From positions 24,433 to 65,000 of the forward strand of contig CAZUCU010000002.1 of the NCBI GenBank assembly GCA_964618845.1: a DNA stretch of 40,568 bases, written 5' to 3'. This document shows positions 1-40,568 of the stretch, piece by piece (positions within the stretch are counted from its first letter, which is position 1; each line of letters begins with the position of its first letter). Source of the stretch: an uncultured Candidatus Saccharibacteria bacterium (GTDB taxonomy: Bacteria > Patescibacteriota > Minisyncoccia > Phycocordibacterales > JAACPR01). The notes beneath the pieces are model-generated. The model was not told where the DNA came from. It did not search any database and worked only from the letters and a program-made list of their open reading frames with translations. The position numbers were made by a program, and so were the translations under genes.

Positions 1-789
1 ACGGGAGCTCAAGGAGAAGAGTTCGCGGCTTTGATGAGAATGGCAAACAAAACACACAAATATGTAACTCTTAGAAAAACTGATACTATTTTGCTTTCCT
101 CTTCTATTATTCCTACCAATTATATGGCCGTCGTAAGACTCAAAGATCAACTTTATAGATCAGAAGCAAAAGTTATTACTTATTTAGATTCTGATGTACA
201 TGCGTCTGGCCACGGAAATCGAGAAGAATTAAAATGGATACACAATCAAATTAAATACAAATATTTTGTTCCCCTTCACGGAAATCATTATATGCTTCGG
301 CAACACGCCGAATTGTCTGTGTCCATTGGAACTCCAGAACAAAATATCGTTGTCCCAGACAATGGATCAATTATTGAAATCTCTGATAACGGAAACAAGA
401 TTCAAAAATTGGATATTAAAGTCCCAAATGAAATTGTCACTGTTGATGGTTTTGCAATTTCTGATATTCAAGATGTTGTTATACGAGATCGACAACTTTT
501 ATCCGAAGCAGGAATTTTCGTAATTGTTGCAAGTATAAATACCAGAACAGGAAGACTAAAAAAATCACCTGATATAATTTCTCGAGGTTTTGTGTATCTG
601 CGAGAATCACAAGATTTACTTTCTGAATCAAGAGAATTAATAAGAAGAACAATAGAAAGAAGCATTAGAGGAAAAACTCAAATTGATTTTGAATATCTCA
701 AAAAGAAAGTAACAGAAGAATTAACTAAATTCTTATTTCAAAAAACAGCCAAACAACCACTGGTTATACCAGTTATTTTGGGAGTTTAA
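1..789 (+). CDS. rnj: Ribonuclease J (beta-CASP metallo-beta-lactamase), C-terminal part; the 5' end lies outside the window
   Basis: Frame 1 is open from base 1 (TGAQGEEFAALMRMA...), so the listed ORF 31..789 is truncated by the window edge. HASGHGNREELKWIH and the downstream C-terminal domain resemble RNase J. Confidence 0.8.
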   Translation, partial: TGAQGEEFAALMRMANKTHKYVTLRKTDTILLSSSIIPTNYMAVVRLKDQLYRSEAKVITYLDSDVHASGHGNREELKWIHNQIKYKYFVPLHGNHYMLRQHAELSVSIGTPEQNIVVPDNGSIIEISDNGNKIQKLDIKVPNEIVTVDGFAISDIQDVVIRDRQLLSEAGIFVIVASINTRTGRLKKSPDIISRGFVYLRESQDLLSESRELIRRTIERSIRGKTQIDFEYLKKKVTEELTKFLFQKTAKQPLVIPVILGV

Positions 790-898
790 CACTATTTCCA
801 ACATAATAAAACAAAATTAAACCTTGAGATGATTATTTATTAAAAAATAAGTTTTTTTAATTTTAAAAATAATATTTATAAATGTTATAATTTAATTA

Positions 899-2059
899 AT
901 GTTATCTAACAGAAAATTAAATAAATCATTTATTTATATAATCGTTTTTCTATTTACATTACATTTAACACCCGCAACATATATTGAATCCGCTTTTCTC
1001 GGACAATTTATGAATACAGAGGGAGTTAGTTTTATTTTTTCAATTGCTTCTATTTTAACTATTATTGCTTTCTACATAATAACAAAAGGTCTTAAAAGAT
1101 TTGGAAACTACAAAACGATACTTACCGTGATAATTATCGAAATAATTTCTCTATTAATAATGGCATTTTCAAGATCTCCGATGTTTCTAATAAGTGCATA
1201 TATAGTTGGATTTACTCTGAGAAATTTAATTTGGTTTTCTTTGGATATTTTTCTTGAATCTAAAAGTAAAGACAGAGAAACCGGTGGTATTAGGGGCTAT
1301 TATCTAACTGTCATAAACATTGGATATCTTTTGGGACCAATAATAGCAAGTTTAATACTTACTGATCATCAGTATTATAAAATATTTTTCATTTCTGCAA
1401 TGTTAGAAATACCTGTTTTATTTCTCACCTTAAAATATTTGAAAAATTTTGAAGATCCAATATATCAAAAACCAAATTTACTTAAACATTTTCTTAAAAT
1501 GAGACAGGATGTCGATATTTATTTTACGGTTTTATCTAATTTTTTATTACAATTTTTTTATGCTTGGATGGTTATCTATACTCCAATTTTTTTAATTTTT
1601 GAAAAAGGTTTTGCAGTTTCTGAAGCAACAAAAATTATTTCAATTGCTTTGTTACCTTTTGTAATTTTTCAACCCTTTTTAGGAAAAATTGCTGATAAAT
1701 ATACTGGGGAAAAAGAAATATTAACAAGTGGTTTTATTATAATGGGTATTGCAACGTCCCTATTTTCTTTTATAATTTCAAAAAATTTTATTTTATGGGC
1801 AATAATTTTATTTGTAACCAGAATAGGCGCCGCGATGGTAGAATCAATGATAGAGATCCATTTATTTAAAAGAGTAGATAGTTCAAAAATAAATATAATT
1901 GGTATCTTCAGGTTGGTTAGACCCATTGCTTATCTATCAGCATCAATTTTGGCAACAGTACTTCTTTTGATTATAGACTTCAAATATTTGTTTTTAATTT
2001 TGGGAATAATAATGCTATATGGTATAAGGTTTGCATTAGCAATCAAAGATACAAAGTAG
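899..2059 (+). CDS. MFS-type transporter (multi-pass membrane protein)
   Basis: 386 aa with about 10-12 hydrophobic helices in two halves separated by a charged loop (KSKDRETGGIRGY). ATG start at 899 follows an AT-rich promoter region. Confidence 0.7.
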   Translation: MLSNRKLNKSFIYIIVFLFTLHLTPATYIESAFLGQFMNTEGVSFIFSIASILTIIAFYIITKGLKRFGNYKTILTVIIIEIISLLIMAFSRSPMFLISAYIVGFTLRNLIWFSLDIFLESKSKDRETGGIRGYYLTVINIGYLLGPIIASLILTDHQYYKIFFISAMLEIPVLFLTLKYLKNFEDPIYQKPNLLKHFLKMRQDVDIYFTVLSNFLLQFFYAWMVIYTPIFLIFEKGFAVSEATKIISIALLPFVIFQPFLGKIADKYTGEKEILTSGFIIMGIATSLFSFIISKNFILWAIILFVTRIGAAMVESMIEIHLFKRVDSSKINIIGIFRLVRPIAYLSASILATVLLLIIDFKYLFLILGIIMLYGIRFALAIKDTK

Positions 2060-2060
2060 A

Positions 2061-2303
2061 TTAATTTAATATTTTATGTTTGAATAGAAAATTTCTTACT
2101 TCTTCTACTCCTACATCAGGAAGAATTTCCCCATTTAGATCCAGGGTTGGACATTTTTCTTGTCCTGATTTTTCCTTAAGCTCATCAAAATTTTTTAAAT
2201 GATTAGTTACATTTTTTTCTTCAAATTTTATTTCTTTTTCTTTTAAAAATTCCAAAACCTCAAGACACCAGGGGCACCCCGTTTTTGTGTAAATTATTAA
2301 CAT
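2061..2303 (-). CDS. Glutaredoxin-like small redox protein
   Basis: 80 aa. N-terminal beta-strand followed by CPWC (IYTKTGCPWCLEVLEFL) is the classical glutaredoxin/thioredoxin-fold active site. Confidence 0.8.
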   Translation of the reverse strand: MLIIYTKTGCPWCLEVLEFLKEKEIKFEEKNVTNHLKNFDELKEKSGQEKCPTLDLNGEILPDVGVEEVRNFLFKHKILN

Positions 2304-2314
2304 ATTAAGTGATT

Positions 2315-2998
2315 TTATTTTCTATTTTTTTTCTTGTTAAGAGAAACGTTATCCAAAATTTCTTCTACTTTCTTTTTGCCACCCAAACCAACCGCCAAAG
2401 AAACTGCCAAAACTATACCAGCAAAAAGAATTTGAATCAAAGATGGTGCAATCCCAATTTGAAGCAATGCTGCCAAACCTGCAAAAACTATTAATGACCA
2501 TTTTGTAATTTGCCCCAAAATTTCTGGTCGTTCAACAGGAGTATTAGATCCTGTTAATGTTCGAGTAACAATTGTTTGAAAAAAATTTCCAGCGATAATA
2601 CCAAAAACCAAAATAACAACCGAAATTAAGACATTTGGAATATAGAAAATAATTTCATTCAAAAATACAGTTACCCGAGTCCAACCCAATACTTCAGCGG
2701 CCGCCATTACAAATGCCAAGATGAAAAACCATTTTACCAATTTTCCAATCAAAAGTGCAATTGAAAAATTTGATGAATAGCCCCTGAATATTTCTTTAAT
2801 CCCAATTTTTTCTAATAAAACATCGATTTTTATAAGATCAATAAACTTTTTTATTATTCCACCCAAAATTGGAGCAATAATAAAACCAACTAAAATTATT
2901 ATTACTGCACCAATTAAATCAGGGAGAATAGTGACCAGCCTACCCCACAAACTAATGAGGGAAACCTGGACAACTTCTGCAAATGTATATCCGGACAT
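2315..2998 (-). CDS. Membrane protein with repeated conserved TM helices (MscS-related TM-helix family-like)
   Basis: Repeated hydrophobic helices with flanking K-rich linkers. ATG at 2998 (MSGYTFAEV) is preferred over the GTG at 3043 used by the ORF track. Confidence 0.55.
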   Translation of the reverse strand: MSGYTFAEVVQVSLISLWGRLVTILPDLIGAVIIILVGFIIAPILGGIIKKFIDLIKIDVLLEKIGIKEIFRGYSSNFSIALLIGKLVKWFFILAFVMAAAEVLGWTRVTVFLNEIIFYIPNVLISVVILVFGIIAGNFFQTIVTRTLTGSNTPVERPEILGQITKWSLIVFAGLAALLQIGIAPSLIQILFAGIVLAVSLAVGLGGKKKVEEILDNVSLNKKKNRK

Positions 2999-3169
2999 AA
3001 AAATTAAATTATTACTAATAATCCGACCCTTTAATTTTAACACTGAAAAGTCAAAAAGTCCTTATTTTTACACACCTTAAATAAAACATTAAATTTCATT
3101 AAAAAACAATTAACAGATTTTCCACAAATCAAATTGACGACCTGTTGCATTTTTAATATAAATAAATCA

Positions 3170-3838
3170 ATGAAAATATTAATAATTGAAGATGATAGTT
3201 CAATTCGAAATATCTTACGAATAGGACTTGAATCCAAGTCTTTTGCTGTCGATACAGCTGAAGACGGAGAATCTGGCTCTTTTATGGCCAGAACAAATAA
3301 TTACGACCTAATAGTCCTCGATAATGTCCTCCCACAAAAAATGGGGGGACATGTTTGTATGGAGATCAGAGAACTTGGAATTTACACACCAATATTAATT
3401 TTATCTGCGAAAACAGAAGTAATAGATAAGATTGAATTATTAGATTTAGGAGCAGACGATTATATGACAAAACCTTTTTCTTTTGATGAGTTGATATCTA
3501 GAATATACGCATTAACTAGAAGATCAAAAAATATCCATGGAGAAATAATCAATGTAAAAGATCTAAAATTAAATAGAAAAAAACAAATAATTTATAAAAA
3601 TGATCAAGAATTAACTCTTACAAAAAAAGAATACATCCTTTTAGAATTTTTGATTTCAAATAGAGATTCAATAATATCACGTGGTCAAATATTAGATCAT
3701 GTTTGGGACCTGAGAAGTAATCCTTTTTCTAATACTTTAGAAGTTCATATGACAGGAATTAGGAAAAAAATTGGTGATATTAATAAAACCCTTATTGAAT
3801 CAATACCCGGAAGAGGTTACAGACTTAATACTAAATAA
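3170..3838 (+). CDS. OmpR-family response regulator (receiver + winged-helix DNA-binding domain)
   Basis: MKILIIEDD, DLIVLD phospho-acceptor region, MTKPF, and C-terminal LTKKEYILLEFL...PGRGYRL winged helix. The ATG at 3170 is the likely start; the track start at 3134 is TTG. Confidence 0.9.
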   Translation: MKILIIEDDSSIRNILRIGLESKSFAVDTAEDGESGSFMARTNNYDLIVLDNVLPQKMGGHVCMEIRELGIYTPILILSAKTEVIDKIELLDLGADDYMTKPFSFDELISRIYALTRRSKNIHGEIINVKDLKLNRKKQIIYKNDQELTLTKKEYILLEFLISNRDSIISRGQILDHVWDLRSNPFSNTLEVHMTGIRKKIGDINKTLIESIPGRGYRLNTK

Positions 3839-3839
3839 T

Positions 3840-4592
3840 ATGCAAAGTCAGGTTATCAGAAAAATACAGAATAAAAAAGTCTTAGTAGACATCAGCACAG
3901 CTAAAATAGATAGCGAAAATTTAACTACAATAGAAAAATATGCACAAATTGGACAATTATCATCTGGTCTAATTCATGACTTAATAAGTCCAATTACTTC
4001 CTTAAACATGCAAATTGAAATATTGGATGAAAATACAATAAAAAGCCCCCTCTTTATAGATTCAATAAAAAATGCTATTAAAAATATAAACAAATATGCT
4101 GAGTTAATAAAAACCTATATTAGTGGTAAAAAATATGAAAGAATAATTTTACTTGACGAAGAAATCCAAAAAGCCTTAGAGTTAATATCCTATAAAGCAA
4201 TAAAAAATAATATTCAAATCCAATTCATAAGACAAAAAAATATTTTTATGCAAACTAATCCTGTCTTAATTTATCAAATTATTATCAGTTTAGTTTCGAA
4301 TGCAATAGAATCTTTTAGAGACTTTGATAAAAAAAGAAGGATAATAATAAAACTTGAAGAAAAGAAAAAATATCTGAGTTTAATAGTAATTGATTTTGGA
4401 GAAGGTATAAAAAATATTAAAAAAATTTTTAATCCATTTTACACAACCAAAAAGGATCGTGGTGGTACTGGTATCGGTTTATCAAGTGTAAAACATATAG
4501 TAGAAAAAGAATTCAATGGAAAAATAAAAGTAAAAAGTAAAATAGAAAAAGGATCAACTTTTCAGATATTTTTAAAAAAAGATATTATTTAA
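3840..4592 (+). CDS. Histidine kinase without transmembrane or sensor domain (HisKA-like + HATPase_c)
   Basis: H-box LSSGLIHDLISPITSL, N-box LVSNAIES, G-boxes IDFGEGI and GGTGIGLS. ATG at 3840 lies 1 nt after the regulator stop (3836-3838). No hydrophobic segment is present. Confidence 0.85.
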   Translation: MQSQVIRKIQNKKVLVDISTAKIDSENLTTIEKYAQIGQLSSGLIHDLISPITSLNMQIEILDENTIKSPLFIDSIKNAIKNINKYAELIKTYISGKKYERIILLDEEIQKALELISYKAIKNNIQIQFIRQKNIFMQTNPVLIYQIIISLVSNAIESFRDFDKKRRIIIKLEEKKKYLSLIVIDFGEGIKNIKKIFNPFYTTKKDRGGTGIGLSSVKHIVEKEFNGKIKVKSKIEKGSTFQIFLKKDII

Positions 4593-5583
4593 AAAGTTCT
4601 TTTCCTCTTTCAAAATACCAATCATTTCCTTGTTTCTTCATATAATACCACCACTCCGCACCCCATAAATATTGAGTTTTAAAACCCGTTTTTCTGGCAA
4701 AATTTAAAACATTTTCAAAATGTTTTTTACTCATTCTTTGTGTTTGGATTTCTAAGGATTCGTCTTTCACTTGTTTATCAAGCCAGGGTTCCAAAGAAAG
4801 TTCAACAATAATTGCTTCTTTTTTACCATACAAAATATTCCAAATATTTCTTCTCATAGAATAATAACTTGGCCAAACAAAATTTCTAAAATCACCAAAA
4901 TATTTATTCCAAGCATAAATATACAAAGTAGTACCAAAGATATCTCCTCTTTTATATGTCTTTCTCCAAGTACTCAATTCCCCACTATCTGTAATCAAGA
5001 TCTCTCTTGTTGGATCCAAATTCTTGACAAGGATTATTTCTTTATCAAAAAAATCTTTGTCAAAATTATTGCAATGTTGGCTTGCAAAAATTGACAAAAA
5101 TGGTTCATTTTCAACTTGCCAAATTTTTATATTTTTATTTTCTCTATATCTAAGAATGACCTTCTCAATATATTGTAGGATTTTTTCTTCTGTTTCTTTT
5201 TGATTTAGATCTTGTGCCCAAAGAGGGACATGACACTCCGGCCATCTGGGTAATCTTTTACCAACTGCCAAAATAATTTCCATGTTCTGTTTAGAAGCCT
5301 CACTTACTTGATAGTCAATTTCGTCAAAATTAAATTTGTTGTTTTCTGGCATTACTAAATTCCAATGAGCCGATAACCTAATTTTTTTAGGCTTTAGATC
5401 TTTAATTATTACATCATATACTTCTTTCCAATCAAGACCCAACTCTTTGGCATATAAGGTATTAAAAGAAACGCCATAATTAATTTTTTCTGGTATTTGT
5501 CTATATGAAATAACACAATAAAAAATAATCAGTAAACCTGTTATTAAAAGTATTTTTAAGAATTTTTTAATTTTAAATTTCAT
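4585..5583 (-). CDS. Membrane-anchored glycoside hydrolase, TIM-barrel clan GH-A (GH5/GH42-like)
   Basis: N-terminal TM anchor (LLITGLLIIFYCVI). IWQVENEP acid/base NEP motif after a beta-strand. The exact family is not assignable by eye. Confidence 0.55.
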   Translation of the reverse strand: MKFKIKKFLKILLITGLLIIFYCVISYRQIPEKINYGVSFNTLYAKELGLDWKEVYDVIIKDLKPKKIRLSAHWNLVMPENNKFNFDEIDYQVSEASKQNMEIILAVGKRLPRWPECHVPLWAQDLNQKETEEKILQYIEKVILRYRENKNIKIWQVENEPFLSIFASQHCNNFDKDFFDKEIILVKNLDPTREILITDSGELSTWRKTYKRGDIFGTTLYIYAWNKYFGDFRNFVWPSYYSMRRNIWNILYGKKEAIIVELSLEPWLDKQVKDESLEIQTQRMSKKHFENVLNFARKTGFKTQYLWGAEWWYYMKKQGNDWYFERGKELFK

Positions 5584-5586
5584 AAA

Positions 5587-6519
5587 TTATATAAATAATA
5601 ATACAAATCCTATAAAAATTAATGATATTGAGACAACTTTTTGAAAAATATCTTTAGAAGAAACATTTTCTCCAAAATCAGGGTGTGTGTTTTTACCCAA
5701 AAATAAAGCAAAGATAAATAAAAATAAAAATTGTAAGCCACCAAGAGATTGAACAATAACAACATCTCCAAAATCAATTGCTTTAGTAATCATAAGTCCT
5801 CCAATACCAGCTAAAATTTTACCAAAAATTATTATTTTATCTGCTTTTTTTATATCTGAGGATTTTCTATGTCTAAAAATAGACCTTCTGATATCAGGAA
5901 TAAAAAACATACAAAGAGAAAGCAAAACCGCAAAAGCACTATACCAAAAAAAACCATTATCAAATCCAGTATCAGAAAATAATTTTTTTAAAGAAATAGA
6001 GTGAAATGCCAAAAGAATAGAGGAAGCAATTGTGAAATAAAAAGTTTGTCTATCAAATCTAAAGTGTGAGACAAAAAGTGTCCCCGTCACAAGAAAAATA
6101 AAACCAAAAAGGAATGTTGAACTTAAAACTTGTCTAAAATACAAAAAACTAAGAAGAAGAACAAAAAAGGCAGAAACGGATCCAACCACGGGGAAAACAT
6201 CAGAAGCATCAGCTTTTACTAATGCTTTATACAAAAAATACAAACCAGAAAGTAAAAAAGATGCTGCTAAAATTGAATGTAAAAAAACATAAGTATCTGG
6301 CCAAGAAACATTTGAAAGAGAAGGTAATCCATCTACCCATCTACCCAAAAACAAATCAAAAGTGTAGAGAAATAAAGAAAAAACTACTAATATTCCAGTA
6401 TAAAAAACATACAGACTCGGTCTTGGAACTTTTTTGGAAGTCACCAAAAATTTATCAATAAGTGCTACTATTGAATTTATAAATTGTGCTCCGATTGCTA
6501 ATATTAACCAAAGTGTCAT
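5587..6519 (-). CDS. Polytopic membrane protein, DMT/EamA-like
   Basis: 310 aa with about 10 hydrophobic helices arranged as two similar halves. No catalytic motif was recognised. Confidence 0.45.
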   Translation of the reverse strand: MTLWLILAIGAQFINSIVALIDKFLVTSKKVPRPSLYVFYTGILVVFSLFLYTFDLFLGRWVDGLPSLSNVSWPDTYVFLHSILAASFLLSGLYFLYKALVKADASDVFPVVGSVSAFFVLLLSFLYFRQVLSSTFLFGFIFLVTGTLFVSHFRFDRQTFYFTIASSILLAFHSISLKKLFSDTGFDNGFFWYSAFAVLLSLCMFFIPDIRRSIFRHRKSSDIKKADKIIIFGKILAGIGGLMITKAIDFGDVVIVQSLGGLQFLFLFIFALFLGKNTHPDFGENVSSKDIFQKVVSISLIFIGFVLLFI

Positions 6520-6524
6520 AAATT

Positions 6525-7718
6525 TTATGTTGTTACCTCGTTAGATTCACAGATTTTTTTGTACTCATAAGCTGAAGGCCTTATTTTCCTTTCTTTTGTC
6601 AGCATATCTACTTCTACTAAGCCAAATTTTTTGGAAAAACCCCAACCCCACTCATAATTGTCAAGTAAAGACCAGTACAAAAAACCCTTAACATCAACAC
6701 CTTTTTCTATTGCCTTGTAGATAGCAACAACCAAATCTTTGATATATTCTGCACGATAATGGTCTTTTTTATCAGCAATACCGGCTTCTGTTATATAAAT
6801 TGGTTTTTTGTATCGTTTCATATCTTCCAAAACATATTCTATTCCTTCTGGGTATAGGTCCCACCCCATATCATTTTTTACATATTTTTCTTTCTTACCA
6901 AATTCAGTATGAAAATAATAATTTAATCCAATATGATCAAAATAATTATTTATTTTATTCATAAACATCTTATTCCAAAAACGGTCTGTAAAAAATCTAT
7001 AAATATGGTGAATAATATTAAATTTGGAATATTTTGAAACATGTATATACATATTATTTTTTATAATACCAACATTGGCACTGGGGACATCCTCTTTTAT
7101 TTCTTCATAAGAAATTTTGTGGGCTTTGGCTAAATTATTAAAAACTCTCCAAAATCTATTTATCTTAAAAATATCAAAGGGTGGCCACTGCCCCCATAAA
7201 TAAGAGTTTGTTGAATAAACTACTGGTTCATTTATGGTTGACCACAAAATTCCTTCTTCATTTAATTCTTTAACAACATGTTTGCAATAACGAGAGAAAT
7301 AACCTATAGATTCTTTATTCGCAAATCCACCTTTTTGAATAAACCATAAAGGTAAAGTAAAATGCCACAAAGTTACAAGTGGTTTAAGTCCTTTCTCTTT
7401 TAGTGCTTTGATAACCTGCCTATAGTGCTCTATTTCATCATTATCAAATTTAGATTCTTCTGGCTCAATTCTTGACCATTCTATAGAAATTCTGTGTGCA
7501 TTGTGACCTAAGGATTTTGCAATATCAAAATCTTCTTTAAATCTATTGTAGTGATCTGTTGCAGAACCTGCTGGCATAACCTTGCCCTCTTTGGCAGCTT
7601 CTGCCCAATCATTATTAAAAATTCCACCCTCTACTTGATATGAAGAAGTGGAAGCTCCCCACAAAAATCCGTCTGGAAATTTAAAAATACGTGTCATTGT
7701 GTATATTATATTAGACAT
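6525..7718 (-). CDS. GH1 family beta-glucosidase
   Basis: FPDGFLWGASTSSYQVEGG N-terminal signature, TINEP acid/base and YITEAG nucleophile motifs. An alternative ATG at 7697 (MTRIFKFP) is equally plausible. Confidence 0.9.
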   Translation of the reverse strand: MSNIIYTMTRIFKFPDGFLWGASTSSYQVEGGIFNNDWAEAAKEGKVMPAGSATDHYNRFKEDFDIAKSLGHNAHRISIEWSRIEPEESKFDNDEIEHYRQVIKALKEKGLKPLVTLWHFTLPLWFIQKGGFANKESIGYFSRYCKHVVKELNEEGILWSTINEPVVYSTNSYLWGQWPPFDIFKINRFWRVFNNLAKAHKISYEEIKEDVPSANVGIIKNNMYIHVSKYSKFNIIHHIYRFFTDRFWNKMFMNKINNYFDHIGLNYYFHTEFGKKEKYVKNDMGWDLYPEGIEYVLEDMKRYKKPIYITEAGIADKKDHYRAEYIKDLVVAIYKAIEKGVDVKGFLYWSLLDNYEWGWGFSKKFGLVEVDMLTKERKIRPSAYEYKKICESNEVTT

Positions 7719-7772
7719 TTAGGCATTTAGAAAGACGAGACATTTAGACAGATAGGCATTTAGATATTTAGA
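7715..7772. repeat. Five direct copies of (C)ATTTAG(A) upstream of tRNA-Gln
   Basis: Copies: acatttag 7715-7722, gcatttaga 7723-7731, acatttaga 7740-7748, gcatttaga 7756-7764, tatttaga 7765-7772. Confidence 0.6.
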
Positions 7773-7802
7773 ATTTTGAAAAAAATGATAATATGTGGAT
7801 AT

Positions 7803-7873
7803 TGCTGGTTCGTCTAATGGTAGGACATCGCCCTCTGGAGGCGAGTATTGGGGTTCGAGTCCCTGACCAGCAG
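7803..7873 (+). tRNA. tRNA-Gln (anticodon CTG)
   Basis: Hand-folded cloverleaf. Acceptor TGCTGGT/ACCAGCA with U1-A72 and discriminator G. Anticodon arm TCGCC-CTCTGGA-GGCGA. T-arm TGGGG-TTCGAGT-CCCTG. CCA is not encoded. Confidence 0.85.
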
Positions 7874-7939
7874 CTAAAACGATAGAGAATCTTAAATATA
7901 AAAATAAACACAAAAACAAAATATGTTATAATTACAACA

Positions 7940-8116
7940 ATGCAGAGGAAAAATAGTGGTTTAATTGGATTTATTGTACTTTTAATTTTGCTTCTGGTAA
8001 GTGGGGCAATCGTTTTTTTGGTGAAATATGAAGCAAAGGCTTACGAGATTTTTAATCGATATATAAGCGATGAACTTATAGAAAAAATCTTAAGTTTATT
8101 TTCTCTAAATTCCTAA
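7940..8116 (+). CDS. Small single-TM protein (58 aa), hypothetical
   Basis: ATG ORF MQRKNSGLIGFIVLLILLLVSGAIVFLV... below the ORF-track size cut-off. The only support is the hydrophobic helix and an otherwise empty gap. Confidence 0.3.
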   Translation: MQRKNSGLIGFIVLLILLLVSGAIVFLVKYEAKAYEIFNRYISDELIEKILSLFSLNS

Positions 8117-8311
8117 ATTCGACAAATTTTGATAAGTGTCCAGAAAAGACGGAATAGCAAAAAGAATACCTATAAGTGGTAAAACGAAAGCCACGATCGA
8201 TACAATAACAAAAATCATTATATATTTTTTAACCTTCTTAATATAATTGCTCATCTCCTCTATTTTCCTATCTTGCTCGGCAAGTTTGTTCAAAATTTCT
8301 TGCTCATTCAT
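8105..8311 (-). CDS. Small C-terminally anchored membrane protein, hypothetical
   Basis: ATG at 8311 (MNEQEILNKLAEQDRKIEE...) followed by one TM helix (IMIFVIVSIVAFVLPLIGILFAI). Confidence 0.4.
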   Translation of the reverse strand: MNEQEILNKLAEQDRKIEEMSNYIKKVKKYIMIFVIVSIVAFVLPLIGILFAIPSFLDTYQNLSNLGI

Positions 8312-8351
8312 ATTAATATAAGTATAACAAAAAAATGATATAATCACCCCA

Positions 8352-9032
8352 ATGAAAATAGCAATTGAGGGAAAAAATAAAGAAGAAATTATAAAACTTT
8401 TAAAAAATAAAAAAGTAGAAATAGTAGATAAAAAACCAGATTTCGTTTTTAGTCATGGTGGCGATGGTGCTTTTTTGTTTGCTGAAAATAAATATCCAGG
8501 AATTCCAAAATTAATTTTACGAGCAAACAGTATATGCAAACTCTGTGACAAAAGGTCAAATAAAAAGCTTATAGACTTATTTTTTAATAACAAATATATT
8601 ATTGAAAAAAATATTAAGATCGAAGTAATTTATAAAAACAAAAAAATGGTTGCTACCAATGACATAACTTTACACAACGCTGACCCCAGACATGCTATTC
8701 GCTATTTGACAAAAATTGAGGGAAAGAAAAATCACGAAAAAGAAATAATTGGTGATGGAGTTGTCGTCTCTACCCCACTTGGATCAAGTGGATATTATAG
8801 AAGTATTACAGATAGTATTTTTTATACGGGAATTGGATTGGCATTCAATAATAGTACAGAAGCTTCTGATCATATGGTTTTAAAAGAAAATTCGAAAATT
8901 GAAATAATAATTACTAGAGGCCCCGCCAAAGTTTATGCAGATAACCAAGAAAATTTTTTTGAATTAAAAGAAGGTGATAAAATATTAATTCAAAAATCAA
9001 AAAACTTAGGCAAACTAATTAAAATAAACTAA
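8352..9032 (+). CDS. nadK: NAD(+) kinase (short form)
   Basis: GGDGAFL (GGDG motif), NDITL, and DGVVVSTPLGSSGYYRS (compare the TPTGSTAY motif). Confidence 0.75.
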   Translation: MKIAIEGKNKEEIIKLLKNKKVEIVDKKPDFVFSHGGDGAFLFAENKYPGIPKLILRANSICKLCDKRSNKKLIDLFFNNKYIIEKNIKIEVIYKNKKMVATNDITLHNADPRHAIRYLTKIEGKKNHEKEIIGDGVVVSTPLGSSGYYRSITDSIFYTGIGLAFNNSTEASDHMVLKENSKIEIIITRGPAKVYADNQENFFELKEGDKILIQKSKNLGKLIKIN

Positions 9033-9967
9033 CTTTTTTTTCTCTGTTCTCTCAAATACCTCTTTATTGCAAAAAAACTTGAAACTGAACCGATAAGAAT
9101 TCCACAAGAAAATATTATCAAGAAAATTTGTCCAAAAGATCGCAAATAATATTCAAAAATATTCATTCCATTAAAAAATGAGGCCGTTGTTGGACCAAGC
9201 CAGTAAGTTATTGGATATAAAATTATCAAAGTAACAATCGAAGCAAAAACTCCATACATAAGACCCGTAACTATAAATGGTCCGGAGATATAAGATCCCG
9301 AAGCTCCAACTAATCTCATAACCTTTATTTCATCTCTTGACAGATGCATAGATAAACGAATCGTGTTGAAAGTTATAATTATAGATATAATAATAAATAT
9401 AATAGATATTATCGCACCCAATTTTTCACCCGCTTCAATCATTTGACTTAATTTTTGAATTGTTTCTTTGTTTTGATTATAATTTACGTCCTCAATAATT
9501 GATTCCGGTAAATCAGTAGGATAATTTTGTTCAAAAAATAACGCCAAATTTTCATATTGAGAAGTTTCTTTGGCCTTAATATTCAAAATCGCACCTAAGG
9601 GATTTTCTTCTAATTCATCCAATGCTTCTAATATTTGTTCATTGTTTTTGTGTCTGAATTCAAAATTCTCAAGTGCTTGTTCTTTTGAAATATATTCAAC
9701 ATATTCAACTTCTGGAAGATTTTCTGCTTCTTTCTTTACCACCAATATATTTTCTTCACTCGCCTCAGGTAAAAAATACACATTAACATCAACTTTATTT
9801 CTTATTTCTTCTAAAGTTTTATTTAAAAGAGCACTCGAAAAAATCAACATAGAAAAAACAAAAAGGGTAATTGTCATTATCAAAATTGCAGATAAAGATA
9901 CAAAAGTATTTCTAAAAAAATTTACGAAACCAGTTTTTAATATTCTTTTTATATTTAACCAAAACAT
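9029..9967 (-). CDS. ftsX: Cell-division ABC permease FtsX
   Basis: N-terminal TM, extracytoplasmic domain, then three C-terminal TMs. It lies directly downstream of ftsE. Confidence 0.85.
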   Translation of the reverse strand: MFWLNIKRILKTGFVNFFRNTFVSLSAILIMTITLFVFSMLIFSSALLNKTLEEIRNKVDVNVYFLPEASEENILVVKKEAENLPEVEYVEYISKEQALENFEFRHKNNEQILEALDELEENPLGAILNIKAKETSQYENLALFFEQNYPTDLPESIIEDVNYNQNKETIQKLSQMIEAGEKLGAIISIIFIIISIIITFNTIRLSMHLSRDEIKVMRLVGASGSYISGPFIVTGLMYGVFASIVTLIILYPITYWLGPTTASFFNGMNIFEYYLRSFGQIFLIIFSCGILIGSVSSFFAIKRYLREQRKKS

Positions 9968-9979
9968 ATTTAATAAAAA

Positions 9980-10660
9980 TTATAATGAATAAAGACCCTC
10001 TTTATCATCTCTAATAATTTTTCCATCTTCCATGGTTATCACCCTTTTTTTGAGCTCATCTATAATCCCCTTGTTATGAGTAGTTAATATAATTGTTGTA
10101 CCTAAATCATTTATTTTTTTTAGAATTTGCACAATATCATAAGTATTAATAGGATCTAAATGACCAGTCGGTTCATCTGCTACCAAAACATCTGGTTGGT
10201 TTACAATTGCTCTAGCTATCGCTACTCTTTGTTTTTCTCCTCCCGATAATTCATCTGGAAAATTATTTATTTTGTGTTCCAAACCAACTAACTTAAGAGC
10301 GTGTGGAACATCGGCACCTATTTCTTCATCTGGTCTTCCTGCTACCTCCATTGCAAAAGCAACATTTTCATAGACAGTTTTGTTGGGTATAAGTCTGTGT
10401 TCTTGAAAAATTGCACCTATCTTCCTCCTCAAATTTGTTATCTGATTGTTTTTTAATTTGTGAATATTTTGTGATTCATAATAAACCGAACCACTCGTTG
10501 GAGTTTCTTCTGCCAAAAGCAATTTCAATAGCGTAGTTTTTCCGGCACCAGAATGACCAACAATAGACACAAACTCATTAGGTTCAATTTTAATATCAAT
10601 ATTTTTTAAAGCTACTGTACCATCGCTATAAATTTTTGAAACTTTGTCAAAATAAATCAT
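9980..10660 (-). CDS. ftsE: Cell-division ABC ATPase FtsE
   Basis: Walker A GHSGAGKTTLLK, signature LSGGEKQRVAIARA, Walker B VLVADEPTG. Confidence 0.9.
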   Translation of the reverse strand: MIYFDKVSKIYSDGTVALKNIDIKIEPNEFVSIVGHSGAGKTTLLKLLLAEETPTSGSVYYESQNIHKLKNNQITNLRRKIGAIFQEHRLIPNKTVYENVAFAMEVAGRPDEEIGADVPHALKLVGLEHKINNFPDELSGGEKQRVAIARAIVNQPDVLVADEPTGHLDPINTYDIVQILKKINDLGTTIILTTHNKGIIDELKKRVITMEDGKIIRDDKEGLYSL

Positions 10661-10661
10661 C

Positions 10662-11546
10662 TTAAATATTTTTCATATTATCTATAAATTCTTGAATTTC
10701 TCCATCGAATACTTTCGATACATCTCCAACTTCAAAATTTGTTCTGTGATCTTTAACCATTTTGTAGGGGTCTAAAATATATGATCTGATTTGATTTCCC
10801 CATTTGGCAGAGGTATCTTTTGAAATTGAAAGATCTGCGATTTCCTTTTTTTCTTGTTCTTCCATTAAATTATACAGTTTTGCAGCAATAATTTCCATCG
10901 CTTTTTCCTTATTTTGATTTTGACTTCTTTCATTGGAAACAAAAGCTGAAATACCAGTCGGAACATGAGTAATTCTAACCGCAGTATCTCTTTTGTTTAC
11001 ATTTTGACCCCCGGGACCACCCGATCGTGCAAACCGAATCTCAAAATCTTCTTCTTGAATCTTAAATCCTGAATCATAAATCTTTAACAGAGGCAATACT
11101 TCTACCATAGCAAAGGAAGTTTGTCTTTTGCCTTGAGAATTAAATGGGGATTTCCGGACAAGACGATGAACTCCCGATTCAAATTTCAAATTTCCATAAA
11201 CATTTTTACCATTAATTTCAAAAGTAACATTTTTATATCCACCATTTGAATTTTGATTTTCATCCAAGAAAGAAATCGGCCAATTATTTTTATTACAATA
11301 ATTCATATACATTTCCAAAAGCATTCTTACAAAATCTTCGGCATCATCACCACCAACACCAGAAAAAATTGTCACAATAGCTCCACCCAAGTCATATTTT
11401 GAACCGCCCTCAAGTCCTGCTTTTAGTTCTTGAAGTTTCTTTATTTTTTGTTGAGCCAATTTTTTGTTATTCCAAAAACCAGATTTTAGCATCTCTTTTT
11501 CTAAAATTGATATTTCCAATAAAATTTTCTCTTTATTTATTTTCAT
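10662..11546 (-). CDS. prfB: Peptide chain release factor 2
   Basis: SPF tripeptide (KSPFNSQGKRQTS) and GGQ (SGGPGGQNVNK). The gene is continuous from the ATG at 11546 (MKINKEK), so no programmed +1 frameshift site is needed. Confidence 0.85.
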   Translation of the reverse strand: MKINKEKILLEISILEKEMLKSGFWNNKKLAQQKIKKLQELKAGLEGGSKYDLGGAIVTIFSGVGGDDAEDFVRMLLEMYMNYCNKNNWPISFLDENQNSNGGYKNVTFEINGKNVYGNLKFESGVHRLVRKSPFNSQGKRQTSFAMVEVLPLLKIYDSGFKIQEEDFEIRFARSGGPGGQNVNKRDTAVRITHVPTGISAFVSNERSQNQNKEKAMEIIAAKLYNLMEEQEKKEIADLSISKDTSAKWGNQIRSYILDPYKMVKDHRTNFEVGDVSKVFDGEIQEFIDNMKNI

Positions 11547-12180
11547 TTTCTTTATACGTATATTTATAAAATAGAAACATCCCAAATATTGCAACAATTG
11601 TTCCTATTCCAATAATTAATAAACTATGATAAACAGTTGCATATTTGGTCAATATACCTGGTGACATCATAAAAAGTATTGGTATCAAATCTATTAACAT
11701 ATGAATTGGTAAAAATCTCCAAAAAGAAATTGCAGTCAAACCAGCGGCATAACTTGCTACTTCCGGAACTGCTATCAATGCAAATCTTGCATATAAAAAT
11801 CCTTTTACCGTACCCATTGATTTAACCATTTTATAAATAAGAGGGGTTGTACTTCCTGCAAATTTCTCCATCAAATCCTTTCCAAAAATCCTACTTATAT
11901 AAAAAGTTACAGTTGCACCCAAAATATCACCCATAAGTGCATAAAATAACCCATTCCAAAAACCAAAAATAGGCGTAGCAATAATATATAAAAAAGAACC
12001 AGAAAGTGGTGCCAAAATGACAGTAATAGATTTAAGAAAAATAAACACCAAAGGTGCCCAAATTCCAGCTGATAAAACTGACTTTTGCAAATATTCATTA
12101 TCAATAAAAGAAAAAATGACTGTTAGAAAAACCAAAAATATAACAAGAAAAAGTAATTTAATTGTATTTTTTTTAAACAT
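11533..12180 (-). CDS. DedA / TVP38-TMEM64 family membrane protein
   Basis: LAPLSGSFLYIIATPIFGFWNGLFYALMGDILGATVTFYISRIFG is the family core. The start is placed at ATG 12180 because the upstream part of the listed ORF is the tRNA-Thr gene. Confidence 0.7.
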   Translation of the reverse strand: MFKKNTIKLLFLVIFLVFLTVIFSFIDNEYLQKSVLSAGIWAPLVFIFLKSITVILAPLSGSFLYIIATPIFGFWNGLFYALMGDILGATVTFYISRIFGKDLMEKFAGSTTPLIYKMVKSMGTVKGFLYARFALIAVPEVASYAAGLTAISFWRFLPIHMLIDLIPILFMMSPGILTKYATVYHSLLIIGIGTIVAIFGMFLFYKYTYKENENK

Positions 12181-12182
12181 TG

Positions 12183-12255
12183 AGCCAACAATCGGGATCG
12201 AACCGATGACCTCTCCCTTACCATGGGAGTGCTCTACCAGCTGAGCTATGTTGGC
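12183..12255 (-). tRNA. tRNA-Thr (anticodon GGT)
   Basis: The reverse complement reads GCCAACATAGCTCAGCTGGTAGAGCACTCCCATGGTAAGGGAGAGGTCATCGGTTCGATCCCGATTGTTGGCT. Canonical arms are present, with anticodon loop ATGGTAA. Confidence 0.9.
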
Positions 12256-12294
12256 ATCTTGATAAATATACAACAAAAAGAGAAAAAGATAAAT

Positions 12295-13470
12295 TTATCC
12301 AAACATTATCCACTCAGGTTTAAATATAAGTGAAAATCCTATTATAATCATTACTATACCACCGATAATTTTTGATAATTTAGAGTATTTAGTTGAAAAT
12401 TTTGTTATTTCTAAAGTCTTCATGGCAACAGAAAATACTAAAATATCATCTAACATAAAAAATAATATATATAAAGACATATAAGCGTAATATTGCCAAA
12501 CAGATAAATTATTTAGTGTTAAGACTTGAACATAAATTGCGGGTAAGCCAGCAGAACACAAAAGCTCTATCAAATTCACAGCAAAAGAAACTGCAACGAT
12601 TCCAATCACTGAAAGCCAAAAACTATTTTGATGAACTGCATTTTTTAATTTATCCAATATTTTTTGTTTCTTAACTTCGTCTCCAATTTTACAAACAGCA
12701 CCATCTTTGTAGGCACTCCTTAGATTTAAAGATCCACTAATGATGGCTAATAATCCGATACCCCAACGAACATAAATAATGAAGCCCAAAAATAAAATCA
12801 AATTAAGCCACAAAGACATAAACATAAAATAAATTATTCCCGAAGAGACAATAAAAATTAGACCCAAGATCCATCTTTTTCTACGATCAGGTATACTAAT
12901 CAATAAAGTTATAAGAAAAATTAAAACCCACATCGCACATGGATTAAAACCATCAATTAATCCTAAAATCAAAGTCAAAAAAGGCAATGAAATATTTTTA
13001 GCACCAAATTCACCAATTATTGGCACGGAAAATTTTTCATTTTCAGGAATTATTTCTTCTGCTTTTGGGTTTTCGACATTGGAATTTAATCCTAAAACAT
13101 TACCAGCTGTATCCTCACAAATATTTTCTTTACATTCAATTATTTTATTTTCAATTTGGCGATCTGTAACGCCTTCTCCAAAACCAACAAAATATTTATC
13201 ACCAATAATAGTAAGAGGAACGCCATTTACGGAGGCATTTAAAATTTTAGCAACTTCTTGCATTTTTTTAACATTTTCTCTGTTATACCAAACTTCAAAA
13301 TCATAGACTTTTAATTCTGGATATTTAATTTTCATTTCTTCCAAAAAAATTTCCTCTTGAGCACAATGTGGGCAACCATCGCCCCAGAAGAAATACAAAT
13401 TCACTCCTTCTGCTTTAACAAAATTAAAAGAAGATAAAAATAAGATAACAAATAAAAATATTTTTTTCAT
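12295..13470 (-). CDS. Thiol:disulfide oxidoreductase: secreted thioredoxin-fold domain fused to a CcdA/DsbD-like membrane domain
   Basis: Signal peptide, WGDGCPHCAQEE (CxxC), then multiple TMs with DGFNPCAMW and LLCSAGLP cysteine motifs. Confidence 0.7.
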   Translation of the reverse strand: MKKIFLFVILFLSSFNFVKAEGVNLYFFWGDGCPHCAQEEIFLEEMKIKYPELKVYDFEVWYNRENVKKMQEVAKILNASVNGVPLTIIGDKYFVGFGEGVTDRQIENKIIECKENICEDTAGNVLGLNSNVENPKAEEIIPENEKFSVPIIGEFGAKNISLPFLTLILGLIDGFNPCAMWVLIFLITLLISIPDRRKRWILGLIFIVSSGIIYFMFMSLWLNLILFLGFIIYVRWGIGLLAIISGSLNLRSAYKDGAVCKIGDEVKKQKILDKLKNAVHQNSFWLSVIGIVAVSFAVNLIELLCSAGLPAIYVQVLTLNNLSVWQYYAYMSLYILFFMLDDILVFSVAMKTLEITKFSTKYSKLSKIIGGIVMIIIGFSLIFKPEWIMFG

Positions 13471-13533
13471 ATGATTTTTGGCTAATTTAAGTGTCGGTAG
13501 ATTATAACATAAAATAAATGTTAAAATACTATT

Positions 13534-14247
13534 ATGAATTTTAAAAAAACCTTCACTTCCAAACAGTCAATATCAATACTAATTTTTATAATCTTAGTCG
13601 GAATAGTTGGCGTAGTTTATACTCAAAGAGAGGTAAGTAAAATAAATCAAAAAACAATAGAACAAGAGATTGAAATTCAAAAAAATATTGGAAAATTATT
13701 ATTAGAACTTAGAGCAAATCTAAAATCAGATAAACCAAATGATATTAAAATCAGAGATTCTTTTAAAATAATCGGAGATATTAGAACTTTAATTGATAGA
13801 GAATATTTTTCTCTTAAAAAAGAATCTAAAAGGGGTGCAGATTTATTAAAAAATAGACTATCAGAAATAGAAAAAGCAATCTTGGAAGATCCAAACAAAG
13901 CAATCATCCTTATAGACAAACTGATTGATGAATTAGAAAATTCTAATGGATTATCTGATTTTATTGAGAAAAAAGAAGATGGAACAAAAAACAATTTTGA
14001 TGATTCAAATTATGATTTTGGAGACACAATTGAACCAAAAAATAATCTAAATAATGATCGACCAAACGATGAGGGGGTTATAGTAGATGATGGCAATAAC
14101 ACCATACCAGATGATAATCAAGATTTTTTCGATTCCATTTTCAATTATTTAAATTACAAAAAAGGAATAAAGCCCAAAGTAGATAGGGACAATTCTAAAG
14201 AAATAGAAGGACAAACTGTTCCTGTAAGCACAAAAATTGGAAATTAA
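13534..14247 (+). CDS. Hypothetical membrane-anchored protein with coiled-coil and D/N-rich tail
   Basis: N-terminal TM (ISILIFIILVGIVGVVY) and a low-complexity acidic C-terminus. No family was recognised. Confidence 0.5.
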   Translation: MNFKKTFTSKQSISILIFIILVGIVGVVYTQREVSKINQKTIEQEIEIQKNIGKLLLELRANLKSDKPNDIKIRDSFKIIGDIRTLIDREYFSLKKESKRGADLLKNRLSEIEKAILEDPNKAIILIDKLIDELENSNGLSDFIEKKEDGTKNNFDDSNYDFGDTIEPKNNLNNDRPNDEGVIVDDGNNTIPDDNQDFFDSIFNYLNYKKGIKPKVDRDNSKEIEGQTVPVSTKIGN

Positions 14248-15656
14248 TTTTTTTTCTTTTTCATTTCTTTATAATACTGAATCCCAACTTCTTTCAAATT
14301 TTTTTCAGGAACAACGGATGGAGCACTCGTCATAACATCTTCCCCTCTACCATTTTTGGGAAAAGCAATAACTTCTCTGATATTTGGTTCATTTTGAAGA
14401 AGCATAATAAAGCGATCAAAACCCCATGCAATTCCGCCATGTGGTGGAACTCCAAATGAAAAAGCCTTCATCATATGACCAAAATTTGTTTCAATTTGTT
14501 CATCAGAATACCCAAGAATTTGAAAAATCTTGAAAAGCATTTCTGGGCGATGAGTTCGCACACTTCCACCACCTAATTCATAACCATTTAAAATCACATC
14601 ATACTGTGTAGAAACAATATCCAAAAGATTTTTCTCATTCATAAGATCATCGAAGAACTCTAGTTGGCAAGCAGCAAATGGATTATGAGAAAAAGTTAAT
14701 TTACCAGTTTCTTCATCTTTTTCAAAAAAAGGAAAATCAATAACCCAACAAAAGCCAAGCTCATTTGGATCATTTTTGTCTTTTCTTATATCTGGTCTAT
14801 CGCTACCGTATTTTTCCATCGCCTCCTTATAAGTAATTCTTGGAAATGGAATTTGAGTAATTTTTTTCTCAGGATAAAGATTTTGGATAGTTTTAATCAA
14901 AATCCTTTCATTAACTTCCATTACATCTTCACGAGTAACAAAACTCATTTCCATATCCATTTGAACAAACTCCGGCTGTCGATCCCCTCTAAGATCCTCA
15001 TCTCTCATACATCTTGCAAATTGAAAATATCGCTCCATTCCACCCACCATCAAAAGTTGTTTAAATTGCTGTGGAGATTGAGGAAGTGCAAAAAATGAGT
15101 GGGGTTTAATTCTGGATGGAACCAAATAGTCTCGCGCTCCTTCTGGTGTCGAAGCGGCCAAAATTGGAGTATCAATTTCACAAAATCCCTCCTCTATCAT
15201 TGCATTTCGCACAAAAGTCATCACTTCGCTTCTTTTTCTAATATTTTTTTGCATTCTAGGATTTCTCAAATCAAGATATCGGTACTTTAATCTCACATCT
15301 TCATTAATTTCATCTTTACTCATTGGATCAAACGGCAAAACTTCTGCTTTACTCAAAACTTCGATATTATTCAAAAGCATTTCTAATTTGCCATTTAAAT
15401 CGTCAGTATAAGCACTTTCCGGTCTTTCTTGGATCATTCCTGTAATTTTTACAACCCATTCATACTTCACATCGTTGAGTATTTCTTGTTCTTTAATTTT
15501 TGCCGGTAAAACAACCACTTGAAGAAAAGCTGATCTATCTCGAACATCAAAAAAGATGAGTTTCCCGTGGTCTCTTCTATTGCTAATCCAACCATAAATA
15601 GACACCTCTTGGCCTACATGGTCTTTTAAATCTTTTATTAAAATTCTGTCTTTCAT
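14244..15656 (-). CDS. aspS: Aspartyl-tRNA synthetase, bacterial-type core lacking the GAD insertion
   Basis: FFALPQSPQQFKQLLMVGGMERYFQFARCMRDEDLRGDRQPEFVQMDMEMSF is near-identical in pattern to the class IIb AspRS motif 2 region. At 470 aa it is too short to contain the roughly 120-aa GAD domain. Confidence 0.9.
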   Translation of the reverse strand: MKDRILIKDLKDHVGQEVSIYGWISNRRDHGKLIFFDVRDRSAFLQVVVLPAKIKEQEILNDVKYEWVVKITGMIQERPESAYTDDLNGKLEMLLNNIEVLSKAEVLPFDPMSKDEINEDVRLKYRYLDLRNPRMQKNIRKRSEVMTFVRNAMIEEGFCEIDTPILAASTPEGARDYLVPSRIKPHSFFALPQSPQQFKQLLMVGGMERYFQFARCMRDEDLRGDRQPEFVQMDMEMSFVTREDVMEVNERILIKTIQNLYPEKKITQIPFPRITYKEAMEKYGSDRPDIRKDKNDPNELGFCWVIDFPFFEKDEETGKLTFSHNPFAACQLEFFDDLMNEKNLLDIVSTQYDVILNGYELGGGSVRTHRPEMLFKIFQILGYSDEQIETNFGHMMKAFSFGVPPHGGIAWGFDRFIMLLQNEPNIREVIAFPKNGRGEDVMTSAPSVVPEKNLKEVGIQYYKEMKKKKN

Positions 15657-15694
15657 TAAGTAAATGATAACAAAAATAGCAATGCATTGAAATA

Positions 15695-15719
15695 GGGTCC
15701 TGAAAAGAAATCAGGACCC
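15695..15719 (-). terminator. Perfect 9-bp hairpin (GGGTCCTGA-7 nt-TCAGGACCC) after the 36-aa ORF
   Basis: Stem 15695-15703 / 15711-15719. On the minus strand it is followed by a moderately T-rich tail (tatttcaatgcattgctattttt). Confidence 0.6.
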
Positions 15720-15829
15720 TAAAATGCCATAATTATGATGACGACAAGAATTGTTCCTAATGAACCAAAAGCAATCATTACCGCCATCCACCATGGCATA
15801 ACATTGATATCAGTAGAGTCATTTTTCAT
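15719..15829 (-). CDS. 36-aa hydrophobic peptide, hypothetical
   Basis: AGGAGG lies 6 nt before the ATG. Sequence MKNDSTDINVMPWWMAVMIAFGSLGTILVVIIIMAF. The stop codon overlaps the terminator stem. Confidence 0.45.
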   Translation of the reverse strand: MKNDSTDINVMPWWMAVMIAFGSLGTILVVIIIMAF

Positions 15830-15888
15830 AAGAACCTCCTCATTAATAATTTTAACTCATTAATAAATTTTTAAAATATAGTTATTAG

Positions 15889-16602
15889 CTAAAAAAATGC
15901 TTCAGTTATTATTCGCTCATCATTAACACCTAAATTTCTAAGCATTTTCCAAAAATCATTTGTAAAATTTATTGAACCACAAATAAAGATCGGCAAATTA
16001 TTTCCCCTCACAACTTCTTCAACTGATTTTTGGTCAATTCTTTTCCCCCCATTTGCCGTATAAAAAAATTTTGTATCAAGTTTTTTAATTTCTTCAAGAT
16101 AAGGAGTCGAGCTTTCAGTTTTATTGGAAACCAAAACCTTTATTTGTTTCGTATTTCGAATTTCGTGCTTCTGATTTGCTTGCCCCGAGCTTTGTCGAGG
16201 GGTTTTGAATTTCGGATTTCGTGCTTCTGATTTTAAGTATTGTAAATACGCTACTAAAGGAGCTATCCCAACCCCCGCCCCAATAAAAATCAACCCATCT
16301 TTAAATTCTTCAAAATTAAAATACCCCTCAGGTCCTTCCAAAATCATCTCATCGCCAATTTTCATACTGTGAATATGTGAAGAAAAAGGCCCGCGCTTCC
16401 TGATTGCAAATTTTAAAGTTTTTTCGGTCGGAGCGGACACTATCGTATAAGACTTGCCGTGTGCTACCTCTGGACCAACTAAATACAAATTCACATATTG
16501 ACCTACTTTAAAATCAAAATCTTCAGGTTTTTCAAATTCAAACTCCACTACCCCATCGCAGATTTCTTTTTTATTTAAAAGTTTTATTTTTTCTTTTATC
16601 AT
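15889..16602 (-). CDS. Ferredoxin-NADP reductase-like FAD/NAD(P)-binding oxidoreductase
   Basis: FAD-binding beta-barrel region (KSYTIVSAP) and GAGVGIAPL nucleotide-binding loop. ATG at 16602 (MIKEKIKLL) is preferred. The gene contains an in-frame repeat-derived insert. Confidence 0.65.
   Translation of the reverse strand: MIKEKIKLLNKKEICDGVVEFEFEKPEDFDFKVGQYVNLYLVGPEVAHGKSYTIVSAPTEKTLKFAIRKRGPFSSHIHSMKIGDEMILEGPEGYFNFEEFKDGLIFIGAGVGIAPLVAYLQYLKSEARNPKFKTPRQSSGQANQKHEIRNTKQIKVLVSNKTESSTPYLEEIKKLDTKFFYTANGGKRIDQKSVEEVVRGNNLPIFICGSINFTNDFWKMLRNLGVNDERIITEAFF
16142..16234. repeat. Two copies of the GAAAT-rich dispersed repeat inside the FNR-like CDS
   Basis: A 17-nt perfect direct repeat tttcgtgcttctgattt occurs at 16161-16177 and 16217-16233. 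The segment matches the intergenic copies at 23.2-25.6 kb and translates as SEARNPKFK...QKHEIRNTKQ. Confidence 0.8.
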
Positions 16603-16620
16603 AATTTTGAGTGAAGGAAA

Positions 16621-16691
16621 TAGTACTAAATAAATTTTTATGAGGGAAGAGTGCAAAGTGGGTCCCCCCTCTAAAAATTTATTTAGTACTA
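16621..16691. repeat. 20-bp perfect inverted repeat (plus a 5-bp extension) between the NifU-like and FNR-like genes
   Basis: tagtactaaataaattttta 16621-16640 pairs with taaaaatttatttagtacta 16672-16691. The inner gaggg 16642-16646 pairs with ccctc 16667-16671. The right arm covers the last codons and stop of the NifU-like gene. Confidence 0.85.
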
Positions 16692-17152
16692 TTTCCGAAA
16701 CTTCCAAAACGATCTCTATAATCCAAAATAGCAGCTCTCAGTGCCTCTTGGCCGAGGACTGAGCAATGGAATTTGCGATCAGGAAGTCCGCCAAGTCGCT
16801 CGACAATTTCTTGAGGTTTAAGTCGCATCGCTCTATCGAGATTCATCCCACCATTTTCTGTCGCCATTACACTCATCATACTAGTTGATGCAATTGCAGA
16901 CGCGCAACCAAAAGTTCGCCATTTACATTCCTTGATTTTATTTTTCTTTTTATCAACTTTAATCCAAACCGTCATCATGTCTCCACAAGCAGGACTGCCC
17001 ACACTTCCTATCCCATCAGCTTGGTAGTCCTCGTCATCAATTAGGAGATTTTGTGGTTCAAAGAAATGTTTCTTAACAATATCAGTGTAAAGCCAACCTT
17101 CGTCTTGACCACCACAAACTACATCAACCTTTTTAATAGATTTCTTAGACAT
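16679..17152 (-). CDS. NifU/IscU-type Fe-S cluster scaffold
   Basis: The three scaffold cysteine contexts are present: SPACGDMM, RTFGCASAIAS, and FHCSVLG. Confidence 0.85.
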   Translation of the reverse strand: MSKKSIKKVDVVCGGQDEGWLYTDIVKKHFFEPQNLLIDDEDYQADGIGSVGSPACGDMMTVWIKVDKKKNKIKECKWRTFGCASAIASTSMMSVMATENGGMNLDRAMRLKPQEIVERLGGLPDRKFHCSVLGQEALRAAILDYRDRFGSFGNSTK

Positions 17153-17209
17153 GGGTATTTATATTAGCACAAAATACCACATGTGTTTAAATTAAAGTAC
17201 TCAGAAATG

Positions 17210-17647
17210 CTAACGGATTGCTCGAATGAGACTAGTAATAAACATATTGCTTGCACTCACTTGGCTACTATAGGGGTCCCAGTAACAAGCAACAAATCCA
17301 TTGCCTGTGGCTGTATCATCTGAAATAGACCAGTAAGAACTGTGTTGTTCAAATCCTAAAGATACAATCAAATCTTTGACTTTTGTCTCTTTTTGTTCGC
17401 TAGATAAAGTTTGGTCATCCCATATTTCTCTGATAGGTTTTCCAATTTCTTTATATTCTTCTTTGGTAAGAACCCTCCACAGTTTTTCTCCAGGTTGTAA
17501 TGTTTTGTTTAGTTATAATCCTCTAATTCTCCCCCCCCCCCGATGGGTTTGGTCAAATGAAAAATTGACTTTATTGGATATTTTGGAATATAATACGGGT
17601 ACAAATGCCTTAGGCCTGCCCCTTAAATGGGGAGAACAAGAAGTCAT
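17210..17647 (-). pseudogene. Interrupted ORF: 44 codons, an in-frame TAA, then a 100-codon DUF1566/C-type-lectin-like C-terminal domain
   Basis: The ATG (17645-17647) overlaps the TGA of the upstream MazF-like gene (ATGA). The G11 tract is at codons 37-40. TAA lies at 17513-17515. The downstream frame reads GEKLWRVLTKEEY...SYWSISDD...ACYWD...IRAIR, resembling the WRLPT..EL / YWSST / VRCVR pattern of DUF1566. This resemblance is judged from memory. Confidence 0.4.
17531..17541. repeat. Homopolymer tract C11 (G11 on the coding strand)
   Basis: Counted directly: attct + 11 c + gatggg. It is the only long G/C homopolymer noticed in the window. Confidence 0.9.
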
Positions 17648-18039
17648 CTGATCAAATCCCAGATGGCTTTTTTGATTTTTTTTAATTCAAAACTATGCAA
17701 AAAACCGATTTGATTTGTAAATCTTTTAGTATCAATAAGTCTAATCTGAGATAAAATTGCATAAGCTATTTTATTTTCTACTAAACCAACTTCGTAATGA
17801 AATTTATTTTTCTTAATTTTAGAAGTTAGTGGAACAATTAAACAAACACTTTTATTAAAACCTTTGATAACTAAAACAGGTCTATCAAAATTATCATTTG
17901 CTCCATTTTGTTCAAATCCAATATTTTGTCCGATATTACACCACCAAATATCACCAGCATGATATTTTTTGTTTATTCTCTCTATATGAATTTTTTGCTT
18001 AAGTAAGTTCCAAAAAATAAATTTTTTTATAAAATTCAT
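17644..18039 (-). CDS. PemK/MazF-family toxin-like endoribonuclease with a 26-aa N-terminal extension
   Basis: HAGDIWWCNIGQNIGFEQNG...RPVLVIKGF...IVPLTSK...AILSQIRLIDTKRF follows the MazF fold pattern (GDIW..G.E..G.RPvlV...vvPlTs...dQirtid..R). Confidence 0.7.
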   Translation of the reverse strand: MNFIKKFIFWNLLKQKIHIERINKKYHAGDIWWCNIGQNIGFEQNGANDNFDRPVLVIKGFNKSVCLIVPLTSKIKKNKFHYEVGLVENKIAYAILSQIRLIDTKRFTNQIGFLHSFELKKIKKAIWDLIR

Positions 18040-18134
18040 TAATAGATTTTATAAAATTGTAATATCTGTATGCAATCAAAATCTTAATAGAAACTTTAGA
18101 TTTTCCTCATGGTTTCTTAAGAACTTTAAAAGAA

Positions 18135-19307
18135 TCATATTTTACTAGGACAAATTTTGCGAATTTTTTGGACAACTTTTGGTAATACTTTTAAAACATA
18201 TTTGAGTTCTTCTTTGGTAGTATATCGTCCAAGTGAAAATCGTAAACTGCCATGAACAAGCTCAAGCGGAAGTCCGAGGTTTACCAAAACATGCGAGGGA
18301 TGCAAATCATTTGACGAACATGCCGAACCTGTCGAAGCACAAATTCCATAAGAATCCAACATCAAAAGCAATGATTCTCCTTCTGTCCTCTTGAAAGAAA
18401 TGTGAATATTATTTGGTAAACGACTTTTCAAAGATCCATTTATTTGGGAATCTTTAATTTTCAAAACCTCTTTAACAAAATAATCTCTCAATTTTTCTAA
18501 TCTTCTTGCTTCTCGCTTTTCACTTTTCACTGCGATTTCCAAAGCAGTCGCAAGTCCTTGCACATACGCCACATTCTCAGTCCCACTTCTCAAATTCTTT
18601 TCTTGCCCACCGCCGTGAATTATTGGTTCTATTACTGTTCCCTCCCTCACATACAAAACACCCACACCTTTTGGACCATAAATTTTGGAACCATTAAAAC
18701 TCAAAAGATCAACACCGAGTTTGTTTGGTCTAATTTCTAAATATCCGACCGCCTGACATGCATCGGTATGAAAATATGGAAGTCTGTTTCTTTTTCTTTT
18801 CCTCAAAATAATTTTTGAAATTTTTTGCAAATCTTGGATCGTGCCAATTTCATTATTGCCATAAATTATAGAAACCAAAATTGTTTGGTCGTTTATTTCT
18901 TCTTCTAACTTTTTCAAGTTTACAAAACCTTCTCGATTTACCGGAATCTCGACAACCTCAAATCCTTCTTCTTTGAGTTTAATTGCAGAATCCAAAACTG
19001 CTTTGTGTTCAATAGATGAAATCAAAATTTTGTTTCCATATTTCTTATTTGCTCTTGCGACACCTATAATTGCTAAATTATCTGACTCTGTTCCAGAACC
19101 TGTAAAAATAATTTCACTTGGTTTAACTTCCAAAATTTTGGCAACCCTGTTTCGCGCATCATCCAAATAGTGTTTTGCCTTCCTCCCAACGTCATGCATA
19201 GAAGAAGGGTTACCATAAACATCCTCCAAAATTTTAAAAACAACTCCTAAAACCTTAGGATCTGTTGGGGTAGTCGCTGCATAATCTAAATAAATCTCCT
19301 TTTTCAT
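18135..19307 (-). CDS. Cysteine desulfurase (IscS/NifS family, PLP-dependent)
   Basis: IYLDYAATTP, SSMHDVGR, FTGSGTESDNLAI, SFNGSKIYGPKGVG (PLP lysine), and the active-site loop ASTGSACSS. Confidence 0.9.
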   Translation of the reverse strand: MKKEIYLDYAATTPTDPKVLGVVFKILEDVYGNPSSMHDVGRKAKHYLDDARNRVAKILEVKPSEIIFTGSGTESDNLAIIGVARANKKYGNKILISSIEHKAVLDSAIKLKEEGFEVVEIPVNREGFVNLKKLEEEINDQTILVSIIYGNNEIGTIQDLQKISKIILRKRKRNRLPYFHTDACQAVGYLEIRPNKLGVDLLSFNGSKIYGPKGVGVLYVREGTVIEPIIHGGGQEKNLRSGTENVAYVQGLATALEIAVKSEKREARRLEKLRDYFVKEVLKIKDSQINGSLKSRLPNNIHISFKRTEGESLLLMLDSYGICASTGSACSSNDLHPSHVLVNLGLPLELVHGSLRFSLGRYTTKEELKYVLKVLPKVVQKIRKICPSKI

Positions 19308-19329
19308 AGGATGTTTATTTTAGCATAAT

Positions 19330-19587
19330 CTAATAAAGCTGGGGATGAGTACCAATACCCATTAAAATAAAAATATCTCCGTGTTCTTCATAATGAACTC
19401 TAATATCACCTGTCACATTAAAACTTCGCCATCCTTTAAATTTTCCAGATAAAGCATGATTATTTAATAAGTAATAAAATTGATTTTCAGAAAATATTTT
19501 AAGTCTCTGCTTAAATTTGTATTGAATTTCATTTGGTTGTTTTTTAAGAGCCTTTTTAAAATTTTTATGAAATTCAATTATTATAAA
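19330..19587 (-). CDS. RelE/YafQ-family toxin with no canonical start codon
   Basis: Not in the ORF track. It reads FIIIEFHKNFKKALKKQPNEIQYKFKQRLKIFSENQFYYLLNNHALSGKFKGWRSFNVTGDIRVHYEEHGDIFILMGIGTHPQLY. It is in the same frame as the antitoxin and begins immediately after the antitoxin TAG. The only start-like codons at the 5' end are ATA/ATA/ATT. Confidence 0.6.
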   Translation of the reverse strand, partial: FIIIEFHKNFKKALKKQPNEIQYKFKQRLKIFSENQFYYLLNNHALSGKFKGWRSFNVTGDIRVHYEEHGDIFILMGIGTHPQLY

Positions 19588-19860
19588 CTAAATTTCAAGA
19601 ACCTTAAATAGATCTTCTAAATTATCATAAGGTTTAGATAAATTTCTGCCTTTCTTCACATCTTCCCTCATCTTCAAAAATCTTTTTTCAGTTTTTTTGT
19701 TAAATTTTGGTGGAACACTCAAAACCACTCTTCGTTCAATTACAAATTTTTTAAGAGTTGCATTTATAACACTACTAAGAGAAAGACCCAGCTCCTTTGC
19801 AAGAGCGGTTGCCTCTTCCTTGATATCTTTATCAAGTTTAATACTCGTGGTTGTTTTCAT
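19588..19860 (-). CDS. DinJ/RelB-family ribbon-helix-helix antitoxin
   Basis: MKTTTSIKLDKDIKEEATALAKELGLSLSSVINATLKKFV matches the RHH pattern. ATG at 19860 is preferred over the longer track ORF. Confidence 0.7.
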   Translation of the reverse strand: MKTTTSIKLDKDIKEEATALAKELGLSLSSVINATLKKFVIERRVVLSVPPKFNKKTEKRFLKMREDVKKGRNLSKPYDNLEDLFKVLEI

Positions 19861-19891
19861 AATACTAAGTATATACTTTGTATTATGCGTG

Positions 19892-20077
19892 TCAATTTTC
19901 ATAATATCCCTTCTTTTCCACAAAGTTTAAATAATTTTGTTTTTCCATTAAATCTACTAATTCTTTCATTGATAATTCTCTTCCTTCTTTTTCGGCTTTG
20001 GCCATTGCCTTACAAATTTCGCAATCGTCACATGAAGGATCGCCACCAATAATATGATAATTTTTTTCTTTTGACAT
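19892..20077 (-). CDS. Small hypothetical protein with a CDDCEIC motif
   Basis: ATG at 20077 (MSKEKNYHIIGGDPSCDDCEICKAM...). No family was recognised. Confidence 0.4.
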   Translation of the reverse strand: MSKEKNYHIIGGDPSCDDCEICKAMAKAEKEGRELSMKELVDLMEKQNYLNFVEKKGYYEN

Positions 20078-20182
20078 GAAATATATATAACATATCGTTG
20101 TGAAGTCCTGATAAAGAAAAGTTAAAGAAACCATTAAATTTCAAATTACGCCATATTTTTTACAAATTTCAAAATTTCTCAA

Positions 20183-20205
20183 CTTCCAACACTTAGTGTT
20201 GGAAG
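20183..20205 (-). terminator. Perfect 10-bp hairpin CTTCCAACAC-tta-GTGTTGGAAG
   Basis: It lies 18 nt downstream of the stop of 20223..20414. The U-tract on the minus strand is weak (uugagaaauuuug). Confidence 0.5.
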
Positions 20206-20222
20206 TAAAAAATAAAAAGAAA

Positions 20223-20414
20223 TTAATGATAGTCTTGTTTTGATTCTAAAATAAAAGTTACTTTTTTTACCGCTTCATCGCCGGAAATTTGACCTTCTTT
20301 ATATTGTTTAATTATTCCATCAATAATGCTAAATTCAACATCATTAGCCCCAAGCATATATATTTGTTGCTTTAGCCCTTCTATTATTTGTAAAATGTTT
20401 TTTGGGTTTTCCAT
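20223..20414 (-). CDS. Small hypothetical protein (63 aa)
   Basis: ATG at 20414 (MENPKNILQ...). TATAAT lies 9 nt upstream and there is no Shine-Dalgarno. Confidence 0.45.
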   Translation of the reverse strand: MENPKNILQIIEGLKQQIYMLGANDVEFSIIDGIIKQYKEGQISGDEAVKKVTFILESKQDYH

Positions 20415-20436
20415 ATACAAGATATTATACCAAACA

Positions 20437-20451
20437 CGAGGTTAAATCTTG
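20437..20451. promoter_or_regulatory. Degenerate copy of the palindromic motif (cgaggttaaatcttg) upstream of 20223..20414
   Basis: Part of the shared 22-mer acacgaggttaaa(c/t)ct(c/t)gaaaa, just upstream of the TATAAT of the downstream gene. Confidence 0.5.
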
Positions 20452-20461
20452 AAAATACAGA

Positions 20462-21046
20462 TTAAGGTCTATAGATTTCTTTTATAAAAATCACTTCTGA
20501 TTTATTGTTTAGTGTAATTTCATATGGAATCGTAAGTTTTACTCCATCCACACTATATATATCAACAAAATCTTTTTTTAATTCTTGTATAGATATGTTT
20601 ATTACTCCATCAGGAGATTTCTGGAAAGCACTCGCTGTTACTATCTTCACATTTGGTGAAAGAATAAATGTCCTAAGTTTTGTATTTATATTTCTGTCAT
20701 ATACACCATTAGTAAGGCAACCCATAGTATTTTCCAGTTCACGTGTACATTTACCATCGGCAATTAATGCTTCTATAGCTTCTTCCCCAGTAAGTACATC
20801 AATATAATCCAAGGTTATTTTATTTTCAATAATCGAATCTATGTATGCTGTTACAACTGTCACTTCATTACTAATATTTTCATTTGTTTTTGTATTAACA
20901 TTTTTAACATTATTATTTCTTATTGTTTCTACTTCAGAAATATCGGTAAGTTCTTTTGCATAATCTAAATACCAATAAACACCACCACTAATAATTAATA
21001 AAATTACAATTCCCCAAAGGGTTGAAATTTTTGTTTTCATATACAT
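20462..21046 (-). CDS. Hypothetical secreted or membrane-anchored protein (194 aa)
   Basis: N-terminal TM/signal (ISTLWGIVILLIISGGVYWYL). Two ATGs (21046, 21040) lie 2 and 8 nt after a TATAAT. Confidence 0.55.
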   Translation of the reverse strand: MYMKTKISTLWGIVILLIISGGVYWYLDYAKELTDISEVETIRNNNVKNVNTKTNENISNEVTVVTAYIDSIIENKITLDYIDVLTGEEAIEALIADGKCTRELENTMGCLTNGVYDRNINTKLRTFILSPNVKIVTASAFQKSPDGVINISIQELKKDFVDIYSVDGVKLTIPYEITLNNKSEVIFIKEIYRP

Positions 21047-21067
21047 ATATTATAACAACATTAAACA

Positions 21068-21082
21068 CGAGGTTAAACCTCG
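21068..21082. promoter_or_regulatory. Perfect 7-bp-arm palindrome CGAGGTT-A-AACCTCG upstream of 20462..21046
   Basis: Read directly. It sits within the 22-mer acacgaggttaaacctcgaaaa, 13 nt from the TATAAT on the minus strand. Confidence 0.6.
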
Positions 21083-21132
21083 AAAAGGTTTTTTGTTGAA
21101 AAATAAGGGTTTTTTGGAAAGTTAGGGGTTCA

Positions 21133-21147
21133 CGAGGTTAAACCTCG
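21133..21147. promoter_or_regulatory. Second perfect copy of the CGAGGTT-A-AACCTCG palindrome
   Basis: Same 15-mer in the same orientation, 65 bp from the first copy. It lies inside a doubtful 24-codon ORF (21122..21196). Confidence 0.6.
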
Positions 21148-21254
21148 AAAAACTGATACTAAAATACCAATAAAAAAATTCCACTATATTTTTCATAGAT
21201 AAAATTATACCAGTCCCTTCGCCTGTGTAAAATAAGTATTGAGAAATATGACGA

Positions 21255-21274
21255 TGCGCGAGCGAAGGGGCTCG
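21255..21274. repeat. Exact 20-nt duplicate of the tRNA-Asp 3' end (att-like direct repeat)
   Basis: tgcgcgagcgaaggggctcg at 21255-21274 is identical to 21467-21486 (T-stem 3' strand + acceptor 3' strand + 3 nt), in the same orientation. Confidence 0.9.
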
Positions 21275-21396
21275 TCCCGCAGTTACTAAACTCAAACTTC
21301 GCTATGCTCGTTTTCGTTAAGTACTGCTGGACGCGACTCGCGACCCACCTTCGTAAAACTCAGGTGGGTACCCCGCTCCGTCGTTCGAGCCCCTTC
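21264..21396 (-). other. GC-rich foldable segment of unknown nature (candidate structured RNA or integration scar)
   Basis: An 11-bp closing helix pairs gaaggggctcg 21264-21274 with cgagccccttc 21386-21396. An internal 8-bp hairpin pairs 21343-21350 with 21362-21369. An imperfect helix pairs about 21279-21291 with about 21321-21332. No known RNA family was recognised. Confidence 0.3.
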
Positions 21397-21422
21397 ACAA
21401 GCTCCGCTTGCTTCACACATAT

Positions 21423-21466
21423 CACAAAAATAAAAACCCAGATTTAGCTGGGCCTTTATTTTTGTG
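21423..21466 (-). terminator. Long hairpin terminator immediately 3' of tRNA-Asp
   Basis: cacaaaaataaa/tttatttttgtg outer arms and cccag/ctggg inner arms. The two internal mismatches become G-U pairs only on the minus-strand transcript, where a U-run follows the inner stem. Confidence 0.75.
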
Positions 21467-21468
21467 TG

Positions 21469-21542
21469 CGCGAGCGAAGGGGCTCGAACCCTCAACCTCC
21501 CGCGTGACAGGCGGGTGCTCTAACCAGTTGAGCTACGCCCGC
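21469..21542 (-). tRNA. tRNA-Asp (anticodon GTC)
   Basis: The reverse complement reads GCGGGCGTAGCTCAACTGGTTAGAGCACCCGCCTGTCACGCGGGAGGTTGAGGGTTCGAGCCCCTTCGCTCGCG. Anticodon loop is CTGTCAC and the discriminator is G. Confidence 0.9.
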
Positions 21543-21612
21543 AGTTTTTAGTATTTAATACCACATTCTGCAGTTTCAATAATTTAACAAATTAAATTCA
21601 AAATATCAAACT

Positions 21613-21846
21613 TTATTCCTTTGGTTTTCGATTAAAAATTCTGCGAAAATAATCGAGGGCGGTTTCATCATTATTATTTTTGTCGTCATGTTCTTCTTGT
21701 GTTTTTGGTTTTACATTTTTTTGAGATCTTTGAAGCCTTTCTCCCCAACCGCAAGCCCGACAACCACCAACTCTATCTCCACAAATTTCACAAATAAAAT
21801 CTAAACCATCGTTTGGATCTTTTATTTTAAAATTTTCCATATTCAT
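21613..21846 (-). CDS. Small zinc-ribbon-like protein, hypothetical
   Basis: CEIC...CRAC pair of CxxC motifs, then a basic/acidic tail. Composition is AT-rich and host-like. Confidence 0.5.
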   Translation of the reverse strand: MNMENFKIKDPNDGLDFICEICGDRVGGCRACGWGERLQRSQKNVKPKTQEEHDDKNNNDETALDYFRRIFNRKPKE

Positions 21847-21881
21847 AAACTTATTTTATAAATTTTTTAGGAAAAAGAATA

Positions 21882-21911
21882 GCCCCACGGCGCGCTTGCG
21901 CGCCGTGGGGC
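21882..21911 (-). terminator. All-GC 14-bp-arm palindrome GCCCCACGGCGCGC-tt-GCGCGCCGTGGGGC
   Basis: It lies 15 nt after the TAA (21927-21929) of the GC-rich ORF and is followed on the minus strand by tattcttttt. Confidence 0.8.
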
Positions 21912-21926
21912 AAAAATTTATCCAAT

Positions 21927-22910
21927 TTATCCCTTTTCTCCCCAACCGTTTGAGGAGAAGGAAGAGTAGATCCACTCCTCGAACTCTAAAAGAAGAAACA
22001 CCGTTTCTCCTTCCTCGAACCGGAGATTCATCCCCTCAACATAGTCAAGGATCTGATCCGGCTCTCCCAACCGCCTACCCTCGAGGGTGGCGACACGAAC
22101 GAACTTCGGCTGATATTCGTATACGCTCATCGCGAATAGATTGATCGAAGTCGCTGTCACTTCAAACCAGGGACAATACCCGTATTCAGGAGCCATCCAT
22201 AGATTGAGGTTGTCTTCCTCATCTGGAGTCAACTGAGAGAAACCCTCGAATCCAATCCAAGAAATCTCAGATGAATCGACCACCTTGGGCAAAGCTTGCC
22301 CAGACCGGAAGTCATAGTACCAAGAGTTCCCAAAGCGATTCTCGATGACAAGATAGTCGTACTGACCACCCAACATCCAGCCGGGGATAGTTATTTCTCC
22401 ACTTGAAACATCGAGATAATACCTTTGTCCATTATGAAGACAGACATAGGCCTCCTCGGCGTCGTAGAACTCGAAACTGAGATCCGAAGCGGTGAAATAC
22501 AACTGCCCGACCCAATATGGCAAACGATAGGTTGGCCTACCATACTGGTCATATCCAACCCTCTCGAAACTAAAGTAAGTTGTAGATCGAAACAATTTCG
22601 TGCCCGATCCGTCCTTGATTTCAGCCGAGAGCTGGATCTGATCCCTCGGGTTTTGAAGCCGAATTTGGACTTCAACTTGACGAAGAATCTCCTCAACCTG
22701 TGAGATCGATTTGAACTCGCCAAGTTCGACGGTCTGGTTGAACTCGGGAGACATTGTCTCTGCTGAGCACCGAATTTCCGCCGTTTTTGCCATCGACAGG
22801 AGTTCAATCAGACCGTTTTGCCCGATGGGCAGACGGTCGGGAAACCCCGCTCCGATGGAGTTGACGATGAGACCGACGAGGGCCATGATGCACAATGCGA
22901 TGTGTTTCAT
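21927..22910 (-). CDS. Secreted protein of unknown family (327 aa), G+C-rich
   Basis: ATG at 22910 gives MKHIALCIMALVGLIVNSIGAG (signal-peptide-like). The mature part is aromatic-rich and predicted beta-rich. The longer track ORF (to 23033) overlaps the upstream gene and is unlikely. Confidence 0.6.
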   Translation of the reverse strand: MKHIALCIMALVGLIVNSIGAGFPDRLPIGQNGLIELLSMAKTAEIRCSAETMSPEFNQTVELGEFKSISQVEEILRQVEVQIRLQNPRDQIQLSAEIKDGSGTKLFRSTTYFSFERVGYDQYGRPTYRLPYWVGQLYFTASDLSFEFYDAEEAYVCLHNGQRYYLDVSSGEITIPGWMLGGQYDYLVIENRFGNSWYYDFRSGQALPKVVDSSEISWIGFEGFSQLTPDEEDNLNLWMAPEYGYCPWFEVTATSINLFAMSVYEYQPKFVRVATLEGRRLGEPDQILDYVEGMNLRFEEGETVFLLLEFEEWIYSSFSSNGWGEKG

Positions 22911-22932
22911 GTTGTTGGTTGTTGGTTTGGTT

Positions 22933-23163
22933 TCAGTTCTGAGTTGTGACTCCCTCGGGCGTGAATCGGGCATTGAGCCTGAAGCGCGCCTCGAAGGTCT
23001 GTTGTGGTGACCGTTCGGGGAGTGAGAGCTCACGAGGAGCCGTCACCCGAACGGTTTTCGAGGCTTTTGGAGCCTCCACTTGCTTCTCCTCTTTGGTCCC
23101 GCACGAAGCGAGTCCAAAAAGAAAAAGCACCGACATGACCGACATAGTCAAGGTACTCTTCAT
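22933..23163 (-). CDS. Small lipoprotein-like protein (76 aa), G+C-rich
   Basis: MKSTLTMSVMSVLFLFGLASCG carries a lipobox L-A-S-C. The stop is TGA. A 22-nt A/C-rich gap without a Shine-Dalgarno precedes the next ATG. Confidence 0.55.
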   Translation of the reverse strand: MKSTLTMSVMSVLFLFGLASCGTKEEKQVEAPKASKTVRVTAPRELSLPERSPQQTFEARFRLNARFTPEGVTTQN

Positions 23164-23172
23164 ACAAAAGGT

Positions 23173-23202
23173 AAGATATCATTTATTTGACAATCTGTCA
23201 AA
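23173..23202 (-). promoter_or_regulatory. Putative leaderless promoter TTGACA-17-TATCTT overlapped by the palindrome TTTGACA-atc-TGTCAAA
   Basis: On the minus strand the -35 is at 23196-23201 and the -10 at 23173-23178, with the ATG 9 nt downstream. The palindrome spans 23186-23202. Confidence 0.5.
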
Positions 23203-23216
23203 TATAAATTTTCATA

Positions 23217-23235
23217 TTTTGTGCTTCTGATTTCG
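23217..23235. repeat. GAAAT-rich dispersed repeat, short copy
   Basis: ttttgtgcttctgatttcg shares gtgcttctgattt with the copies at 16165-16177 and 16221-16233. Confidence 0.7.
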
Positions 23236-23248
23236 CACTTTTCATCAG

Positions 23249-23322
23249 TCCCGGGGGGCAGAATTGAACTGCCGACCTTAGCTTTATGAGTGCTACGCTC
23301 TAACCGACTGAGCTACCCCGGG
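23249..23322 (-). tRNA. tRNA with CAT anticodon, elongator type (Met or lysidine-modified Ile2)
   Basis: The reverse complement reads CCCGGGGTAGCTCAGTCGGTTAGAGCGTAGCACTCATAAAGCTAAGGTCGGCAGTTCAATTCTGCCCCCCGGGA. Y11:R24 is present, and there is one A-A mismatch at the base of the anticodon stem. Confidence 0.8.
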
Positions 23323-23323
23323 G

Positions 23324-23356
23324 TTTCGAATTTCTGATTTCTAATTTCGAGCTTCG
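23324..23356. repeat. GAAAT-rich dispersed repeat between the two CAT tRNAs
   Basis: tttcgaatttctgatttctaatttcgagcttcg. Confidence 0.7.
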
Positions 23357-23361
23357 TTCTG

Positions 23362-23432
23362 TAGCGGGGTCCGGAATTGAACCGGAGTCTTCAGGTTATG
23401 AGCCTGACGAGGTACCTCTCCTCTACCCCGCT
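23362..23432 (-). tRNA. tRNA-Met (CAT), initiator-like
   Basis: The reverse complement reads AGCGGGGTAGAGGAGAGGTACCTCGTCAGGCTCATAACCTGAAGACTCCGGTTCAATTCCGGACCCCGCTA. It closely parallels E. coli tRNA-fMet and has A11:U24, but has an A1:U72 pair and only two G-C pairs next to the anticodon loop. Confidence 0.8.
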
Positions 23433-23480
23433 AATTAAGTAATAATATACATTAAAAGGATACCTATTTCAAGGGATTAG

Positions 23481-23586
23481 AAGAGAAGCACAAAATTCGA
23501 AGTACGAAATACGAAACAAATACGAAGCTCGAAATTAGAAATCACAAACGAATATTTTTATTTCTGATTTCGAATTTCGAATTTTT
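23481..23586. repeat. GAAAT-rich dispersed repeat, composite inverted copy
   Basis: The left part is agaagcacaaaattcgaagtacgaaatacgaaacaaatacgaagctcgaaattagaaatcac. The right part, tttctgatttcgaatttcgaattt, is in opposite orientation. Confidence 0.75.
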
Positions 23587-23587
23587 C

Positions 23588-24577
23588 TCACTTCCTCCCC
23601 AAAACTTTATAGACTGCTTTGATTATTGCCCCAGAATCCATTTCCAAAAATTTGCCAATTTCTTCTGGATCTCCTGATTGTCCATATTTGTCTTTTACAC
23701 CAACAAATTCAATTGGAACTGGAAATTTTTGGGCTAAAAATTCTGCAACTGCGCTTCCCATTCCACCCACAATCTGATGTTCTTCAACCGTTACAAGTGC
23801 ACCCGCATCTTTTGCAATCTCCAAAATAATTTTTTCATCAAGGGGTTTTATTGTAGAAAGATTTATTAATCGAACTTTGATTCCATCCTCATCTAATTTT
23901 TTGGATGCTTTTAATGCTTCAAAAATAATAGGACCTGTTGCAATGATACCAACATCAACCATATCTCCATCAGAGTCAAAAAAAACTTGCCCTTTACCAA
24001 TTTTGAATGGAGTTTCAACCGTTGTAATAATTGGAGTTTTGACTCTTGTTGTTCGCAAATAAGTTGGTTTGTTATTAAAAGTAAGAGCGACTGTTGCCTT
24101 TTTTGTTTCGATACTATCACAGGGAGAAATTACAACCATTCGTGGCAACACCCTCATAAGAGCAATATCCTCAAGTGCTTGATGAGTCCCTCCATCCGGT
24201 CCATTGGAAATTCCAGAATGTGATCCAATAATTTTCACAGGTTGATCGTTGTAACAAATTGTAGTTCTAATTTGTTCCCAATTTCTACCAGGAGAAAAAG
24301 AAGCAAAACTTCCAATAAATGGGATTTTTTCCATTGCTGCCATACCCGACGCCATCGACGCCATATGTTGTTCTGTAATTCCAACTTGAAAAAATCTCTC
24401 CGGAAACTCCTTCGCAAACAAATCCATTTTTACTGACTCTGTAAGATCAGCACAAAGCGCAACCACCCTTTTCTCTTTTTTCCCAATTTCCAAAAGCCCT
24501 TCGCCAAAACCCTCGCGCGTCGCTTTCTTTTCTACATCGTTATCAAAAATTTTTTTGTTCAAAGTTTGATTTAGCAT
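23588..24577 (-). CDS. tkt: Transketolase, C-terminal subunit (pyrimidine-binding + C-terminal domains)
   Basis: FQVGITEQHMASMASGMA and GSHSGISNGPDGGTHQALEDIALMR. The ATG follows the stop of the N-terminal subunit gene with a 1-nt gap. Confidence 0.9.
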   Translation of the reverse strand: MLNQTLNKKIFDNDVEKKATREGFGEGLLEIGKKEKRVVALCADLTESVKMDLFAKEFPERFFQVGITEQHMASMASGMAAMEKIPFIGSFASFSPGRNWEQIRTTICYNDQPVKIIGSHSGISNGPDGGTHQALEDIALMRVLPRMVVISPCDSIETKKATVALTFNNKPTYLRTTRVKTPIITTVETPFKIGKGQVFFDSDGDMVDVGIIATGPIIFEALKASKKLDEDGIKVRLINLSTIKPLDEKIILEIAKDAGALVTVEEHQIVGGMGSAVAEFLAQKFPVPIEFVGVKDKYGQSGDPEEIGKFLEMDSGAIIKAVYKVLGRK

Positions 24578-24578
24578 A

Positions 24579-25433
24579 TTATTTTAAAACTAAACTATCT
24601 AATTCTTTCAAAGCTTTTTCACCTTGTTCTTTACTTGGCGCCTTACCATGCCACGCAGGTAATCTTTCAAATTCTTTTACCCCTTTACCTGGAATTGTGT
24701 TTGCAATTATCACACTTGGCATATCAAACACTGCTTTGGCTTCGTTGATCGCGCTATCAATCGCTTCAAAATTATGTCCATCAATTTCTTGGACATGAAA
24801 ATTGAAGGCTTTGAATTTATCTGCCAAAGGATTGAGTGGCAAAACATCTTCTGTATATCCATCAATTTGAATATTGTTTCGATCAATGATAATTATTAAA
24901 TTATGTGGTTTATATTTTCCCGCATTCAAAATTGCTTCCCAATTTTGCCCCTCCTCCAAATCACCATCACCAACAATGCAATAAAAATATTTATTTGATT
25001 GTTTGCCAGAATCTATTCTATCAGCCAATGCCATTCCAACCGCTTGTGAAATTCCAGAACCAAGTGGTCCTGATGAAGTTTCAATTCCAAGTAAAAATTC
25101 ACGATGGGGGTGACCCTGAAGTCTTGAACCAAATTTTCGAAGTGTCATTAATTCCTCTATTGGAAAATATCCAGCGTGTGCCATGGTTGCATACAAAACA
25201 GGTGCAATATGTCCATTTGATAAAACAAGTCTATCTCTATCTCCCCAATCAGGTTTGCGTGAATCGTGTTCCAAACCATAAAAATATAAGTAAGTAAAAA
25301 TATCTGCCATCCCAAGTGATCCAGCGGTGTGACCCGACTGCGCTTCTACCAACATTTTTATAATAGATTTCCTAATTTCATTTGCTTTCTTTCTAAGTTC
25401 TAAAACTTTTTTATCAGAAATATTTCCCATCAC
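24579..25433 (-). CDS. tkt: Transketolase, N-terminal subunit (thiamine-diphosphate binding)
   Basis: GHTAGSLGMADI, LSNGHIAPVLYA, and GDGDLEEGQNWEA...N (ThDP motif). Confidence 0.9.
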   Translation of the reverse strand: MMGNISDKKVLELRKKANEIRKSIIKMLVEAQSGHTAGSLGMADIFTYLYFYGLEHDSRKPDWGDRDRLVLSNGHIAPVLYATMAHAGYFPIEELMTLRKFGSRLQGHPHREFLLGIETSSGPLGSGISQAVGMALADRIDSGKQSNKYFYCIVGDGDLEEGQNWEAILNAGKYKPHNLIIIIDRNNIQIDGYTEDVLPLNPLADKFKAFNFHVQEIDGHNFEAIDSAINEAKAVFDMPSVIIANTIPGKGVKEFERLPAWHGKAPSKEQGEKALKELDSLVLK

Positions 25434-25442
25434 TTAATTATA

Positions 25443-25568
25443 AATCAGAAATCAGAAATTCGAAACTCGAAACAAATTCGAAATCAGAAATTCTAAATTA
25501 GAAACACGGGTTTCGAATTTCGAATTTCGTGCTTGTTTCGGATTTCGATATTCTAATTTCGAATTTCG
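25443..25568. repeat. GAAAT-rich dispersed repeat, long imperfect inverted repeat centred near 25506-25509
   Basis: The left half is aaatcagaaatcagaaattcgaaactcgaaacaaattcgaaatcagaaattctaaattagaaac. The right half is gtttcgaatttcgaatttcgtgcttgtttcggatttcgatattctaatttcgaatttcg. The right end supplies the last codons (EIRN) and the TAG of rpe. Confidence 0.8.
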
Positions 25569-26236
25569 TCTATCGCTTCTCCCACATCCTCCGCCTCAAG
25601 TATCGCGCTTCCAGAAACAAGCATATTTGCTCCCGCTTCGATAAGTCTTTTAGCTGTATCAAAATTTACCGATCCATCGACTGCAATATCAATTTCCGGT
25701 TTCAATTTTCTGAGCCATTTTATTTTATCCAAAACTCTTTTATCAAACTCCTGATGTTGAAAACCAATTTTTTCTATCCCCATAAACTGCACAAAATCTA
25801 CAATTTCCAATAGTGGTCCAAGCTCTTTGTTCTCTGTTTTTGTTTGAATAGCAATTCCAACAGAAATTAAATTTTCATCTTTAATTTTTTTTATAAAACC
25901 GAATTTATCACCTTTTAAACTTTCTAAATGAAAAATTAAGGCACTGGCACCCGCAGAAATCCATTTTTGATACTCTACTTCTGGATTTGAAATCATCAAA
26001 TCAATATCAAAATTAAAATCTTCCCAATATGGCATTCCTTCATCTTGTGAAATTATTTTTTCAAAATGTTTATTATCATTATAAGCATAAGGCCAACTTT
26101 TATTAGGAGTAAAAATTCCATCTGTTACATCTATCTGAACCCTTTTGACAATTCCTCTGACTTTGTAAAGTTGAGATTTTAAATTTTCAAAATCTTCTGG
26201 AATAATTGCAGGGATAACTTGTATTTCCTTATTCAT
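25553..26236 (-). CDS. rpe: Ribulose-phosphate 3-epimerase-like TIM-barrel enzyme
   Basis: VQIDVTDGIFTPN and IAVDGSVNFDTAKRLIEAGANMLVSGSAI. ATG at 26236 overlaps the rpiB stop region by 8 nt. Confidence 0.75.
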   Translation of the reverse strand: MNKEIQVIPAIIPEDFENLKSQLYKVRGIVKRVQIDVTDGIFTPNKSWPYAYNDNKHFEKIISQDEGMPYWEDFNFDIDLMISNPEVEYQKWISAGASALIFHLESLKGDKFGFIKKIKDENLISVGIAIQTKTENKELGPLLEIVDFVQFMGIEKIGFQHQEFDKRVLDKIKWLRKLKPEIDIAVDGSVNFDTAKRLIEAGANMLVSGSAILEAEDVGEAIDEIRN

Positions 26237-26768
26237 AATCGTGATGACAGTTGGGTCCATGAGTATGTCCTTGTTTACCAAACATCAATTGATCCAAGTG
26301 GTCAATTTTGTTAATTCTTCTAATGTGTCTCTTCTCTCCCAAAAAATTTGTATCAAGCCATTGTTCAACTGCTTCCTTAGCTTCATCAATTGATAAAAAT
26401 CTTGCTCCTAAACTTAAAATATTTGAATTGTTGTGAGTACGACCAAGCTCTATAATACTTTCATCTTTATTTGTAGACTCACCATAATAAACTACGGCTC
26501 TAATTCTTGGGATTCTATTTGCCACAATCGCTTCACCTTGACCTGATCCTCCTAAAATTATCCCTACTGAATGTTCATCTTGTGACACTTCAAGCGCGAC
26601 CGGTAAAACAAAATCAGGATAGTCATCATCCTCATCATATTCATAGGCACCGTGGTCTATAACTTCATAATCTCTTATCTCTAAAAAATTTTTAATTTCT
26701 TCTTTCATCTCAAAACCAGCATGATCTGATCCAATGTGAACTTTTCTTATATCCTTTTGGTTATCCAT
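26229..26768 (-). CDS. rpiB: Ribose-5-phosphate isomerase B (RpiB/LacAB family) with a His-rich C-terminal tail
   Basis: IGSDHAGFEMKEEIKNFL and GIILGGSGQGEAIVANR. Confidence 0.85.
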   Translation of the reverse strand: MDNQKDIRKVHIGSDHAGFEMKEEIKNFLEIRDYEVIDHGAYEYDEDDDYPDFVLPVALEVSQDEHSVGIILGGSGQGEAIVANRIPRIRAVVYYGESTNKDESIIELGRTHNNSNILSLGARFLSIDEAKEAVEQWLDTNFLGEKRHIRRINKIDHLDQLMFGKQGHTHGPNCHHDYE

Positions 26769-26892
26769 AAAATTGTTTTTTATTTTATTAAACTTAAGAC
26801 CTTACTAATTCTTCCAAAATCATTGATGGATACTTTTATTTTATTATTATACCAAAAAACCTCTGATTTTGTGGATAAAAAGTAATAAAAGA

Positions 26893-27807
26893 CTAACTTT
26901 TCTTCCAAAAATTCATTCTTCCAAGATGTTCAAATTCTCTACCCAAAATTTCTGGCCAACGCGGTTTCATTGGTTCAACTTTCGGTCTTATTTTATGCAA
27001 ATTTCTTATACCATGCATCTCATCATTTTCTTGGGTTACTTGTTCTACATTATTGAAATTATGTTCAAAATATTCTTCTCCCAAAAAATCATATATAGTT
27101 TTCATGGTTTCTCGTGGTCTTGAAGTCAAATCATCAAAATCAACCAATAAAATCCTGTCCGCATAACCTCTTTTAAAAGCATCAATCAATCTGTTGTAAG
27201 CTAAACCAGCCGGTTGACCACCATCGAGCCAAGTTTTTATCCTTCCATCCAAAGTTTGAAAACCAAAATAATTTGATCTTTCTTGAGCAAGTTGTCTATA
27301 TGGTGCATTTTCTCTCCATAATTTTTCAAAAGAAGCAATAACATCTCTAATATCTCTGACTGGTGCAAGAATTTTTATTTTGTGACCAAGAACCGTCTCT
27401 GCCATTTCTATCTGCGAAAGCCACCCCCTTGATTTGTCAAATACAACTGGTTTATCAACATCAGCATAATAGGAATCAAGAATCCCCCGCATTACTCTGA
27501 TTAATGCTTCATCATTCGGAGCCGCTTGGAACTCTATCATTTGGCTCCAATTATTTCTCACAGCAAACATGACGTCCATTATTCCACTGGTCGCAGTTGC
27601 ATGAAATCTTGGATTTTGTGCCAAAATATTTTCAAGAAGAGTAGATCCAGCCCTGGGCAATCCAGAAACAAAATAATATTTTTTATCTATCTTCCTACTT
27701 ACCCCAGAGTTGCCAAATTTTACAAGGCTTTCTACTTCTTGCTTCTCGCTCTTGTTTTGTGACTTTTGACTTTTTACTTCTTGCTTCTCGCTTCTTGCTT
27801 TTTTCAT
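26893..27807 (-). CDS. Sulfotransferase-family protein with a repeat-encoded N-terminus
   Basis: SGLPRAGSTLLENIL (PAPS 5'-phosphosulfate loop) and VRDIRDVIAS (3'-phosphate motif). The N-terminus reads MKKARSEKQEVKSQKSQNKSEKQEVES. Confidence 0.7.
   Translation of the reverse strand: MKKARSEKQEVKSQKSQNKSEKQEVESLVKFGNSGVSRKIDKKYYFVSGLPRAGSTLLENILAQNPRFHATATSGIMDVMFAVRNNWSQMIEFQAAPNDEALIRVMRGILDSYYADVDKPVVFDKSRGWLSQIEMAETVLGHKIKILAPVRDIRDVIASFEKLWRENAPYRQLAQERSNYFGFQTLDGRIKTWLDGGQPAGLAYNRLIDAFKRGYADRILLVDFDDLTSRPRETMKTIYDFLGEEYFEHNFNNVEQVTQENDEMHGIRNLHKIRPKVEPMKPRWPEILGREFEHLGRMNFWKKS
27733..27792. repeat. 18-nt perfect direct repeat within the sulfotransferase 5' end
   Basis: tacttcttgcttctcgct occurs at 27733-27750 and 27775-27792, offset by 42 nt (in frame). 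This produces the duplicated SEKQEV. Confidence 0.85.
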
Positions 27808-27812
27808 AATAT

Positions 27813-29219
27813 TTAAATTAATTCCTTTAATAATTCTTGCACTTTGGCAGGATTGGCACTTCCCCTTGTTTCTCTCATAATTTGACCAACCAAAAATTGC
27901 AAAGCATTTTCTTTGCCATTTTTATATTCTACTACTATATTTTTATTTTCCGCGATCACTTTTTCTATAATTGGTTTTAATTCTTTTGTGTTGTCTTTTT
28001 GAATTAAATTATTTTCTTGGGCATATTTTTGAGAATCTAGTGTGAGATCTTTGGTCATTAAAAGTAAAATGTCTTTTGCTACACGCGAAGAAATTTTATT
28101 TTCAGAAAACATTTTTACAAGTTTTGCAAAATTGTTGACATCTGGCAAATTACCTCCATTTTTGATAATAGAAACAATATCCGACAAAATAAAATTTGAA
28201 ATATTTTGATAGGCATCCGATTCTTTTGCTACTTGTTCAAAAAAATTAGCAAGTTCTCTCTCAAAAATAAAAATTTCTATGTCTGCATCTTTTATTCCAT
28301 ATTCACTTTTAAATCTTTCTCTTTTTTGTTGCGGAAGTTCTGGAAGCTCTCTTTTTATTTTTTCCAAATCAAAAACTTCGTGTAGATACATTTTTGGTAA
28401 ATCTGGTTCTGGAAAATATCTATAATCATCAGAAGTTTCTTTACGTCTTTGAGAAAAAGTTTTTCCTTTGCTTTCATCAAAACCCCGAGTTTCTTGAACA
28501 ATTTCATTTCCTCTCCCCTCTTCCAAAAGTTTTGTCATTCTTTCAATTTCAATATTTATTGCTTTTTCAACAATCTTAAAAGAATTGAGATTCTTAATTT
28601 CAACTTTTATACCAAGTTTGTGAGGATCATTCGAAACAGAGATATTTGCTTCAACTCTCATTTCGCCTTTTTCCATATTTGCTTCTGCAACACCAAGATA
28701 TCGCAAAATCATTTGAAGTTCTCTCGCAAAATCAGCTGCTTCTTTAGCAGAATGAATTACCGGTTCGGTTACAAGTTCCATAAGTGGGATTCCTGCTCGA
28801 TTATAATCAATAAGAGAAAAATCTCCTCTATCGTGTTTTGATAACCCTGTATCTTCTTCCAAATGAATCCTTGTAAGTTTAACTCCTTTTATTTCTCCAC
28901 CAGAAACTATTGGATATTTATACTGTGAGATTTGATATCCTTTGGGGATATCCGGATAAAAATAATTTTTCCTGTCAAATTCAGTATAGTTTGAAATTTT
29001 TCCCCCAACAGCCAAACCAATTTTGATCATGTGTTCAACGGCTTTTTTATTTATTGTAGGCAAGGTGCCAGGATGTCCCACATCAACTGGATTTATATTA
29101 AAATTTGGTTTTCCCTCATCCGGATCATTTTTAGAATTAGAAAACATTTTGGTATTAGTCAGTAACTCCGCATGAATTTCAAGTCCTATTGTAGGAATAT
29201 ATTTTTGAGACATAGGCAA
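27813..29219 (-). CDS. gatB: Asp/Glu-tRNA amidotransferase subunit B
   Basis: PTIGLEIHAEL, DRKNYFYPDIPKGYQISQ, RIHLEEDTG, and the C-terminal GatB/YqeY helical domain. Confidence 0.9.
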   Translation of the reverse strand: MPMSQKYIPTIGLEIHAELLTNTKMFSNSKNDPDEGKPNFNINPVDVGHPGTLPTINKKAVEHMIKIGLAVGGKISNYTEFDRKNYFYPDIPKGYQISQYKYPIVSGGEIKGVKLTRIHLEEDTGLSKHDRGDFSLIDYNRAGIPLMELVTEPVIHSAKEAADFARELQMILRYLGVAEANMEKGEMRVEANISVSNDPHKLGIKVEIKNLNSFKIVEKAINIEIERMTKLLEEGRGNEIVQETRGFDESKGKTFSQRRKETSDDYRYFPEPDLPKMYLHEVFDLEKIKRELPELPQQKRERFKSEYGIKDADIEIFIFERELANFFEQVAKESDAYQNISNFILSDIVSIIKNGGNLPDVNNFAKLVKMFSENKISSRVAKDILLLMTKDLTLDSQKYAQENNLIQKDNTKELKPIIEKVIAENKNIVVEYKNGKENALQFLVGQIMRETRGSANPAKVQELLKELI

Positions 29220-29268
29220 ATATTAACCTTTTTGAGATATTTATTCAATATCAAAAAATATGAAGGAA

Positions 29269-30477
29269 TTAGAAAGATGAAGAAATATTATAAATAGGTA
29301 TCAATACAGAAGCCAGTAAAGTACCGACACCGACAGCAAGCAAAATAATCATTACGGGCTCAATAAGACCAACCAAAGTATCAACCGCATTCGTTACTTC
29401 CCTCCTATAAAACTTCGCTAAAGTTCCCAAAATAGAACCCAGATTTCCTGTTTCTTCTCCTACTTTAATCATCTGAATTAAAATACCAGGAAATTCCTCG
29501 TGTTTATCCATAGCAAAAGAAAGAGGCAAACCACCTCTCACATCTTCTATGGTTTTATCAATTGCCCTTAAGAAAACTTTATTGTCAATAACTGATCTAG
29601 TAAGTTCAAGCGCTTTTATCATCGGAATTCCAGAAGAAAGCATAGTATCCAAATTATCAGACAACCTAGATAAATATAATTTTTTATATAAATCCCCCAA
29701 ATAAGGGATAGCAATTTTCATTTCGTCAAAAGTATCACTACCTGCACCCGTTCTCGCAAATTTTATTAAGAAAAATCCCCCCACAACAACTACCCCAAGC
29801 AAGAAAAAACCATAGCCAACAAAAAAGTCAGAAATCGCGATAACTATTTTCGTATAAATCGGAACATCTTGACCTGATTCAACCAAAATTTGGGAAATTT
29901 TAGGAATAACCATAGTCAACATCAAAATCATAACAGTAATAAAGGTAAAAATAATAAAACCGGGGTAAATTAAGGCATTTTTTGCTTTTTGATTTACCTC
30001 ATAAGTTCTGTCCAAATAATCTGCTAAAAATAAAAAGGTTTCATCAAGTCTCCCGGTTTCTTCACCTGCTTTCACCATAGAAACATAAAAAGAATTAAAT
30101 ACATCTTTATGTTTTTCCATTGAATCCGAAATGCTCATCCCCCCTTGTAAACTTTCAGCAATATCATTTAATTTTCTGGCAAGTTTTGGATTAGTGGTTT
30201 CAGAAGCCAACAATCTAAAGACCCTGAGCGCTGAAACTTGTGCCTCAAAAAGGGTTGCTAATTGTCTTGATAAAATAACAACATCTTTATTAGAAACCCT
30301 TTCCAGAAAAGAAATATTTGCGCCCAAAAATGAACCCTTACCCTCCTCATTAATCTCCGAAATAATAAAACCCCTTCTCTGAAGAGCACTTATAGCAACA
30401 TCTACACTTATTGCTTCTATAGAACCCCCCTTAGGGGTCCCATCTTTATCTATTACTTTGTATTTGTATAAAGCCAT
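29269..30477 (-). CDS. pilC: Type IV pilus platform protein PilC (GspF family)
   Basis: Two GspF repeats (SRQLATLFEAQVS..., SRLSDNLDTMLSSGIP...) and three TMs. Confidence 0.85.
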   Translation of the reverse strand: MALYKYKVIDKDGTPKGGSIEAISVDVAISALQRRGFIISEINEEGKGSFLGANISFLERVSNKDVVILSRQLATLFEAQVSALRVFRLLASETTNPKLARKLNDIAESLQGGMSISDSMEKHKDVFNSFYVSMVKAGEETGRLDETFLFLADYLDRTYEVNQKAKNALIYPGFIIFTFITVMILMLTMVIPKISQILVESGQDVPIYTKIVIAISDFFVGYGFFLLGVVVVGGFFLIKFARTGAGSDTFDEMKIAIPYLGDLYKKLYLSRLSDNLDTMLSSGIPMIKALELTRSVIDNKVFLRAIDKTIEDVRGGLPLSFAMDKHEEFPGILIQMIKVGEETGNLGSILGTLAKFYRREVTNAVDTLVGLIEPVMIILLAVGVGTLLASVLIPIYNISSSF

Positions 30478-30480
30478 ATT

Positions 30481-31542
30481 TTACAACATTTTTTGTAATA
30501 CATTTGGTCTAAATGAATATTTATAAGCATCATCTGCAGAAATTTCACCCTTTCTAACCAAATCAGCCAAAACCCTATTCATATCTACCATTCCAGACTG
30601 AGATCCTGTCTCTATAACAGTATCTATTTCAAAAGTTCTTTTTTCTCTGATAAGATTAGCCACTGCATTATTATTTATAAGCAACTCATAAGCAGGAATT
30701 AGACCACCAGAAATTCGTGGAAGTAATCTCTGAGAAAAAATCCCGATGAGTGAACTTGCTAATTGTAGACGAATTTGATCTTGCTGTTCTGCGGGAAAAG
30801 AGTCGATAATTCTATCAATTGTTTGAGAAGCGGTATTGGTATGAAGAGTAGAAAAAACCAAATGACCAGTTTCTGCCGCTGTAACTGCGGCTGCAATAGT
30901 ATCCTTCCCCCTCATTTCACCAACCAAAATAACATCAACATCTTGTCTAAAGGTTCCCAAAAGTCCTGACTCAAAACTTTTTGTATCAGTTGGAACCTCT
31001 CTTTGGTCTATTATTGAATTTTTTTGTTCATAAACATATTCGATTGGTTTTTCGATAGTTATTATGTGTTCTGTTCTTTCTTGATTAATAAGTTCAACCA
31101 TCGCTGCCAAAGTAGTAGATTTGCCCTGACCAACAGGTCCAACACACAAGAAAAATCCCTGTTTTTTTCTGGCAAAATCCATTAAAATTTCTGGTAATCC
31201 AAGTTCAGAAATTGATCTAATATTTTTAGGGATTAACCTCATAACCACACCAATTTTCCCTTGTTGAATAAAGGCACTTCCTCTGAATCTATTTCCATCA
31301 ATATTTTGATGGGCAAAATCAAACTCTTTTGTTTCGATAAATTCTTGGTAATCTTTTTCGGATATTAATTCCTTTAACATTCCGGAAGTATCTACCTCGG
31401 TCAAAGCAGGATAGTCCATCAACGGAATTAGGTCTTGGTTTACTCTAATAATTGGATGCCTCTCCTCAGAAAAATGAAGATCTGAACCATTTTGTTTTAT
31501 GACGCTATCAATTAATTCTTGTAGGGTTTTTTTATAATTCAT
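30481..31542 (-). CDS. pilT: Type IV pilus retraction ATPase PilT
   Basis: 353 aa. Walker A GPVGQGKSTTLAA, Asp box/Walker B ILVGEMRG, His box FSTLHTNTASQTIDRI. Confidence 0.85.
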   Translation of the reverse strand: MNYKKTLQELIDSVIKQNGSDLHFSEERHPIIRVNQDLIPLMDYPALTEVDTSGMLKELISEKDYQEFIETKEFDFAHQNIDGNRFRGSAFIQQGKIGVVMRLIPKNIRSISELGLPEILMDFARKKQGFFLCVGPVGQGKSTTLAAMVELINQERTEHIITIEKPIEYVYEQKNSIIDQREVPTDTKSFESGLLGTFRQDVDVILVGEMRGKDTIAAAVTAAETGHLVFSTLHTNTASQTIDRIIDSFPAEQQDQIRLQLASSLIGIFSQRLLPRISGGLIPAYELLINNNAVANLIREKRTFEIDTVIETGSQSGMVDMNRVLADLVRKGEISADDAYKYSFRPNVLQKML

Positions 31543-31545
31543 AAT

Positions 31546-31929
31546 TTAAAAATTACTAATTCTTTTTACTTCTTCTACAACTTCTGATGGTGTTTTCAAG
31601 GCTTTGACGATATAACCATCTACTCCAAACTCTTTAGATTTATCAATATCTTGTGCTTCACCTTGATTACTCAAAACTATTGTCTTGGCATTTGGAATAT
31701 AATTTTTCTCTTTTATATGTTTCATTAACACCCAACCATCTTCAATGGGCATAATAATATCAAATAACAAAACATCCGGGCTATAACCACTTTCTAATTT
31801 TTCTAATGCTTCTTTGGTACTACCAGTACTATCAACCTCAAAACCATTAGAAAGAAACTTCGTCACATACATTTGTCTTAAAAACATATCATCATCAACT
31901 ATTAATATTTTTTTTGCATTTTTATCCAT
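31546..31929 (-). CDS. Single-domain CheY-like response regulator
   Basis: ILIVDDD, DVLLFDIIMP, VLSNQG, and the K in GYIVKAL. There is no output domain. Confidence 0.85.
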   Translation of the reverse strand: MDKNAKKILIVDDDMFLRQMYVTKFLSNGFEVDSTGSTKEALEKLESGYSPDVLLFDIIMPIEDGWVLMKHIKEKNYIPNAKTIVLSNQGEAQDIDKSKEFGVDGYIVKALKTPSEVVEEVKRISNF

Positions 31930-31955
31930 AGTAATAAAATTATATCATTAAAATC

Positions 31956-33674
31956 TTAAAGTGTATTAATTTCTTCAAATGAAATCGTCTTTCTCAAACA
32001 TTTTATTATTGCATCTTCTTTCATTGTAATTAAACCATATTTTCTTGCAACGTCATAAATTGCAGATTCAATAGGATTTTCCAAAATGACTTTTTCCATT
32101 TCTCTGTTCATCATAAACATTTCAAAAACCGCCTCTCTGCCTCTGGTACCATTTGGACATTCTGCGTTAGGTTTAATTTTAAGATATTCTATTTCATTAA
32201 GAGGTAGGTCTTTTTTAAATTCTTCTGGTAAATCTTTGAAAGATAATTCAATCATTGATTTAAAGCTCCCATCAACCTTAACTAGTTCTCCGGAATTTGG
32301 ACAAATTTTTCTAACCAATCTTTGAGCAATACCCAAAATCAAAGTTGGGGGAATTAAATATGGATCAACGCCCATATCAATTAGTCGAGGAACTATACCA
32401 GAGGCCGTATTCGTGTGAACAGTCGAAAAAACCAAATGTCCAGTCAAAGCAGCTTGGATTGCCAATTTGGCGGTTTCTCCATCTCTAATCTCCCCCACCA
32501 TTATAATATCTGGGTCTTGTCTGAGTGTAGTTCTCAAACCATTTGCAAAAGTGTAATCAATATCTGCTCTAATTTGAGATTGAGAGACCCCATTGATTGA
32601 ATATTCTATAGGATCTTCCAAAGATAAAACATTTTTTGTTTCAGTATCCAATTTTTTTAGAAAGGAATATAGGGTGGTTGATTTTCCAGATCCTGTTGGT
32701 CCAGATATTAAAATCATTCCAAATGGTCTTGAAATAGAATCCATTATCATATCATAATTTTTTTTAGATAATCCGAGTTCTTCTAAACTTTTTATTCCTT
32801 TAAATTGATCCAAAATTCTCATAACAACTTTCTCTCCATTATTTGTTGGAAAAGTAGAAACACGAAAATCAATTTTTCTGTTATCAATCTTTGCTGTAAA
32901 TCTGTTATCTTGAGGTTTTCTTTTTTCATCCAATCTCATCTTTGAAAGAATTTTCACCCTGGCCACAACCGCATCTAAAACCTTTAAAGGTAAAGTTAAA
33001 CTGGTATTTAAAATACCATCAACCCTAAATCTAACTCTAACTTTATCTGACATTGGTTCTATGTGAATATCAGAAGCACCGCCCTCGACGGCATACAATA
33101 ATATTGTTGCAACAATTTTTGTAACAGGAGCATCTTCAAATAATTTAATCTCCTCTCCTTTTTTGTTTTCTTGTATTTGTTTTCTAATTTCTTTTTCCTC
33201 TTCTGTAAAATCAGTTTCGAGTTCGGTTAAAGCTTTAGTTACTTGACCCGATAAACCCTTATAAACATCCAAAATTCTTCCAAAATCTTCTTCGGAAATT
33301 AAATATAATTTGAAAGGTAAATTTTCCTTTGAGGAAATAAAATTTAATGCGTCACGAGCTTCAATATTATCTGGATTTACAATACCAATTTCCAAAAAAC
33401 CATCCTTCACACCAATTGGCACAATTTTATAATGGACAGCTGATTCCTCTGGAACATATTTTAAAATTTCAAAAGGGACATCCAAATCAGCCAGATTTCT
33501 AAATGGAACTCCAAAGTATTCCCCCTTTTTCCCCAAAATTTCTTGCTTATCCATTCCCATATCAAGAAGAAACCCCTCAAGAGTAGTTTCTCCATTTTTT
33601 ATTTTTTCTTTAACAACAGGAACTTGTCCTTCAGAAATAATATTTTGACTTGCCAAAAAATTTATGAAACTCAT
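31956..33674 (-). CDS. pilB: Type IV pilus assembly ATPase PilB (GspE family)
   Basis: N-terminal T2SSE_N-like domain, Walker A GPTGSGKSTTLYS, IMVGEIRD, and FSTVHTNTASG. Confidence 0.9.
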   Translation of the reverse strand: MSFINFLASQNIISEGQVPVVKEKIKNGETTLEGFLLDMGMDKQEILGKKGEYFGVPFRNLADLDVPFEILKYVPEESAVHYKIVPIGVKDGFLEIGIVNPDNIEARDALNFISSKENLPFKLYLISEEDFGRILDVYKGLSGQVTKALTELETDFTEEEKEIRKQIQENKKGEEIKLFEDAPVTKIVATILLYAVEGGASDIHIEPMSDKVRVRFRVDGILNTSLTLPLKVLDAVVARVKILSKMRLDEKRKPQDNRFTAKIDNRKIDFRVSTFPTNNGEKVVMRILDQFKGIKSLEELGLSKKNYDMIMDSISRPFGMILISGPTGSGKSTTLYSFLKKLDTETKNVLSLEDPIEYSINGVSQSQIRADIDYTFANGLRTTLRQDPDIIMVGEIRDGETAKLAIQAALTGHLVFSTVHTNTASGIVPRLIDMGVDPYLIPPTLILGIAQRLVRKICPNSGELVKVDGSFKSMIELSFKDLPEEFKKDLPLNEIEYLKIKPNAECPNGTRGREAVFEMFMMNREMEKVILENPIESAIYDVARKYGLITMKEDAIIKCLRKTISFEEINTL

Positions 33675-33716
33675 GTTTTAAAAAAATTATAAAATTCCTC
33701 TCAACAAATTTTAATT

Positions 33717-34160
33717 TTATGATGAAGAAGAAGTTGCGGTGCTAGTAGCATTCGTAATATTAGGGAGTGAAATATTATTATTTTGAACAGCAGTTGGATC
33801 ACCAATTATTGGAATCCTGCTTGAAGAATAATTTACAGATGTATCACTAAGGGGGGCGAATGGGTTTTTTCGACCAACGGGTTGGGCCAAAATCGGTTCA
33901 CTTCTATCTTCAAGTGAAACAAATACTGGGTTTGAAAAAACAGCTTTGTCTAATCTGAGTAACTCTATTTGAAGCAGTGCTTGCGTAATCTGTTGGCCCA
34001 AAATTTTTGTTTCTTCAACCGATCTGGACGAACCCAATGTATTTGTACTGCTTATTAAAGTATCTTTTTCTTCAGATTTTTTGAAAAATACAGAGTAAGC
34101 AATAAAAGCAAGTACCAATATGATAACAATTATTATTATTTTTTTAAGTTTCGGTGTCAT
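33717..34160 (-). CDS. PilP-like single-TM pilus accessory protein (tentative)
   Basis: N-terminal TM, its position after pilO, and GRKNPFAPL resembling the PilP RDPF motif. The tail is Ser/Thr-rich. Confidence 0.4.
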   Translation of the reverse strand: MTPKLKKIIIIVIILVLAFIAYSVFFKKSEEKDTLISSTNTLGSSRSVEETKILGQQITQALLQIELLRLDKAVFSNPVFVSLEDRSEPILAQPVGRKNPFAPLSDTSVNYSSSRIPIIGDPTAVQNNNISLPNITNATSTATSSSS

Positions 34161-34161
34161 A

Positions 34162-34749
34162 TTATTTTAACCAATAAGTTTCCAAAGTAACTCTATAATT
34201 ATAAAAAACGCTATCAACATCTCCTCCCGAAATTTCTATGCTTCTGATATCGACCAACCTAAGCGATTCTTCCAAAGCCATTAGGAAATCATTGAAATTG
34301 TCATATGTTGTAGACACAGAAAATGAGAAAGTTAAAACTCCAATTTTGGATTCATCTGGATATTCCAATTCATTTTTTTCTATAATTCCTTCAAACTCTG
34401 CATCAGAGGCAGAAATTATATTTTCTTCCGCTTTTGACCCAATAACAAAGTTAGTAATTTCAATTTGTTTTCTGTCTGCAATATTTTGAATATCAATTAT
34501 CAGTCTAACATTGTCAATTGTATTTGGTAAAAGTTTTTCTAATCTTTCTCTTTCGCTTTCTGAAATATTTTTATATTTTTCTCTGAGGTCTTCTCTGCTA
34601 TCACTCAATTTTTTACCGAGATCTAAAGTTTTGTTATTTTCTGTAATTTCCGCTTGTAATATTTTTATTTCGTCTGTTTTCGGTTCAATCAAAAAGAAGA
34701 AAACTCCTATTGATACCAGTATTAAAATGAATGCACTTAAATTTTTCAT
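34162..34749 (-). CDS. pilO: PilO-like pilus assembly protein
   Basis: N-terminal TM, coiled coil, then a ferredoxin-like C-terminal part. Gene order is pilM-N-O. Confidence 0.6.
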   Translation of the reverse strand: MKNLSAFILILVSIGVFFFLIEPKTDEIKILQAEITENNKTLDLGKKLSDSREDLREKYKNISESERERLEKLLPNTIDNVRLIIDIQNIADRKQIEITNFVIGSKAEENIISASDAEFEGIIEKNELEYPDESKIGVLTFSFSVSTTYDNFNDFLMALEESLRLVDIRSIEISGGDVDSVFYNYRVTLETYWLK

Positions 34750-34750
34750 A

Positions 34751-35410
34751 CTAATTTTGATTTGAGTTAGAGGAAGTATTTATCGGCAGAGTAGATTTAT
34801 AAAGAACAACCCTCGGATCTAAAATTGCGCTAAAGGTAAAAGTAACAGTACCCTTTTGTATATTAGGTTGCAAATCAGAAAATAAAATATTTTTCATAAC
34901 TTGACTTTTACCAAATGAATCTGATTGTAAGACAATTGATTCAAACCCTGTTTTTTTCTCATTATTATTATCTGCCTCTCCATTTCCGGTTATTTGAATT
35001 TTACCATCTTTAGTATCGGTAAAAGTGAACTTATTAAAAGAAACAGATTGGAGTGTATATTCCTCAAGTAAAGAAAATAAAGCCGAAGGAGATAAGTGAT
35101 TATTCAATAATCTTTCTACATTAACCATTCTCGAATCTAATCGACTTGCGTCATTAATAAACTTCTCATCAAACTCATCTTTAATTTTTCTCATAGATTC
35201 AATTTGTGACTCAATTCTTCTCTGCAAAGCAAACTTATAGAAAAAAACTCCAGCAAAACCCGCAACAGTAATTATAAAAATCAGAAATGCTATTATAGTG
35301 AAAAAACTTCTAATTTTTGTTTTCCGAGATTGAACAGGAAAAATATTTGACGATGTCTCAATAGGTTTTTTGGGTATAAAAGATGTTTTTGTTTCTCCTT
35401 GCATATTCAT
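34751..35410 (-). CDS. pilN: PilN-like pilus assembly protein
   Basis: Short cytoplasmic N-terminus, one TM (FFTIIAFLIFIITVAGFAGVFF), a coiled coil, and its position after pilM. Confidence 0.6.
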   Translation of the reverse strand: MNMQGETKTSFIPKKPIETSSNIFPVQSRKTKIRSFFTIIAFLIFIITVAGFAGVFFYKFALQRRIESQIESMRKIKDEFDEKFINDASRLDSRMVNVERLLNNHLSPSALFSLLEEYTLQSVSFNKFTFTDTKDGKIQITGNGEADNNNEKKTGFESIVLQSDSFGKSQVMKNILFSDLQPNIQKGTVTFTFSAILDPRVVLYKSTLPINTSSNSNQN

Positions 35411-35449
35411 CTAATATTATATATATATTTTTTATTAACAACAACAAAG

Positions 35450-36577
35450 TTATTCCATTTCTTGTAATTTTCTAAATGCTAAGCCAACAGCAGTAGAAAA
35501 GGCCAAACCTGTCTTCTGCAAAACATTTTGCAAGAATGCAGGTGTTTCTGTTCTTTCAAACGGATTACCTGCTTCAATTTTAATTCCAATTTTTTCATTT
35601 GCCTTTTCTAATAAGCCGTTCAATAAACAACCACCCCCAACTAAAATTATTTTTGAAACAACTTTGTTATATTTTCTTCCATAATTTAATAATGTAGCAT
35701 TCGTCTGGCTAAATATTGGAGATAAAGTTAAATCAATAACTTCTTTTATTTTTTGATCTTGTTCACTATTATTATTACCAAAATTTCTTTTCAATTTTTC
35801 TGCATATTCAATATTAACATTCAGAGACTTGGAAATATTTAAAGTTATATCTTGAGAGCCTTTATTAACAACGTGCGATTCTCGAACAACCCCTCTTTCT
35901 ACTATATATAATTTGGTAGCAGATGAACCCATATCAAAAATCATAATTGGAGAATTATTTTCTGTAGGATCTACAACAGATCTGATAGTACTAAACATTT
36001 CTACTTCAAAAAAAGTAGCGTGAAGTCCAGCAATGGACACAAAAGAACTAAAGGTGGTTAAAACATCATTATGTATAGCAACCGTTAACACCTCCAACAT
36101 CGGAACCCTTTTTCCATCAACATTTTCTGCAATAACAGGTTCATCACCATCAATCTTTGGAACAACAAACCAATCCAGGGCTACCTCTGAAATCGGAACA
36201 GGAATATATTTACGAGATTCAATTGGCACCATTTGGCCAAGTTGTTTGGATGGCATTTCAGGTAATTTAATTATTGAAACCATGCTTGATCTCATTGGAA
36301 TTGAAACGGCAGAATCATAACTTGAAACACTTGCTTCTTTCATCAAATCTTTTAATGCCTCAGCCAGCTTGTCAGGATTTAATTTTGTTGCCCTACCAAT
36401 TTCTGTTCCAGCATAAGGACCAAGAGCAATTTCCCCATAAGTTTCAAGAATTGCTTTGCCTTTCTCTTTACGAAGTTGAACCACCTTTAAAGATGCTGAA
36501 CCAACATCTACACCCAAAACACTGTTATTAGGTTTTCGTGAAAAATTCTTTAAAAAATTATTAAAAAAATTAGCCAT
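35450..36577 (-). CDS. pilM: PilM, actin-like ATPase-fold pilus assembly protein
   Basis: LGVDVGSASLKVVQL, IFDMGSSATKLY, and ILVGGGCLLNGL are actin-fold phosphate and adenosine motifs. Confidence 0.85.
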   Translation of the reverse strand: MANFFNNFLKNFSRKPNNSVLGVDVGSASLKVVQLRKEKGKAILETYGEIALGPYAGTEIGRATKLNPDKLAEALKDLMKEASVSSYDSAVSIPMRSSMVSIIKLPEMPSKQLGQMVPIESRKYIPVPISEVALDWFVVPKIDGDEPVIAENVDGKRVPMLEVLTVAIHNDVLTTFSSFVSIAGLHATFFEVEMFSTIRSVVDPTENNSPIMIFDMGSSATKLYIVERGVVRESHVVNKGSQDITLNISKSLNVNIEYAEKLKRNFGNNNSEQDQKIKEVIDLTLSPIFSQTNATLLNYGRKYNKVVSKIILVGGGCLLNGLLEKANEKIGIKIEAGNPFERTETPAFLQNVLQKTGLAFSTAVGLAFRKLQEME

Positions 36578-36607
36578 ATAATCTTATAAAGATTATATCA
36601 TTAAAGT

Positions 36608-37258
36608 ATGTTTAAAAAAATATCAAACTTTGTTTTAGATGCAATTTTCCCCCCAAAAGAAATTGAAATATTACTCAGAAAATTGGAAATTAGTAAAATA
36701 TATAAAAAGTGTGAAAAAACACTAGAATCAAATTCATATGATATTTTTAGTATATTTAAATATAAAGATCCTTTCATAAAAGATGCAATCTATGAATTGA
36801 AAAATAACAAAAACAAATACGCAATAGAAAAATTTTCACAATTACTTTTGGAAGAAATAATAAATTATTTGGAAGATAATTTAATAAAAACAGATTATAA
36901 AATTCCGGTAACTTTTGTTCCTCAATATAAAACTACTTTTAAAAACAAAGGTTATAATCAAGGAGAAGAGTTGGCGGTCGCGCTCTGCGCGACCGCCCCA
37001 AATATTTTCGAATTAAAAAAATTAATAATAAAAAGCCGTAAAACCAAACCACAACATGAAATAAAAAATAAAAAGCTTAGATTAAAAAACTTAAAAGGAG
37101 CATTTCAATTAATCAAAAGTCAAGGATCACAAGTCAAAAACAAAATTATTATTTTAATTGATGATGTTTATACAACAGGCGCAACTCTAAAGGAGTTGCG
37201 CCGTGTTCTTATTTCGGGTGGTGCATCCAAAGTAATTTGTTTTACAATCGCTCATTAA
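36608..37258 (+). CDS. comF: ComF-family competence protein (phosphoribosyltransferase fold)
   Basis: KGYNQGEELAVAL and the PRTase loop IILIDDVYTTGATLKE. Confidence 0.8.
   Translation: MFKKISNFVLDAIFPPKEIEILLRKLEISKIYKKCEKTLESNSYDIFSIFKYKDPFIKDAIYELKNNKNKYAIEKFSQLLLEEIINYLEDNLIKTDYKIPVTFVPQYKTTFKNKGYNQGEELAVALCATAPNIFELKKLIIKSRKTKPQHEIKNKKLRLKNLKGAFQLIKSQGSQVKNKIIILIDDVYTTGATLKELRRVLISGGASKVICFTIAH
36973..36997. repeat. GC-only perfect palindrome GGCGGTCGCGC-tct-GCGCGACCGCC inside comF
   Basis: Read directly. It encodes AVALCATA in frame and is surrounded by AT-rich coding sequence. Confidence 0.9.
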
Positions 37259-37605
37259 TTGTCTTTTATTGGCCTGTGACAATTACAATCACAATCTACC
37301 CCATCACAACTTGTGCAATCACACTCAGTTTTTTGATTTTCAGAATTAGAATTATTTGAATCTTTTTTTCGATTTCTTTTACTGTTAATAAAATTTCTAC
37401 CCCAAGAACTAAAAACAAAAATATAAATTATTTCTAAAATACCAGCGGTATTTACAACCAAAAGAGGAATAAACCACCATTTTTTGCTTTCTCTTGCAGC
37501 AATCCACAAGGCAAAACCTTTCCAAACCAAAGACCACAAAATAAAAATCGCAAACATTGTCCCAACTCCTAAACCCGCTAATGCAAATATACTATTGTTC
37601 CACAT
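37255..37605 (-). CDS. Small membrane protein with a Cys-rich C-terminal tail (DUF5652-like)
   Basis: Two to three TMs (WWFIPLLVVNTAGILEIIYIF) and the tail CDCTSCDGVDCDCNCH. Confidence 0.55.
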   Translation of the reverse strand: MWNNSIFALAGLGVGTMFAIFILWSLVWKGFALWIAARESKKWWFIPLLVVNTAGILEIIYIFVFSSWGRNFINSKRNRKKDSNNSNSENQKTECDCTSCDGVDCDCNCHRPIKDN

Positions 37606-37707
37606 AATTAATTTTTAATTAATTTAATTAAAAGTTAATTATAACAGATATCTTCAAGTTAAGGTATAAACCACATTCACTCATATAAAATGACAGATCA
37701 TCTCGAA

Positions 37708-38820
37708 TCAAAACTGCAGTAGTTTAAGTTTTGTAATTTTTCCCGAAATTCTCTTGAGAATCCAACCAAGACAAATAAATAAAAGCAAATATAAAATTGT
37801 TGCAAACCAGGCAGGAAAATGTTTATAAAAAATTTCATAGCGATACATAATTGGCCAATGAAACAAATATAGCTCATAAGAATACACTCCAAATAAACCC
37901 AATAATCTAAATTCAAATTTTTTGATTAAAAATAATAGAATAATAGCAAACATAGTCAGAAGACTAATTTTTTGTTCAATTCTGATAGAATCTCCTACTC
38001 CAGAATTAATTGCAAAATAAGAAATTACAACCAAAAACAAAATGCTGAATACTGGATAAACAAATTTTTCAGTATTTCTATAAACCTCTTTTGTTTTTAA
38101 AACAAAAGAGTTATTTAAAATTTTTGGTTCTGTAAAAAATCCTGCAATACCAACACCCAGGGGAAATGCAAACAAATGAAGTTTATACAATTTTATAACA
38201 TCCTCAAACCAAACCAGGTTTGATTTTATCAACAAATAATACGCGAGAAAAAACAGAAAGAAAGCACTAATCCATGGATATTTTTTTATAAAAACCAAAG
38301 GAAATAAAATGTAATAAAATAATAACAAAGTTATATACCAAAAAGGTGAATTTAAACTTTGAAAAAGTTCGGCGTTTGTAAAAATACCAAAAAATGCTCG
38401 CACAATAAAACTTTTGTCATAAGAAATTCCTAATACAAAAAAATCCATTAATAGAAAAGAGATCAATACTATCCAAAAAGGAACAAACAATTTCAAAATT
38501 CTTCTTTTATAAAAATACCAGATTGTCTCTTTTCTTTTTATAGAACTTATTGTTAGTCCATATCCAGAGAGAAACAAAAACAAATTTACACCTACGCCTG
38601 CCAAAACACTCAAAGGAAAAAGAAATTGGTGGTCGGTTACAAGAAAGTATCCAATGTGAGAAAATATTATTGCCAAAATTGCGAAGCCTTTTAATTCTTG
38701 TGTAAGTGAAAGAGAAAATCCCTTATCTTTTCTCCGACGACAAGAAAGTAATAGAAATAAAACGAAAATACTGATAAAGGTCCAACTGTTTTGAATAGGA
38801 TTATTAATTGAAACCAGCAT
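37708..38820 (-). CDS. Acyltransferase family 3 (AT3) membrane O-acyltransferase
   Basis: About 10 TMs and an FSHIGYF histidine-containing first-helix motif. It overlaps the upstream SGNH gene by 17 nt. Confidence 0.7.
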   Translation of the reverse strand: MLVSINNPIQNSWTFISIFVLFLLLSCRRRKDKGFSLSLTQELKGFAILAIIFSHIGYFLVTDHQFLFPLSVLAGVGVNLFLFLSGYGLTISSIKRKETIWYFYKRRILKLFVPFWIVLISFLLMDFFVLGISYDKSFIVRAFFGIFTNAELFQSLNSPFWYITLLLFYYILFPLVFIKKYPWISAFFLFFLAYYLLIKSNLVWFEDVIKLYKLHLFAFPLGVGIAGFFTEPKILNNSFVLKTKEVYRNTEKFVYPVFSILFLVVISYFAINSGVGDSIRIEQKISLLTMFAIILLFLIKKFEFRLLGLFGVYSYELYLFHWPIMYRYEIFYKHFPAWFATILYLLLFICLGWILKRISGKITKLKLLQF

Positions 38821-39547
38821 ATATTATTTGGGACCATAACTTATACCCAACATCTGATGGATGAAATAAATCTACTGAATAATATTTTTCCTTTGGTGAT
38901 TTGGAAGTAGGAGTATACAAATCAATATATTTTAATTTGTAATTATCTGCCAACTGTTTAATAATTTCATTAAATTCTTGAGTTCTCTTATCAAAATAAA
39001 AATTATATGGTGGTAAAATCAGATTTTCTGCTCCCAGATATGGCAGATTGATAATATAAATTTTTGCTTTTGTTTCTTTTGTCAACTTTTGTAAAATAAT
39101 CTCAAAATTATTTTTAAATTCTTCTTTGGAAATATTTCCATGGACATCGTTCACTCCAATAAATAATGTAATTAAATCTGGTTTTGTTTTGACAGTTGGA
39201 TCTACAAAATGATTTATAATATCAATACTTTTCCCACCTGGAATAGCTTGAATATTTAGGGTAACCCTTTTCCCCTCTTTTGCAATCATTTCTGCAATTT
39301 GAAAAGGATAGGATTTTTCAAAAGAATCAACTCCGACTCCTGCGGTAAGACTATCACCTATAGCTACATAAATTAAACTTTTTTCAAAATTATTTCCAAA
39401 ATTATATAGTTGTTGCATATCAGAAGATATTAAATTAATTTCATTAATTTTATTATAAATGTGAGCATAAGAACGATTCATATATATTACCAAAACGATA
39501 ATAATTAAACTCAAAAAAATCAAAAGTGTTTTCCTCATATACTTCAT
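38804..39547 (-). CDS. SGNH/GDSL hydrolase with an N-terminal anchor
   Basis: Block I AIGDSLTAGVG, block III GVNDV, block V DLFHPS. Confidence 0.8.
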   Translation of the reverse strand: MKYMRKTLLIFLSLIIIVLVIYMNRSYAHIYNKINEINLISSDMQQLYNFGNNFEKSLIYVAIGDSLTAGVGVDSFEKSYPFQIAEMIAKEGKRVTLNIQAIPGGKSIDIINHFVDPTVKTKPDLITLFIGVNDVHGNISKEEFKNNFEIILQKLTKETKAKIYIINLPYLGAENLILPPYNFYFDKRTQEFNEIIKQLADNYKLKYIDLYTPTSKSPKEKYYSVDLFHPSDVGYKLWSQIIYAGFN

Positions 39548-39695
39548 TTTAACTTAAATATCTATGTTTGAGTACTCGAATCTTGCTCAATACTAAATTC
39601 TTTAATTACAAGAATTTCCTTTTAAAACACCATGTCAAACGCTTGATGCCAAAGCTTCCAATTTTACGCAAGTTGAGTTAAGTATGATTTCGTAC

Positions 39696-39884
39696 CTAAA
39701 AGTTCTTAATCGTCCAGAAAATCCAATAAACAATTGTGAAAATAAACAAGGTCCACCAAAGGCACACCAGGTTTGCAAGAACGTCATAAAAATAAAGTGC
39801 CAAAAGGACACCTAAGGAAAGAAGACAAATTTTTAATAATCCTATTTGCCACCACCTGAAAGTATGAGGTTTAAATATTTTCAT
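39696..39884 (-). CDS. Small two-TM membrane protein, hypothetical
   Basis: 62 aa with two hydrophobic helices, tightly spaced after the Excalibur gene. Confidence 0.45.
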   Translation of the reverse strand: MKIFKPHTFRWWQIGLLKICLLSLGVLLALYFYDVLANLVCLWWTLFIFTIVYWIFWTIKNF

Positions 39885-39889
39885 GATAA

Positions 39890-40336
39890 TTATTTAGGCA
39901 AATCCTGACAAGCAACCCCATCTTTATTTCCGTCTAATCTATTAGTATCGTTGCTTACTCCACCTGCTTTAATAAAGAATGCTTGGGCTTCTGCCTGTGT
40001 AGAGAAATCAGCACAATTGTATTCATCAGTTGCTTTTCCTGTTCCGTCAGTAGTTATATTTCCAGCTTTATCGCGCAGAATTTTTGTAACTATATTTCCG
40101 CCACTATCACGCATTACATTACCATCTGCATCACGTTCGATTTTTGAATCAGATACTGAGTTACCTGAAAATATTGAACCCAAATCAAAATCATTGTTGC
40201 TAAGTTCAAAACCAAGTGCTCCAAGCAGTACTACTATAACGCCGAGTAGTATTTTCTTTTTCCCGGTTTTTGGTTTTAAATTTTCCTTATTAAATTTATC
40301 TTTTATTGTGTCTCCAATTTGTTCTTTTATATCCAT
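39890..40336 (-). CDS. Membrane-anchored protein with a C-terminal Excalibur calcium-binding domain
   Basis: YNCADFSTQAEAQAFF...DGNKDGVACQ (DxDxDGxxC) and an N-terminal TM. Confidence 0.75.
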   Translation of the reverse strand: MDIKEQIGDTIKDKFNKENLKPKTGKKKILLGVIVVLLGALGFELSNNDFDLGSIFSGNSVSDSKIERDADGNVMRDSGGNIVTKILRDKAGNITTDGTGKATDEYNCADFSTQAEAQAFFIKAGGVSNDTNRLDGNKDGVACQDLPK

Positions 40337-40351
40337 AAAATATTTAAAAAA

Positions 40352-40447
40352 TTACCATAAATATAATATAACTGCCACGACTATAAGCAAAATAATAATT
40401 GTTATTCTCCATTTTTTACTGTCTCTGATTTTATTTATTTGACCCAT
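40352..40447 (-). CDS. 31-aa single-TM peptide, hypothetical
   Basis: MGQINKIRDSKKWRITIIILLIVVAVILYLW. Below the ORF-track cut-off and supported only by the TM helix and its position. Confidence 0.25.
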   Translation of the reverse strand: MGQINKIRDSKKWRITIIILLIVVAVILYLW

Positions 40448-40568
40448 ATTTTTTAATATTAATTAATAATAGGATTATATCATAATTAAAAATTTACAAT
40501 AAATAAAATTGAATTTTATAAAAAAATAATTCGAATTTCTATATTGTCAAATGCGTCTTGTTTTTGGA

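Follow-up and report, generated by a model that had tools for sequence, protein, structure and literature searches.

Genomic islands that an integrase has inserted at the 3′ ends of tRNA genes are a first comparison for the DNA described here, and our locus shares with them an atypical G+C content, sharp compositional edges and tRNA neighbors. It is unlike them in that the block has neither an integrase nor att-type repeats, lies at the same locus in relatives, carries a resident-type promoter and adjoins a conserved neighbor gene. Operons for S-layer and other major surface proteins offer a second comparison. Like them, the locus is a compact unit with a near-consensus promoter, a strong terminator and a Sec signal peptide, and its large product is predicted to be a beta-rich, non-enzymatic and rapidly diverging protein with a peptidoglycan-binding add-on in some members. 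The large protein, however, matches no S-layer or adhesin family in sequence or fold, and it differs further from S-layer proteins in its size (~300 aa), its obligate small partner ORF and its conserved, extreme C-terminal Gly-rich ...KG tail. Braun lipoprotein (Lpp) is attached covalently to the wall through its C-terminal lysine; the large protein would resemble it as an exported envelope protein whose flexible tail has a conserved lysine almost at its end. In the large protein, though, this lysine is the last residue but one (K-G); the protein is no lipoprotein and the sequences are unrelated, and the parallel is only a lead.

The gene-level G+C effects reported to date are, to our knowledge, modest correlations across core genes, whereas the present case concerns a single operon with a GC3 excess of up to +0.36, limits that coincide with those of the transcript, and occurrence in many lineages. 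The likeness lies in a raised synonymous-site G+C in resident genes without foreign origin (PMC11879095). Gene G+C rises with recombination rate in the majority of bacteria, and selection for G+C is apparently stronger in low-GC species (PMC11879095); the biased-gene-conversion hypothesis (Lassalle 2015, as cited in PMC11879095) belongs to the same background.

Features of the locus

The window, by which we mean the whole stretch of 40,568 nucleotides that was analyzed, contains 43 ORFs, and the two genes of interest (the cassette) lie between a tRNA-Asp gene and two tRNA(CAT) genes (Table 1), where an earlier, sequence-only reading of this DNA had placed them. Besides the cassette itself, a 77-aa Cys4 ORF is the only reading frame between these tRNA genes, and neither the inter-tRNA ORFs nor the 30 other window proteins scanned gave a recombinase-like Pfam match. 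No direct repeats bracket positions 21871–23215, and the sole tRNA-derived repeat is a perfect 20-nt copy of the tRNA-Asp 3′ end at 21255–21274. The remark that no integrase, transposase or terminal repeat is visible agrees with this, as the nearby ORFs that were read or scanned include no integrase or transposase.

Table 1. Positions of the cassette and neighboring features in the window
Feature	Position	Strand	Description
Tandem tRNA(CAT) genes	23248–23322, 23361–23432	−	Directly upstream of operon; same pair in L001/L058, L059 and L069
Palindrome TTTGACA-atc-TGTCAAA	23186–23202		Perfect; overlaps −35 hexamer
Promoter	23173–23201	−	−35 TTGACA, 17-nt spacer with TG extended −10, −10 TATCTT; ends 9 nt before ATG
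Small ORF, 76 aa	22933–23163	−	N-terminal hydrophobic anchor, lipobox L-A-S-C (Cys21), charged linker, C-terminal FEARFRLNARF
Intercistronic spacer	22911–22932	−	22 nt, A/C-rich, no G, no Shine-Dalgarno
Large ORF, 327 aa	21927–22910	−	Signal peptide, beta-rich mature part (three secondary-structure blocks), flexible tail ...NGWGEKG
G+C-rich block	21882–23158		Two-change-point likelihood fit; limits are start codon and terminator
Intrinsic terminator	21872–21911	−	13-bp G+C stem, 4-nt loop, T-run
Cys4 zinc-ribbon-like mini-protein, 77 aa	21613–21846	−	Conserved neighbor; same position in L059 and L069
tRNA-Asp(GTC)	21468–21542	−	Downstream of operon; same position in L001/L058 and L069

These surroundings bear on the proposal that the cassette was recently acquired from a foreign source, possibly the episymbiont's host, and sits in a tRNA island site under a recipient-type promoter. 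The tRNA genes on both sides and the nearby copy of the tRNA-Asp 3′ end would fit such an event, as would the strong compositional deviation and sharp edges documented below; the copy, however, is found beyond the tRNA as seen from the cassette and does not bracket it, and the cassette has neither an integrase nor flanking repeats. The evidence from relatives is given after the composition of the block.

The cassette promoter is as first read (TTGACA-17-TATCTT, 9 nt from the ATG) and has a TG extended −10 besides; it matches the consensus at 10 of 12 positions. Since its −10 box ends so close to the start codon, the mRNA from the predicted transcription start would be leaderless or nearly so. 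TTGAC(A/T)-16/18-TAnnnT is present at 14 of 14 loci, with the TG extension in most (the form at most loci is TTGAC(A/T)-17-TGnTAnnnT), and the promoter-to-start distance is 9–11 nt at nine of the 14 by scan and at 12 after L063, L065 and L068 were re-read by eye. Both ORFs indeed lack a Shine-Dalgarno sequence, but this is no peculiarity of the cassette: the absence of a Shine-Dalgarno together with a −10 box just before the start codon is the rule genome-wide, and many window genes share the leaderless promoter layout. The earlier suggestion that a resident-type promoter drives the cassette agrees with this arrangement, in which the start codon comes right after the −10 box as elsewhere in the resident genome. 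The palindrome over the promoter, TTTGACAATCTGTCAAA, is perfect, as had been noted, and a search for further copies found none in the window. It is not a conserved operator, because among the orthologous promoters only that of L053 has a comparable one (TTGACT-tttt-AGTCAA).

The intercistronic stretch, aaccaaaccaacaaccaacaac, has the length and A/C-rich composition first described for it. Orthologous spacers are mostly A/C-rich as well, and C-richer in the G+C-rich copies; the exceptions are L053 (6 nt, no C) and L065. Downstream of the large gene, the hairpin at 21882–21911 (13 pairs; −33.8 kcal/mol, z = −5.7) had been called an all-GC terminator. It is a terminator, but with 12 of its 13 pairs G-C it is nearly, not strictly, all-GC. 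At all orthologous loci displayed, the large gene is likewise followed by a G+C hairpin with a T-run behind it. Rfam at E ≤ 1 recognized only the tRNAs in the cassette and its surroundings, and it gave no support to a 16S-like stretch noticed by eye in L067, which was set aside.

Base composition of the block

The two cassette ORFs have GC contents of 0.554 and 0.494 and GC3 values of 0.623 (76-aa ORF) and 0.576 (327-aa ORF), against a mean GC of 0.311 (maximum 0.405) and a GC3 of 0.215 (sd 0.035, maximum 0.31) for the other 41 ORFs of the window, a distance of ~10 sd in GC3. The cassette is therefore the G+C outlier that it had been taken for, and the hand counts of single 60-nt lines then given (16/60, 34/60 and 30/60) are exact. 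A two-change-point likelihood fit over the DNA between the tRNAs places the edges exactly where the terminator stem begins and 5 nt inside the ATG at 23161–23163, in agreement with the claim that the composition step falls at functional boundaries. GC is 0.509 inside the block and 0.281 in the remaining inter-tRNA interval; the promoter and the Cys4 gene beside the block (GC3 0.18 for the latter) have resident composition, and the non-coding intercistronic spacer is also G+C-shifted, via C only. In L063, L067, L001 and L066, too, the block starts no more than ~30 nt from the small-ORF start and stops at the terminator hairpin.

Codon usage differs correspondingly: AGA makes up 0% of the Arg codons in the cassette vs. 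62% in resident genes, CGG stands at 32% vs. 2% and GAG at 65% vs. 20%. The cassette protein is poorer in K, I and N residues. C and G are raised symmetrically, with no strand skew and no added skew at 4-fold sites.

An abrupt block of this kind might in principle be an assembly chimera, that is, G+C-rich DNA of another organism joined in during metagenome assembly; the contig is of metagenome type, and tRNA genes can falsely bridge assemblies. The joins, however, would have to coincide with the start codon and the terminator, in intergenic DNA that is not conserved, and would have to miss the tRNAs; the genes present, moreover, belong to the very family that this locus should carry. The pattern of G+C-rich genes in AT-rich DNA also recurs in independent JGI, ENA, Logan and NCBI assemblies, with one protein found on 16 contigs, and we find a chimera hardly credible.

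The gene pair in relatives

The sample comprises 19 fetched loci including that of the window, which represent 13 distinct family clusters, and in 13 of 13 clusters the large gene comes directly after a homologous small membrane-anchored ORF. The tRNA surroundings are shared with three other genome lineages. In L069 the order is identical to that in the window (tRNA-Met ×2, small gene, large gene, Cys4 mini-ORF, tRNA-Asp); L001/L058 have kept the tandem tRNA-Met genes, the pair and tRNA-Asp, with the Cys4 mini-ORF absent; and L059 has kept the tandem tRNA-Met genes, the pair and the Cys4 gene on a contig that ends before any tRNA-Asp. The Cys4 ORFs that follow the large gene in L059 and L069 carry the motif D-G-L-x-F-x-C-E-I/V-C-x-D..G-C-x-x-C-G-W/F-G, and the conserved mini-ORFs are of resident type (GC3 0.18–0.20). 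No empty site was seen at the tandem tRNA-Met locus in L001/L058, L059 or L069. In other lineages the gene pair lies between housekeeping genes.

These findings contradict the sequence-only reading on its main point. We consider it very improbable that the cassette is a recent foreign insertion, because the same pair occupies the same tRNA-flanked spot in relatives and is G+C-rich in most of them. The suggested derivation from a host fares no better: searches turned up no homologue outside the family, nor any in phage or viral collections, and the sampled family members are all on low-GC Patescibacteria-type contigs. That reading had also held that homologues at the same locus with the same GC across relatives would indicate an ancient native gene, and this is largely what is found, with G+C enrichment in most, not all, of them.

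The large proteins of the window and of L001 are homologous (E = 6e-13) at 22–26% identity. Across the family, large-protein identities are 31–41% whether RF1 is 79% or 91% identical between the genomes, which gives a star-like tree. We note that a tree of this shape fits allele replacement as well as saturation.

The large protein and its family

Exhaustive HMMER searches assign the 327-aa protein (ATG at 22910) to a family that comprises 40 clusters at E ≤ 1e-3 and still 27 when the threshold is E ≤ 1e-10, with members of ~320–345 aa and signal peptides throughout. The family is seen only by this exhaustive approach; word-indexed homology search returned the query alone with the single protein and two proteins with a 29-sequence profile. 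Among 1.84 billion cluster representatives, standing for ~15 billion proteins, the closest homologue has 34% identity. Conserved columns are few (G, P, F, Y-D, G, P, E and the terminal G), but the C-terminal Gly-rich ...KG tail is conserved across the family, with its terminal G kept. By inspection, the signal peptide MKHIALCIMALVGLIVNSIGA, predicted to be cleaved before G, has n, h and c regions, and an N-terminus of the form MK + hydrophobic + (A/S)-x-(A/Q) occurs in nearly all 40 members.

The protein had been said to be of no recognizable family, and database searches agree: NCBIfam and a PDB sequence search gave no match, and the sole Pfam match among the 40 members was a PG_binding_1 add-on at the N-terminus of three. 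AlphaFold, unusable from the single sequence (pLDDT 41), gives a beta-rich model with pLDDT 92.3, for which Foldseek found nothing in the PDB at E ≤ 1e-3 (TM ≤ 0.16). The model resembles Ig-like arrays weakly, and a search of a viral library returned three weak Ig-like or tail-protein matches (TM ≤ 0.16). Phage DNA records held no match and IMG/VR no relatives of the cassette, and the literature searched yielded nothing of relevance on the large-protein family, on its C-terminal motif, or on how these phyla use leaderless or Shine-Dalgarno starts. The large protein is a member of an undescribed exported-protein family, and its modeled fold is unmatched. Its sequence features suggest that it is exported, wall-associated and non-enzymatic in character, and the strong promoter, the export signal, rapid divergence and PG-binding add-ons are indirect hints that it may be an abundant surface protein. 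The conservation of N-terminal signal or anchor sequences across the family likewise speaks for the exported or surface module that had been proposed.

The small partner protein

Homologous small ORFs of 57–88 aa lie directly upstream of the large gene at every locus. BLASTP found no match between the small proteins of the window and L001, and they are taken as homologous for their similar place and length, their N-terminal anchor and a C-terminal motif (14 sequences): the small proteins have in common an N-terminus MKSTLT.. and the C-terminal pattern h-x-h-x-F-G-L-x-A-x-F. The 76-aa protein begins MKSTLTMSVMSVLFLFG-LASC-G, which fits a positively charged n-region with a hydrophobic core behind it and a lipobox [LVI][ASTVI][GAS]C, and NCBIfam matches it weakly to a lipoprotein N-terminus (E = 0.011). 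The description of this protein as lipoprotein-like thus applies to the window, where the LASC lipobox is present, but not to the homologues. None of the other 13 aligned small proteins has a lipobox Cys at that position; they have an uncleaved-looking hydrophobic anchor, followed in many by PKL. Judging from these termini, the N-terminus of the small protein probably anchors it in the membrane, in the window genome by way of a lipid attached at LASC.

Cause of the G+C excess

The GC3 of the large gene exceeds the mean of its flanks at 10 of 10 testable loci, by +0.08 to +0.36 (z = 2 to 15), and not one of the 13 clusters sampled was seen in G+C-rich flanks. The excess is only small in four family lineages (L053/L054, L057 and L059).

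It is possible, although we rate it slightly below an even chance, that the operon is held at ~50% G+C in ~30% G+C genomes across many Patescibacteria lineages by a force that acts on the transcribed unit, without horizontal transfer. Such a force could be selection for a G+C-rich mRNA of a leaderless, heavily used transcript, or highly localized, recombination-linked fixation of G and C. A change in GC3 from ~0.2 to ~0.6, however, far exceeds every bacterial shift that we know to have been ascribed to selection or to biased conversion.

Three more specific causes were considered and set aside. Translational selection for C-ending codons is rejected as the sole cause, since G-ending and CGN codons rise too. 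Transcription-coupled, strand-asymmetric mutation or repair is disfavored by the lack of added skew at 4-fold sites; the symmetric rise of C and G argues against it and is equally expected from a G+C-richer donor. An economy of amino-acid cost, which has been put forward for gene transfer agents (PMC7360931) as selection for cheap residues, is disfavored because the large protein is rich in costly aromatics (15.7% W+Y+F).

The main rival to maintenance in place is repeated allele replacement at the native locus, in the window and independently in several relatives. The replacing alleles would come from unsampled ~45–55% GC Patescibacteria with the same family, and recently enough not yet to have drifted to the resident composition. 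Codon and amino-acid usage like that of a ~50% GC genome, with C and G up symmetrically, is what such alleles would bring, and the divergence of the large protein, decoupled from that of the genomes and star-like, points the same way. So does the fact that the window protein is nearer to P0002 (34% identity), which has a different synteny, than to the same-locus protein of L001, and the excess differs widely in close relatives (GC3 0.28 in L057 and 0.62 in L063, although their RF1 proteins are 84% identical). Set against this, all 13 sampled clusters lie in low-GC flanks and none in a donor-like context, no homologue among the 1.84 billion representatives is closer than 34%, and the deviation is upward at every one of the 10 testable loci. 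Homologous replacement anchored in the tRNAs or the Cys4 gene, furthermore, would be expected to co-transfer flanking DNA, yet in several lineages the G+C tract extends no farther than from the start codon to the terminator, and the Cys4 gene and promoter are of resident type. We regard allele replacement as rather unlikely, though a serious contender.

A probable native surface operon

On balance, and with moderate confidence, we favor the interpretation that the block is a native, ancestral cell-surface operon of Patescibacteria (Paceibacteria-like), enriched in G+C only within the transcript and by a process that acts in place, and not an island. Transcription of this operon would be driven by the near-consensus, sigma-70-type extended −10 promoter and closed by the strong hairpin terminator, with the second gene preceded by an unstructured A/C-rich spacer without a Shine-Dalgarno. 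The first gene would supply a protein in which a charged linker joins an N-terminal membrane anchor to a conserved beta-strand motif at the C-terminus, and the second a Sec-exported, beta-rich protein of ~300 aa with a flexible Gly-rich tail and a conserved terminal Lys-Gly. From these sequence features we infer that the two may form a cell-envelope or surface complex, in which the small protein would tether its partner, perhaps by contributing its C-terminal strand to a beta-sheet there, and the Lys-Gly tail could be a recognition or attachment site. The complex would evolve very fast because it is exposed. A local force would keep its G+C high, either selection on the mRNA or gene, or G+C-favoring fixation tied to frequent recombination at an exposed-antigen locus; we do not think the excess to be a remnant of recent transfer.

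The pair represents an undescribed exported family with a confident but unmatched structure and an obligate small partner, conserved in ultra-small, probably episymbiotic bacteria, and it is a plausible part of the poorly understood surface where such bacteria meet their hosts. The locus also shows how a signature of horizontal transfer can mislead: deviant G+C and codon usage, sharp edges and tRNA flanks all occur here at a locus that is ancestral, with a deviation that recurs in orthologues. If the G+C enrichment is indeed maintained without transfer, it would amount to a gene-specific compositional equilibrium, and it would warn that islands called from composition may be false in streamlined genomes. 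An excess maintained in place would, moreover, make these ~1.3 kb a natural test bed, with exact transcript limits and lineages of graded effect, that bears on whether selection, biased conversion or mutation drives G+C variation within bacterial genomes.

Composition and limits of the operon

Gene content (a split transketolase gene, type IV pilus machinery, RNase J, GatB and aspartyl-tRNA synthetase) and the nearest genomes mark the window as a Patescibacteria (Paceibacteria/Parcubacteria-like) contig, and its overall G+C content is 31.7%. The two minus-strand ORFs described in the sequence-only reading are present as noted, the three hand counts of G+C made there are exact on recount, and its view of the pair as a G+C-rich outlier is borne out by third-codon-position G+C (GC3), which in the 41 other window ORFs is 0.215 ± 0.035 (maximum 0.31), so that the cassette lies about 10 standard deviations outside. 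A likelihood change-point fit to the inter-tRNA interval places one end of the G+C-rich tract at the first base of the terminator stem and the other 5 nt inside the start codon, in agreement with the proposed coincidence of the composition step with functional boundaries. The terminator, promoter, palindrome, A/C-rich spacer and flanking tRNA genes were likewise all found; no repeats bracket the G+C-rich block and there is no recombinase nearby.

The cassette does lack Shine-Dalgarno sequences and has a leaderless-type start, as claimed, but these traits are not special to it. Shine-Dalgarno-like sequences are scarce across the window (8 of 43 ORF start regions, even by a loose 4-mer test) and many window genes have a TAnnnT −10 box 7–12 nt ahead of the start codon, so leaderless-type starts appear to be a habit of the genome, and leaderless mRNAs would seem to be usual for the organism.

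Features of the operon and its surroundings (window coordinates unless a relative's locus is named)
Feature	Position	Strand	Description
Small ORF	22933-23163	-	76 aa; G+C 0.554, GC3 0.623
Large ORF	21927-22910	-	327 aa; G+C 0.494, GC3 0.576
G+C-rich tract	21882-23158		change-point fit
Intrinsic terminator		-	13-bp stem, 12 G-C pairs, then T-run
Promoter			TTGACA-17-(TG)TATCTT, ends 9 nt before small-ORF ATG
Perfect palindrome	23186-23202
Intercistronic spacer			22 nt, A/C-rich
Flanking tRNAs			tRNA-Asp and two tRNA(CAT) genes
Cys4 mini-ORF	21613-21846	-	directly downstream of operon
Cys4 mini-ORF, L059	6824-7039		directly downstream of operon
Cys4 mini-ORF, L069	9082-9276		directly downstream of operon
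G+C-rich non-coding stretch	21250-21405	-	just 3′ of tRNA-Asp and its terminator
Copy of tRNA-Asp 3′ end	21255-21274		perfect, direct, 20 nt (= 21467-21486)
Copy of tRNA-Asp 3′ end	21383-21396		inverted, 14 nt
Inverted repeat	23331-23357 / 23522-23548		27 nt, 96% complementary
tRNA-Met	23361-23432		enclosed by the inverted repeat
TTTCGAATTTCG-type repeats	23218-23240, 23482-23588		around the inverted repeat
AAACACGAGGTTAAACCTCGAAAA repeat	20432-20455, 21063-21086, 21128-21151		hairpin-forming, three copies
ORF amid AAACACGAGGTTAAACCTCGAAAA copies	20462-21046		194 aa
MazF/PemK-type toxin gene	17644-18039	-	adjoins NifU/cysteine desulfurase genes
ORF, L063	10366-10623		85 aa
ORF, L063	10750-11769		339 aa

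A conserved gene pair in relatives

DNA drawn from GTDB genomes, JGI metagenomes, ENA, Logan and NCBI assemblies covered 13 distinct clusters of the family, at 19 loci including the window, and in all of them a small ORF of 57–88 aa lies directly upstream of the large gene. The small proteins share an N-terminal hydrophobic anchor (beginning MKSTLT in several, window included), a charged linker and the C-terminal pattern h-x-h-x-F-G-L-x-A-x-F, which reads FEARFRLNARF in the window; the lipobox LASC reported for the window's small protein is there, but it is not kept in the homologues. The promoters consist of TTGAC(A/T) and TAnnnT set about 17 nt apart, usually with a TG extension, and end 9–11 nt before the start codon at 9 of 14 loci by scan, or 12 of 14 after by-eye re-reading of loci L063, L065 and L068 (for the last two with an upstream in-frame ATG as the start). 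In most loci the intercistronic spacer is rich in A and C and has no Shine-Dalgarno (exceptions L053 and L065), and a G+C hairpin with a T-run ends the operon in relatives too.

The gene order at L069 (tRNA-Met, tRNA-Met, small ORF, large ORF, Cys4 mini-ORF, tRNA-Asp) is exactly that of the window. Two tRNA-Met genes, the pair and tRNA-Asp follow one another in L001/L058, the genome lineage nearest to the window (transketolase 71% identical; L001 large protein homologous at E = 6e-13), and L059 has two tRNA-Met genes, the pair and the Cys4 mini-ORF. This zinc-ribbon-like mini-protein has no Pfam or NCBIfam match, keeps the motif D-G-L-x-F-x-C-E-I/V-C-x-D..G-C-x-x-C-G-W/F-G in three genomes, and is of resident-type composition (GC3 0.18–0.20). 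Other genomes place the pair elsewhere: one group between prfA and an inositol-phosphatase gene, adjoining rpoBC, and another group between argS and ileS.

The conserved pair and the recurring tRNA arrangement indicate that these lineages have long carried the cassette as a resident operon, and that it was not, as had been proposed, inserted between tRNA genes in the window's genome. The same synteny rules out recent acquisition in a single foreign insertion. Chimeric assembly is excluded for practical purposes, since assemblies made independently show the same pattern and the breakpoints lie outside conserved DNA. At L063 an 85-aa and a 339-aa ORF lie 3.7 kb downstream of the family pair; they were rejected as a second pair because their N- and C-termini are unlike the family's and their GC3 is at background.

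The large protein

Neither Pfam nor NCBIfam has a match for the 327-aa protein, and among 5.8 billion proteins a word-indexed search recovered the query alone. Exhaustive HMMER against 1.84 billion cluster representatives gave 40 family clusters at E ≤ 1e-3 (27 at E ≤ 1e-10), with a best identity to the window's protein of 34%. Nearly all members are 320–345 aa long, all have N-terminal signal peptides, and three carry an additional N-terminal PG_binding_1 domain. Conserved columns are few in the family alignment and a catalytic-looking set is absent. The C-termini form a Gly-rich tail that, among the 40 aligned members, ends in G in 38, KG in 28 and GKG in 18 (...NGWGEKG in the window), and no match to this tail was found among described sorting or attachment signals. 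An AlphaFold model built from the 40-sequence alignment is confident (mean pLDDT 92.3, pTM 0.68) and beta-rich, with three secondary-structure blocks; Foldseek against the PDB gave nothing at E ≤ 1e-3 (TM ≤ 0.16), the likenesses that it did show, to Ig-like domain arrays and phage tail proteins, are weak, and a profile search of PDB sequences was empty. The literature searched holds no description of the family, its C-terminal motif or its compositional behavior.

The G+C excess and its explanation

The G+C anomaly is shared across the family. Ten loci (nine distinct clusters) had enough flanking genes for the GC3 excess, the large gene's GC3 minus the flanking-gene mean, to be computed, and it is positive in all ten (z-scores 2 to 15): +0.36 in the window and L063, +0.33 in L068, +0.28 in L069, +0.20 in L067, +0.16 in L001, +0.14 in L054 and L057, +0.10 in L053 and +0.08 in L059. 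Four loci on short contigs (L061, L062, L065, L066) shift in the same direction, and none of the 13 clusters has G+C-rich flanks. Change-point fits at L063, L067, L001 and L066 start the tract within about 30 nt of the small-ORF start and end it at a terminator hairpin, as in the window. The shift extends to the transcribed non-coding spacer, where C alone accounts for it, and spares the promoter and the next gene.

Two serious explanations are left, and one is that the resident allele has repeatedly been replaced by alleles from unsampled, G+C-richer relatives. Cassette codon use does resemble that of a genome of about 50% GC (AGA 0% vs. 62%, CGG 32% vs. 2%, GAG 65% vs. 20%), the protein has fewer K, I and N residues, C and G are raised symmetrically with no added strand skew, and large-protein identities are 31–41% however close the genomes. 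We nonetheless consider such replacement rather unlikely, and lean slightly toward a local force that maintains the high G+C of the operon in place, because the deviation is always in one direction, it begins and ends with the transcript in several lineages, and the sampled members include no G+C-rich home genome. Furthermore, between genomes with transketolase 71% and RF1 79–91% identical, synonymous sites must be saturated, so an inherited G+C signal would have been lost had no force sustained it. Published work (PMC11879095) also reports that in most bacteria genes with higher recombination rates are richer in G+C, and that low-GC species seem to be under stronger selection for G+C, which is in keeping with a local force that would keep G+C high in this transcription unit. 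Simple translational selection is argued against by the codon use, the symmetric rise of C and G and the flat large-protein identities, and transcription-coupled mutation or repair by the same codon, skew and identity facts; this would leave selection on G+C itself (e.g. for mRNA stability) or a recombination-linked fixation bias.

Neighboring features

We also note several features around the operon. The G+C-rich non-coding stretch beside tRNA-Asp, which may represent either a small RNA not yet annotated or the scar of an old recombination event, has no Rfam match at E ≤ 1 and folds very stably at −74 kcal/mol (z = −5.4) with a closing helix of 12 bp; in L001, too, tRNA-Asp is followed by G+C-rich DNA containing a fragment of the tRNA-Asp 3′ end. 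The 27-nt inverted repeat encloses, besides tRNA-Met, about 90 nt of upstream leader (predicted fold z = −8.9) and may be a tRNA-precursor processing stem. One of the AAACACGAGGTTAAACCTCGAAAA copies scores as terminator-like, and the toxin gene lies amid otherwise housekeeping genes.

Proposed function

From the export signals, the wall-binding addition in some members, the beta-rich non-enzymatic fold and the very fast divergence (31–41% identity where RF1 is 79–91% identical), we infer that the large and small proteins probably form an exposed envelope or surface complex. The small partner, with its N-terminal anchor, long charged linker and terminal amphipathic strand, would be a putative membrane tether that could engage the large protein by docking of its terminal strand. 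Because of its invariant place at the very end of the chain, on a flexible Gly-rich tail, Lys-Gly is a putative site of recognition, processing or cross-linking. The finding holds up and is of more interest than a routine island would be, for a reason other than that first given: this is a conserved, undescribed, putative surface-protein operon with a strong, transcript-limited G+C excess that recurs across lineages.
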